A stretch of 64,000 nt of DNA, taken from positions 1,193,036 through 1,257,035 of the forward strand of contig NC_057752.1 of NCBI RefSeq assembly GCF_004010195.1, in the 5' to 3' direction. The stretch comes from Chiloscyllium plagiosum (Eukaryota). Position numbers and translations under genes: made by a program. Of the stretch, positions 1 through 64,000 are shown in pieces. The first letter of the stretch is position 1; the number at the start of each line of letters is the position of its first letter. The notes beneath the pieces were generated by a model that had not been told where the DNA came from, made no database searches, and saw only the letters and a list, made by a program, of their open reading frames with translations.

Positions 1-317
1 AGCTAGCCTACTTGCTGGACTACAAGTCCGGATCCCATCCCCCTCCCAAATTAGTTGAACCCCCCCCCCCGAAGAGTGCTAACAAACCTACCCCCCAGGA
101 TATTGGTGCCCTTCTGGTTCAGGTGCAACCCGTCCTGCTTGTACAGGTCCACCTTCCCCAGGATGCAGTCCAATTGTCCAAATACCTGAAGCCCTCCCTC
201 CTACACCATCCTTGCAGCCACGTGTTCAACTGCACTCTCTCCCTATTCCTTGCCTCACTGTTACGTGGCACCGGCAACAACCCAGAGATGACGACTCTGT
301 CCGTCCTAGCTTTTAGG
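1..317 (-). mobile_element. CR1 LINE fragment (ORF1 region)
   Basis: Positions ~50-160 are homologous to 8415-8525, which lies just upstream of the CR1 endonuclease region at 6930-8310. Confidence 0.6.
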
Positions 318-439
318 ACTTTTCAGGACTGAAATTTGAAAGCACTTCTACACAAGAAGGGTAGTCAAAGTTTGGAAACTCTCTTTCACAATTTGCAATG
401 GCTTCTACATCAGTTCTTCATTTTCAACCTGGGATTGAT

Positions 440-760
440 CATTATTCTTTCACGGATTGTGGGTGTCACTGGCTATCCCAACATTTATTGCCTATCCCTA
501 ATTGCTGTGGGTCTGGAGTCACATGTAGGCCAGACCAGGTAAGGATGGCAGATTTCCTTCCCTAAAGGTCATTAGTGAACCAGATGTGGTTTTTATGACA
601 ATTGAGAATGGTTGCCATTAGACAAGGTAATTTTTAATTCCAGATTTTCATAGAATTCTCATTCTATCAGGTACCATGGTGGGATTTGAACCTATGGTTC
701 CAGCCCATTAGCCTGGGCCTTTGGATTGGTAGTCCAGTAACATCACCACTACACCACTGA
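440..760 (-). mobile_element. tRNA-headed SINE (family B), degenerate
   Basis: Reverse complement has A-box GTGGTGTAGTGG and B-box GGTTCAAATCC; body matches the copies at 26125, 28545, 33655, 35655 and 43195. Confidence 0.65.
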
Positions 761-1024
761 CCCTTTAAACACACCCCTCCCCGCCCCCCCATTTTGTGCA
801 AATAAGCAAGTCTGCAAATGATGAATGAGACTTCACAAAACTCTAAAATGAACAGTTGCTAGGGCTGAAAAATTAGTGATTCCTGCAGTCAAAAGTGAAG
901 CCAAAGTGTAGAAGAGATAGACATGAGATGGGGAAAACTGGAGGAAGACAGGATAATGTTTTAGCTGTGACGACAATCCTGTGCAAACGTCAGGGAGGGG
1001 ACCTGTCGGCAGAGAAGTCAACTA

Positions 1025-1163
1025 GTAGAAAGTGGGGAACTGCAGATGCTGAAGATCAGAGTCAAGAGTGTGGTGAAGAAGGACTTATGCCAGAAACATT
1101 GATTCTCCTGCTCCTCGGATGCTGCTTGACCTGCTGTGCTTTTCCAGCAACACACTCCCGACA
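1025..1163. mobile_element. Short Penelope-like terminal fragments in inverted arrangement
   Basis: Minus-strand end piece (1025-1074) followed by a plus-strand piece with a degenerate hammerhead motif; matches 10556-10690. Confidence 0.7.
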
Positions 1164-1735
1164 CCCGGAAGAATTTGAAAATTGATGTGTAGATAGGATT
1201 AACAGCCAGTGGTAATGGGCAGGCCCAAGGATGGGAACAGAATCGTGTGAATAGTGTGTGGGTGGTGGAATTTGGAGCTGTTGGAACTTGTGACAGGTGG
1301 AATTCTGGAGGCTGGCCACAAGATCACCAGAGGAACAAGGTTTGGAGATGACAAAAACATTTTAACAGCAGAACAATGTCATAACAGTGAAAGGGGGTGG
1401 TGACCCAAGGGTGGCCTGATTGACACTCAGGTCAGAGTCAAACAGGATACCAAGGCTAACACTATAATGATAGCTTTGAAGAAGCTGCAAGAAGGAAGAA
1501 AGGAATGAGGCGTGTGGAGTACAAAGCAAACGTCAATGGCTTCAGTGAAGATTCTTGTTCATCAGTCTTGTGTAACCATGGAAGATAGGGTTTGTAAGGA
1601 AGGGAATCAAGGCTAATGGAGAAAGGCAGGAAAGTGGAATTGAGGATTATCAGATCAGACATGATCTCATTGAATGGCAGAGCAGGTTCAATGGGCTGAA
1701 TGGCCTACTTTTGCTCCTACGTCTTATGGTCTTAC

Positions 1736-2210
1736 TAAAGACTTGAATTTCCACAGCACCGTTCATGATATCTGCACATTTCGATGTGCTTTCTAGCCAG
1801 TTGAAGCAGATTTGAAATGTAGTCACTCCTGTAATGCAGGAACCACCGGAGCATACCCACTGACCACATGATACCAACACAAAATCGACATACAGCAAGC
1901 TCTCATAAGCAGCAATGTGACAATGGCCGGATCATCTGTTATGGTGGAGGTTGGATGATAGTTGAGGGATAAATATTAGACCAAGGACACTGGAGAGGTT
2001 GCCTGCTCCTCTTCAAAATTGTGCCATGAGATCTCTTAACTGAGAGGCACGGCTTATTTGAATTTCTCATCCAAAAAGTGGTGCCTCTGATATAAAGGCA
2101 TTCTCTCAAGACTGCACTGGGAGTGTCAGCTATACCCTCTGGGGTGCAGGCTTGAATCAGGACCCTCAGATTTAGGGGCAAAAGTGCTTCCAATGAGTCA
2201 CAGCTGACAG
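1736..2210 (-). mobile_element. Ancient SINE (Deu/SacSINE1-like), degenerate
   Basis: Tail aaagacttgaattt...gtagtcact and body are shared with 3205-3565 and 13245-13620; family name is by resemblance only. Confidence 0.45.
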
Positions 2211-2479
2211 CTTGAGATGCTTACTTAAATTACAATCCCCTTTCCTGATCTAATTTGTCCACAAGCCAGATATGATACAGCTCCACTTTAGCAGCTGAAC
2301 TTCATGGTTGTGCTGTGGTTCTGAGCTTGCCTTTGAACAATACCTTTAGGGTATTTGGGGGAAGTGTAGTCAGCTGTCTGTTAAGAAACAGAAGGAAAAT
2401 GATAATAAGCTTGCACTTAATAAAACAGGGCACTATGCTCTGACATGTTTTAACCAGAAGTATACGCACAGTAATCCAA

Positions 2480-2935
2480 GATCACAAACCTAGCTGATTT
2501 CTGAGATGGAGGAGTATGGCTTATGAGGAAAGGTTAAGGAGGTTGGGCCTGTATCCACTGGAGTTTAGGAGAATGACAGGTGAACCTATCCAACACATTA
2601 AAGATCCTGAGAGGGCTTAACATTGTAGATGGTAAGGGGATGTTTCCTCTCATCGGGGAGTCTTGAATTTGGGAAGGCACAGTTTAAAACTTAGAAGTCC
2701 CCCATTTAAGATGGAGATGAGGAATTTCCTCTCTCAGATGGTCTGTGGAATTCTTGTCCCCAGCCGGCAGCGAGCCACTGAATATATTCAAGGCAGAGTT
2801 AGACAGATTTTCTGATTGCCAAGGGAGTCCAGGGTTATGGGGGACCAACAGGAATGGCCACAATTATATCAACTTAATGGTGGAGCAGGCTTGAGGGGCC
2901 AAATGGCCTATTCCTGCTCCTATCTCGTTTGATCT
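2480..2935 (+). mobile_element. CR1 LINE 3' fragment
   Basis: Degenerate C-terminal ORF2 sequence plus the typical tail ggcttgaggggccaaatggcctattcctgctcct. Confidence 0.75.
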
Positions 2936-3204
2936 TATTTTCTTCCATTTGTAAATGTTCATGAACAAAAATGGAGCTTAGGTATAAAGTGGAGGAATCC
3001 CCATCAGTGCTCACAACCAACTGAGTGGCTGACAGTCAGCAAAGGGGACTTCCCACTGCTGAAAGTGATCAGAAATCCATTCACAGACTGGGCCAAGTAT
3101 ATATTGCCCATCTCTCATAGCTCCTTGGGAGGGTGATAGTGAGCTGCCTTCCAGGACCACTGCAGTCCGTGTGCTGTGGGTAGATCCTAATGATGTTAGG
3201 AAAA

Positions 3205-3565
3205 GAAAATACTTGCATTTATATAGCTTTTGACATCTCAAACAGCTAATGAGGTACTTTTGAAGTTAAGTTCCTGTTGCAAGATAGGAAATGCAGTGGT
3301 CAGTCTGTGCTCAGCAAGTTCCTAGGAACAGCAATGTGAGAACAACCAGGTAGGCTGCCGTTTTGTGATCTCAATTGAAGGGTGAATGTTGAACAGCACA
3401 TCAAGGATAATTCCCCCATTCCTCTTTGAAAAAGTGCCACACAATCTTTAGCGTTTGCCAAAGCCAACAGTTGTGTCCTCAGTTGAGCTCAAGCTCCAGA
3501 GTGGGATTTGAACTTTGGCCTTATGGTTTGGAACTAAGAGTGCTACCAACCAAGTCACAGCTGAC
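3205..3565 (-). mobile_element. Ancient SINE (Deu/SacSINE1-like), degenerate
   Basis: Tail acttgcatttatatagc; similar to 1736-2210. Confidence 0.45.
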
Positions 3566-3619
3566 TCTCAGAGAAGAAGGGAGAAGGGTTAGGGAGGGAG
3601 TTCTGAGATTCTGATCCAG

Positions 3620-4870
3620 CAACACTGGCAATATATTTCCAAGTCAGGATGGTGAGTGGCTTGGAAGGGAACTTGCAGGGGGTGGTGTTCCCATGTATCT
3701 GCTGCCCTTGTCATTTGAGATGGAAGTGGTCATGGGTTTAGAAGGTGCTATCTGAGGAGCTTTGATGAGTTGGTGCACAGCATCTTGTATATGGTACACA
3801 CTGCTACTACTTAGCATCAGGGAGTGCATGCTGAAGGTGGGTGCTGAGGCCCCAGTCAAATGGGTTGCCTTATCTTGAATATTGGCGTGGTATCAATGTA
3901 CATTGCCAGGCAAGTGGAGAGCATTTCATCACACTCCTGACCTGTGCCTTGTAGATAGGCACTGAGCAGTCAGGACATGATTTACTCACCATAGTGTTCC
4001 TAGCCTCTGACCTGTTCTGTAGTCTTGGTATTTGTATAGCTGGCCAATTGTGACCACTGGGACCACTAGTTAATGGTGAGGGATGCAGCAATAGTTAAAA
4101 GTTAAGGAAAGATGATTGGATTCTCTGCTGTTGGAGATGCCAATGGAGAATTCCTTTGCCTGGCACTTGTGTGGTGTGAATATTAATTGCCAGTTGTCAG
4201 CTCAAACCTGGATATTGTCCAGAATTGCTGTGAATGGAAATGAACCATTTCATTATCTGAATTGAATTTGGAACTCAATACTGTACAGCCCTTGGTGTAC
4301 ATCCTGACTTCTGACCATATGATAGAGGGAAAGTCATTGATGAAGCTGATGAAAATGGTTGGGCCATGGACACTATCCTGGAGGAACTCCTGCAGCGATG
4401 TCCTGGAGCCGAGATGACTGACCTCCAACAACCACAACATCTTCCTATGTGTCAGGTATGACTCCAACCAGCGGAGAGTTTGACCTCTGATACCCATTGA
4501 TTCCAGTTTTGCTAGGGCTCCTTGATGCCACACTCAATCGAATGCAGCCTTGATGTCAAGGGCTGTCACTCTCCTCTCCCCTCCCCTCTGGAATTCAGCT
4601 CTTCATGGTCCATGTTTGAACCAAGGCTGTAATGAGGTCAGGAGCTGAGTGATCCTGGTGGAACCCAAACTGGCTGTCACTGAGCAGGTTATTGCTGAGC
4701 AGGTGCTGCTTGATAGCACTGTGGATGGCACCTTCCATCACTTTACTGATGATCAAGAGTAGACTGATGGGGCCCTAATTAGTTTGATTTGTCCTGCTTT
4801 TTGTGCATAGGGTATACCTGGGCAATTTTCCACATTGTTGAATAGATGGCAGTGTTGTCGCTGCACTAGA
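3620..4870 (-). mobile_element. CR1-group LINE, reverse transcriptase remnant
   Basis: Minus ORF 4183-4533: WHQGALAKLESMGIRGQTLRWLESYL and (S)VHGPTIFISFINDFP, which are RT motifs, frameshifted. Confidence 0.8.
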
Positions 4871-6456
4871 ACCAGTTCATTTTTTAAGGCTGTATCTTCT
4901 GACATCCCCCCCAAAGCGTTCATATTGCACATGTGGACAGTTCTGCGCATGCACACTTTGTGCTGCCATGTTTGTTACTGGCAGAGTGTTTCACAATGAC
5001 GATGGGCAAACGAGATGGAATGATGTCACAGGCAAGGAGTACTGCACTTGGTTTGCACGTGTATGGAGAGTGGTTTGGGGCTGTGAGCAGGCATTCGCTT
5101 GTTTAATTCAGCCATGGGATGTGGGTGCCAGTATTGCTTGCCTATCTCTAATTGCCTGAAGAAGGTGGTTGTGAGCTGGCTTCTTGACATGCTGCTTGGT
5201 GCAACTAGTTCTGGCATTTGGCAGTTACTAAGGTGTGCGCAGATTCAAAATCATGACATTATTGCCCATGTGTTCCCCAAGTCCTTGACAGTTTCCAGAT
5301 CTGTGTTTAGCTATAGCGAAGAGAGTTCAACTCCAGCAGTTATCTGTGCTGTCGACATCGAAGCTCTTTGGAAATTGCCCTGGTGATAATGAGTCAAAGT
5401 TATTAGAATAGCCACACTAAAGAGTACATAATTGACTGGAAAGTGCTTTGATGTGTAGGTGCCACATAAATGCAAGCTCTTTCTTTAATTGGACTTCTCT
5501 GTTCGGCATGGCTTCTTCACTTAAAAATCAATATCAGAGTGCATCATAATAAAAAGACTTGGAAATGATGGCACTAGTCCAATTTGTCTTGTATACCTCA
5601 ATGTGGAACTGCAATCCAAACCAGCACCATTGTTTCCATGATGCATTATCTTTTCCTGTGGGCATCATGGGCCAGGAGCAGGCAGGCAGGTAGGACTAAT
5701 TTAGTTGGGATTGTGTTTGGCACAGACTGGTTAGACCAAAGGGTCTGTTTCTGTGATATATGATCCTATGACTGTGTGTGTGAGAACCCTCCGATCCAGG
5801 GAATTGGAAGCTGCAGACAAATGGAGAAGATGGCACCCTCGCTCCCAGTCCAGGGAGGAGACGAGGTTTCATCAAGACAGTAAGGAACTTGGTGGAACAG
5901 CAGTACATCTTGCACATTGACATGTTCACAATGTTATGGGTGGTGCAGGCAGATCTTGCAAAGGTGTGCATGGTATGCTGGAATCTTGTTTGGTATGAGT
6001 CCAATCCAATATCTGAGGCATTATTCACTGAACAGGGCGTAGGCCAGCTGTCAGCTCTGTTAGGAAAGGGAGGAATTGTGCATAATTTCCCAACCCACGA
6101 CTGCAGTTCTCACTGCAGCCACGACTGAGGTATACATAGCTTGTTGTTCTTCTGCTGTTGATATCATGATCAGCCATGAGCTCATTGAATGGCGGAGCAG
6201 ACTCAGTGGGCTGATTGGAGGACTGCAGAGCTTAGAGCTGACCAATTGTTTGTGGAATCGCTTGGCTCTATCTATCACTTGCTGCTTGTGCTGTTTAGCA
6301 TGTAAGTAACTCTGTGTTGTAGCTTCACCAGGTTTGTAGAGATGTTACCCTTGACATGCTTCATTCTTCATTGGATCAAGGTTGATGCCATTGCCATCAA
6401 GCCAGGGGAGAGTGGGAGATGTGCAGGAGTACAATTCTGCTGCTGTTAATGGCTAT

Positions 6457-8530
6457 AGAACATAGAACATTACAGTGCAGTACAGTACAGGCCCTTCGGC
6501 AGTCGATGTTTTCACAGGTCAACGCAACAATCTGAAGCCCATGTAACCAACACTATTCTATTTTAGTCGATATGTTTATCCAATGACCATTTAAATGCCC
6601 TTAAAGCTGGCGAGTCTACTACTGTTGCAGGCAGGGCATTCCACGCCCTTAATACACTCTGAATGAAGAACCTACCGCTGACATCTGTCCTACATCTATC
6701 ACCCCTCAATTTAAAGCTATGTCCCCTTGTGCTAGCCATCACCATCCGAGGAAAAAGGCTCTCACTATCCACCCTATCTAATCCTCTGATCATCTTTTAT
6801 GTCTCTATTAAGTCATCTCTTAAACTTCTTCTCTCTAACAAAAACATCAAGTCCCTCAGCCTTTCCTCATAAGATATTCCATCATGGGCCAGGAGCAAGC
6901 AGGCACGTAGACTAACTGACAAAAAAATTTATTTAGCGCATCTCCTATCTCTTCAGATTCCATGCGCAACTTCCCACTACTGTCGTTGACTCGCCCTAAT
7001 TTTACCAGAGTCATTCTTTTATTCTGACATACCTATAGAAGGCTTTAGGGTTTTCCTTGATCCTAATTGCCAAAGACTTCTCATTTCCCTCCTGGCTCTT
7101 AGCTCTCCCTTTAGGTCCTTCCTGGCTAACTTGTAACTCTCAAGCTCCCTAACTGAGCCTTCACATATCATCTTTACATAAGCCTCCTCCTTCCTCTTGA
7201 CAAGAGATTCAACTTCTTTCTTAAACCACGGTTCCTTCGCTTTAACCACTTCCTCCCTGCCTGACAGGTACATACTAATCAAGGACCCGCAGTAGCTGTT
7301 CCTCAAACAAGCTCCACATTTCAAGTGTGTCCATCCCCTGCAGTTTTCTTCCCCATCCTATGCATCCTAAATCTTGCCTAATTGAATCATAATTGCCTTT
7401 CCCACCAGCTATAACTCTTGCCCTGCAGTATATACCTATCCCTTTCCATTGCTAAAGTAAACATAACTGAATTGTGGTCACTATCACCAAAGTGCTCACC
7501 TACCTCCAAATGTAATACCTGGCCTGGTTCATTACCCAGTACCAAACCTAATGTGGCCTTGCCTCTTGTTGGCCTGTCTATATACTGTGTCAGGAAACCC
7601 TCCTGCACACATGGGACAAAAACTGACCCATCTAAAGTACTTGAACTATAGCATTTCCAGTCAATATTTGCAAAGTTAAAATCCCCCATAACAACTACCC
7701 TGTTACTTTCGCTCTTATCCAGTATCACCTTTTCAATCCTTTCCTCTACATCTCTGGAACTTTTCAGGCGCCTATAGAAAATAAGTGGGCGGCACGGTGG
7801 CACAGTTGGGTTTCCTCCGGGTGCTCCAGTTTCCTCCCACAGTCCAAAGATGTGCAGGGTCAGGTGAATTGGCCATGCTAAATTGCCCGTAGTGTTAGGC
7901 AAGGGGTAAATGTATGGGTGGGTTTCACTTCGGCGGGTCGGTGTGGACTTGTTGGGCCGAAGGGCCTGTTTCCACACTGTAATGTAATCTAATCTAATCT
8001 AATCTAAAACTCCCAACAGGGTGACCTCTCCTTTCCTGTTTCTAACCTCAGCCCATACTACCTCAGTGGACGAGTCCTCATCAAACATCCTTTCTGCCAC
8101 TGTAATACTGTCCTTGACTAACAATGCCACACCTCCCCCTCTTTTACCACCTTCCCTGTTCTTACTGAAACATCTGAACCCCTAAACCTGCAACAACCAT
8201 TGCATGTCTGCGAAATGGTCACAACATCCAAGTCCCAGGTACCAACCCATGCTGCAAGTTCATCCACCTTATTCCAGATGCTCCTGGCGTTGAAGTAGAC
8301 ACACTTCAACCCACCTTCCTGCCTGCTGGTACACTCCTGTGACCTTGAAACCTTATTTATGACCTCAGTACTGTCAACCTCCTGTGCACTGGAGCTACAA
8401 TTCAGGCTGCTGAATTAGTTTAAACCCTCCCGAAGAGTAAATTCCCCCCCCACCACCAAAAAGGATATTGGTACCCCTCTGGTTGAGGTGTAGACCATCC
8501 CATTTGATGCGGTCCCACCAACCCCAGTTG
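6457..8530 (-). mobile_element. CR1 LINE, internally deleted: 3' end 6457-6879, APE endonuclease/ORF1 part 6930-8530
   Basis: MKCVYFNARSI..KVDEL, VVVMGDFNF, FLTQYIDRPTR, GDSDHN; 3' part MIRGLDRVD..LFPR..TRGH; interrupted by a SINE at 7782-8005. Confidence 0.9.
7782..8005 (+). mobile_element. HE1-type SINE, internally deleted
   Basis: GGGCGGCACGGTGGCACAG head, ttcctcccacagtccaaagatgtgcagg core, (TAATC)n tail. Confidence 0.85.
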
Positions 8531-9394
8531 TGAGTTACGAGGTCTGTTCAAAGTCTATCCCATTTATCAGACTTCGTCACAGCTAGATACAACCAAGTGC
8601 CTTACTGGGCCATTTTAAGAGCATTCATTGCTGTCAGTCTGGAGTCATGTGTAGGCTAGCCCAGATAAGGACAGCAGATTTCCTTTCTTAAATAACATTG
8701 GTGAAACCAGCTGAGTTTTTACAACAAACAGCAGTGGTTTTACATCTCCTTTCATGGCCTCCTTTCGGAGACTGTGACATACCCTATGATAATATTGTCC
8801 ACATTCTCTGTGTTCTTTCGGTTAAAAACTGTCTAAAGCTTTCTTTCACCTTTCCAATAATGAATAAAAGTTCATTTGAAAGTAAAGAGAGATTCCAATC
8901 AGTTCCCTTTGAAAGCACTGCTCTGAATATTTCCACTCAACTCCAGCAACATGAATTCAAATTCCATACTACAACAGTTTTGTCAAAAACCAGCATGTCA
9001 TCTGACTGGCCACGAGGTATATCACAGGAGCCTTAAGTGCTTTTTCTAAAATACTGTCTGATTGAGTCACACTCACATGCTAACCGTGGTGGGGTGTCGT
9101 TTTCTCCATTTAGATTTCTTTTCTCACAAGACAGTACAGCAAGCAGGATAAAAGACAGCCTTCACTTGTAGGCTTGAGGCTTTGGCGTTCCCTTTCAAAA
9201 TATCTACAGCATGCTTTCCTCCTTTCTAAGACTTAATTCTTTGGTAGATTTTCATTATCTGCCTGAATATCTCCTTACAGTTTTGTTACAAATGCTGTTT
9301 GATAATCCTCCAGTCAAACACTTTAGGAGGTTTGGCTCTATTTAAAGGTGTTTATAGCGGCAAGTAGTTGTTGTCTCAAATTCTACATCTTACC

Positions 9395-9610
9395 AGTTCT
9401 GAAGAACAGCTTCTTCCCCACTACTATCAGACTTTTGATAATTCTGAGGTCTCTCTCTGCACCTTCTCTGCCACTGTAACACTGTATTCTTCACTCTGTT
9501 CTGCTACCCTGATGCACTTTGTATTGTACAATCTGCCTATGAGGCATGCAAAACAACACTTTTCAATGTATCCCAATACATTTGACACCAACAAACCAAA
9601 CAATCAATCA
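9395..9610 (+). mobile_element. Rex1/Babar-like LINE 3' end remnant
   Basis: aacagcttcttcccc...acttttcaatgtatccc..tgacacaacaaa tail resembling the reverse complement of 26617-26680. Confidence 0.45.
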
Positions 9611-10304
9611 CTAGACTCCAAATGTTAACTCTTTTTCTCTTCCCACAGATGCTGCCAGGACCTACTGAGTTTCTCCAACATTCTGTGTGTTTGTTTTAGA
9701 CTTCCAGCATCTGCAGCATTTTGCCTCTGTCCACCCCAGTCCAACACCAGCACCAGCACCTCCACATCATAAGGGAACATAACTATGAACCCTTTATTTC
9801 CTTGTGTCTCCTCATTGTTTCTGCCAAAATATATTACTTCACACTTCTCTGTACAGGCTTCAACTTGGGTCAAGTTATCAAGGAATTGCTGTTCATTCAA
9901 TAAGTAGTAAAACTGAGGCCCCCATATAGCTTGCTTATTCAAATGGATAGTAATAGTCTCAAGGTAATGTTCAAATCAGGCCTCCATCCTTGCTTCAGTG
10001 AACAGATTATCAACAGACTGATTCCCTGTTCATTCATCAGCTTGTTGCATGCAAATTGGTTGGTTGCAATATTGTAGTGCAGTGGTAGTGTCCTTACCCC
10101 TGGACTAGGAAGCCCAGGTTCAAATTCCACATGCTCTAGAGATGTGTAATAACATCTCTGAACAGGTTGATTAGAAAAATAGATTAATGAAAAAAAAAAA
10201 CTGCACTTTAAAAAGTCATTTGATATGGAGAATTTTGGCACATCATGAGCTGTTACACTCTCCATGCTCTGCAATTCAGTGACATCACTGACAAACGTCT
10301 CCAT

Positions 10305-10555
10305 TGGGGTGGCATGGTAGCTCAGTGGTTAGCACTGCTGCCTCACTGCATCAGGGACCTGGGTTCAATTCCAGCCTCAGGCAATTGTCTGTGTGGAGTT
10401 TGCACATTCTCTTTGTGTCTGTGTAGGTTTCCCCTGGGTATTCCAGTCTCCTCCCACAGTCCAAAGATATGCAGGTTAGGTGGATTGGATGCAGTGATGG
10501 GGTGGGAAAGGGTAGGATGCTCTTTAGATAGTCAGTATGGGCTGAATGGCCTGCT
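10305..10555 (+). mobile_element. HE1-type SINE interrupted in its tail by a Penelope-like insertion (tail resumes ~11690-11710)
   Basis: A-box tagctcagtggttagca, B-box gggttcaattcc, HE1 core; tail ccaaactgtaggga follows the insertion. Confidence 0.85.
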
Positions 10556-11292
10556 AGGAGAAAGTGAGGACTGCAGATGCTGGAGACCAGAGTTGAAAAA
10601 TGTGGTGCTGGAAAAACACAGCAGGCCATTCAGCATCCGAGGAGCAGGAGATTCGACGTTTCGGGCATAAGCCCTTCTTCAGGAATGAGGCTGGTGTGCC
10701 AGGCGGGCTGAGATAAAAGGTAGGGGGGAGGGAATTTGGAGGAGGGGCGGTGGGAATACGATAGGTCGAAGGAGGTGAGAGTGAGGGTGATAGGCTGGAA
10801 AGGGGGTGGGGGCGGAGAGGTCGGGAAGAAGATTGCAGGTCGAGAGGGTGGTGCTGAATCCGGGGGTTCAGCACCACCGAAATGAGGAAGCTGGAGAAAT
10901 CTACATTCATCCCGTATGGTTGGAAGGTTCCTAGGGAGAAGATGAGGCGCTCTTCTTCCAGGCATCGTGTGGTCAGGGTCTGGCAATGGAGGAGGCCAAG
11001 GACCTGCATGTCTTTGGCGGAGTGGGAGGGGGAGTTAAAGTGTTCCGCCACGGGACAGTGGGATTGGTTGGTGCGAGTGTCCCAGAGGTGTTCCCTGAAA
11101 CGTTCCGCAAGTAGGCGGCCTGTCTCCCCAATGTAGAGGAAACCACATCGGGTGCAACGGATACAGTAAATGATGTGTGTGGAGGTGCAGGTGAATTTGA
11201 GACGGATATGGAAGGATCCATTGGGGCCTTGGAGGGAGGTGAGGGGGACGGATATAGAAGGATCCATTGAGGCCTTGGAGGGAGATGAGGGG
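10556..11292 (-). mobile_element. Penelope-like element, 3' part with GIY-YIG endonuclease
   Basis: ORF 10554-11267: FTCTSTHIIYCIRCTRCGFLYIGETGRLLAERFREH..PVAEHFN. Confidence 0.92.
10651..10686 (-). ncRNA. Minimal type I hammerhead ribozyme motif (Penelope-associated)
   Basis: Minus strand reads AUUC-CUGAAGA-A-GGGC-UUAU-GCCC-GAAA-CGUC-GAAU: conserved core, 4-bp stem II, 4-bp stem I, GUC site. Confidence 0.7.
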
Positions 11293-11299
11293 CCCCAAT

Positions 11300-11689
11300 G
11301 TCCCTCTACATTGGGGAGACAGGCCGCCTACTTGCGGAACGTTTCAGGGAACACCTCTGGACACCCGCACCAACCAACTCAACCGTCCCGTGGCGGAACA
11401 CTTTAACTCCCCCTCCCACTCCGCCAAGGACATGCAGGTCCTTGGCCTCCTTCATCGCCAGACCCTGACCACATGACGCCTGGAGGAAGAGCGCCTCATC
11501 TTCCGCCTAGGAACCCTCCAACCACACAGGATGAATGTAGATTTCTCCAGCTTCCTCATTTCCCCCTCCCCAAATTCCCTCCCCCCTACCTTTTATCTCA
11601 GCCCGTCTGGCAAACCAGCCTCATTCCTGAAGAAGGGCTTATGCCCGAAACGTCGATTCTCCTGCTCCTCGGATGCTGAATGGCCTGCT
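11300..11689 (+). mobile_element. Penelope-like element, second copy in opposite orientation
   Basis: Near-identical reverse complement of parts of 10620-11140; PVAEHFNSPSHSAKDMQVLGL. Confidence 0.9.
11623..11658 (+). ncRNA. Minimal hammerhead ribozyme motif
   Basis: attc-ctgaaga-a-gggc-ttat-gccc-gaaa-cgtc-gatt (one stem I mismatch). Confidence 0.6.
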
Positions 11690-12049
11690 CCCAAACTGTA
11701 GGGACTCTCTGATATTGTTATCCTTGGCCCAGCTCTTGATCCCTTTGGTACCTTTACCAAGTGAAAACTCTATGAATCCTAGGTTTGGAAGCTGTAACTG
11801 ATGTCTTATGATGGGGAGAGTTCCAGACTTCCATGACCCCTTTGAGTGAAAAAGAGCTTCCTTGGATCTGTTTGTGGCTTGTTGGGTGCCACCCTTGACT
11901 GTGGAGTTAGAACATTATGGGTTCAAGTCCCATCCCAGTGCTGGGGCAATGCCCCACTGTTAGGGGTGCTGTTTCTCACATCTTAAACTGTAGCCCCATC
12001 TGCCTCTCAGGTGGATAGGAAAGATGCCATGAGTATCCTTCAAAGTATT

Positions 12050-13205
12050 GAAGAGGATTGATGAGGGCAGAGCGATGGACATGATCAATATGGACTTCAG
12101 TAAGGTTCCTCATGGTAGACTGAATAGGAAGGTTAGATCACGTGGAATACAGGAGAACTAGCCATTTGGATACAGAACTGGCTTGAAGGGAGAAGACAGA
12201 GGATGGTGGTGGAGGGTTGGTTTTCAGATTGGAGGCCTGTGACTGGTATACCACAAGGATCGGTGCTGGATCCACTACTTTTTTTCATGAGTAGGTTTAC
12301 AGATCACCTCCAATTTTGGTGTTTAGTGGACAGCGAAGAAGGTTATCCCACAGTACAACAGGACCTGGATCAAATGGACCTATGGGCTGAGGAATGGCAG
12401 ATGGAGTTTAATTTAGATAAATGTGAGGTGCTGCATTTTGGGAAAGCAAATCAAAGTAGGACATATACACTTAATGGTAAGTTCCCGGAGAGTGTTGCTG
12501 AACAAAGAGACCTTGGAGTGCAGGTACATAGTTCCTTGAAAGTGGAGTCGCAGGTAGATAGGATAGTGAAGGTGGTGTTTGGTATGCTTTCCTTTATTGG
12601 TCAGAATATTAAGTACAGGAGTTGGGAGGCCATGTTGTGGCTGTACATGACATTGGTTAGGCCACCTTTGGAATACCATGTTCAATTCTGGTCTTCCTGC
12701 TATAGGAAGGATATTATGAAACCCGAAAGGGTTTAGAAAAGATTTACAAGGATGTTGGCAGGCTTAGAGGGTTTGAGCTAATAGGGAGAGGTTGAACAGG
12801 CTGGGGCTGTTTTCCCTGGAGCATCAGAGGCTGAGGGGTGACCATACAGAAGTTTATAAAATCATGAGAGGCATGGATAGGATAAATAGACAAGGTCTTT
12901 TCCCCTGGGGTGAGCGAGTCCAGAACTAGAGGGCATAGGTTTAGGTTGAGAGGGGAAAGATTTAAAAGGGACCTAAGGGGCAACGTTTTTTTCATGAAGA
13001 GGGTGTGTGTGTATGCAATGAGCTGCCAGAGGAAGTGGTGGAAGCTGGTACAATTACAACATTTAAAAGGCATCTAGGTGGGTACATTGATAGGATGGGT
13101 TTAGAGGGATATGGGCCAAATGCTGACTAGATTAATTTAGGACATCCGATCGGCATGGACGAGTTGAACCAAAGGGTCTGTTTCCGTGCTGTATGACTCT
13201 ATGAG
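12050..13205 (+). mobile_element. CR1 LINE, 5'-truncated (RT and 3' end)
   Basis: GIPQGSVLDPLLF, WAEEWQMEFNLDKCEVLHFG, LVRPPLEY; tail gggtctgtttccgtgctgtatgactctatga. Confidence 0.92.
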
Positions 13206-13659
13206 TCTAAAAGTCAGGGAGTCAATAGAAGTCCCTCGGCTGATGCTATTAAAACAGATTATCTCATTGTTTATCGCACTAATGTTTGAGAGAGTTTGCT
13301 GTGCACATGTTTGTTGCGACATCTTCTGCATCACAACAGTGACCACATTTAAGAAGTACTTAATTGACGATAAAGCATTCTAGAATGTCAAGGTCCTGAA
13401 AGGTGCTATTCAAATGCAAGTCTTTCTCTCTCCCAAAACGGGAAGGAAGGTCTGAAGTGCAATTGCTATTGTACAAAGAGTGACTTGCATACAGCAAGAT
13501 CCCACAAGCAGCAGTTATGTGATGCCCAGGTTTAGCTGTTAGTTGAAGGGTAACTTTGGCCCAAGAGACTGGGGAGAACCCCTTTGCTCTTTCTAGAAAT
13601 AGTGCAGCATGATATTTTAACAAATTATTTACAAGATATATGAAGGAAAGTGAATGAAC

Positions 13660-14530
13660 GACAGCCAGGTTTGTGGATGATACAGAAACAGGCGGAAGGT
13701 AAGTAACGAGGAGGGCACAGAGTCTGCAGCTGCGGTGAGTGGGCAAACACTTGGCAGATGGAATACAAAGTGGGAAAATGTGAGGTTATGCACTTTGGCA
13801 GGAAGTATAGAGGAACTGCATGTTATTTAAATGGAGAATGACTGCAGAAAGCTACAGAATAGAGATTTGGGAGTCTTCATCCATAAATCACAAAAAGCTA
13901 GCATCCAAGTTCAGCAGGTCATAGGGGAAGCAATTGGAATGTTGGCCTTCATTTCAAAGGGAATGGAGTATAAAAGTAGGGAGGCTTTGCTAAAACTATA
14001 CAAGGCATTAGTCAGACCAGAACTGGAATACTGTGAATGGATTTGGGCCCCTTAGTTCAGGCATTGGAGGCAGTCCGGAGAAGGTTCACTCGGCTGATAC
14101 CAGGTATGAGGGATTGACTTATCAATAGACATTGAATAGGCTGGACTGGTACTCAATGGAATTTGGAAGAATGAGAGGCAACCTTATTGAAACATACAAG
14201 ATTCCCTTGAGATGTGGAGAGGTTGTTTCCCCTTCTGGGAGAGGAGAGTACCAGAGGGCATCATCTCAGAATAAGGGGTCGCACATTTAAAACACAGATG
14301 AAGAGGAATTTCTTCTCCCAGAAGGGAATAAATCTTTGGAATTCTTTACCGTAGAGGACTGGGTTGTTAGGTGTAGTCAAGACTGAGACAGATGGATTTT
14401 TAATCAGTAAGGGAATCGAGGGTTATGGAGGGAAGTGGAGTTAAGGATCATCAGATCAGCCATGATCTCATTGAATAGTGGGGCAGACTCAATGGGCTGA
14501 ATGGCCTACATCTACACCAATGGTCTTGTG
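13660..14530 (+). mobile_element. CR1 LINE, 5'-truncated
   Basis: RDLGVFIHKS..GMEYKSREALLKLYKALVRPELEYC; CR1 tail. Confidence 0.9.
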
Positions 14531-15019
14531 TCTACCTAAGAGAGGGAGTAGCACGGGAATTCAATTTCACACCTCCTCTGCAAGACAGCATTTCTGTCTG
14601 TGTGGCCTATGTGGAATGAATTGGGACTGATGGGCTGTCTCAAAGTGAATATGTACTCACAGTCACTGCTTCATCTTACCTTGTTACAAGAGGCGATGCA
14701 TGCAGCAAAGCCTTCAGATCTATTTCAAAATGTTCATAAACCTTTAGCCCAATGATCAGCTGAAGTCCCGCTAAGCACATATTTCGTACAATGCATGTAG
14801 AGTGTGATAATAGAATTTTTTTGAAAGCTATTAGCAATGGAATCAAGCAATCAAAATGTCACACACACAGACTGCAGTTCTCCTGAAATCCAATATCACA
14901 TTACTGAGTGCAGCATAGGCCATTCATTAAGGATCAATATTACACTGAGATGACTCATGATTTGTGAAATATGAAAGAACATTTTATGTTCTCTGCAACA
15001 GCATGAATGGGTTGCAGTA

Positions 15020-17503
15020 CAATAGACAATAGGTGCAGGAGTAGGCCATTCTGCCCTTCGAGCCTGCACCACCATTCAATATGATCATGGCTGATCATCC
15101 TTAATCAGTATCCTGTTCCTGCCTTATCTCCATAACCCTTGATTCCACTATCCNNNNNNNNNNNNNNNNNNNNNNNNNNNNNNNNNNNNNNNNNNNNNNN
15201 NNNNNNNNNNNNNNNNNNNNNNNNNNNNNNNNNNNNNNNNNNNNNNNNNNNNNNNNNNNNNNNNNNNNNNNNNNNNNNNNNNNNNNNNNNNNNNNNNNNN
15301 NNNNNNNNNNNNNNNNNNNNNNNNNNNNNNNNNNNNNNNNNNNNNNNNNNNNNNNNNNNNNNNNNNNNNNNNNNNNNNNNNNNNNNNNNNNNNNNNNNNN
15401 NNNNNNNNNNNNNNNNNNNNNNNNNNNNNNNNNNNNNNNNNNNNNNNNNNNNNNNNNNNNNNNNNNNNNNNNNNNNNNNNNNNNNNNNNNNNNNNNNNNN
15501 NNNNNNNNNNNNNNNNNNNNNNNNNNNNNNNNNNNNNNNNNNNCAGATCTCTTTGTACTGCCCCTTTACATAAATTGATTCCATTTAGGGAGTAATCTGC
15601 CTTCCTGTTCTTGCCACCAAAGTGGATAACCATACATTTATCCATATTAAACTGCATCTGCCATGCATCGGACCACCTAACCTGTCCAGGTCACCCTGTA
15701 ATCTCCTAACATCCTCCTCACATTTCACCCTGCCACCCAGCTTAGTGTCATCAGCAAATTTGCTAATACCATCTTCTATATCATTAATATATATTGTAAA
15801 AAGCTGCGGTCCCAGCACTGATCCCTGCGGTACCCCACTGGTCACTGCCTGCCGTTCCGAAATGGAGCCATTTATCACTACTCTGTTTCCTGTCAGCCAA
15901 CCAACTTTCAATCCAAGTCAGTACTTTGCCCCCAATACCATGCGCCCTCACTTTTCTCACTAACCTTCTATGTGGGACTTTATCAAAAGCTTTCTGAAAG
16001 TCCAGGTATACTACATCTACTGGATCTCTCTTGTCCATCTTCAGAGTTACATCCTCCAAAAATTCCAGAAGATTAGTCAAGCATGATTTCCCCTTCATAA
16101 ATCCATGCTGACTCCGACCTATCCTGTTACTACTATCCAGATGTGTCATAATTTCATCCTTTATAATAGACTCCAGCATCTTTCCCACCACTGAGGTCAG
16201 ACCAACTGATCTATAATTTCCTGCTTTCTCTCTCCCACCCTTCTTAAAAAGTGGTACAATATTAGCCACCTCCAATCCGCAGGAACTGATCCCGAATCTA
16301 TCGAACTCTGGAAAATAATCACCAACGCATCCACAATTTCTCGAGCCACCTCCTTCAGTACTCTGGGATGTAGACCATCAGGTCCTGGAGACTTATCAAC
16401 CTTCAGACCTAACAGTCTCTCCAACACCAATTCCTGGCAAATATAAATTCCCTTCATTTCAGGTCCTTCAGCCACTGTTACCTCAGGGAGATTGCTTGTG
16501 TCTTCCCCAGTGAACACAGATCTGAAGTACCAATTCAATTCTTCTGCCATTTCTTTGTTCCCCATAATATATTCCCCTGTTTCTGTCTTCAAGGGCCCAA
16601 TTTTAGTCTTAACCATCTTTTTGCCTTTCACATACCTAAAAAAAACTTTTACTATCCTCCTTTATATTATTGATGGAAATGTGTTGCTGGAAAAGCGCAG
16701 CAGGTCAGGCAGCATCTAGGGAACAGGAGAATCGACGTTTAGGGCATTAGCCCAATGCCTGAAACATCGATTCTCCTGTTCCCTAGATGCTGCCTGACCT
16801 GCTGCGCTTTTCCAGCAACACATTTCCATCTCTGATCTCCAGCATCTGCNNNNNNNNNNNNNNNNNNNNNNNNNNNNNNNNNNNNNNNNNNNNNNNNNNN
16901 NNNNNNNNNNNNNNNNNNNNNNNNNNNNNNNNNNNNNNNNNNNNNNNNNNNNNNNNNNNNNNNNNNNNNNNNNNNNNNNNNNNNNNNNNNNNNNNNNNNN
17001 NNNNNNNNNNNNNNNNNNNNNNNNNNNNNNNNNNNNNNNNNNNNNNNNNNNNNNNNNNNNNNNNNNNNNNNNNNNNNNNNNNNNNNNNNNNNNNNNNNNN
17101 NNNNNNNNNNNNNNNNNNNNNNNNNNNNNNNNNNNNNNNNNNNNNNNNNNNNNNNNNNNNNNNNNNNNNNNNNNNNNNNNNNNNNNNNNNNNNNNTCCCT
17201 TACCAACATGGCCACCCCACCCCCTCTGCCCGTCAGTCTGTCCTTACGATAGCACGTGTAGCCTTGAATATTCATTTCCCAGGCCCTGTCCACTTGAAGC
17301 CACAGCTCAGTTATCCCCACAATATCGTACCTGCCAATTTCCAAAAGAGCCTCAAGCTCATCCATCTTATTTCTAATGCTTCGTGCATTCATGTATAGTA
17401 TTTTTAATTTATTATTGCCCTCACCCTTCCCATCAACTCCTAATTCACTCAACCTTCCAGCATGATCCCTTTTTGAGTTTTCTGCTTCATTGATACATGA
17501 CAT
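15020..17503 (-). mobile_element. CR1 LINE ORF2 (EN + RT), relatively young, broken by two gaps and a Penelope hairpin
   Basis: [57 protein letters not shown]. Confidence 0.95.
16672..16849. mobile_element. Penelope-like terminal sequence forming a 77-bp-arm inverted repeat
   Basis: 16672-16748 is the reverse complement of 16754-16830 with ~3 mismatches. Confidence 0.85.
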
Positions 17504-17849
17504 GCTACCTCAGTAGGCCATCTTGTATTATCTCCTTTGGTTTCCTCAGTAAGAGCTTGTCCAAGAAGGTCATGCATTTGATTTTCGGCGCAATGTTTAC
17601 TGCAATGTTTCTACACTGCCTGAGACCCGTGCTGCCTCTGCCAGTCACTGGACCTGAACCCAGAGCTTTCTGACTCCAAACTGAGAACACTACCAATGGA
17701 GTCATAGCTGATGCTGGATCTGGAAATATTAGCGTTGTGTCAAGCACCAGCTTGGAGGCAGAGCCAACTGCACATCCCCAACCTAGTCCATCAATGAAGT
17801 CGAATTTCCACCAGCCAATAGTAGTTTAGAAAACCCCGTTGCAGAAATC

Positions 17850-18300
17850 ATAAGATGTACGAACAGAAGAAGCCATTCAGCACATCAAGTCTGCTTCACC
17901 ATTCAATGTGATCGCAATTGATCTGGTCATCCTCAACCCCACTTTCCTGTCTTTTCCCCATTCACCCATCATTCTCTTCCCTGATTAAAAATCTGCCTGT
18001 CTCAGCCTTGAATATACTGAATGACGCAGCCTCAACAGCTGACTGTTGTAAAGGATTTCACAGATTCACTCTTCTCTGAGAAAAAAAATTCTCCTCATCT
18101 CTGCTTTAAAAGGGCCACCCCTTATTCGGAGATGATGCCCTCTGGTCCTAGGCTCTCCCACAAGGAGAAACTACCTCTCTATAGCTCCCCTGTCAAGTCC
18201 CCTAAAACTCTTGTATGTTTCAATAAGGTCGCATTCTTCTCAACTCCAATGAGTACAGGCCCAACCTACTCAACCTCTCCTTATAAGACAATCCCTACTG
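17850..18300 (-). mobile_element. CR1 LINE 3' fragment
   Basis: Reverse complement resembles 14100-14530. Confidence 0.75.
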
Positions 18301-19368
18301 AGCACCATTATCCAAGGGGTTGATAGGTGAAACAAAATCAGCATAATCTTCAAATCAGCGCAATCCACACATTATTACCATCACACTCAAGGAGAAGAGG
18401 AACAAGATGGAGGTAGCAGTTTCATAGATGAAGGCTGTCATGTCAGACAGGAGTACAATTGGCCTCTGACATCCATAATATGCTGGCCTGATGGTAGAAG
18501 CACAAACCTCAATTATCTAGAGACTGAGCAATTTGGGGCATTGTTCAACATGGGATCATTGATCTGGAAAGGACTCCAACTCAGAAAGTTAATCTCATGG
18601 ATGTATATATGCTGTTCTCAAAAATTGAGAGCCAAGTGTCTACCATCAGTGATCCAAGGAGAGTACAGATGGACTAATGAAGATTATGTTTCTTGACTCC
18701 ATGGCCCTCTGAACCAAAGGCAAGATAGATACCACTGAACCCAGGTGACATGTATGTGTGGCATACAGCCATGGCCACAGGCCAGTCACTGAGGCATTCC
18801 TTGCCCTGAGACTGGCTGATTCTTCCACTGTTGCCTCTACACAATCTGAAGATCCACTGGTGGATAAGCCATGTCCAGTAGTGGCACTGGTTTGGGAAGC
18901 ACACAGCTAAATGTATGTACTCAGAAGATACAATGCGCACAGTTACAGAGAAAGAGTCCACAAAATACATACATCAGACAAATATCGACTTGTGTTAATT
19001 AAACCTGTGGCTATCACCATTTTTTTTGTGTCCTATTTATCAGGTGGATTGCTGATTGGACACAGGCTATCTCCACTAATTTGGAAATAAAATTTAGAGT
19101 TACTGCACTCTGCCAGATTCAATGAAAATGTTTCAGTTGTGATATGAGACATATGCGATTGCTGTTGCCAGTCCAAGCAATGAGCCTGCTCTGCTCAGGC
19201 CCTGCCTATTTCACAGTCTTACCTTTTTTCAGTAGCATTACCTGTGTCTCTCAAGGTTTGTGTCGCAGAAATGTAGAGATGAGGTTAAAATCCAATCAGC
19301 CATGATCTTATTGAATAGTGGAACAGGCTCAAAGGGTGAGTGGCCTACTCTTGGTCCTTGTTTGACTA

Positions 19369-19464
19369 TGATTGGAACCAGGTGGATCTTGTAGACTATG
19401 AGATCCTTAATTGGGGTTGTTAACCTGGACCAATCAGGAAGGCTGTCCAATAGTAACAGGGGAT
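19369..19464 (+). mobile_element. Putative LTR 5' part (U3-like) of a Gypsy-type element
   Basis: ATTGG/CCAAT boxes; ends in TAACAGGGGAT, the same motif that begins the LTR-like segment at 24129. Confidence 0.45.
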
Positions 19465-19550
19465 CCCCCTTCACCATTTGATCACGCAGTATTACCCTTT
19501 GATGTGAAGGGCACTACTTGTCACTGGCCACTTGGGTGTTTGCCTATCTT
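19465..19550 (+). mobile_element. Tx1-family 3' UTR fragment (copy A)
   Basis: Matches 22543-22630. Confidence 0.85.
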
Positions 19551-19603
19551 GAGAATTGGATCAGTGTGTGTGCACACGTGCAAGGACTCTCCTCCTTGAA
19601 GGG

Positions 19604-22600
19604 GACTCCAGGTCGAGCATCTCCTCTCAAACTCCCCGATCCTGGATTTTCGCCTCTTTGTCGACCCCCTCGCGGGGCGTATGAAGAGAAGAAGGCCGTG
19701 CTCCGGGACCTGCAGCTCGTCGGGGCTCGGGGCGCGTACGTGAGGTCGCGGATCCAGCTCCTCCAGGACCTGGACCGCGGCTCCCCCTTCTACTCGCTGG
19801 AAAAAAGGTGTGGCACCCGTCAGCAGCTCCTTGTGCTGCTGGCCGACGACGGGTCCCTCGTCTCGGATCCGGAGGGGATCAGGGCCCACATCCGAAACTA
19901 TTACACGGCTCTGTTCTCTCCGGATCCATCCAGCGAGGATGCTCGCAGAGTTCTGTGGGAGGACCTGCCGCAGCTCAGCCCGGAGGACGCCGGAAGGCTC
20001 GACGCTCCCGTCACTTTAGAGGAGCTGACCGGCGCCCTCGACCGGCTCTCGAGGGGCAAAACCCCGGGGCTGGACGGGCTGACTGTGGAGTTCTTCAGGG
20101 CGTTCTGGGACGTCCTGGGGAGTGACTACGCACAGGTCCTGGGGGAGTGTCTAAATGCCGGAGAGTTGCGCCTTTCTTGGCGCAGGGCGGTCATCGTCCT
20201 GCTGCCAAAGGAGGGGGGGGAGCCTTCGTTCCTTGCAGAACTGGCATCCGGTTTCCCTCCTCAGCACTGACTGACTACAAAATCTTCACCAGGGTGTTGT
20301 CTTCTCGCCTGGCCTCCGTGCTGGCCCACATGATTCACCCGGACCAGTCCTATACGGTCCCGGGCCGGAGGATACACGACCACGTCCACCTGGTCCGGGA
20401 CCTGATCCATTTCTGTCGACGGGCTGGTCTGCCGAGCGCCTTCCTGTCTCTCGACCAGGAGAAGGTGTTCGACAGGGTCGATCACGAGTACCTGCTCGGG
20501 ACTCTGCGGGCATTCGGGTTCGGGACGCAATTCGTCGCCCAGATCCGACTTTGCGGCGGCGTACAAGAGTGTCTGGTTAAAGTTAACGGGTCCCTGACGG
20601 CGCGCCTTCACTTCGGGAGAGGAGTGCGTCCACGCTGCCCCCTGTCCGGCCAGCTGTATTCCCTGTGCGTGGAGCCTTTCCTGCACCTCTTGCGGAGGTG
20701 GTTGTCGGGGCTGGTTCTGCGCGGCGCGGGCACAGAGGTGGTCCTCCCGGCCAACGCCGATGACTTGCTCCTCACTTTCACCGACCCGGCTGACCTGGGG
20801 AGGATGCGCGAGTGCCAGGCTGTGTACTCAGCAGCGTCCTCCGCCAGGATCAACTGGGCCAAATGTCCCAGACTACTGGTCAGTCCGTGGCGGGTGGACT
20901 CTCTGCCGGAGGAGTTACGGGGGTTCAGCTGGAGTACCACACATCTCCTCTACATCGGGGTCTACCTCAGCCCGGCTGAGGAATCCTGGCAGGAGCTGGA
21001 GGCCAAGGTCTTGGCTCGCCTAGGCCGCTGGACAGGACTGCTCCGAGTGCTATCTTACAGGAGTCGAGTGCTGGTCATAAACCAGCTGGTGGCCGCCATG
21101 CTGTGGTACCGGCTGGTCACCTTTGGTCCCTCCTCCTGGCTTTGTCGCTGACATCCAGAGAACGTTGGTCGACTTCTTCTGGGACAAAAAGATGCACTGG
21201 GTCGCCGCGCAGGTTCTGAGTTTCCCTATTGAGGGCGGTCAGTCGCTGGTGTGCGTCCGCACCCAGGTCGCAACATTCCGCCTTCAGACCTTGCAGCGAT
21301 ACCTTTACGTCGAGCCTCCTCCTAGGTGGTGCGCCCTGGCGACATATTTTTTCCGCCAGGTGCGTAACCTCAACTACGACACGCAGCTCCTGTTCGTCGA
21401 CTGTGAAGGTTTGGAGGTCGCCCTCAAGACGCTGCCTGTCTTTTACCAGGACCTGATCACTGTCTGGAACATGGTCGAATCGCGCCGCGCCTACCCTCCG
21501 GCAGGAGTAGCGGCTGTCGTCAGGAATCTGCACCTCTGTACTCGCAGGTTCGAGTGGCTGTCGGAGGGGAGGGCCATGGCGGCGAGGGTGACCAGGGTCA
21601 GGGACGTGCTGGGGGCCTGGGCTGGACGCTGCTGCAGGACATAGCGGGCAGGGTAGCGGTAGACGTCCGGTACGTGGCCACCGCCATCCGACGCCTTAAA
21701 ATGGCAGTGCTCGGACCCGACGTGCATCAGTTGGAGGACGCTCAGGTGTGCGGTGGGATCCCGTCCGTGTTCACCCCAGCCCGGACGGAATTTCACATTG
21801 GCCCCAAGGTCCCGTACTTCCCGCGGGAGAATGTGCCCCACAACCTGAGCCGCGTCCGGAATTTTAATTTTGTTCCCTTCCAGGGTAAAAAGGAGGGCCC
21901 TGTATAGACTGCTGCTGCACACCGTCCACCTCTTCTCCCTCATCCACCGTCCGGACACGCCTTGGCGTGCCCATTTTCCACCGGGCGGTGGGGATCCCCA
22001 GTGGAGGGCTCTCTACGTGGGAGTCCTCCCCCTTTCTCTCGGGGATCTGGGGTGGAGGGTGCTGCATGCAGCAGTCCCCTGCAACCGCAGATTGCGGTGG
22101 TTCACGGACTCCCAGCCCAACTGCTTGTTCTGTGGCGCTGTGGAGTCCGTGGACCACGTATATATTGGGTGTGGGCGTTTGCACTCTCCTTGATTTTCTC
22201 AAAAACCTTCTCCTCTGCTTTTGGTTGCACTTCAGTCCCACGCTCCTGATCTTCGGGCACCTTGTACGGAGGAGGGAGGGCAGGTCTGAAGACCTCCTAG
22301 TGGGTCTACTCCTGGGCCTGGCCAAACTGGCCATCAACAGGTCGAGGCAGCGGGCCGTGGAGGAGGTCGTTAAGGCCGACTGCCTGCCCCTCTTCTGCGG
22401 TTACGTTAGAGCCCGGGTGTCCTTGGAGAAAGAGCACGCGGTGTCCACCAACACCCTGGAGTTGTTCAGGGAGAGGTGGGCGCCGCAGGGAGTGGAGTGT
22501 ATTATTTCCCCCTCCAACTCTATTTTGATTTAATCCCTGCCCTCCCCTTCACTGTTTGATCACACAGCACTGACCTTTGATGTGAAGGACACTGCTTGTC

Positions 22601-22773
22601 ACTGGCCACTTGGGTGTTTTCCTATCTTCCTGGTGGTGGAAATGAATAAAGATTTGTGCACTTTGTGTGTCTCACTATGTCTCACACCTGCACACACACA
22701 TCATGGGTGTTGGGGGGAAAAATAAGCACTACCGCAGTTAGGCGGTAGCGTGGGGTTTAAGTTTTAAAAAAAA
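19604..22773 (+). mobile_element. Tx1-clade non-LTR retrotransposon, 5'-truncated, ORF2 frameshifted (copy B)
   Basis: ARGAYVRSR, KTPGLDGLTVEFF, IHPDQSYTVPGR, FLSLDQEKVFDRVDH, GRGVR..CPLSG, C-terminal CLFCGAVESVDHVYIGC zinc knuckle; closely resembles Xenopus Tx1 ORF2; stop at 22533; 3' UTR and A tail; YADD is mutated to NADD. Confidence 0.95.
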
Positions 22774-22829
22774 AGAAAGAACAGGTGTGCCAGAGATTCT
22801 GTTCACCCTAAAAAAATGTAACAGGGGAT

Positions 22830-23071
22830 TTCCCCCCACCCTTCACTGTTTGATTACGCAGCATTAGCCTTTGATGTGAAGTGCACTGCTTGTCACTGGC
22901 CACTTGGGTGTTTCCTTTCTTCCTGGTGGTGGAAATTGAATAAAGGTTTGTACACCTTGTGTCTCTCACTGTGTCTCACACCTGCACACACACACCATGG
23001 GTGCTGGGGAAAAAATAAGCACTACCGCACTTAGGTGGTAGTGTGGGGGTTAAAAGAAAAAAAAAAAAAAA
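22830..23071 (+). mobile_element. Tx1-family 3' end (copy C)
   Basis: Repeat of the 3' UTR with an A tail. Confidence 0.9.
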
Positions 23072-23159
23072 TGGGGGNNNNNNNNNNNNNNNNNNNNNNN
23101 NNNNNNNNNNNNNNNNNNNNNNNNNNNNNNNNNNNNNNNNNNNNNNNNNNNNNNNNNNN

Positions 23160-23470
23160 GCCACAGGGAGTGGAGTGCATTATTTCCCCCTCCAATTCTA
23201 TTTTGATTTAAACCCTGCCCTCCCCTTCACTGTTTGATCACACAGCATTGCCCTTTGATGTGAAGGGCACTGCTTGTCACTGGTCACTTGGGTGTTTCCT
23301 TTCTTCCTGGTGGTGGGAATTTGAATAAAGATTCGTGCACCTTGTGTCTTTCACTGTGTCTCACACCCGCACACACACATGGGTGCTGGGGAAGAATAAG
23401 CACTACTGCAGTTAGGCAGTAGTAAAAAAGAAGAAAAAAATTTTAAAAATAAAGAGGAAGGAAAAAAATA
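23160..23470 (+). mobile_element. Tx1-family 3' end (copy D; 5' end lies in the gap)
   Basis: End of ORF2, 3' UTR and A-rich tail. Confidence 0.9.
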
Positions 23471-23471
23471 A

Positions 23472-23705
23472 AAACATTAGTGTCAGACATTCTCTCAATC
23501 TGAGAGCTGGCTGTGAGGGAGCTGGACCAGGGTCAAGGACTCCCCATGCATAAATAGAGGGTAACTTGGTGACGGGATACTGGCTTCTGTGGAGTTATTT
23601 CAGTGGGGATGAGAGTAAAGCATGTTCCTTTAGAAATTACTTGCAATAGTCATCTTTAGTTGGGGTAAGCATTAGCTATTACTTGGGAAGCTTGACTCAT
23701 TCAAC
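23472..23705 (+). mobile_element. Gypsy-type LTR 3' part, PBS-like site and degenerate gag start
   Basis: Ends ...TTATTTCA (23602), then g-TGG; 23676-23705 encodes LLLGKLDSFN, resembling Gypsy (Mag-like) Gag N-termini; related to 22779-22810, 19551-19592 and 24205-24243. Confidence 0.55.
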
Positions 23706-23739
23706 AAGAAAAAAAAGGAGAAAAAAAGTAATAGGGGAT

Positions 23740-24120
23740 CAGGTCCAGGCAGCGGGCCGTGGAGGGGGTCATTAGGGCCAACTGCCTGCCCCTCATCCGC
23801 GGTTACATTAGAGCCCGGGTGTCCACCAACACCCTTGAGTTGTTCAGGGAGAGGTGGGCGCCGCGTGGAGTGTATCATTTCCCCCTCCAACTCTATTTTG
23901 ATTTAATCCCTGCTCTCCCCTTCACTGTTTGATCACACAGCATTGCCCTTTGATGTGAAGGGCACTTGGCCACTTGGGTGTTTTCTTTTCTTCCTGGTGG
24001 TGGAAATTGGACAAAGATTTGTACACCTTGTGTCTTTCACCGTATCTCTCACCTGCACACGCAACATGGGTGCTGGGGAAAAATTAACATTACCGCAGTT
24101 AGGGGAATAGGAAAAGACAA
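23740..24120 (+). mobile_element. Tx1-family 5'-truncated copy E
   Basis: Matches 22338-22745 with small deletions; flanked by TAATAGGGGAT and TAACAGGGGAT. Confidence 0.9.
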
Positions 24121-24128
24121 CAAGGTAT

Positions 24129-24243
24129 TAACAGGGGATTTAGGATCTCCTCAGTTCAGGGGACTGACTCCGAGTTGGCTGGCCACAGCCAGTGTACTGT
24201 GCACAAATAAATAAATGGGGACTTAGTGACAGGATACCAGCCA
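24129..24243 (+). mobile_element. Related LTR 3' part (second variant)
   Basis: aataaatggggacttagtgacaggataccagcc is similar to 23550-23586. Confidence 0.5.
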
Positions 24244-24624
24244 CATTTGCTTGGCTGATTTCCAAAAGGTGCTTATATTGCTCAGGAAGCATATAGATAC
24301 ATATAAATGCCAGGATGCTCTAGCAAAAGAGTAGTATCTCCCTTTTTACCATTGCAGGCAATAACAAAGAACAACTACTTGAACAGCACAGAAGATTCCT
24401 TCAATGTTGTCACTTCCTGTAGTATCACCTTCCCACCAATCTTATATCCAAACCCCATTGCCATTACTTATCACACCTTTTCTTGTCCTCCCCAATCTTG
24501 AAGTTCTCCTGCACGATGCCTCAGCTGTTAGAGTATCTTTCCATTGTTCAAAAAATTGGCAAATACTTGGACTGTGAATAGTTCTGGTATCCATATTCTA
24601 AAAAGGATACATATAAGCACTTGG

Positions 24625-24892
24625 GGAAAGTGAGAGGGGAAAGGTTTAAAAGGGACTTGAGGGGCAACTTTTTCTACACAGAGGGTGGTGCATGTATGGA
24701 ACAAGCTGCCAGAGGAAGTGGTGGAAGCTGGTACAATGACAGTATTTTAAAGATATTTGGACAGATACATGAATAGGAAAGTTTAGAAGGATATGGGCTA
24801 AATGCAGGCAAATGGGACTAGTTCAGTTTAAGAAACCTGGTTGGCATGGACGAGTTGGACCAAAGGGCTTGTTTCTGTGCTGTATGACTATG
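24625..24892 (+). mobile_element. CR1 LINE 3' end
   Basis: Matches 12945-13205. Confidence 0.85.
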
Positions 24893-26124
24893 TAAGTGCA
24901 AAACAATTCATAAGGATGATCCCAAAACTCACGGGTTACACCCACCAGGAAGGATTGGCCAGGATGAGACTCATTACCCCAAAAAAGAGAAGACTGAGGG
25001 GCGACCAGAGAGATAGGTCTTCAGAAGTACAAAAGAGTAGACATCAGGGAAAAAGTGGGTAAAACAAAAAGCTGTTCCATCCTTCAATGGACAATTGGAT
25101 AAATATTTGAAACAGAGTGATTTTCGATTCATTTTCGACTGATACAGGGATATGGGAAGAGAATGGGAAAATTAGATTAGTTTAGGTTCAAATTAAGAGA
25201 ATGGGGAGAGAACAGAATTTCAGGATTGACACAAGGCTATGGAGAGGGTGTGAGGTGGTGAAATATACTTGAGATTGCTCCAGCAAAGAGCCAGTGTTGA
25301 CACAATTAGCCAAATGGCCTCTTTCTGTTCTCCAAATCTCTGTGGCTCCAAATTAATTGCTCAGGTTAAGCAGACCACACCAATTGAACCATAACAATGA
25401 GAGAAATTGTTTTATTATACAGCCAGACACCTTTCCACTTTCCTCCCCAAGTCGCAAACTAAAAGCTTGTAAATTTCAGATCAAAAGCTAATCCAAACAG
25501 ATTATTAATAGAACTGATAAAATATCCCCAGGGTCTTGCTAAATGTACAATATAAATCGTTATGACAGAGTCTTCATGACCTTCTTGTGATTCTGAAGCT
25601 TTTTGCCTACGAGGTCAGGTTTCCTGTCAGCAAATGTCAAAATGAACCAGTGGGAGCATGTTCCCTTTTCGTTTTCCTTCCAGATCCAGTAAAAGTCCAG
25701 AAGAACTAAGGCTGTGCTTTGTCATAATTCCCACCTTCTCCCTAGTCCCAAAGACTGACAGCCCTCTGAGATAGGAATGTCTCTTCACCTTTGTCTTAAA
25801 TGGGAGGAAGCATTTTCCCAGCATCCACCGGGTCAAGAGCCTCCTCAGAATTGTTTATGTTTCAATAAAACCACCTCTCATTCTTCTAAACTCCAAAGAG
25901 TATGGGACAAGTCCACTGAACGTTCTCTTTTACAACAAACCACATCATCTCAAGAATCAGGAGACCAAAACTCTTGATATGTTACTGCCTTGCTTTATAT
26001 TCATCTGGCTTTGAATTAGGTTCAAAGCTTGTGCAGTGATCACAGTTAATTTTATCCCCATTCACGTGGCAGACACTGGGTGGTCAAGTAATTAAAACCA
26101 GGACAATGAAGGCCCTATTGGTAC

Positions 26125-26455
26125 TGTCACTGGACAAGCAATCCGGAAGCCCATTTTCTAAAGTTATCAGTTCAAATCCCATCAGCAGCTGATGGAAGTT
26201 TAATTCAATTGAAAACTGCTTACAGTGATAGTAACCATAACAATTATCAGGAAAACTCTTCTGGTTCACTAGCATCCTTTAGGGAAGGAATTTAATAATT
26301 CTTATCTGGTCTGGCCTACGTGCAACTCCAGATCCACAACCAATATCATGGATTCTTCACTGCCCTCTGAAATGGCCAAGTGAGCCACTCAGTTCCAAGG
26401 CAATTAGAGATGGGCAACCAATGGGAGTCTTGCCAGTGACACCTACCTCTTACAG
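26125..26455 (+). mobile_element. tRNA-headed SINE (family B)
   Basis: gttcaaatccc B-box; ctggttcacta..tttagggaaggaa; ctggtctggcctac core. Confidence 0.65.
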
Positions 26456-26616
26456 ATGAAAATGCTGATCAAGATTTATAATCAACCTGTTATTGCACGC
26501 CTGTGGAAGACGTAGGATTTGAACCTGGGTCACCTAGCTCAGAAGTAGGACATTACCACTGTGCCACATGAGCACATTGTTGACACCCATTTACAGAGCC
26601 CCTCTCACTGCCTCAG

Positions 26617-28005
26617 ATTTAGATTTTATTGTCACGTGTACTCAAAGACAGAAGTAAAGGAGTACAGTGAAAAATGTATAATGTTGCTACACATGGTACC
26701 TAGGTACAAAAAAACCCTAGGTATACAGTAAGAGAAATGAGAGTTATAAAGTTAAGCATTACTACATAGAATAGTAGAAAAATAAAGAAAAAGGTAACAG
26801 TTTACATTAAAGTTCAACAGCCTTGAGTCCACCACTTACTCGCTTTCCAGGGAGATCTCAGCTATCTGTTCTCGACACCGCCACCGATACTGTCGCTGCT
26901 GCTGCCTCTATGATCTTTCCCAGTGCCTCAGTAACATGCCCAGGCAGGATCCACTCACATGCTGAGCCGAGACCAGCTGGCACACTGCCGCGACACCAGG
27001 CTGAGAGCCACCAAGAGACCAGGCCGGGACCCACCGAGAGACCAGGCCGGGACCCACCGAGAGACCAGGCCGGGAACCGCTGAGAGATCAGGCCGGGAAC
27101 TGCTAAGAGATCAGGCCGGGACCCGCCATGAGACCAGGCCGGGACCCGCCGAGAGACCAGGCCGGGACCCGCCGAGAGACCAGGCCGGGACCCGCCGAGA
27201 GACCAGGCCAGGACCCGCCGAGAGACCAGGCCGGGACCCGCCGAGAGACCAGGCTGGGACCCGCCGAGAGACCAGGCCGGGACCCGCCGAGAGACCAGGC
27301 CGGGACCCGGCGAGAGACCAGGCTGGGACCCGCCGAGAGACCAGGCCGGGAACCACCGAGAGACCAGGCCGGGACCCGCTGAGAGACCAGGCCGGGACCC
27401 GCCACGTGACCAGGCTGGGACCCGCTGAGAGACCAGGCTGGGAACCACCGAGAGACCAGGCCAGGACCCGCTGAGAGACCAGGCTGGGAACCACCGAGAG
27501 ACCAGGCCGGGACCCGCCGAGAGACCAGGCCGGGACCTGCTGAGAGACCAGGCTGGGAACCACCGAGAGACCAGGCCAGGACCTGCTGAGAGACCAGGCT
27601 GAGAACCAAGAGACCAGATTGGGACCCGCCTAGAGGCCAGGCCAGGACTCACTGAGAGACCAGGATGGGACGTGCAGAGAGACCAGGCTGAGACCCACTG
27701 AGAGACCAAGCTTGGACCTGCTGAGCGACCAGGCCAGGACCCGCCTAGAGACCAAGCTTGGACCTGCCGAGCGACCAGGCCGGGAGACCAAGCTTGGACC
27801 TGCCGAGCGACCTGGCCGGGAGACCAAGCTTGGACCTGCTGAGCGACCAGGCCGGGACCCTTCAAGGGGGAGGTGAACACTAAGAGGGGGAGAACACCAG
27901 AAAGGAAGAAGAAAAAGAGAAATAGGGGAAAAAAAGAGAAGGAAATGAGAAATAACAGGAGATGAGATCTGGTTGGAGTGACCTCCTCCACTGTGATCTC
28001 TAACA
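26617..28005 (-). mobile_element. Putative non-autonomous Rex1/Babar-tailed element carrying a minisatellite
   Basis: Minus-strand end ttttcactgtactc...tacacgtgacaataaaatctaaatc; pyrimidine-rich 5' part; no RT coding sequence. Confidence 0.45.
27010..27860. repeat. GC-rich 23-bp minisatellite (GAGAGACCAGGCCGGGACCCGCC), ~37 units, ending in three 36-bp derived units
   Basis: Period of 23 read directly (e.g. 27151, 27174, 27197). Confidence 0.95.
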
Positions 28006-28544
28006 CACACCCAGATTGGGGCAGCTGAAGTGCTTCAATGTCCTAAAGAAGTACTTTTATGAGAACTGGTGAGATATATTACCACCTTCAGGCTGAAACA
28101 GATGCAAAATGATCAATGAGGGCCTGGCTGTTTGTATTCTTCAGCCCAGGGACCACGTTTTGTGTTTCCTGTTGATCAGGTTTGTTGAATTGTAATTGAA
28201 AACTCTTATTTTGCAGCTGTCCGCTCTAGATAATGGAAAGAGTGCCTTTAAAAAAAACACCATTTTCTAAAATCCAGGATTTGTTGCTCAATTCCTGTCT
28301 TCGTTCAGCAAAATGATACTTACCAATCCCAGATGGCAAATGAGAGCTATTTCCTGAGGCTTGTGATAAGAGTCTCATTTTCACATACCCAAGGGTTCAG
28401 CATCATAGTGAGGCCCTTAATGAAAGGTCCTGCTCAGAGGTATCTGACCTTTGGCAGGCTGGAATAGGAATCCTACACTGGATCAAAGATTGGCATGAAG
28501 GAAGGATAGGTGAAGTCATGGTAATGTACATAGACTTGTAAGCC

Positions 28545-28930
28545 AGAACCCCCAGGCTAATGTTCTGGGAACGTGATTTCAAATCCCACCACAGCAGACA
28601 GTGAATTTTGAATTCATTAAAGTAAACCTGGAATTAAAAGCCTATCTAACCATGATGTGGAGGTGCCAGTATTGGACTGGGATGGACAAAGTCAGAAGTC
28701 ATATGACACCAGGTTATAGTTCAACGGGTTTATTTGAAATCACAATCTTTTGGAGCACTGCTCCTTCAAGCAATGGTGTTGGACTATAACCTGGTGTTGT
28801 ATGACTTCTGACTATCTAATCATGGTTCACTAATGTCCTTTAGGAAAAATAATCTACTGTCCACACCCCGGTCTGACCTACATGTGACTCGGACTCACAG
28901 CCCTGTGGTTGACCCTTAACTGCCCTCTCT
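28545..28930 (+). mobile_element. tRNA-headed SINE (family B) interrupted by inverted Penelope-like end fragments (~28653-28812)
   Basis: SINE core as in other copies; agtcagaagtcatatgacaccaggttatagt and actataacctggtgttgtatgacttctgact form an inverted pair. Confidence 0.65.
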
Positions 28931-28959
28931 TACAATCTCCGAATGAAGTTCTGATGAAA

Positions 28960-29484
28960 GACCTCCTCGTGGGTCTGCTCCTGGGCCTGGCCAAACTGGC
29001 CATCAACAGGTCCAGGCAGCGGGCCGTGGAGGGGGTCGTTAGGGCCGACTGCCTGCCCCTCTTCCGCGGTTACGTTAGAGCCCGGGTGTCCTTGGAGAAG
29101 GAGCACGCGGTGTCCACCAACACCCTGGAGTTGTTCAGGGAGAGGTGGGCGCCGCAGGGAGTGGAGTGCATTATTTCTCCCTCAAACTCTATTTTGATTT
29201 AGTCCCTACCCTCCCCTTCACTGTTTTGATCACACAGCACTGTCCCTTGCTGTGAAGGGCAGTGTTTGTCACTGGCCACCCGGGTGTTTTCCTATCTTCC
29301 TGGTGGTGGAAATTGAATAAAGATTCGTGCACTTTGTGTCTTTCACTGTGTCTCACCCCTGCACACACACACCATGGGTGCTGGGGATAAAATAAGCACT
29401 ACCGCATTTAGGTGGTAGTGTGGGGATTAAAAGAAAAAAAAAATAAACCGCAAGCAAGGGGACGGGCTGTCCTAGAGAGAAAAA
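28960..29484 (+). mobile_element. Tx1-family 5'-truncated copy F with 18-bp TSD
   Basis: DLLVGLLLGLAKLAINRSRQ...ISPSNSILI*; AATGAAGTTCTGATGAAA at 28942-28959 and 29485-29502. Confidence 0.93.
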
Positions 29485-30009
29485 AATGAAGTTCTGATGA
29501 AATAGCCACTCCGTTTCACTTTGAAATGCGCAACAAATGCAGTGACTCTCAGGAAATGAGCAAAGAAAATGACATTGATGGCACTTGTCTAATGAAGTAA
29601 GATACATTTCATAAATCGGTAAATCATTCAACTCCTCTTTGGGCAAACGCAAACTAGTTCAGGTTGGAGTCATGGTCGGCATGGACTAGTTGGATCGGAG
29701 GGTCTGTTTCCGTGCTGTATGACTCTGACTTTATACCTCAAAGTAAAATCTAGTTTGACCCTCAACCTTGCAACCAACTACCTCCTACGGCTTGTGTTCC
29801 TCCCCGGCTGTGTCTGGCGATCCAGTCCGTGTCTTGATCATTGCCTTTCCCCCAGTTTGTGGCAGTGACCTGCGTCCCTTTCCTGTGACTGCTGACAATG
29901 ATCGAAGCTGCGGGAGAGCAACCGTTTTTGCAGCATTTAGTGTTTGCAGATTTAAACGTATGAGGTGCTTTCCCATTCAGCTAGAAGGCTACTCCTGTGG
30001 CTTTCCAGT

Positions 30010-30120
30010 TTTTACCCCCGCCTCTCCTCCAGGGGCTGGACCTTTGGCGTGGTTTGAGTTTTTTTAAATAAATATGTAGACTCTGCCCCCTTTACGTCGA
30101 AATTTGACGTCAAATCAGTG
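30010..30120 (+). promoter_or_regulatory. Candidate promoter of the tetraspanin gene (GC box and CRE)
   Basis: CCCCGCC 30016-30022; TGACGTCA 30105-30112 inside the palindrome ATTTGACGTCAAAT; locally CpG-enriched unique sequence. Confidence 0.5.
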
Positions 30121-30124
30121 GATT

Positions 30125-30207
30125 AAAAAAAAGTGTCAAACACTCGCCTGTGCTCCAGTGTGGTAGTCCTTGTTGGATCAAGAGTGTTGACAGTGCTAGG
30201 GTTTCAG
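30125..30207 (+). other. Candidate non-coding first exon (start approximate)
   Basis: Donor-like CAG|GTAGGG at 30207/30208; downstream acceptor ctttgttttgtag ends at 30443. Confidence 0.4.
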
Positions 30208-30473
30208 GTAGGGGATTAATGATGTTTATAGCGTTTGGTGTTTTCTTTAATAGTGTCTCAACGCTAAATCTTTTCAGTATCTCCGACTGTGGAGAAATAT
30301 GGTTGTGTTTGGGATTTTTTTTTAAAAAACCCTTCATCCACGTCTTCAAGTCGTGGTGCTTGGTCCCTGTCCCCTCCCTCGACTTCCTCTTTTAAATCGT
30401 CAAAATGTTTTTTAAACAACCATTTTATTCCTTTGTTTTGTAGAGGAATCAATTTCAGATTACAAAAAAGAAA

Positions 30474-30539
30474 ATGGCTGTGGAAGGAGCGATGAAGTGC
30501 GTCAAGTACTTGATGTTCATATTTAACTTCTTGTTCTGG
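30474..30539 (+). CDS. CD63: First coding exon of a tetraspanin, most similar to CD63 (N-terminus and start of TM1)
   Basis: MAVEGAMKCVKYLMFIFNFLFW; good Kozak context (aaaATGG); 66 coding nt then a phase-0 donor TGG|GTGAGT, as in CD63/CD9/CD81; acceptor at 30443 fits CD63 having a non-coding exon 1. Tetraspanin is near certain; the paralogue is less so. Confidence 0.8.
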
Positions 30540-33500
30540 GTGAGTGTTAGCTTCATGTCAGTTTTCAAACCTTTTTGTGTATGTCTGGGATGGAAAGAAC
30601 AAGAGCGGCGCGGTCATGAGGGGGTCAGTGTCTGTATCCTAATTTGTTTTTTGATGTAACTGAATTATAGTTTAGTTATTCAGTGAAAAGTAGGTTTAGC
30701 AAATGTTTAGTAAGTGTTGAAAGAAACTTGATTATATTCTTATATGGTGACTGCATTTTGTTACAAATGAGTATTTTTTAAAATCCTTACATCATTTTAT
30801 TGTTTTTTAAGTCTATGATTATAGGGTTTTTTAATTAAAGTTTCCGTGCTGCCCCTTAAAAAAAAACCCATTGTTTTCTATGCTCAACTCGATACACAAA
30901 TGTTCTGAGGATGAAACCTTGTTTCTCTGCCAAAACAAAGTGGAGGCTCCCTGTTTATTATCCGAGGGAGTAGCTACGTGGACAGAGATTTCTATTAAGA
31001 AATCACCCATGTGTGAGAGAGACTTGAGAAATACAAGATCTGTGCAGAGGGCTTCATGTTAGGTTACCTAACCCAGAAAGGAAGGAAATTGTGTGGATTT
31101 TAAAATAAAATGTACATGAGATTTGTTTTTCTGAACCAGAATGGGGGAGAGGAGATAGGATTGTTTTGGGTGGGATAGCACTTTGTGTTGAGAGGGAGGG
31201 AATTCTTCCATGGGAAAAATTCGGCTTCCTACCTGAGAGAAAAATTAGAAAGGGTTTTTTTTTTCTTTGGCAGTCAGCGGGGTTGTGGTAAAAGCTTTGC
31301 TGAATTGTGATTTTTTTTTTAAAAGAAAATTTGAACAAGTCGTGACCTGTATTGCCTGCGAGAATAGTTTTGATTTCACCCCCCCCCCCCGGGTGCGGTG
31401 GTGGTTTTTCCCCACGCTGCCTCCCCGCTCTCGTTTCTCTCCAATTTGTTTCCAGACAGGACTTTCAGGTTTTCAGCTGAAAATTCTCTGCAGGTAAATG
31501 CAAAGGTTGTTTGGGCGGGGAGGAAACGTTTGTTTAACGAGTTAGAAACAAACCGTGTTGGAAAAACACAGCAGGTCGGGCCGTTTCTGTGGAGACAAAC
31601 TTCGACAACGTTTTTTTTTGTTGGATCAAATTATTTGCAGTTAGCCCCTTTTATATGAACGTGCATCCCAAAAGTATCACTGGAATCCTGGACTATATCA
31701 TTTGATTGTTGCTTTCAGCAGTTTCCTACTGATTTTAATGTTGCCATTTAATGTCTTGTGCTGGTGAAATACTGCGAGCCTGCCTTTTTCCCCGGGGCTG
31801 TTTTATTTCTGGATTAGAAATAGATACTTCTAGAATTGTTCGAGGAGAGGGTTAAACCGCTAGCGTTGGGAGTGCCTGAATCAGTTTCTGGCTTTGAATA
31901 AGAGGATGTCCTGTCTTTCTCCCAGTTCGACTGGGACCCAGAGCTTTTCAATGGAGCTTTGCCTGTGGTGAAACAGCAAGTGGACGATGGCCCAGTAGCA
32001 GTGTTGCACTGAAAGCACGATGCTGGGGAAGGCAGGTAGCATCTGTTGAGACTCAACACAGTTAACCTTTTTGAGTCCAACATAGCTCTGCTTTGGAACT
32101 TGACACGCTGTCTAGCCTCACTAGCCCCTTACTGATCTTTTGATATGTATTGTGGGCCAGTACCCCAATGTGTGACAGGACCTTGCCACCCTGTCCCTCC
32201 CTGATGAGGTGAGGACTCCGAACTGGCTGCTGCTGTTGTGACCGCAGGTGAGGCTTCATCTTGGCCAGTCGATTTTATTACCATTTAAAATCCTGTATAC
32301 GCACATCTTAAACACTCGATACCAACAAGACACCTGACCTCTACCTGTCAAAGGATTCAAATGTAAATTTGGAGCAGAATCATGCCGTTCGGCCCCTTGA
32401 GCCTGGTATGCCCTCTGATAGTGATTGGCTTGATAATGGCCTCCATTTCACTCTCCTGACTCTCTCTCTCCTTTCTTCATTCTCTCTCTGACTCCATAAT
32501 GACCCAGCCTCCACTGCTCTCTCTTGAGAATGATAATTCCAAATGACCCTCATTTCCTCTTCTCATCTGGCATTTTTAAACTTTTCTCATAAGGGGCAAA
32601 CTTTTAACCTCCTCACTGTCAAATTCCTTCAGGGACCAGTGTTTCAATAAGCTCACCTCTCCTCTAAATGCCAATGAATACAGGCTTGAGCTGTCTCCGT
32701 AGATAACCCTTTATAATCCCAGGAAACAGTCATGTACCCATTGCCTTACCAAACCCTGACTGAGATTTTAAAGATAGCTTGTTTCACATTCTAGGCACCG
32801 ATACAAAGGTATTTTGAGATGTTTCACCAGAGCATTGCCCAGTGGTGCACTAGTTGATAACATAAGGAGATATTGGGACAGTTGACTGAAGCGATGATGG
32901 GTTTTTCTTCTGGAAGGCAAGAGAAGCTTGAGGGGTTTTCCTTGGTTTGGCTGTTATAACTTTCAACCAATGGTGAAACTTGGGACGTAGGAAGCTGGAG
33001 AAGTTTAGCATCCGGGAGGGTAAGGCTATGGAGTGATTTGAAAACACAGGCATTTAAACTGAGATATGTGCTTTTTGACTAACATTAAGCACAGGATAAT
33101 GTGTCGTTGGGATTTTTAAGGCCGCTAGAGTTTTGAATGAGCACGTGTCTGAGACTAAGTCTGAATGGATCTTTATTTTGCCATTCTTGGATCTCTCCGT
33201 CCTAATGCTTGAAGATGACCTTTTTTTATGACAAAACTATAAAAGTTCCATTGAACTCTGCTCACTCAAATAAGAACAGTGTTGTGTCAAGCTCAGTATT
33301 GCATGTGACTAGTGTTTGTTGCAAATGTTCAAAGCAGTTCCTCACCTTTTTGCAGAAACACAAGTGTTTTGCCTTGGTGTAGACTGACCAGTCATAGGTG
33401 TGACATCAAGCTTAATTAGTGTGAGGTTAACTTTTTTTTTCAGTTTTGAATCAGAAAGTCTGCTCTTTGAGTCAGTTCCTCCACTGAAATAGCTGGTATG

Positions 33501-33654
33501 GTTTGGTCTCGCCACAAGTACTTGAGCATGAACTGAACTTTTCTAATGCATCTGCGAACATACTTTGTAGAGGGAATAGATTTGGAGCTCTGATAAGCAA
33601 ATGGTAAGCAATATTGGGTGTAGCATTTAAATCTTAGGTCGTAAGTATTGAAGG

Positions 33655-33950
33655 AGGCAATAGCCTAGTGGTATTATCGCTTGACTATTAATCCAGAAAC
33701 TCAGCTAATGTTCTGGGGTTCAAATCCTGCCATGGCAGACCCTAAAGAATCTGGAATTAAGCGTTTTATGATTAATCCATTAATTTGTTGGGGGTGGGGG
33801 GAGAAACCCATGGTTCACTAATCCCATTGGGGGAGAAACCTGTCAGCCTCATCTAGTCTGGCCTACATGTGACTCCAGACTTGCAGCAATGTGGTTGTCT
33901 CTGGGGAATGGGCAATAAATGTTGGCTTAGCCAGAGCCACCTACATCCCG
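33655..33950 (+). mobile_element. tRNA-headed SINE (family B)
   Basis: tagcctagtggta A-box, gggttcaaatcc B-box, shared core and tail. Confidence 0.7.
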
Positions 33951-35654
33951 TGAGTTTTAAAAAAAAATTCAAATGGGACAAAAGGTGGGTATATGAACTG
34001 TTCAGTTAATGACCTGCCTCATTAAAGGTTCTCTGAAGTGTACATTGCTCTTTTGGGGAAGAAGGTTGATTAGCTACTGAGAAAGCAAATAGCTTGCTGA
34101 GACTATTGCTTCAGACGTTGCTTGCCAGTCGGCAAGCAGAGAGCGTTAGGCTTTTTTTTTGCTTTAGGTGTAGATTTGAAGCCAGATAGTTGCAGGTTAT
34201 AGTTCAGCTAACCATGTGGTGCGCTCTGTTTTGCTTCTCCTTCACCCCTTGGTTGCACTTTAGTGTAGGCACAAATTTTGATTGTCTGCTCCCCGTTCAC
34301 TCAACTGTAAGACCAATTCCAGCCTTGTCCCAGGTGTTTTACCTTGGATGGTTGTTTGTAGCTGGACGTGCTCTAAGGATGCTGAGGCTTCTCTTTCAGG
34401 TGTCGGTTGACGGGTTTTTTTTCCTCAACAGGCATGGCAGCCCCATGATGCCCAGCACCCTGAGTGCATGATAGGAAATGGGCAGGCATATTTTTTCCTA
34501 AGGGCCTAAGCACAAGTTCTTCAAATTGGTAGCTCTAATTAAAGCTTTCTGAACTTATTGTTTTTTTAAAAAACAATTTCTCCTCCTGGCCCCTGAGCAA
34601 TAATGCTAAGCTTGCCAACTTTAAGGTTTCATCACGTGACTTGCAACTGCCCCACCCTGTGCAATTGTCTTTCTCCCCTTCCCCTTCCCCGAAAAAGCAT
34701 TTGGAGATGAGAGCAACCTTTTTAAATTTAAAAGGCCCCTCTAATATTTCACCTGGGTTGTTCTCCATAATCTCCTGAAGATTTGCAGGATAGCTAGCCT
34801 GGATTGTTAAAGGGAGGTTTTTAATTGTCTGGCTGTTTTCCCCCCCCCCCCTTGCATCAGCTTTCTTAGACTGTATATTATAGTTGTCATTTGTTTGCAG
34901 AATGCTTCCTTTCAGTTTTCTCTGTAGAGATGAAGTCATTTTTGTTTAGTACCCTCATGGGGCTGGGCCAGCCAATGATTTTTTTTTCTCTCTTGCTTCA
35001 AGCTCCTTTTTCTTTATTCCTCCCGCCCCGGCCACATTTTTCTGAATGGTAGGCCAATGTTGTGACTGCCTTTCAAACAATATTTTATCCCACCCTGCCC
35101 AAGCTAACCAAGTTGAATTGTCACATATTTATTTCATCCTTATCTCTTGTGTTTCCTTTTGTCTCTGCGGATATTCAAGTAGCGTCCGCATCTAGGAAGT
35201 GCAGCAGAGTCATCGCCAGAAATGTTGCAACAGAATGCAGCTCCTAACCAAATCAGCGTGGCTGTCAAACTGTGGCTTTGCAAGTGACCAATAGTGTCTA
35301 GCTAAGCGGGGGCTGTTCGCATGAGCTGCCTCCTCAGCTGTGTTGTGCTGGTTGGTGTTCATTGCTTTCAAGTTTTCTCTTGTTGCAAGCTGATGTCTGA
35401 CAGGGGTAAGTGGATGGCAACTAAGTGAGAATCCTGGCTATTTGCTACTCGTGTAAATCCAGGTTGCACCATAGTCCGTTGTGCCCTCTGAAACTGCTGC
35501 ACCATCCTATTTTTGGGGAGATGAAATTTGAGGAAAAGGAGGGGCTGAGGGAAAGGTCATAGGCAGCAGAAGGGTGGTACAGAAAGATGGGGATGGAGGC
35601 CGAGCAGGTGGGTTGGAAGAGATAAGCGAGAGTAGCAGAAGCCTGAGGTGGAGA

Positions 35655-35990
35655 GACAATGGCATAGTGGTAATGTTCTTTGGTACATAATCCAGAGGCC
35701 TGGAGTTGTTCTCTGGGGGTGTCGGGTCAAATCCTGGCACAGCTGGTCATGAATAAATCTGGAATTGAAAGCTTGTCTCTGCAATGCTGACCATGATGGC
35801 TACCGTCAATAGTTAAAACCTGCCTGGTTTACTAATGTGCTTTTTAAAGGAAGGAAATGTGTCCTTGCCCAATCTGGCTGGCAGTCCCACAGTAATGTGA
35901 CTCTTAACTGCCCTCCGAAATGGCCAAGCAAGATGCAGTTTAGGAATGTGCAACAAATGCTGGCCTTGCCACTGATGCCCGCATCCCATA
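35655..35990 (+). mobile_element. tRNA-headed SINE (family B)
   Basis: tggcatagtggtaat head; shared core and tail. Confidence 0.65.
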
Positions 35991-36796
35991 ATGGAATAAG
36001 GGCCTGATGAGAAACCAAGGAGTACTCCGAGAGCAGGGTTCAGCTCATCTATCGATAAACTGGACCATGGGCAGGGAGAGCATTAGGCACGAGGAAAGTA
36101 GGCGAATCAGGAAGTGGTGTGTGGAGTAAACCGAATATAGGTGTAAAAGGGGAGTGGGGTTCAAAGGCTACAAGTCAGCTTTTAAGGCAATCCGGGTTGT
36201 GTGCAGTCTGTTTATGCAAGCTACAGAATTAGATTGTCAGTCTAACTGACAGATCAGGTCGGCTAGTGAGTTGAGAAATGCAGCCCTAATTTATACCATT
36301 CTGCTCCAGGGAAACTATGGATCTGTGTGCACATTACACCAACAGTGTGAAAGAGGAATGGTTTAGAAAGGAATTGCTGCTTGTCTTTTTAAAAAAAAAA
36401 ATTCAGTCTTCCTGCTTTTCCAAATACTACAGAGACTGTTTCTGAGAGTAAACAGTCACCATGTGCTCCATTTGTTTTTGTCTAGCTGATTAAAGAAATG
36501 GTTAGCTCTGTTGTCCTCCCCCAGACTGATGTTTAGCTTTTCGTTGTTTGATTGACACTTTGAGGCACCAACTGTTTTCCAAGTGAAGAGACGGCATCTC
36601 CTAGCCTTGTGTTGGGAGCAACTTGAGCAAAATCTTTCAAGGCATTTTGAAGTTTCTAATCTTGTTTGGATAGTGTTAGTCATCTAGATTTGGAAATTGA
36701 GAGAAGATGTAGAAGGCTGTGAGATGAAACCTGTGAGGGATAAGATGTGCCAGAGTTGATGACTATACTCTTTTTTTTGTTTTTGAATTTTGTTTC

Positions 36797-37345
36797 TGGC
36801 CCTTCTTCCCACCCCCCGCAAACTTCGTCCAAGGCCCCAAAGGATCCTTCCACACCTGACAGAAATTTACCTGTACCTCCACCAATGTCATCTACCATAT
36901 CTGTTGCACCCGATGTGGTCTCCTCTACCACTGGGGAGACAGGATGCCAACTTACAGATCATTTCAGAGAACATCTCTGACACCCACACCAACCAACCCC
37001 ATCAGCCCGTGGCTGAACACTTCAACTCCCCCTCCCACTCTGCCAAGGACATGCAGGTCCTGGGCCGTCTCCATTGCCAAACCCTTACCACCTGACGCCT
37101 GGAGGAAGAGTGCGCCTCATCTTCTGCCTTGGGACCCCTGCAACCACACTGGGTCAATGTGGATTTCACAAGTTTCCTCATCTCTTCCTCCTCCTTTTTC
37201 ACCCCCCCCAATTTCCCATTTATCTCTCAACCCCTGGCCTACAAGCCTCATTCCTGATGAAGGGTTTATGCCTGAAACGTCATTTTTTTTTTCCCTGTTC
37301 CTCAGATGCTGCCTGACCTGTGCTTTACCAGCACCACACTCTCAA
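36797..37345 (+). mobile_element. Penelope-like element 3' part (GIY-YIG remnant, hammerhead motif 37250-37281)
   Basis: PVAEHFNSPSHSAKDMQVLG; ctgatga-a-gggt-ttat-gcct-gaaacgtc. Confidence 0.88.
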
Positions 37346-37609
37346 TTGTGAACTTGTTCACCCGAGTCCAACACTAGTACCTCCACGTCCCCTCTACCTT
37401 TTTGAAAAGTCTCGATAGCCTACTCCTGTGACAGACTTTTTGATTTGGCTTAGCATCCTTTTTAAGTGTGACTGGGTGGTGGGGTGCTTTTTTGTTTGTC
37501 TGGTGGGTTTTGGAGGGAGAGTTGAAAACTGGCCAGGGTGGAGTGGGAGGATAATAAACTATGACTGGGCCATTTGGCCTTTTTTTTTATTTTGAGCTAC
37601 ACCACCATT

Positions 37610-37890
37610 CAATATTCCTTGAAAACGTTGTTTTGGTTTCAACCACTTTCTGTGACCAAATTCCACAGGCTCCCCACTCTCTGGGTGAAGACGTTTTCTC
37701 CTCATCTCAGTCCAAAATGGCCTACCTGGTTTCCTCAGACTGTGTGACCCCTTGGTTCTGGACTCCCTGGTCATCAGGAACATGCATCCTGCATTTACCC
37801 TATCTAGTCCTGCAGAATTTTATAGATTCTGTGAAATCCACATCCTCACTTTTTTCTAAACTCTGTGAATATAGTCCTCACCGATTTTGA
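37610..37890 (-). mobile_element. CR1 LINE 3' fragment
   Basis: Similar to 45350-45780 and 49560-50130. Confidence 0.75.
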
Positions 37891-38869
37891 GTGTTTCATG
37901 AATCTATACGTTGTACAGAACACAGGAAGCTGAGTTCACCACGTGGTCAGCTTGGTAGGTACTGTTCTTGTCTCTCGCGCTCTCTATAAATCCAACTTGA
38001 CATGGCTTCTCTGAACAAGAAGATCAAGAAATATCTGTCTTGCTCATTGGGAATATATTTTTAGAATCCTTAACAATGTCATTCCTGTGCTGCGTTGCCA
38101 TTTGGTGTAGCTAGTCTGTTCTCAGCAAAGCCCTGCCTTGTATAACAACACTGACTGGAATTTCTAAATCACTCTTGGCTCTGACAACTTTGCATGTGCA
38201 TAGAACGCCGCCAAATTGATTTGTGATTTATTTGGGCGTGAATGAATCATTGGTATTGCATGAAGTGTCACACTCTGGGCAATAAATGTAACCTTCAATA
38301 TTTCCTATCTGGAGCTAACAATTACTCCTTTACTTTTTTTTGCGGTAGCCAGTGTCTACTGAGGGAAAAGCCCTTGTGTAAACTAATTTTCATGACTTGA
38401 GGTCGTCTTCATATTACGATGACCATGTCGGGAGTACGAGTCGTTTGCCAGAAGATCGTTGTTTCATAAATTTGGCTTTACGTTCCACCTCTGCACTTGA
38501 AGCATTAATTGTCAGGGAGGTGTTAAGGATGACAATTTAATCAATTAATTAATTCAAGTTTAGTAAAAATGGGTGCCACATGATGATTTACTAATTTTTT
38601 TAATGGTAAAGACAGGCCTGTCTTTCTTTCTGGACATGATCTGCTTCCTGTGGCATATTTGGAAAGGCATTGATCTAATCTGACATGAAGATTCTAAGTT
38701 AGATTCCTGCTCTTAGTTGAGACTTGGCACCAGTTGCCTTCCAGAGTGGGAGAAAAATTGGCTATGATTTTAAACATTGTACTGCAACATTCCCGTTTCC
38801 ACTAGCTGCTGCCACTTTAAGGGAGACTTAACTTGCTCAAAACTGATGCATTAGTGTTTCTTCCAACAA

Positions 38870-39490
38870 GGGTTACCTCCGATTACAACAGGATCTGGAC
38901 CAGATGGGCCAGTGGGCTGAGAAGTGGCAGATGGAGTTTAATTCAGATAAATGCGAGGTGCTGCATTTTGAGAAAGCAAATCTTAGCAGGACTTGTACAC
39001 TTAATGGTAAGGTCCTAGGGAGTGTTGCTGAACAAAGAGACCTTGGAGTGCAGGTTCACAGCTCCTTGAAAGTGGAGTCGCAGCTAGATAGCATACCAAA
39101 CGCCGCCTTCACTATCCTTTCTTTTATTGGCCAGAGTATTGGGTACAGGAGTTGGGACGTCATGTTGTGGCTGTACAGGACATTGGTCAGGCCACTGTTG
39201 GAATATTGTGTGCAATTCTGGTCTCCTTCCTATCGGAAAGATGTTGTGAAACTTGAAAGGGTTCAGAAAAGATTTACAAGGACACGCAGAGGGTGGTGCG
39301 TGTATGGAATGAGCTGCCAGAGGATGTGGTGGAGGCTGGTACAATTGCTACATTTAAGAGGCATTTGGATGGGTATATGAGTAGGAGGGGTTTGGAGGGA
39401 TGTGGGACTAGATTGGGTTGGGATATGTAGTTGGTGTGGACGGGTTGGACCGGAAGGTCTGTTTCCATGCTGTACATCTATGACTCTGAC
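38870..39490 (+). mobile_element. CR1 LINE 3' part with an internal deletion near 39283
   Basis: WAEKWQMEFNSDKCEVLHF..LVRPLLEYCVQFWSP..LERVQKRFTR. Confidence 0.92.
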
Positions 39491-40569
39491 TTCACAATGA
39501 GGAACAGGCTTGTGTTTATGCAGCACCTTTCCTGGACTCTGGATGTCTTGCAACTGCTAAAAGTGCTTTTTTTTTAAAGTCTTTTCACTAAGAAATGGCT
39601 GTCATTTTACACACGTGCGTACGCACTCCCACAAACAGGAATTTGATAGTGACTAAATGGCCAGTTATGGAGTAAATTTGATTGGAAGACTGAGGGGACT
39701 TTCTGCCATAATATCTTACCTGAAAGAAGACTGCTTCAACGCTGCTATTATCTCATGGTCCAATCAGTCATGTCAGAAGATACCTATTTTCTGGGGTAAG
39801 TGGGAGAAGGCTCTTGCCCTTATGAGACCAGAGTTGGGATTACTATTGCCCCAGAGAATCTGTGCTCTCAGGGAGGGGAACTGGGTCTGGAAATGCCTTT
39901 GCATTACCTTGCCTCCCACAGTTTAGTGGGATTATGTAATTGTGCTGTTTACTGTAAGTCACATGGGTGTGTCAGGACTACTGCAATTTGTGGCCTTGTC
40001 CATTACTCATCCCTTTTTTTTTCTTTCCCATTTTTTGCAGCGATGTTCTGGGAGGGGAGAGGGAACAACGTTTTTAACACCATTTCCTCTTTTTAAACTG
40101 ATTTATAATTCCCCACTAGCTAAAGCACTATAGATAAAAAGCGTGGAGTCTGCCTGATTTATGATTTTCTTTAAATCATTGCCAGCCGCCTCTTGATATT
40201 GAGGCTCTCCCTTGCCTCTGGATGACGTGACTGGCACGATAATGCCCACAATGGGACTGGTAAGCAGTTGACAATGCCACTTCCTGAATGATGCTGTAAC
40301 ATCAAGTGCCCAACAGCCAGTCGCAGAGCTGAATGATTTGTCTCTATGTAATAGATGTACTGCTCTTAGATTATCTGCACACTGCATGTGGGACCTTTAC
40401 AAGTTGACTGTTTTATTTTATAAACTTAATTGCTTATTGAAGTGCTTTGAAGTAATGGAAGGTGCTATATAGATGCAATAAAAACAAAGTGCTGGAGAAT
40501 TGTAGCATCTGTGGAGAGCTTGGCACTTCTAGTTGAATGTGCCTGTTCAGATCTGAAGAGAAATGTGTA

Positions 40570-40790
40570 AGTAGGCAAACAGGAGTCTGGAGGAACACAG
40601 CAAGATAGGCAGCATTGGCTGGTGGAGAAGTCAACGTTTCTGGTGTTAACCCTTCAGGACTAGATGTGGGGGTTGGGGAAGCTACAGATAAATCTGTAGG
40701 TGTCCCGAATATTCACTGCTCCGCCACTTGATGCGACCTGGCTTGCTGTATTTTTCCAGCTGCTTGTTTGTCTATGTTGGATTCCAGCAA
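40570..40790. mobile_element. Inverted pair of Penelope-like end fragments, degenerate
   Basis: taggcaaacagg..ctggaggaacacagcaag versus cttgctgtatttttccag..tgtttgtcta. Confidence 0.55.
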
Positions 40791-41374
40791 CTTCCCTTAG
40801 GTGTGTATGTGATGGATTTTGTACTGTAGAGCAAGGTGAGAGGGACAAGTGAGGTATGGGAAGAATTTTCAGGCAGAAAGATTTCTTTTTGGAAAGTAGG
40901 TCCAATTTTTTTCATGCGACAGGCATGTTGAAGACTTTAGCAGTGTGGGTCTGTTTCTGTGGTATGGAAACCACATGCAAAAATTGGTAGTGTGAGCTGG
41001 TGGGAACTGTTTTAGCAGAAGATTGGGGCAACTTTGTGGAAGTGTTTTTTTTTTCCCTGAACTACAGCCTCTGTTGAATCTTCAAATCATTTTGACCGTT
41101 TGAGGGACTGCACAGCCTTCTTGACAAATCTCCAGTGCCAAGGTTTTTGCGGCACAGTGGTAGCATCGCTACCTCCGAACCAGAAGACTGGGGTTTAAGT
41201 CCCACCTGTTCAGAGATGTGTAATAATATCTCTTAAATGGGTTGGTTAGAAAATACCTAAAGGCTCAAAGCAGACATTAAAACCTATCTTTGTGCAGTTT
41301 TTTGGTTTGGTTTGGTTTGGGTTGGGAGTTTTGTGCTTGCCTCTCTTTTTTAGCTGCTGTAGCACAAGTGAGAT

Positions 41375-41615
41375 ATAGAACATACAGTGCAGAACAGGCC
41401 CTTCGGCCCTTGATGTTGCGCCAACCTGTGAACTTCTCAGTTCGTTCCCCTACACTATCCCAAAATCATCTATGTGCTTATCCAAGGATTGTTTAAATCT
41501 TCCTAATATGGCTGAGTTGACTACATTAGCAGGTAATGCATTCCATGCCCTTACCACTCTGCATAAAGAACCTGCCTCTGACATCTGCCTTAAATCTATC
41601 ACCCCTCAACTTGTA
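41375..41615 (-). mobile_element. CR1 LINE 3' end
   Basis: Similar to 6457-6720. Confidence 0.75.
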
Positions 41616-43194
41616 GTTATTGCTTGTAGCCCAGGGCTGCTCTTCCTGAGTGCTTTCTTGCCAATGTCTGTTATCTTGTCATTAGTGAGCAATATTTGTG
41701 CCTCTGTGTATTAGTACACTGTATTGACTCTGCAGTTGTTAGGTTTGGGTGGGGCTGAGATTGGGAGTGTGAAGAATAGCCTCTGTTCATGTATCCTCTG
41801 TATGTTGTCTTTTGTAAGTGTGTTTGAGATCTGGGGGCTGAACCACCAAAACCTTTTTTTTTCTCTTTAAAAAATTCTGGGCAGGCTTTTTAAACCCATG
41901 ATAGCCTCATTTTTTTTTTGAGGAAGCAACCAGGCCTTTAAATTACTGTGTGGTTTATGTCTTAGGAGGAGGTGGGAATGTCCGATTGGCACGTCATGAG
42001 GAAAGGTTAAATGAATCATCAAACTAGTGGGAGGTTTCTGACACACTCACGCTGTCTAGTCACTGCTTCATGGCTTGTTGTCATGGGTGCTTTTGACCCT
42101 TGACCCCTCCTGGGTTTAATCCTCTAGTTCATTTCGGCGGGGGGGGGGGTGAATGTTTCTTATAACATATATCAAATGCAGCAGCAAAATTATCTCTTTT
42201 TTAATGCTTTAAGCCATGATTTAGGCTTTGCTTGGTTTATTTTGAAATTTTCCAAGTGGCATCCAGAGGCCAAAGTTTGGCCAGGGGCTGTTAGAAATGT
42301 CTACATCACCTCGTGCCAGAATCTACTGTCTCTGGTGGAGGCCAGCTTTGCTAACGCTGGCTCGTGTTAGACCCCCCCTCCCCCCTTTTTTTTTTAACAA
42401 AAAGCTCCATTGGGATTGCCAAATAGTGTTTGTTTACTCTGGCCTAGTGCTGTAGTACATTAGTCCGACTCTGCAGAACAGAAACCGGGCTGCCTGCGCA
42501 AAACAGCATCGAAACTCTGCGCAGAAAAGCAGCTAAGCATTAAATGTGCAATAGCAAACGCAGCAGCACTTGCTGGTTAGAGAAATCTTTTAATTGCTCC
42601 CATTCCAGAGGATGTTGAACAGTGGTCCAAGAGGTGCCTTTTCCCTGAATTATACAGCTGGGAGTGGAGAAGCTGCTGTTCCAAAAAAAAAACTTACAGC
42701 CGAGAAGGAAACAATTGAGTCCATCGTGTCTGTACTGGTTCTATTCCCTCATGTCAGTTTGGTACCAGTCGCTTTTCAGATTTGTACACACTTGCTTTGT
42801 GTGTTTGTGTCTGCTTATAAATCTGGTAAAAGCCAGTTCCCTCTCGAGTTGACCTCTGTTTAGGTAGCAGTGATGCTGCTGGTACTGTAAACACAAAATG
42901 TATTTTTGCCTTGCAAAACAGGAATTCTGTTCTCTTGACTGCCAGAATGAGGGTATATCACCTCTGATTTTCTCCAAACAGATATTGAAAGAATTCACTT
43001 TTTATTACTAAAATTCTACAATATCAAACCTTTTTTTGTTTTTAAATGGACATTCTTCCCCTTTAAAAGGAATGGGCTTCAGGAAACCAACCCCCATCCA
43101 AAGACCAATTAATGAAAATATTTTCGCTGTGCAGCTTTTTAGTTCAGTGGTGCTTTTCCCATCTCTGAGTGAGTGCAGGTTTCAAGGCCGTGGT

Positions 43195-44372
43195 TGAGGG
43201 CCCAGTGGTATTATCACTAGACTATTACTCCAGGGACCTGGGTTCGAATCCTAACACAGCAAATGGTAGAATTGGAATTCCATACAAATCTGGAATCCAG
43301 AGTCCAATGATGACCATGAAACTGTTGCAGAAACCCATCTGGTTCACTAATGCCCCTTTTTAGGGAATGGAGGTGCTATCCTCACCTGGTCTCAGTCCCC
43401 CTGGTCCTCACCTTCCACCCCACCAACCTCCATATACATCGCATCATTTCCCCAACCTACAAACTGACCCCACCACCCAGAGAGAGATTTCCGTCCCCAC
43501 CCCATCTGCTTTTCATTCCCTCTCCGACTCTTTTGTCAGATCGATTTCTGCCCCCTCACTCAACCCTCCTACCACAGGAATTGCTAAATCTGTGCCCACA
43601 CTGCCTCACCTCTGTCCAAGGCCCCAAAGGAGCTTTCCACATCTATCAGAGTTTTACCTGTTCTCCCACACGCATCATTTACTGTATCTATTGCTCCTGA
43701 TGCAGTCTCCTCTACATTGGGGAGACAGGATGCCTACTTGCAGAACGCTTCAGTGAAAATCTCTGGGACATCCGCACCAACTAACCCCCATGGCTGAACA
43801 CATCAACTCCCCCTCCCACTCTGCCAAGGATGTGCAGGCCCTGGGCTGCCTCCATCACCACACCTTAACCACCTGACACCTGGAAGAAGAATGCATCATC
43901 GTCTGCCTTGGGACCCTCCCAACCACACTGGATCAATGTGGATTTCACCAGTTTCCTCATCCAACTCAGCACTGCCCTCATGACCTGTCCTAACTGTCCA
44001 TTCTCCTTCCCACCTATTTGCTCCACCCTCTTCTCCAACCTATCACCATTACACCCACCTCCATCTACCCATCGCGCACTCAGCTGTCTTCCCAAGCCCC
44101 TTCCATTTATCTCACAGCCCCCGACCCACAAGCCTCATTCCTGATGAAGAGCTCTTGCCCGAAATGTTGTCCTACCTCTTTTTTCCCCCCCCCCCCGACC
44201 TGTTGTGCTTTTCCAGCACCAGACTCTCAACTGATTTCCAGCATCTGCAATCTGCACTTTCTCCTGGTCTCATCTACATGTTTGACTCCAGACCCACAGC
44301 AATGCAGTTTTTCTGTGGGCAACTGGGGATGGCAATAAATGCTGGTCTACTCGGCACTGACCATATCCTGTG
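43195..44372 (+). mobile_element. tRNA-headed SINE (family B) split by a Penelope-like insertion
   Basis: gggttcgaatcc B-box; SINE core resumes at ~44273. Confidence 0.7.
43395..44262 (+). mobile_element. Penelope-like element, 5'-truncated, with 10-bp flanking duplication
   Basis: SFTCSPTRIIYCIYC GIY-YIG remnant; hammerhead remnant 44137-44168; CCTGGTCTCA at 43385-43394 and 44263-44272. Confidence 0.88.
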
Positions 44373-45349
44373 ACCGAATGTGTTTTTATATAAAAACATC
44401 TCTCCCTGTAAGCAGAGTATGGCTCCAACTTTGCTACATTTGAAGCTGTTGCTCAGTCATATCCTTGGTTCTAGTAGGTGAAAACCACACGATGTAGGAG
44501 TCCAAAAGCCCCCTATTTCATTTGAGGGTTAATGATTGCAATCATGGAAGCAGGTCATGGCCTGCCAGGTTGTTGATTTTTAGTTTGTGAGTATGATGTA
44601 GATTTGTGGGGAGATTACCCACTTGTCAGCATTTTTAAATCATTCCTTCCTTGCCTTCTCTCCTGCCCTGTCACCACCCTCTTATCTTCAGCCAAGCCAA
44701 AAAGTCTAATTACCTAAGTACTAAGCACTCTGCCAAGCTGTTTTAACTCCATGTTACTGCAATTCTGCATTATTTTTTCCTTGCCTAGTTAACACCCTGT
44801 TGCTATGAAGCTGAAAGCAAAATCTTCAATATCTTCTACTACGATGAGGCTTCGGGTCAATCCACCTCTTAGCAACCTGCCCTGAAAACTCTGCTCCTAT
44901 TTGACAAGTTGCAACAAACCCCTCCCAGCAACTGAGGCAAGCCTCCATTTCTCAAAATAAAAATCCGACCAGATTCTTGAAGGACTTCCTTTCTCCCCCA
45001 TTCAACCCTAATATACCTGAGTACTTTTCATTTCTTACAAAGTTCAATCTGGATTTACATCAAACAAAAACTCATTGACGCTCCTTGGACCCTACCCTAT
45101 TGTCTACCAATTTTAATTGCAAATCATCCATTATTTTTTGAAATATTTGTGGGTAAAGCAAACCTGAAAGGAAGTGTTACACTCTCTCCTTTTTGTATGC
45201 AAATTTGCTACACGCAGCTCTGTGAATTTCAGTTTGGCTCCAGGCTCTCCTTTTTCCCAAATTTGAAAGCTCCTGATAGATCATGTAGCACTTTGTGCTA
45301 AATAGGAGGTCACGCTATCTACGATTTTGAACCACCACATCATAGAAAA

Positions 45350-45782
45350 TCTGAGCTGGAGTAGGCCCTTCCAGCCTGCTCCACCATTCAATCTGATTGC
45401 TGATCATCCAACTGCTCCTGCTTTCTTCCCATACCCTTTTGATGCCTTAGCCGTAAGAACGATATCTAACTCCTTCTTGAAGCCTTCAATGTTTTGGCTT
45501 CAGCCACTTCCTGTGACAGAATTCCACAGGCTCCCCACTCTCTGGATGAAGACATTTTTCCTCATCTCCATCCACAATGGCCTACCCCATATCCTTTAAA
45601 CTTATCATCCTGAACATCCTTTCTACGTTTACCCTGTCTAGTCCTGTTAAATTTTTATAGATTGGAGATCCCCAACCCCTTTTATTCTTCTAAACTCCAG
45701 TGAATATAGTCCTAACTGATCCAGTCTCTCTTCATACATCAGTCCTGGCATTCCCAAGAATCAGTCTGGCAAACCTTTGCAC
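45350..45782 (-). mobile_element. CR1 LINE 3' fragment
   Basis: Same family as 49560-50130. Confidence 0.8.
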
Positions 45783-45866
45783 TTAGTGTTATCCACAGGA
45801 TCTCCATGCTTACATGCTTGTGGATAGTAAGGATTTGGCGTACCTCCAATTGCCTTTAAAGGCTGA

Positions 45867-45908
45867 TCGAAAGAGGAAAACTGACCTCGAAAGAGGAAAA
45901 CTGACCTC
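45867..45908. repeat. Perfect 20-bp tandem duplication
   Basis: TCGAAAGAGGAAAACTGACC x2. Confidence 0.9.
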
Positions 45909-48900
45909 TATTGTGGTGCAAGTTGTATTGCCTCCCAGTGTGCCTAATGGGTAAACTCTATTCCTGCGCTGTCTGCTGTCCTGTCATACTGAAGTACTGT
46001 GGCAAGAAACTTGCGGAGGTGATTTTTTTTTTAATTTCTCTTCTCCTCTTTTCTCCAGTATTTTACTGGGAATCCACGTGGATCAAATCCTGACCCCCAC
46101 CCCACTCTCCCAAATACTGCAAACAAAATGTTTCCATTGCTGTGGCCTTCAATAATTCTTGGTGTATTAATTTAGTATTGAGGCAACTGCACTAAGGCGA
46201 GGCCCTTCTTTGTTTGCAAGCTCTCTGCATTATAATGGGATCAAGCAGCAAAACTGAAAGCTAAGTAGAATAGGGCTTTGTACATTATATTGGTGGTCTT
46301 GTAGGCCATACTTTAACCTGGTTTCATTGCGCTGTATCAGCTCTCCTTTCTGCACCACCTTGTTGTTTTTTTTTTTAAACACTTAATTTTTTTTAAAGCT
46401 CCTTTGGTCTAAACCTTCCTATCTCTGTACCCTCTCTGGTCCTCCAAATGTGCGGTTGTGGTCACTTACTCCTGATGTTTAGTTTCTCTGAACCATGAGA
46501 AGCTGAAACTATGGCTATGAAGTTGTGGAAGTTCCTCTAAAATTCTCCCTCTCCCCAGAGAAGCTCTGAACATTATTTTATCTCTTTTGGTCATTTTTTT
46601 TTTTCCCCCTCCCCACCTGGGTCAGTGTCAAATTCTGTTTAACTGGTCCTCCTGTGTAGTATATGTTTTGCAAAGCACCACTAATCCAGTGAAAGCAATG
46701 TACATGTAGCTGCAGTTTGAACCTCCTGAACATCTGCCAGGGGTTTGTACACGATTACTTGCATGTGCCTCCCAACTCCTGTTTTTATTGAACAAGATTG
46801 AAATGACTCCAGGATATTCTTTTGATTTCTAATAATTTAACTATTTTTAAAAATATAAACATTTTTGATTTTGCAGCTTAATCATCCTTCTCTTTCCCCT
46901 TCATGTACCTGCAGGCTGAACCTCGAGCTGTTGCGGATGCAGATGGATCAAGTTTTGTCTGTTCTGTGACACACCCTGCTTGGTTCTTTCTACCTGTGGT
47001 GGTGGGGGGGTGGGGGGGCTAGTGAAGACAGCACTCCAACAGAAGCTCCATGCGCAATGTCTTTCCCACCCAGTGCCGTGTTGCTGTTAGAAGCTTGACG
47101 CCTGCGGCTACTGGTTGAGAGTAGGCAAATCTGGCTCTGGGCACATCTCTAGGGCTGGTCTTTTTGATGGGCTGCTTCTCCCCTGTGCCGTGGAGGTTCC
47201 GGTTGCTTGTGTTTCCAACTCAGCTGATGAGGGCCCACTGTCCTCCTACAGTGGCTCCTGATCTCCTGATGACAGGCCTGCCTTTCTGAGCAGGCCTTTA
47301 GGAAGTGGATGGAGCCTATAAGCAAGGCTTGAACCTTCTGGGAGCCCGGTTTCCCACGTCTCTTCTATGTGGGAGCTTGCTGTTTGCAATTTGGCTGCTT
47401 GTGACGTCCTGTAGCTGTGCAAGGCGCTATATAAAATGCACATTTTGCCTTCTATGAGGTAAAGACCTCTCTGTTGTGAAAAACCAGCATGCAGCAAACT
47501 CCCAATGGGCTTCACACCACCAATCCTGCTGCTGGTCACCCGGATTGATAGGGAAATTTATGCTGTCAGGCCTCCTCCATTGAGGGAGGGAAAACTGCAA
47601 CTGGAGAAGGAAATTGCTGGGCTTTCCACTCCCAATCTGGACAGTGATGGCAAGAAAGCAGACTGGGAAATCTCAAGTGAAGAGCCAGCCTCAGACCTCC
47701 AGGGTTCCTGACAAAATGAGTCTTTGAGTGATTTGGAGCGAGGGAAAGCAGCTTCCCTGGAAACTGCTGACTCTATCCTGGTCACGTGGTTGAAAGACTC
47801 CTGAGCCTTCTCTCCTGCCTGCGGAATAGTCTGCACCAAATCTTTCAGGAGTTGCCTGATCGCTGCATTTCTGCAATCTCCCCACGATTTCCAGCTTGCA
47901 CAGCAAAGAGAATGGGGCCTGCAGTTACAGCTCCTGAACACTGCCATATTTTTGTTTTAAGCAACTTAACAGCAAGAAAGTGGCAGTGATGACAAATTAA
48001 TACTCTTGGGTGCTCAATCTTAGAGAGGAGCCCGGAAAAGGCAGTCTGTCTCTGTCTCTGTTTCTGGTGTGGCACTGGAGTTGGAAACCTGCTATGGGGA
48101 AAAGGCAGGAGAGTGGAGTTGAGGTTTATCAGATCAGCTGTGAACTCATTGAATGGCAGAGCAGCCTCGATGGGCTGAGTGGCCTACCTTTGCTCCTACA
48201 TCTTATATTGAGCAGATGACAAAATGGAGGCCTTTTAGGGGAAGAGAGGCTTGAGGTTAGAAGGTGGGAGGGTTGCCTGTTTAGCACTTCACGGCAACCT
48301 TCCCAGAGGACAGCAACACAACATGGCTGACGCAAGATTTCCAGCCACTCGGATGTGTGCGCTATCTACAGAAACTTGGAACCGTGTGGACGAAGAGAGG
48401 CCATCTTGAGGAAACTGCCAAGGTACGGGCTGCGCTATCGTACCATACGCTGGGTCGTTGGCCCATCTCTGCATGTAGCAAATTTTTTTTGTCTTGTCTT
48501 TGTTTGCTGGTGTGTGCCTGGTTAGCAGACACACTTGCTCTCTTTTCCAATGTGACTGAACATTACTTTTATCATGCAACCCCAAATTCCAGCAAGGCGC
48601 GCATTCAAACTGATAATTGAAAGCCCCAGCACCTGCCCACCTTTTTGAAAGGCTTCACACACAAGCCAAGTAACTCTGCCCAGCTGTGGTCAGTCGCTCC
48701 TACCAGCAAGATGTGTTCCTGTCCTCCAGCCAGTATTCAATCCCAGCTGAACTGTTTGCAATTCAATATGACAGAAAATCCATAAGCCCCGAATCAAACA
48801 AGCACTCGATCAGTCCTTGACCCTTTTTTTTTTTCGAGGATGCTATTATGAGTGCCTTGCATGGTAGTGGGGCTGGAGACCTCTCCCCCACCTCTGGGCT

Positions 48901-49559
48901 AGTACTGTCCTTATTTCATTTTTGCTTTCTTGTTGACTTCTGTGCTCACGGAAGCATGCATTTGAACACCAGTCTGTTGCAATGCAAACTTTATTTTAAG
49001 GAATGTCCTAATGAAATTACTGGGGATTTTTTTTTTGAGGTGTGACTTAATGCAGACTTTGCTAAAGGTGTGTCTTTCTTTTTCAATTGTAAGCTTTACT
49101 TTTTAACGTGTATTTCGGGAAGCAGCGTTCTAACGTGACTTCCTTTCTCTGTCATCGTAGGCCTGGAAGAACAGGCTATTCATGGCCAAGAACAGGACAG
49201 GCCCTTGTGTCCCCCTCAGCACCGTCTGTAAGCACCAGTTCAGCTACACATTGCCAGGAGGATCCAGATGGTGAGCTTGAGGAGGGAGCACTGGGTGAGT
49301 CTCACTGCATGGCTGCGAAGAAGGAAGAATGTGATGCCCCGTTGGTGCCATGATTGCCAATAATTTCCCTGCACCTTTTTTTTTTTTTTCTTTTTGTTTG
49401 TTGTAATTTTGGAGAAAACATTCCATTTATGTGAAATGGATCAGCTGTTGTTGTTTTGGGAAATGCTTGCTGGACTGTGGGAGCTTCAAATGCCCATCTG
49501 CTGAGGATTCGCAGCATTTCACTTGGCTTGTGTACCTGTATGTAGGTTGCCTGTAAAAT

Positions 49560-50130
49560 GTAGAAAATAGGAGCAGGCGTAGGCCATTTGGCCCTTCAAG
49601 CTCCCCCATTAAAGATGATCATGGCTGATCGTCCAATTCAGCACCCTTTTCCCACTTTCTCCCCAAACTCTTTGACCCTTTGGCCATAAGAACTATTATT
49701 GAACTCCTTCTTGAAAACATTCAATGTTTTTACCTCAATGGCTTTTTGTGACAGAGAATTCCACAGGCTCCCCAGTCTCTGGGTGAAGACATTTCTCCTC
49801 ATCCCAGTCCTAAATTGCCTTCTTTGTATCCTTAGACTGTGACCCCTGGTTCTGTACTCCCTGGTCACCATGAACATCCTTCCTGCATCTATGTCTAGTC
49901 ATGATGGAAATTTATAGGGTTCTGAGATGCCCCTTCATTCTTCTAAGCTCCAGTGAATATAGTCCTAACTGATCTGGTCTCTGTTAGTGTGTCAGTCCTG
50001 ACATCCCAGGAATCAGTCTGGCAAACCTTTGCTGCGCTCCCTCCATTGCTAGAACATCCTTCCACAGATAAGGAGACCAAAACTGCACACTATACTTAAG
50101 GTATGGTCTCGCCAAGGCCCTGTACAATTG
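49560..50130 (-). mobile_element. CR1 LINE 3' fragment
   Basis: RTRGHSLRI..FRTGMRRNVFTQRLGSLWNSL. Confidence 0.85.
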
Positions 50131-51832
50131 AGGAAAAGGATTTGTTTGTCACTGCTTTGCTTGAATTTATATCTACCACAAGGACTTTTATTTGTGGGGT
50201 TTGGGCATTGTTGGCAAAGCTAGAATTTATCATCTCTTGAAGATGATGGATGAGCTGCTGCCTTGAGCCACTGCAGTCCTAGCAGTGGCTGAGTTCCAGA
50301 ATTTTGACCCTGTGACATTGAAGGAGCAGTGGTTACAGTTGGACTGGTGGGTAATCTGGATGGTGTTGAGCTGCTTCTCTGGTGCCACTGGGGCTACACT
50401 CCGTTCATGCAAATGGCTGATATTTTATTGCAGTCCTAGCTTGCATCTTGCAGACGGTGAGAGGTGCATTACTTGATGCAGCAGTTCCCTCCCACTAACC
50501 TGCTCTTATTGCCAGGGTTTCTGAATCCAGCAGGACTTGATCCTGTCCTCTGGCGCTCTCACCTCACCTAGGGAAGTCTGTCCACATCCTGGTTGTTGTT
50601 AAATGCAGAATGGTGGGAAACAATGGGTGTTGGCAAGCAGTAAATGGCAAACAATCTTCCAGAGAAAGTTGAACAGATGGCTCCTTGTCACTTTAAGTCT
50701 GTGTTGCTAAAATGTGAGTCATTTGGGTTACACGCTGCCATTTATAAATTTTTCAAACAGCTACTCCTGACTTGAGGTTGAACCCAATGTGTTACTCTTA
50801 TTGGTCAATAGCCTGAGCCACACCTGAGGTGCATCAGAAAACTAACTGCACTTGGGGAAGGACCAGTTGGTTACTGTCTCTTGATTTTTTTTTCAGAAAA
50901 AAATCAAAAGTTTTACGTTGTGCAAGTAGAATGACTGTCTGTCTGAATCTCAGCTCTCTAGTAATCTTGTTTTACATACTACAAAATCTCTAGGATGGTG
51001 GGAGCAATCACCGATCGTTCCAGCCTACTCAAAACCGTAGGCTGCCCTAAAAATAATATAAGCTGCTTTTCAACAAATGTAACCTTTTTGTTTTGTTTTT
51101 AAAGTGTCCTGTGATGGTTTCTGATGTTATCTTTACTCATGGGAAATATATGGTATTTGCAGCTATTTTAATCAACCAGTCTGGACGTTATGATCTGACT
51201 CCAGGGTAGGTGGGACTTGAACCCAGATCTTCTGGCCCACAGGTAGTGTCACTACTACCACAGTGCCCTTTGTTTGCCTGGCAAGCAATAAAAGTCACTA
51301 ATGCAGGGTGCACAGTAAGCTCATAAACAGGAATGTGATCATCTTTGATGTTTGCAGATTAACTATTCGTCTCTGGGAGCTGCTGCCATTGTTCTTCAAA
51401 ATATTCTGGGCCCTTCTCTTGTTTTCTCTTGTTTAATCTATAATGGCAGGGTATTAGGTAGCTTACGTACTTTGTGCATATTTGTGTTCTTGTTCACTGC
51501 CAAATGAAGGTATGTAAACCAGGATGTAACTTGTTTTTGTTATTTAAGTGCCAGTTGAGTAACCGATTTGAGGATGTTAGACTCCTGACGTTTTTCACTG
51601 AAGCAGTTTGATTGCAATTCAGTGCTATGAGGTATGATCTGTTTTGTTGAATACTTCTGTGCAGTTGGATCAGAGTTGATGTATAAAATGGTGGCATAAC
51701 TTTCTCTTTCACCATAATTTGACCAGTCTCTCTCCTGTGTTTGCAACATTTTATAATATAAGGGCAATATGGCTGTCCAGAAGGCAAATTCTGCACACAG
51801 GCACACAACCGTTGTTTCAAATCCATGTCCTG

Positions 51833-52001
51833 AACTGCTTAGATATCTGAATTAGTGAAATAATTGGGACCAATGCCTGCCAATGTCCACCCAATTTCCC
51901 CCCCCCTCAAAATTTGTAACTTCTCTAAAGTTGTGGATCACCATACTTTCTAGTATTTAACTGCTTAGATATCTGAATTAGTGAAATAATTGGGACCAAT
52001 G
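51833..52001. repeat. 43-bp perfect direct repeat flanking an 83-bp copy of 55563-55645
   Basis: 51833-51875 = 51959-52001; 51876-51958 = 55563-55645. Confidence 0.92.
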
Positions 52002-52334
52002 TATTTTTGACTTCAGCTCCACTTTCCTGCCCATGCCTTCCTCCCTCCTGAAACCACTTTCTATCCTGGTCTTGAATGTATTAAATGAGGGGACATCCAT
52101 AAGCATCTGGGAGAGAGAATTCCAAAGATTTGTGACTTTTTTTTTGTGTGAAATAATGATTGCATATCTGGGTCCTCGATGGCTTGCTGCTTATGCTGAG
52201 ATTGTGCTGCCTGTGGAAATGTCTCTCTCACTTGTCTAGCCCTTTTCAGAATTTCAGATTGAACCAAGATCCCTTTTTCACTCTTAACTTGAGTTCCGGT
52301 CCAATTTACTAAATAATTTGGCTGAGAGTAGAGG

Positions 52335-53205
52335 AGACATGGTTAGTAAGTTTGCAGATGACGCCATAATTGGTATAGTGGTCAGTGAAGAAGGTAATCT
52401 AAGATTACAAAGAGATCTTGAACAATTGGGTCAGTGGGCTGGGGAGTGGCAGGTGGAGTTTAATTTGGATAAATATGAAGTGAAACAAACAAGGGCAGGA
52501 CTTGTAGTAGGGCCCTGTAGAACAAAGATTGAGGAGTTTGGGTAGATAATTCTTTGAAAGCTGTGTCACAAGTAAATAGGGTGGTGAACAAAGTGTTTAA
52601 CACTCTCTTGCCTTTATTGCTCAGTCCTTTGAGTATAGGAGTTGGGACGTGTTGTTGAGGTTGTACAGGACATTGGTGAGGCCTCTTCTGGAATACTGTG
52701 TCCAGGTCTAGATGCCCTGCTGTAGGAAGGATATCAAGTTGGGGAGGGTTCAGAAAAGATTTACCAGGATGTTGCTGAAAATGGAAGGTTTGAATTATAA
52801 AAATAGGCTGGGACTTTTCTCACTGGAGCGTAGACGTTGAGGGGTGACTTATTTTTATTTTTGAGCTTTTATAAAATCATGATGGGCATGAATAAGGTGG
52901 ATAGCAAGGGTCTTTTTTTTTTTTGTTCCTCCCTAGGCTGGTGGAGTTCAAAACTAGGACTTTTAAGGTAAGAGAAGGTTTTAAGGACCTAAGGGGTAAC
53001 CTTTTTTCAGTGGTTGGTGTGTGGACTGAACTGCCGGAGGCAGTGGTTGTTGCAGGTACAGTTACAACATTTAAAAGACGTGGGTAAGTACATCAATAGG
53101 AAAGGTTTAGAGGGATATGAGCCAAACACTGGCAGATTGGATTAGTTTAGTTTGGGAACCTGATCAGCATGGACTAGTTGGACCAAAGACCATGCTGTAT
53201 GGCTC
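52335..53205 (+). mobile_element. CR1 LINE, 5'-truncated
   Basis: SKFADD..LQRDLEQLGQWAGEWQVEFN; CR1 tail. Confidence 0.88.
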
Positions 53206-53805
53206 TGAGTACAGGCCCAATCTACTCACTGTCTCCTCATAAGACAGTCCCTCCATACACTGGATCAGCTGAGTGAACCTGTCTGTAATGTCCAGTTGAT
53301 CTTCCTTTTGATAGAACCCAAAGCTCTTAAATTCTATCTTGAGTGAGCAGAATTCTGGCTGCTTTCGTTGGTAATGAAGGGTGAATTGGTGAGATATCTG
53401 GCGTATGGCTTCCTGTTTAAGCAAAGGTGCAAATGCATTGGAAACTGTTATGAGGTTTGCTGACTAGATGAATGCGCAGGTTGCTGTGAGGAAAAGTTGG
53501 ACAGGCTGGGTTTGTAGCTGCTGGGCCTTGATAGGGCAGGATGTGCAGAGGCTGTTTACTCCTTGAGCAATGGTTTTAAACAAGTGACCAATGAAAGTTT
53601 TTCTGGGTCATGAGTCTGTGGAACTCTTGTCCCAGAAGCGTAGCCATTGTTCTAAGTTATAAGTGGCTTGCACCTTGAGCAAAGGGTTGAAAGGCTATTG
53701 AGGATAGGTTTGGAAAGAGTTAATCTGATCAGCCATAATCATGAACGAAAGAGACTTTGCTTGCTCTGTCTCACTCTTGTGGGCAGCTCTGAGATCCAGT
53801 TAATA

Positions 53806-54130
53806 GGACGGCACGGTGGCTCAGTGGTTAGCACTGCTGCCTCAGCACTAGGGACCTTGGTTTGATTATACCCTTGGGCAACTGTCTGTGTGGAGCATGT
53901 TCTCCGTGTCTGCGTGGGTTTCCTCCAGGTGCTCTGGTTTCCTCCCACAATCTAAAGATGTGCAGGTCAGGTGAGTTATCCATACTAAATTGCCTGTAGT
54001 GTTAGGTGTGTTAGTTGGAGGTAAGTATAGGGTGGGTGAAAAGGGTCTGGGTGGGTTACTCTTCAGAGGATTAGTGTGGACTTGTTGGGCTGAGTGGCAT
54101 GTTTCCATACTGTGGGGAATCTAATCTAAT
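53806..54130 (+). mobile_element. HE1-type SINE
   Basis: ggcacggtggctcagtggttagcactgctgcctca head; (AATCT)n tail. Confidence 0.85.
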
Positions 54131-54614
54131 TCCAATTTCCCATCTGTTTGCATGTGGAGGATGCATCGATTTGTGATATGTGGAAGAAAAGAAATCACGG
54201 GGCCACTCTTGAGCAATGGGTTTTTGTTTTTTTTTTTACACACCAAACACTTTTCTCTCCCTCCAGTTGAATTTGGTGGTAACCCACTCGGTGAATTCGG
54301 GGTTTTACAGGATATATATCCACAGCTTTGGCTTCAGCCATTTACTCCTGATCTCGCTGTAACACTGTGGCAGGTGCTGTGTACAGTGTTTTATTTTAAT
54401 AACCCTGGTGCCTTGCTTGCAGACTAGGTGTTCTTCCTTTCACCTATTCACCCACTTTGCCCCAGCAGCATGCCCATCCTTGACCAAAGTGTTGGGGGGA
54501 GGGGGGGGGAAAGCAGTGAAGTGGGGGTGGGCTAGGCAGCAAAGCGGCCTGCTCTGACCACCATTGGGCCAGTGGTTCTTGTGGCTCCACACCTGGCTGT
54601 GTGGAGACTGGGAG

Positions 54615-54770
54615 ACCAGTAAGGACTGCAGATGCTGGAAGTTGTAGTCAATAGCAAGTCAAACAGCCTTCGAGGAGCTGGAAAGTCAACATTTAGGGCC
54701 AAAACCCTTTGTCAGGGCCTGCTTAATGGCTGTCTGACCTGTGCGTTTCCAGCCTCCCATCTATTGACTG
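54615..54770. mobile_element. Inverted Penelope-like end fragments, degenerate
   Basis: aggactgcagatgctgga...agtcaatag and ctattgact. Confidence 0.55.
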
Positions 54771-55679
54771 TGGAGACCGGTTCTGTTGCCAGACTCTTTG
54801 GAGAGTCAAGAAATCTGTTTCAGCCATTATAATGAACCCTCTACCTCTCCTCCTAAAACTAGATATTGAATTGAGCATTTTACCAAAGCTCCCTGTGGTG
54901 TCGATCGGCAATCTCCGCTGAGCAAGTTAATCGTAACTTCTGTGACAATACAATTGCTTTCCCATCCCGTGAGGAAGGGAGGGAATGACCAAGCTGATAA
55001 CTGCTGTTGCTACACTGTTGTGGTTTGTTTGTTTGCCTTTAATTTACAAGCTTTTAAAGCACTACATATCTGTACCAATCCCTCCGAACCTGAACGAGCC
55101 TGCTTTATAGCCTTCCTGACTTCACCACCTCCTTTCTTTTTTGATTAGAAAGTCTAAAATGTGCTCTTTCTCTGTACTGCCACTTGAGAAGATCATGGCT
55201 GACTTGGAATGCGAATCCTAACTCCACATTCTTCCCTGTCTCGCTTTTTAAACCTTGTTGGTCAAAAATCTATACGCCTGTCATGAAAGTACTGAATAAA
55301 ACAGCCTCCATCACATACTCTCTCTGGGAAGTATTTTGAAATACATTGAGAAATAAATTTCTCCTCCTCTTTGTAATAAACTGGGAGACCTCTTGTTTTA
55401 AACTGTCCCCTAGTTCAGCGCTCTCCCTGGAGAAGCAGCTTTTCAGCATTCTCTTTCCCATCTCTTCAGGATCTTTGAGTTTCAGACCACCTCTTATACT
55501 TCACTCCAATGGATACAGCTCACCTTTCCCTCTGATCATAGGCAAGGTTCATTTGACCAATCCCTGCCAATGTCCACCCAATTTCCCCCCCCCTCAAAAT
55601 TTGTAACTTCTCTAAAGTTGTGGATCACCATACTTTCTAGTATTTCTGAACTGCACCCACCCTGTAGAACAACCAGACT

Positions 55680-56495
55680 CTAGTTGTACAGCACAGAAAA
55701 AGACCCTTGGCCCAACTCGTCAATGCTGACCATATATCCTAACCTAATCTTGTCCCATTTGGCCCATATCCCCCCTCAACCCTTCCTATTCATGTACCCA
55801 TCCAGATGTCTTTTAAATGCTGTAATTATACCAGCCTTCTCCACTTCCCCTGGTAACTCATTCCATACACCTAATGCCCTCTGTTTGAAAAAGTTGTCCC
55901 TTTGGTCCCTTTTTAAATATAATCTCCTCACCTTGTAAACAAATGCCCCTCTAGTTCTGGACTCCCCTACCTCTGAGAAAAGACTTTGTCTAGTCACCCC
56001 ATCTATGACCCTCAATTTTGTGACCCTCATAATTTTGTAATCCTCTATAAGGTCACCCCTCAGCCTCCGACGCTCCAGGGAAAACAGCCCCAGCCTGTTC
56101 AGCCTCTCCCTGTAGCTCAGATCCTCCAACCCTGGCAACATCCTTGTAAGTCTTTTCTGAACCCTTTCAAGTTTCATAATGTCTTTCCTATAGCAGCGAG
56201 ACCAGAAATGAATGCAGCATTTCAAAAGCAGCCTAACCAATGTCCTGTACAGCCACAACATGACCTACTGATTTGCTATACTTGTGGACTGAACAATAAA
56301 GGCCAGTGTGCTTTCTTCACGATCCTATCTACCTGCAGCTCTACTTTCAAGGAACTATGAACCTGCACTCAGGTCTCTGTTCAGCAGCACCTCCCAGGAC
56401 CTTAACACCAATCGTGGAAGTCCTGCTCTGATTTGCCTTTCCAAAATGCAGCACCTCACATTGATCTAAATTAAATTCCATCTGCCACTCCTTGA
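55680..56495 (-). mobile_element. CR1 LINE 3' part
   Basis: LYRTLVR..LERVQKRLTRMLPGLEDLSYRERLNRLGLFSLERRRLRGDLIE. Confidence 0.92.
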
Positions 56496-57295
56496 TCCAT
56501 GTGGAAACTGGGCATTGTCCAGGTAATGGGGAGAGTACCCATGGAAATTCATTGCAGTGCATTCCTCACTCAGACCAATGGATGTCCCTTTTCACTGGAT
56601 TTGCAACTGCTGGTTTGTATCAGTCTACTCTTTACAGGCCTATTTGTTTTAATTCTGTCCCATTTGAAAGAAAACTACACTAGAGGCAGTTAATCCCTCC
56701 CCACTAGTTTACCTGAGCACCCATACTGTCACATTTTCTTTTACATTGGAAGCTGCCTTCCTTTTTATGGTAAAGCTGTCACCCAAACAAGGTGAGAGTT
56801 CACAGATTGAAGGGAGTTAGTAACCCAGTGAGAGGCAAGATGAGGGTGTCAGTGAGTCAAGGCCTGGAATCTGCTACCCGAACAGACGATGGAATTCAAA
56901 TCTCTCCCTGCAATCAATAGAGTTTGGGGGAAATGGGACAGACTGGGCAGGCGGGGGCTGAATGGCTTCTTAGCATATCACTGAATCCTGAGGGCAGCAT
57001 TGGTCTTCCCAATCCAAAAATGTGGGTCAGAAACCAATCCTATCACCATCTTAGTCTGCCCTGCAAGCCATGAAATGGGGGTACGGTGATTAATTTCAAT
57101 CCTGCATGCTGCTGTTGATTACCAGTTTAAAAGCTGTGTGCCTATTACCAGCCGTATGTCTTGTCAAGGTTAGAATTACTTTTTGTAAACAGCATGTGCT
57201 TTTTCCATTGTTGCTGCCTCCAGCCTGAGTTTTAACAGACATTCAAAACCAGACCAACCCCAAGTATCGTTTGGGGCTGGGGTGGTGAAGGAATT

Positions 57296-57530
57296 AATGA
57301 GACTTGATGTGCTTTTTGCTTTCTTGTAATGAATTATTTAATCTGTCAGATAAGTACGCTCTCTCATTTCCACTTGTAGCTGCCCATTCAGTGGCGTTTC
57401 CACTTTGTGGGATACTGTAGGATGTTAGGAGACCAATGGAAGATAGACATAACAAGGACCTGGGGGAAGGGCACCAATTTAGGAGAGTCATTAAACTGTT
57501 AACATAAATCTTCATCAGAATATAATTTCT
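57296..57530. repeat. Unclassified ~240-bp repeat, copy 1
   Basis: Colinear with 60364-60625. Confidence 0.8.
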
Positions 57531-57597
57531 ATGTTGGTCTGGTCTATTTTTTTTGCTATTATTAAATCTGGAACTCCGTCCCTACCCCCAAACCATT

Positions 57598-57905
57598 CTT
57601 CATAGAGTCCCTACAGTATGGAAGCAGGCCATTTGACCCACTGACCCTCTGAAGAGCATCCCACCCTGACGCAACCCCTACCCTATTCCTAGAACCCTGC
57701 ATTTACCATGGCTAACACACTATGGGCAATTGAGCACGGCCAATCCACCCTAACATGCATGTCTTTTGGACTGTGGGAGGAAACCAGAGTATCTGGAGGA
57801 AACCTGTGCAGACACAGGTAGTATGTGCAAACTCCACATGGTTAGTCAAGGATGGAATCCAACCCAGGTCCCTACTGCTGGGAGGCAGCAGTGCTAGCCA
57901 CCATG
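57598..57905 (-). mobile_element. HE1-type SINE
   Basis: tttggactgtgggaggaaacc core; aggcagcagtgctagccac head. Confidence 0.8.
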
Positions 57906-57999
57906 CTACTTCATTGGGACTTTTTAGCAGGCAGACTAACGTTTTCTCCCACCGTATTAAGGGAGCTCAAATTTGTTCCCATTAAGGCAGGGGGGGCTG

Positions 58000-58850
58000 A
58001 TAGAATCATAGAGATGTACAGCACAGAAACAGACCCTTTGGTCCAACTCGTCCATGCCAACCAGATATCTCAGCCCAATCTCACCCCATTTGTCAGCACC
58101 TAGCCCATATCCCTCCAAACCATATACCCATCCAGATGCCTCTTAAATGTTATAATTGTACCAGCCTCCACCATATCCTCTGGCAGCTCATTCCATACAC
58201 GCACCACCCTCTGTATGAAGAAGTTGCCCCTTAAGTCTCTTTTATATTTTCCCCTCTCACCCTAAACCTATACCTTCTAGTTCTGAACTCGCCCACCCCA
58301 GGGAAAAGTCTATTTATCCTATCCATGCCCCTCATGATTTTGTAAACCTCTATAAGGTCACCCCCTCAGCCTCTGATGCTCCAGGGAAAACAGCCCCAGC
58401 CTATTCAACCTCTCCCTATAGCTCATCCTCCAACCCTGGCCAACATCCTTGTAGATCTTTTCTGAACCCTTTCAAGTTTCGCAACATCTTTCTGATTAAG
58501 GTGTGTAAGTCCTGCCAAGATTTGCTTTCCCAAAATGCAGCCCCTCGCACTTATCTAAATTAAACTCCATCTGCCACTCCTCAGCCCATTGGCCCATCTG
58601 GTCAAGATCCCGTTGTAATCTGAGGTAACCTTCTTCACTGTCCACTACACCTCCAATTTTGGTGTCATCTGCAAACTTACTAACTGTACCTCTTATGCTC
58701 ACATCTAAATCATTTATATAAATGATGGAGTAGTGGACCCAGCACTGATCCTTGTGGCACACCACTGGTCACAGGCCTCCAGTCTGAAAAACAACCCTCC
58801 ACCACCACCCTCTGTCTACTACCTTTGAGCCAGTTCTGTATCCAAATGGA
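58000..58850 (-). mobile_element. CR1 LINE 3' part with an internal deletion near 58496
   Basis: IYINDLD..SKFADDTKIGG..LQRDLDQMGQWAEEWQMEFN. Confidence 0.92.
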
Positions 58851-59720
58851 TACCAATATACAAATGATGTTTGCCCGTTTGGTTTGTTGGGGGGGGGAGA
58901 GAAGAGGGGTGGTTGGTTAAAGTCTACGGAAGCAAGGCAGATGAATACTGAGATGAGACCTGTTGACTGTACTCCTTAAGAGTTTTTCTCCAATCTCCAT
59001 CAGTCGATTACCTATTGATTCTTGCATTGCTGAAGTGCACAAGTATGGATTGGCATTACACTGTCTGTACTGTGCATTTTTTGTTTGAGAGTAGGAATGA
59101 GTGCTCTTCTCAGGCCCCCGTGCTCAACAAATCTTTCCCTTGCTAGAGAATTTATTTTGTCTCTCTCTGTAATCATATGACACTGAGCTCATCCATCATT
59201 CTGCTGATGGCTCATTATTTTACATCTCTTCAAATGTTGTCATTGACCTTACTTCAATAGTGACTTGTAATGCATGACCTTTCTTGTACACTCCCTAGAA
59301 ACAACTGAAATTCTTCTGTCTGTTCCTTTTTCCTGAGGGTTAATTTGGTTAAACCCTCCCAATCTATTTTGAATAAAAGCCTCTTCCCATGAATCCATTC
59401 AAAAACATTGTACTCCAAGCCTGTTTGTTGGAACTGCCAGGTACTGCCATGTGGTGTTGAATCATTGAACTGGGATGAGTGTGGGCTTTGTTCTGGTCAT
59501 CAGAAACCCAAGTAACTGTTGGGACTTGTGTGTTAGTAATGCCTTCAGATTGTCTGATTCAGAAGATTTTTACTGATTCTTTTTAAGATTAAATTAACCA
59601 TGCAATGTTGCCTATTTTAAGACCAGGGTTAAGCGCCACTAATCTGGTCAATGGGTGGGGAAATTTGGGAGAATTAGCTTTGACTTGAAGGGGACAGACA
59701 AGTCATGCCTCGTAGACTTG

Positions 59721-59947
59721 GATTAGATTAGATTACTTACAGTGTGGAAACAGGCCCTTCGGCCCAACAAGTCCACACCGCCCCGCCGAAGCGCAACCCA
59801 CCCATACCCCTACATTTACCCCTTGCCTAACACTACGGACAATTTAGCATGGCCAATTCACCTGACCTGCACATCTTTGGACTGTGGGAGGAAACCGGAG
59901 CTGTGAGGCAGCAGTGCTAACCACTGTGCCACCGTGCCGCCCACTTA
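59721..59947 (-). mobile_element. HE1-type SINE, young, internally deleted
   Basis: Near-identical to 7782-8005; (GATTA)n tail. Confidence 0.88.
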
Positions 59948-60363
59948 ATTGCTAAGTCACATTAGATATTGCTACTAAGTCGACCATGCAATCAACCATA
60001 TCATAAGCCATTTTTGAGATTCATCAGTTGTTCTGTGTCAGCCAAATTGTCCTTTGCTTCCACATAAGAACAGGATTGTTGAAAGCATCCTTCTCGCAAA
60101 TATCACAGTAGAAACTTTCTCAACAGAATGTAAACATTCCAGCAATTCATGTGGCTGTGTTCGGACAGGAGGGGAGCAGCTGACTTTCAGGCTCTATTAA
60201 AATTCCGACTTTGCTATTTAACCTCTCTCGAACCTCCTTTCACTCTGCCCATGAGGATTTAGTAAGCTGCCAGCAGGATTGCCTCATACCCACCATTTCG
60301 GTTTTGCCTTCATTTGATTTTGATCCTTCCCCTCCTGCAAGTGTCATGTGGTGGGAGGAATGA

Positions 60364-60625
60364 CTGAGACTTGTTGCTTTTTTTTTTGCTTTCTTGTAAT
60401 GAATTATTTACTATCCACCAGATAAGTATGCTCTCCCTCTTCCACCTGTAACACTGTGTGGTTGCCCATTCACTGGCACTTCCACACTCTCTGGAATACT
60501 GCAAGATGTTAGGAGACCAATGGGAGCTAGACATACATAAGGACCTGGGGGAAGGGCACTGATATAGGAGAGCCATTAAACTGTTAATACTCAATAGATC
60601 TTTACCAGAACATAATTTCAATGTT
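60364..60625. repeat. Unclassified ~240-bp repeat, copy 2
   Basis: Colinear with 57296-57530. Confidence 0.8.
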
Positions 60626-60707
60626 GATCTTCATTGGCTCACGTTTTGCAGGAAGAATAATATTTTGCCCCATAGTATTGAGAGAACTCTTAATTGCCTA
60701 TTAGTCA

Positions 60708-61003
60708 GTTGTACAGCATAGAAACAGACCCTTTAGCCCAACTTGTCCATGTCAACCAGATATCCTAACCCAATCTAGTCACACCTGCCAGCACTGGGCC
60801 CATATCCCTCTAAACCCTTCCTATTCACATACCTATCCAGATGCCTTTTAAATGCTGTAATTGTACCAGCCTCCACCACTTCCTCTGGCAGCTCATTCCA
60901 CACACGTACCACCCTCTGTGTGAAAAGATTGCCCCTTTGGACCTTGTTTTTTTAAATCTTTCCCCTCTCACATAAAACCTATGTCCTCTAGTTCTGGACA
61001 CCA
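60708..61003 (-). mobile_element. CR1 LINE 3' end
   Basis: Matches 58010-58290. Confidence 0.85.
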
Positions 61004-61459
61004 CCAACCCCCACTCTTTCCCCCCCCCCCCCAGTGGGGGACAGTTTTCACACTGGTCTATTGGGATCTACATGTCCCTGCCCTAAAAGGGCCATGTAGG
61101 AAGGAACCCTTTAAGATGCACACTCCAAATATCAAAGTCTGAGTTAAGTGACTAGACTGGGGGGTGACTTGTCACCTGGTATGGGCCCAATGGGCTGAAC
61201 AGCCTCCTCTGCTGCGACATTCTTAAGTCTTTCTCTCAGGTGAGAGCTCTACTGCACTCTGGGGAAAACTCTCATCCCCCAGTGTGGCGGTCTGAAAAGG
61301 AATACAGTGATTTTTTTTTTCCCTTTTTAAGAAAACTGCCTTCCTGTCCCTGTTTTTAAATGAAGTCACCTCCTGTCTTTGCATCTTTAGTTCTGTTCAC
61401 AGCATTGACACGCTTCCATTGTGCTTAGGACTGTTGTTGAAACTTCCCTTGTCAGGTGA

Positions 61460-61582
61460 AGCTGATGAAGGAGCAGCACTCCAAAAGCTTGCGATTTCAA
61501 ATAAACCTGTTGGACTAATAACTTGTTGTCGTGTGACTTCTGATTTTTGTCCACTTCAGTCCAACACCAGCGCCTGCACATT
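61460..61582 (+). mobile_element. Penelope-like terminal fragment (second family) with a degenerate hammerhead
   Basis: ctgatga-a-ggag-cagca-ctcc-aaaa-gctt; reverse complement of 28653-28768. Confidence 0.6.
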
Positions 61583-62211
61583 AAAGAATTTTGGACATGG
61601 CTTTCTGTGTGCACGTGCGCTCTGATCTGAAGCGTTGTGCATTTTAATCCTTTTTCTCCTGACCCTGTTAATGTGGTTTGCTAACAAAATGCTTCTTCAG
61701 TCTGTGCAGAGGTATGGTACATGGATCTGGGACTCCTGGCACAGAGTCGTTGATACTACCACTGTGCTGCAAAGTGTGGTGTCTCAACCATTTTTCGTTC
61801 TGCTGTGCATGAGTAGCAATGTTTATTGAGTCAGTTTCTTTCAGATGTAGTGCCTCCCTGCTGAATGAATGAATGCACACGTCACGGTTAAGTATCCTAA
61901 ACTGTCAAAAGGCTGCCCTGTCACTAGCCAAGTGGCTGTCTCCTGTGCTGACAGGGACATGTTCTTTCTATCAGATGCCAGAGATGAGATGCTGTGTTCC
62001 CCCTGGATCCCAAGCACAGCTGTTAGATGCTGCAGAATGTTTTCTCTTTCCCCCTGCCTTTTGTAACTGTCCTAATGTGGTCTGCAAATACAGAAACTGG
62101 ATCCAAGGCCTCTGCAGTAAACTAGGTAGAAGGAAGTTTCTTCAATTCTCCTTTTCTCATTTCTTCCACCCACCCACCCAAACCCAGCGATTGTGGGGGG
62201 TCAAATGAAGA

Positions 62212-62560
62212 GAGATTGAACAGTTTAGGCCTATACTCTCTGGAATTTAAAAGAATGAGGGGAGATCAAATGGAGGGATTCAAGCTGATTATGGATAAAA
62301 TGGATGTGCAGTAGATGCTTCCTCTTGTGGGGCGTTCTAGGATGAGAGGTTATTAGTCTTAGGATAAGGAATAGTAAATTTAAGACAGTTGAGGAGAAAC
62401 TACTACTCGCAAGGGGTTGTGAATCTGTGGAATTCGCTACCCCAAAGTGTGGTGGATGCTGGGACAGTGAGTAAATTTTGAGGAATTAAACAGATGTTTA
62501 ATTGGTAATGGGTTAAAGGGATGTGGAGAGAAGGTAGGAAAATGGGGATGAAGGGCATAC
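62212..62560 (+). mobile_element. CR1 LINE 3' fragment
   Basis: ttaggcctatactctctggaattt..aagaatgaggggagatc; gtgaatctgtggaattc. Confidence 0.75.
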
Positions 62561-62672
62561 CAGCCAAGATTGCGTCTGCTCTAATTTCAGTGGTGGGGCG
62601 GGGCGGTGGGGAGGGGAGAAGGGTGGGTGGTAATGAAGTAAGGGTGATATGAGAAGAGCTTTTTTTTTTGCT

Positions 62673-62953
62673 CATAGTGTGGAAGCAGCCCATTTGGCCC
62701 ATCAGGTCCACACTGTGACCCTCTGAAGAGCATCCCACCCAGACCCATTCCCTTACCTTATCCCTGTTACGCTGCATTTCCCACAGTCAATCCACTTAAC
62801 CTGCACATCTTTGGACTCTAGGAGGAAACTGGGGCACCCAGAGGAAACCCACTCTGAGAATGTGCAAACTACACACAGACAGTTGCCAGAGAGCAAAATC
62901 GACCCCAGGTCCCTGGCGCTATGCGGCAGCAGTGCTAACTACTGAGCCACCCA
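62673..62953 (-). mobile_element. HE1-type SINE
   Basis: cctgcacatctttggact core; ggcagcagtgctaactactgagccacc head. Confidence 0.82.
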
Positions 62954-63639
62954 TTGGTGTTTTTATGTGCAGAACATCAAGTAGTTCAGGTCTAGAATGC
63001 ATTGCACTGTCTGGAAATGGGATGGAGGCATTCAAGAGGAGCTTTGAATGGTGAATTGGATTGTAATTGAGTGCAGGGATATGGGGGAAAAGGCAGGAGG
63101 TTAGCACTAGGTGACTGCATGATGGGCTGAGTGGCGTCATTCTGCCCTGTAACAACTCTGAGGAGTTGAATCCACTATGATACCTCTGATCGGTTTACAT
63201 TGAAAGCCAGTGGCATATTCTGCTCCCTGCCCAAGTTGCTTTTTACCTCTTCCAATTTTAAAGAAATTCTGTTAGCATGTGTTATCATTTGGACTGAGTT
63301 GTACTGAAACTGCTGAGCAGTTGTACCTCCCCCATGAACTATCAGCAGTAAGGGCCACATTGAGCAAAAGAGAGTCTCCAATCAGTCAGTGTGTTGTTAG
63401 CAGCTCTCTGGTTGCTTTGCCTGTTGTTGGCCAATTCAAACCAGAGCAGTAGTTGGACTTGTAGATTTTTGAGGTTGGGAGGTGGGGAGAGCAGCAACAC
63501 ATAATGCCTGATCTCCCATCACCTAGTAATGCCTGCCTGTATATGCAGGCATGAGGAGCTGATGGAGTTAGACCTGGTTCGGTTGCTATCCTTTCTCCTC
63601 TTCTTTGTAAAACAACTAAAGAATCAAGAGATATGTTTA

Positions 63640-64000
63640 GAACGTAGGAGTAGGCCTTTCAGCCCTTTTAAGTTGCTTCACCATTCAATTTGATCATGGC
63701 TGATCATCCAATTCAGTCCCCTGTTCCTGCTTTGTCCCCAGACCCTTGGATCGAACCCTTGATAAGATTTTTAACCCAGGACTCGGTCTGATTTAAGCTT
63801 TCACTGCACTCTCTCCATATCCAGAATAACACCTTCCCAGGAAAGGAGACCAAAAATGCTCAATACTCCAGGTGGAGTCTGACCAAGACCCTGTATAATT
63901 CCACAAGACGTCCCTGCTCCTGTTCATGAATCCTCCCACTATGAAGGCCAACACCATTTACCTTCACTGCCTGCTGTATCTGAATGCTTACTTTCAGAGA
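63640..64000 (-). mobile_element. CR1 LINE 3' fragment(s)
   Basis: ggagtaggcc..caccattcaat..gatcatggctgatcatcc tail; ggagaccaaaa..aatactccaggtgg. Confidence 0.75.

Follow-up and report, generated by a model that had tools for sequence, protein, structure and literature searches.

In the 64,000 nt stretch of Chiloscyllium plagiosum DNA analyzed here (the window), a Gypsy-type LTR of ~226 bp is split at its TATA-like site by an array of four Tx1 LINE insertions, all on the same strand. The reading we favor, with a probability of about 0.85, is that the LINE endonuclease would preferentially nick an AT|AAACAGG-type site at the TATA-like box of this one LTR, every insertion thus doubling the site and providing a fresh target. 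The 11-mer that recurs along the array is the duplicated target of this locus, not LINE sequence.

The split LTR and its four insertions

The 5' half of the host LTR (~19363-19464, + strand, the start being called by eye) belongs to subfamily b, carries a CCAAT-like box and a degenerate TATA-like site, and ends at the first target copy. From 19369 to 19464 it matches positions 6-106 of a natural empty LTR (L157) at 83 of 96 sites, and empty copies elsewhere are colinear. The 3' half (24126-24262, +) begins with the last target copy (24129-24139) and aligns to positions 93-225 of the same subfamily-b LTR (115/133), which bears out the earlier proposal that the last 11-mer follows the tail of the final copy (E) and continues into LTR sequence. 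The upstream half (~19363-19464) had gone unnoticed in the sequence-only reading as the partner of 24126-24262. No evident TSD surrounds the host LTR itself in the window sequence.

The motif TAAYAGGGGAT had been noted at 19454, 22819, 23729 and 24129, and all four occurrences are exact, on the + strand and situated at junctions. With one mismatch allowed, the whole window holds five matches against a shuffle mean of 2.3, and 10 of 100 shuffles reached five; the count is therefore not significant by itself, and it is the junction position of the four exact matches that matters. The possibility that the 11-mer is the 3' end of the element itself was rejected, the motif being absent after the tail at the non-LTR insertions L005, L021, L142, L148 and copy F. 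The form at target copy 1, TAACAGGGGAT (19454-19464, +), had been offered as the general target and proves to be a subfamily-b or local variant, AAACAGGAG being found at most loci.

Insertion 1 opens (19465-19602, +) with a 3'UTR-like piece (19466-19550) joined to an LTR-derived head and Tx1 5'UTR start (19551-19602), followed by a short, inverted, twin-priming-like ORF2 piece (19604-19674, - strand). A deletion between head and inverted piece removes most of the 5'UTR, ORF1 and the endonuclease region. Its body (copy B, 19667-22778, +) comprises a broken ORF2 with RT (RVT_1, E = 5e-21), the 3'UTR and an A-rich tail, after which come a likely 3' transduction (22779-22817, +; positions 107-136 of a subfamily-a LTR with a second poly(A) behind them) and target copy 2 (22819-22829, +). 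Copy B had been described as lacking an evident TSD; the duplication (19454/22819) is present, beyond the short transduced LTR piece and second poly(A). Insertion 2 (copy C, 22830-23077, +) consists of 3'UTR and tail, with a possible degenerate TSD at the edge of the gap already reported within the cluster, an 82-base N run (23078-23159) in which copy D's 5' junction, and possibly further units, are hidden. Insertion 3 (copy D, 23160-23467, +) holds the ORF2 end, 3'UTR and tail, and is followed by a likely 3' transduction (23468-23727, +) made up of subfamily-a LTR positions 102-237, a PBS-like TGG, a gag start (LLLGKLDSF) and a second poly(A). The target copy TAATAGGGGAT (23729-23739, +) then precedes insertion 4 (copy E, 23740-24125, +), again with ORF2 end, 3'UTR and tail.

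The Tx1 pieces of the array (19466-19550, 19667-22770, 22839-23053, 23160-23422 and 23740-24103) and of copy F (28958-29430) lie on a single strand. The earlier count of five same-orientation copies thus stands for strand and not for number, since copy A and spacer 1 (19551-19592) are the 5' end of element B, which leaves four insertions. Spacer 1 was rejected as host LTR, the same architecture occurring in 14 of 30 full-length 5' ends. Copy F (28939-29500, +) sits at an unrelated site, as had been stated; it is an off-target insertion with its own TSD of at least 16 bp (AATGAAGTTCTGATGA) and a short transduced piece, which matches a second repeat family at 18 of 19 positions.

The kinship of the spacers to the LTR was confirmed: 19551-19592 matches natural LTR positions 137-180 (32/41), 22780-22809 matches subfamily-a positions 107-136 (23/30) and 23468-23602 matches subfamily-a positions 102-237 (113/134). 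Their interpretation as host-LTR remnants between insertions was not, since 22779-22817 and 23468-23727 are likely 3' transductions instead. The longer of these is 92% identical to a single locus (L032, C24), the remaining 38 non-self matches being at 77-83%. The presumed donor (L032/L150) has the LTR without Tx1, which means that the actual source was either an allele since lost or an unseen sister copy. LLLGKLDSF is in frame as reported (23676-23702), and the LTR end, given as CA + TGG, reads CA-G-TGG with one base between.

Identity of the elements and site preference

By sequence similarity, the LINE classes as a Tx1-clade non-LTR retrotransposon. A sister ORF2 frame (916 aa) is 51% identical over 87% to YTX2_XENLA, the Xenopus TX1 149 kDa protein and the only named element among 120 protein matches, and ORF2 homologues carry PF03372 together with PF00078. 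The sister copy L101 gave RVT_1 (E = 8e-33) and, under the curated cut-off, Exo_endo_phos (E = 0.001), while the ORF1 of L121 scored 19.1 bits for zf-CCHC (E = 0.0014; cut-off 20.8). The copies show a poly(A) tail, 5' truncation and TSDs. The target classes, on similar grounds, as a Ty3/Gypsy LTR retrotransposon: three of the four fetched elements have two near-complete LTRs ~3.7-4.5 kb apart, the fourth having a partial second LTR. The paired LTRs of L127, L128 and L130 are 80-84% alike, TGGCGA.GAG follows the 5' LTR, and a purine tract lies 5' of the 3' LTR in L127 and L130. The domain order is RVT_1 (weak), Integrase_H2C2 (E = 7e-7) and rve_3, and the best PDB matches of the RT are 4ol8 and 7q5b (Ty3-G Gag-Pol). 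The doubt raised earlier, that the spacers might not be LTR at all, is ruled against by this source of two-LTR elements with RT preceding integrase. The PBS and gag start may resemble those of the Mag clade of Gypsy.

Elsewhere in the genome, the Tx1 family prefers one LTR site strongly, though not strictly. Two samples were taken from the top of the score lists rather than at random (40 of 2241 candidates and 40 of 477), and their flanks were classed by reading. In these the site holds 30 of the 59 insertions with a readable 5' flank (20/36 and 10/23), or 30 of 75 when 16 unreadable ones are counted. Sample 1 (39 non-self best matches to the 3'UTR) comprises 20 insertions whose outer 5' flank is the 5' half of the LTR up to the site, 16 with a non-LTR flank and three where the flank is a gap; 14 of the 16 were rechecked for LTR similarity and none rose above shuffles. 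Sample 2 (36 fetched of 39 non-self ORF2 matches) has 10 LTR, 13 non-LTR and 13 unreadable flanks. Random flanks are thereby ruled against, and the claim that the family targets an LTR survives as a preference for one site and not as strict targeting, 29 of 59 lying elsewhere. Both fractions exceed the level at which Kojima 2015 (PMC4494074) speaks of target specificity, a single repeat type at >20% of flanks. Only two unsplit LTRs occur within 482 kb of fetched flank. When 29 non-self LTRs were instead chosen by their 5' 100 bp, five had the Tx1 family at the site and four had other inserts there. All 146 3'UTR pieces at the 20 LTR-hosted loci are in sense orientation (none antisense), and the arrays run head to tail.

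TSDs are 10-17 bp long. An automated search of 18 single insertions called one in 12 and none in six; at LTR-hosted insertions they begin inside the TATA-like box. The TSD of Tx1L, at 23 bp, differs in length. The idea that TSDs regenerate the target agrees with the recurrence of target copies along the array and with the sampled loci. When the sequence upstream of the second repeat family was searched by tblastn for Tx1 ORF2, matches fell only on adjoining Tx1 units.

The 29 readable insertions outside the LTR are at other A-rich sites, with TSDs starting in A-runs, and an array of more than 10 pieces has grown at a non-LTR site (L135), which leaves room for a short motif, and not the LTR as such, as the determinant. 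Taken further, an L1-like endonuclease would read the A-rich motif AT|AAACAGG, and the LTR would be a motif-rich hot spot, perhaps in open promoter chromatin, to which the LINE has no adaptation. We hold this less likely, but by no means negligible. Arrays that grew behind poly(A)+AAACAGG junctions lacking an upstream LTR (L135, L012) and the use of the same site by other retro-sequences agree with it; yet chance alone would place such a 9-mer at many thousands of positions in 3.56 Gb while half of the readable copies are in the LTR, degenerate sites are still used within LTR context (L008, L014, L023), and full-length copies bear LTR-derived heads.

Growth of the arrays

Under the favored reading of a preferential nick at the TATA-like box, target-primed reverse transcription would start where the bottom strand is nicked, within the T-run facing AAAC. 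A weak poly(A) signal may then be read through in donor arrays, carrying along LTR pieces and neighboring units and so producing the 'spacers'. The new cDNA would often anneal to homology just 3' of the nick, in a resident unit or the LTR, with the result that the neighbor's 5' junction is copied. Homology-driven recombination of L1 cDNA intermediates was reportedly described by Gilbert et al. in 2005. In the available text of PMC13526784 it is seen in human cell reporters, and this joining of L1 cDNA to homologous sequence is the step proposed here for common 5' junctions, where the basis is a gradient of divergence along germline arrays.

That gradient comes from same-start units in 18 arrays, compared as mismatch ratio to background: 0.43 over the first 30 nt (95% 0.30-0.53), 0.69-0.81 over 30-200 nt and 0.95-1.06 beyond, against 0.92 for the first 30 nt of different-start pairs. 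Likeness confined to the 5' junction suggests copying from a neighboring unit and not tandem duplication. That arrays arose mainly by tandem duplication of DNA, or by local re-insertion of same-locus transcripts, after one insertion appears improbable. One 5' truncation point and junction is repeated in many arrays (eight units in L136, 12 in L133), and the L140 and L143 arrays are 96-99% alike throughout; however, tails and 3' ends differ between units, and past 200 nt divergence is that of unrelated copies. In the window, pure tandem duplication is rejected, its copies having different starts and being 88-92% identical to each other, the same level as unrelated copies; elsewhere the divergence gradient weakens it. 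The earlier concern over duplication or misassembly is not upheld.

A short-read misassembly around the gap is very improbable, for although there is an 82-base N run within the array, the assembly comprises 101,977 contigs and no contig from four sequencing runs spans the array, the units differ by ~10%, the junction of E tail, TSD and LTR (24057-24169) is crossed without a difference by a run X8 contig of single-copy depth, and the same anatomy is found at gap-free loci (L093, L115, L136, L144 and L146). No empty-site joint was among the 15 joints listed from the contigs of the four runs, which had 616 more.

LTR-derived heads and related systems

An LTR-like head, ending near LTR position 148-168, is found on 30 of 30 full-length 5' ends (query included), 16 running from the target motif or LTR 5' half and the other 14 joined to a piece of 3'UTR. 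In L115 a subfamily-a head lies inside a subfamily-b LTR, and L105 and L112, at non-LTR sites, have heads starting at LTR positions 134 and 128, near an initiator-like TTCACTC at 129, 26 nt past TATAAA at 103. Compared with its own 3' LTR, the head matched that LTR best in two of five cases, one of them out of register. The LTR-derived start on every full-length 5' end examined suggests that full-length copies may borrow the LTR promoter, in that the intact CCAAT/TATA half upstream would drive them via the head. A fuller scheme, which we advance tentatively and at somewhat under even odds, is that a vertebrate LINE parasitises a retrotransposon promoter: it would land on the TATA box, use a copy of the LTR initiator/R as its 5' end and have its 5' junction sealed by homology or a resident unit, so that full-length insertions rebuild the TATA-to-initiator spacing and are transcribed by the host LTR, while the Gypsy element is cut off from its promoter; a second, younger repeat family would use the same site.

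The principle of an LTR-aimed Tx1 is already published, contrary to the novelty implied earlier, and the window is one of many such loci. The accessible text of Kojima 2015 (PMC4494074) describes LTR preference in the crocodilian Tx1-8_Crp and Tx1-4_AMi, like that of the C. plagiosum family when compared by description only, and names neither the type of LTR nor the insertion position nor any arrays for the two; the hosts differ, and the head of Tx1-4_AMi is U1-derived whereas that of the shark family is LTR-derived. The same text cites the Tx1 of Xenopus laevis as sitting in piggyBac-type Tx1D, also a transposon, the target there being a DNA transposon and here an LTR promoter. It further describes Tx1-Mar/SINEU, in which several families share one transposon target with adjoining insertions and added 5' sequence, as here, and the 5' extension of SINEU-2B is target-like; the target is Mariner-N4_AMi, however, and the heads are snRNA-derived. 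A literature search with most subscription journals, Repbase Reports and the Kojima 2015 supplements outside its reach, and hence not proof of absence, found no shark or ray Tx1 aimed at an LTR TATA box and no LTR-derived head.

The family adds a high-copy vertebrate LINE aimed at the promoter of another element, and its many natural insertion sites allow the specificity of an APE-type endonuclease to be read, which is relevant to site-directed gene insertion. The arrays preserve a record of 3' transductions and neighbor-templated 5' junctions. If true, promoter borrowing would provide a testable case in which one transposon hijacks another and probably disables it.

The window array and its host LTR

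By sequence comparison, the LINE of the array is assigned to the Tx1 clade, and its host is likely a cartilaginous fish. The reverse transcriptase (RT) fragment in the window matches RVT_1, and a sister copy has a naturally open 916-aa frame, with an RT domain and a weak endonuclease domain, that shares 51% identity with the Xenopus TX1 149 kDa protein, about 50–60% with turtle proteins, and 64–66%, over partial coverage, with ray and shark proteins. The reference copy (L115, oriented 3328–4559) has a ~615-bp direct repeat around the ORF1/ORF2 boundary, to which the locus list adds most long copies; it is probably a duplication private to L115.

A search with the spacer at 23472–23705 returned 4644 candidates. 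The matches form a TG...CA repeat of about 226–237 bp, after which come a PBS-like TGGCGA.GAG and the start of gag. Three of four elements fetched carry two near-complete LTRs (80–84% alike), the fourth a partial second LTR; RT precedes integrase, the best solved relative being Ty3 RT. There are two LTR subfamilies, a and b, with target sites TATAAACAGGAG and AAACAGGGGAT, respectively. The window host is one LTR of subfamily b, as 19369–19464 aligns with positions 6–106, and 24126–24262 with positions 93–225, of the same empty natural copy, the overlap being the duplicated target. No target site duplication (TSD) is evident in the window around the host LTR itself. In two two-LTR elements (L136, L138), Tx1 arrays occupy the 3' LTR and the 5' LTR is empty.

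The motif TAAYAGGGGAT was found at all four places claimed (19454, 22819, 23729 and 24129). With one mismatch allowed, it matches five times in the whole window against 2.3 expected, so that the number by itself says little, and it is the placement at junctions that counts. From 19466 to 24103 the + strand carries five Tx1 pieces containing 3'UTR, interrupted by the assembly gap (23078–23159) already noted, and a sixth, copy F, begins at 28958. Window copies are 88–92% identical over shared 3'UTR (82% for copy A against the outlying copy F), the same level as between copies in different arrays. One junction, from the tail of copy E (23740–24103) through the TSD into the LTR, agrees base for base with a contig of sequencing run X8. 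Elsewhere in the window are a GC-rich minisatellite (26950–27860; about 35 copies of a 23-bp unit, grading into 36-bp units) and a near-perfect 77-bp inverted repeat (16672–16830) that adjoins an assembly gap (16850–17195) and may be an assembly fold-back.

Site preference across the genome

Two samples of best matches, classified by reading and not a census, were examined. Among 39 non-self loci (the best 3'UTR matches of 2241 candidates), 20 have as outer 5' flank the LTR 5' half, which stops at the site; in 16 this flank is not LTR, and in three it is a gap. A second comparison, against shuffles, covered 14 of the 16 non-LTR flanks and gave no LTR match. Flanks of 36 of 39 non-self ORF2 matches (three on short contigs were left out) were LTR in 10, non-LTR in 13 and could not be assigned in 13. 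Only two unsplit LTRs occur in 482 kb of fetched flanks, making chance landing within about 10 bases negligible. When LTRs were instead picked by their 5' 100 bp, 5/29 carried the Tx1 family at the site and 4/29 other inserts.

All 146 3'UTR pieces in the 20 LTR-hosted loci of the 3'UTR sample are in sense orientation. Among 18 single Tx1 insertions, a TSD of 10–17 bp could be called for 12; these TSDs start within the TATA-like box or, at off-target insertions, in an A-run. Copy F (28939–29500), recognized earlier as using an unrelated site, is such an off-target insertion, with a clean TSD. That the motif belongs to the Tx1 element itself is ruled out, as it is absent after the tail of off-target copies, including copy F.

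LTR-derived heads and probable 3' transductions

In 30 loci (query included) of 344 candidates, picked by Tx1-specific 5'UTR, LTR-like sequence lies directly upstream of the 5'UTR in every case, beginning at the target motif or LTR 5' half in 16. In the other 14, LTR positions ~152–168 are fused to a 3'UTR piece whose end lies at 22616–22628, as in the window, where spacer 19551–19602 is the counterpart. Copy A (19466–19550), this spacer, an inverted piece (19604–19674) and copy B (19667–22770) are thus one deleted element, and the array comprises four insertions, not the five copies of the sequence-only reading. The fused piece forms a direct repeat at both element ends, reminiscent of TART; it varies in length, up to about 630 bp, at L236, L245, L260, L137 and L099.

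The head appears to travel with the element, since L115 has a subfamily-a head in a subfamily-b LTR and heads also occur at non-LTR sites. There they begin at LTR positions 128 and 134, near an initiator-like motif 26 nt downstream of the TATA-like box. Together, element-carried heads and these starts suggest that full-length Tx1 may be transcribed from the host LTR.

The spacers do consist of LTR sequence, as proposed, but 19551–19602 is part of the Tx1 5' end, and two others (22779–22810 and 23468–23705) are best read as 3' transductions: each is subfamily-a sequence within the subfamily-b host, with a Tx1 tail before it and, at its end, a second poly(A) that precedes the local TSD. This reading supplies the TSD that copy B had seemed to lack. 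Spacer 23468–23705 is 92% identical to one locus on C24 (L032) and 77–83% to the other 38 matches listed; no Tx1 is present at that locus in this assembly, which would imply as donor an allele now lost, or an unseen sister. Copy F carries a short transduced piece (18/19 match) of a second repeat family, and its donor therefore likely sat in a mixed array.

This second family (L106:630–1180; L211–L230) is younger (95–98% identity, 2250 candidates), ends in an A-rich tail and is often intermixed in Tx1 arrays. It uses the same LTR site, with the LTR 5' half upstream in 7/20 loci. Tx1 ORF2 was searched for upstream of it and not found; the family may be a SINE, or else the 3' terminus of a different LINE. 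The site also holds what by eye is a tRNA-like SINE head (L196), an A-rich tract on its own, accompanied by a duplication (L192), and two unclassified inserts of about 170–250 bp (L187, L209).

Proposed mechanism and shared 5' junctions

Site, orientation, TSDs, arrays and heads of the Tx1 insertions are direct observations. In the mechanism proposed, target-primed reverse transcription would begin at a nick in the TATA-like box, the TSD of every insertion would renew the target, and read-through would yield transductions. Many arrays outside the window repeat one 5' junction with differing tails. In 18 arrays, mismatches between same-start units, relative to background, were 0.43 in the first 30 nt, 0.69–0.81 over 30–200 nt and ~1 beyond, against 0.92 in the first 30 nt for different-start pairs. 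This gradient fits a new cDNA that anneals to a neighbouring unit and thereby copies its 5' junction. For L1 cDNA, PMC13526784 documents recombination promoted by homology. Tandem duplication of array units fits less well, because same-start units are alike only near the junction, although two arrays are highly uniform along their length. Very large arrays (L133, L144 and L140) hold 15–24 3'UTR pieces within 10 kb, and at L133 the units repeat, along with a shared start, a compound junction made up of an LTR piece, an A-tract and a second TSD.

Tx1 families with a preference for LTRs are already reported from crocodilians (Tx1-8_Crp and Tx1-4_AMi; PMC4494074). A literature search limited to main texts found no account of the present family, nor of any Tx1 head derived from an LTR. 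The observation of Tx1 in the LTR is real, and the LTR-derived head and the putative junction copying are the features most worth following.
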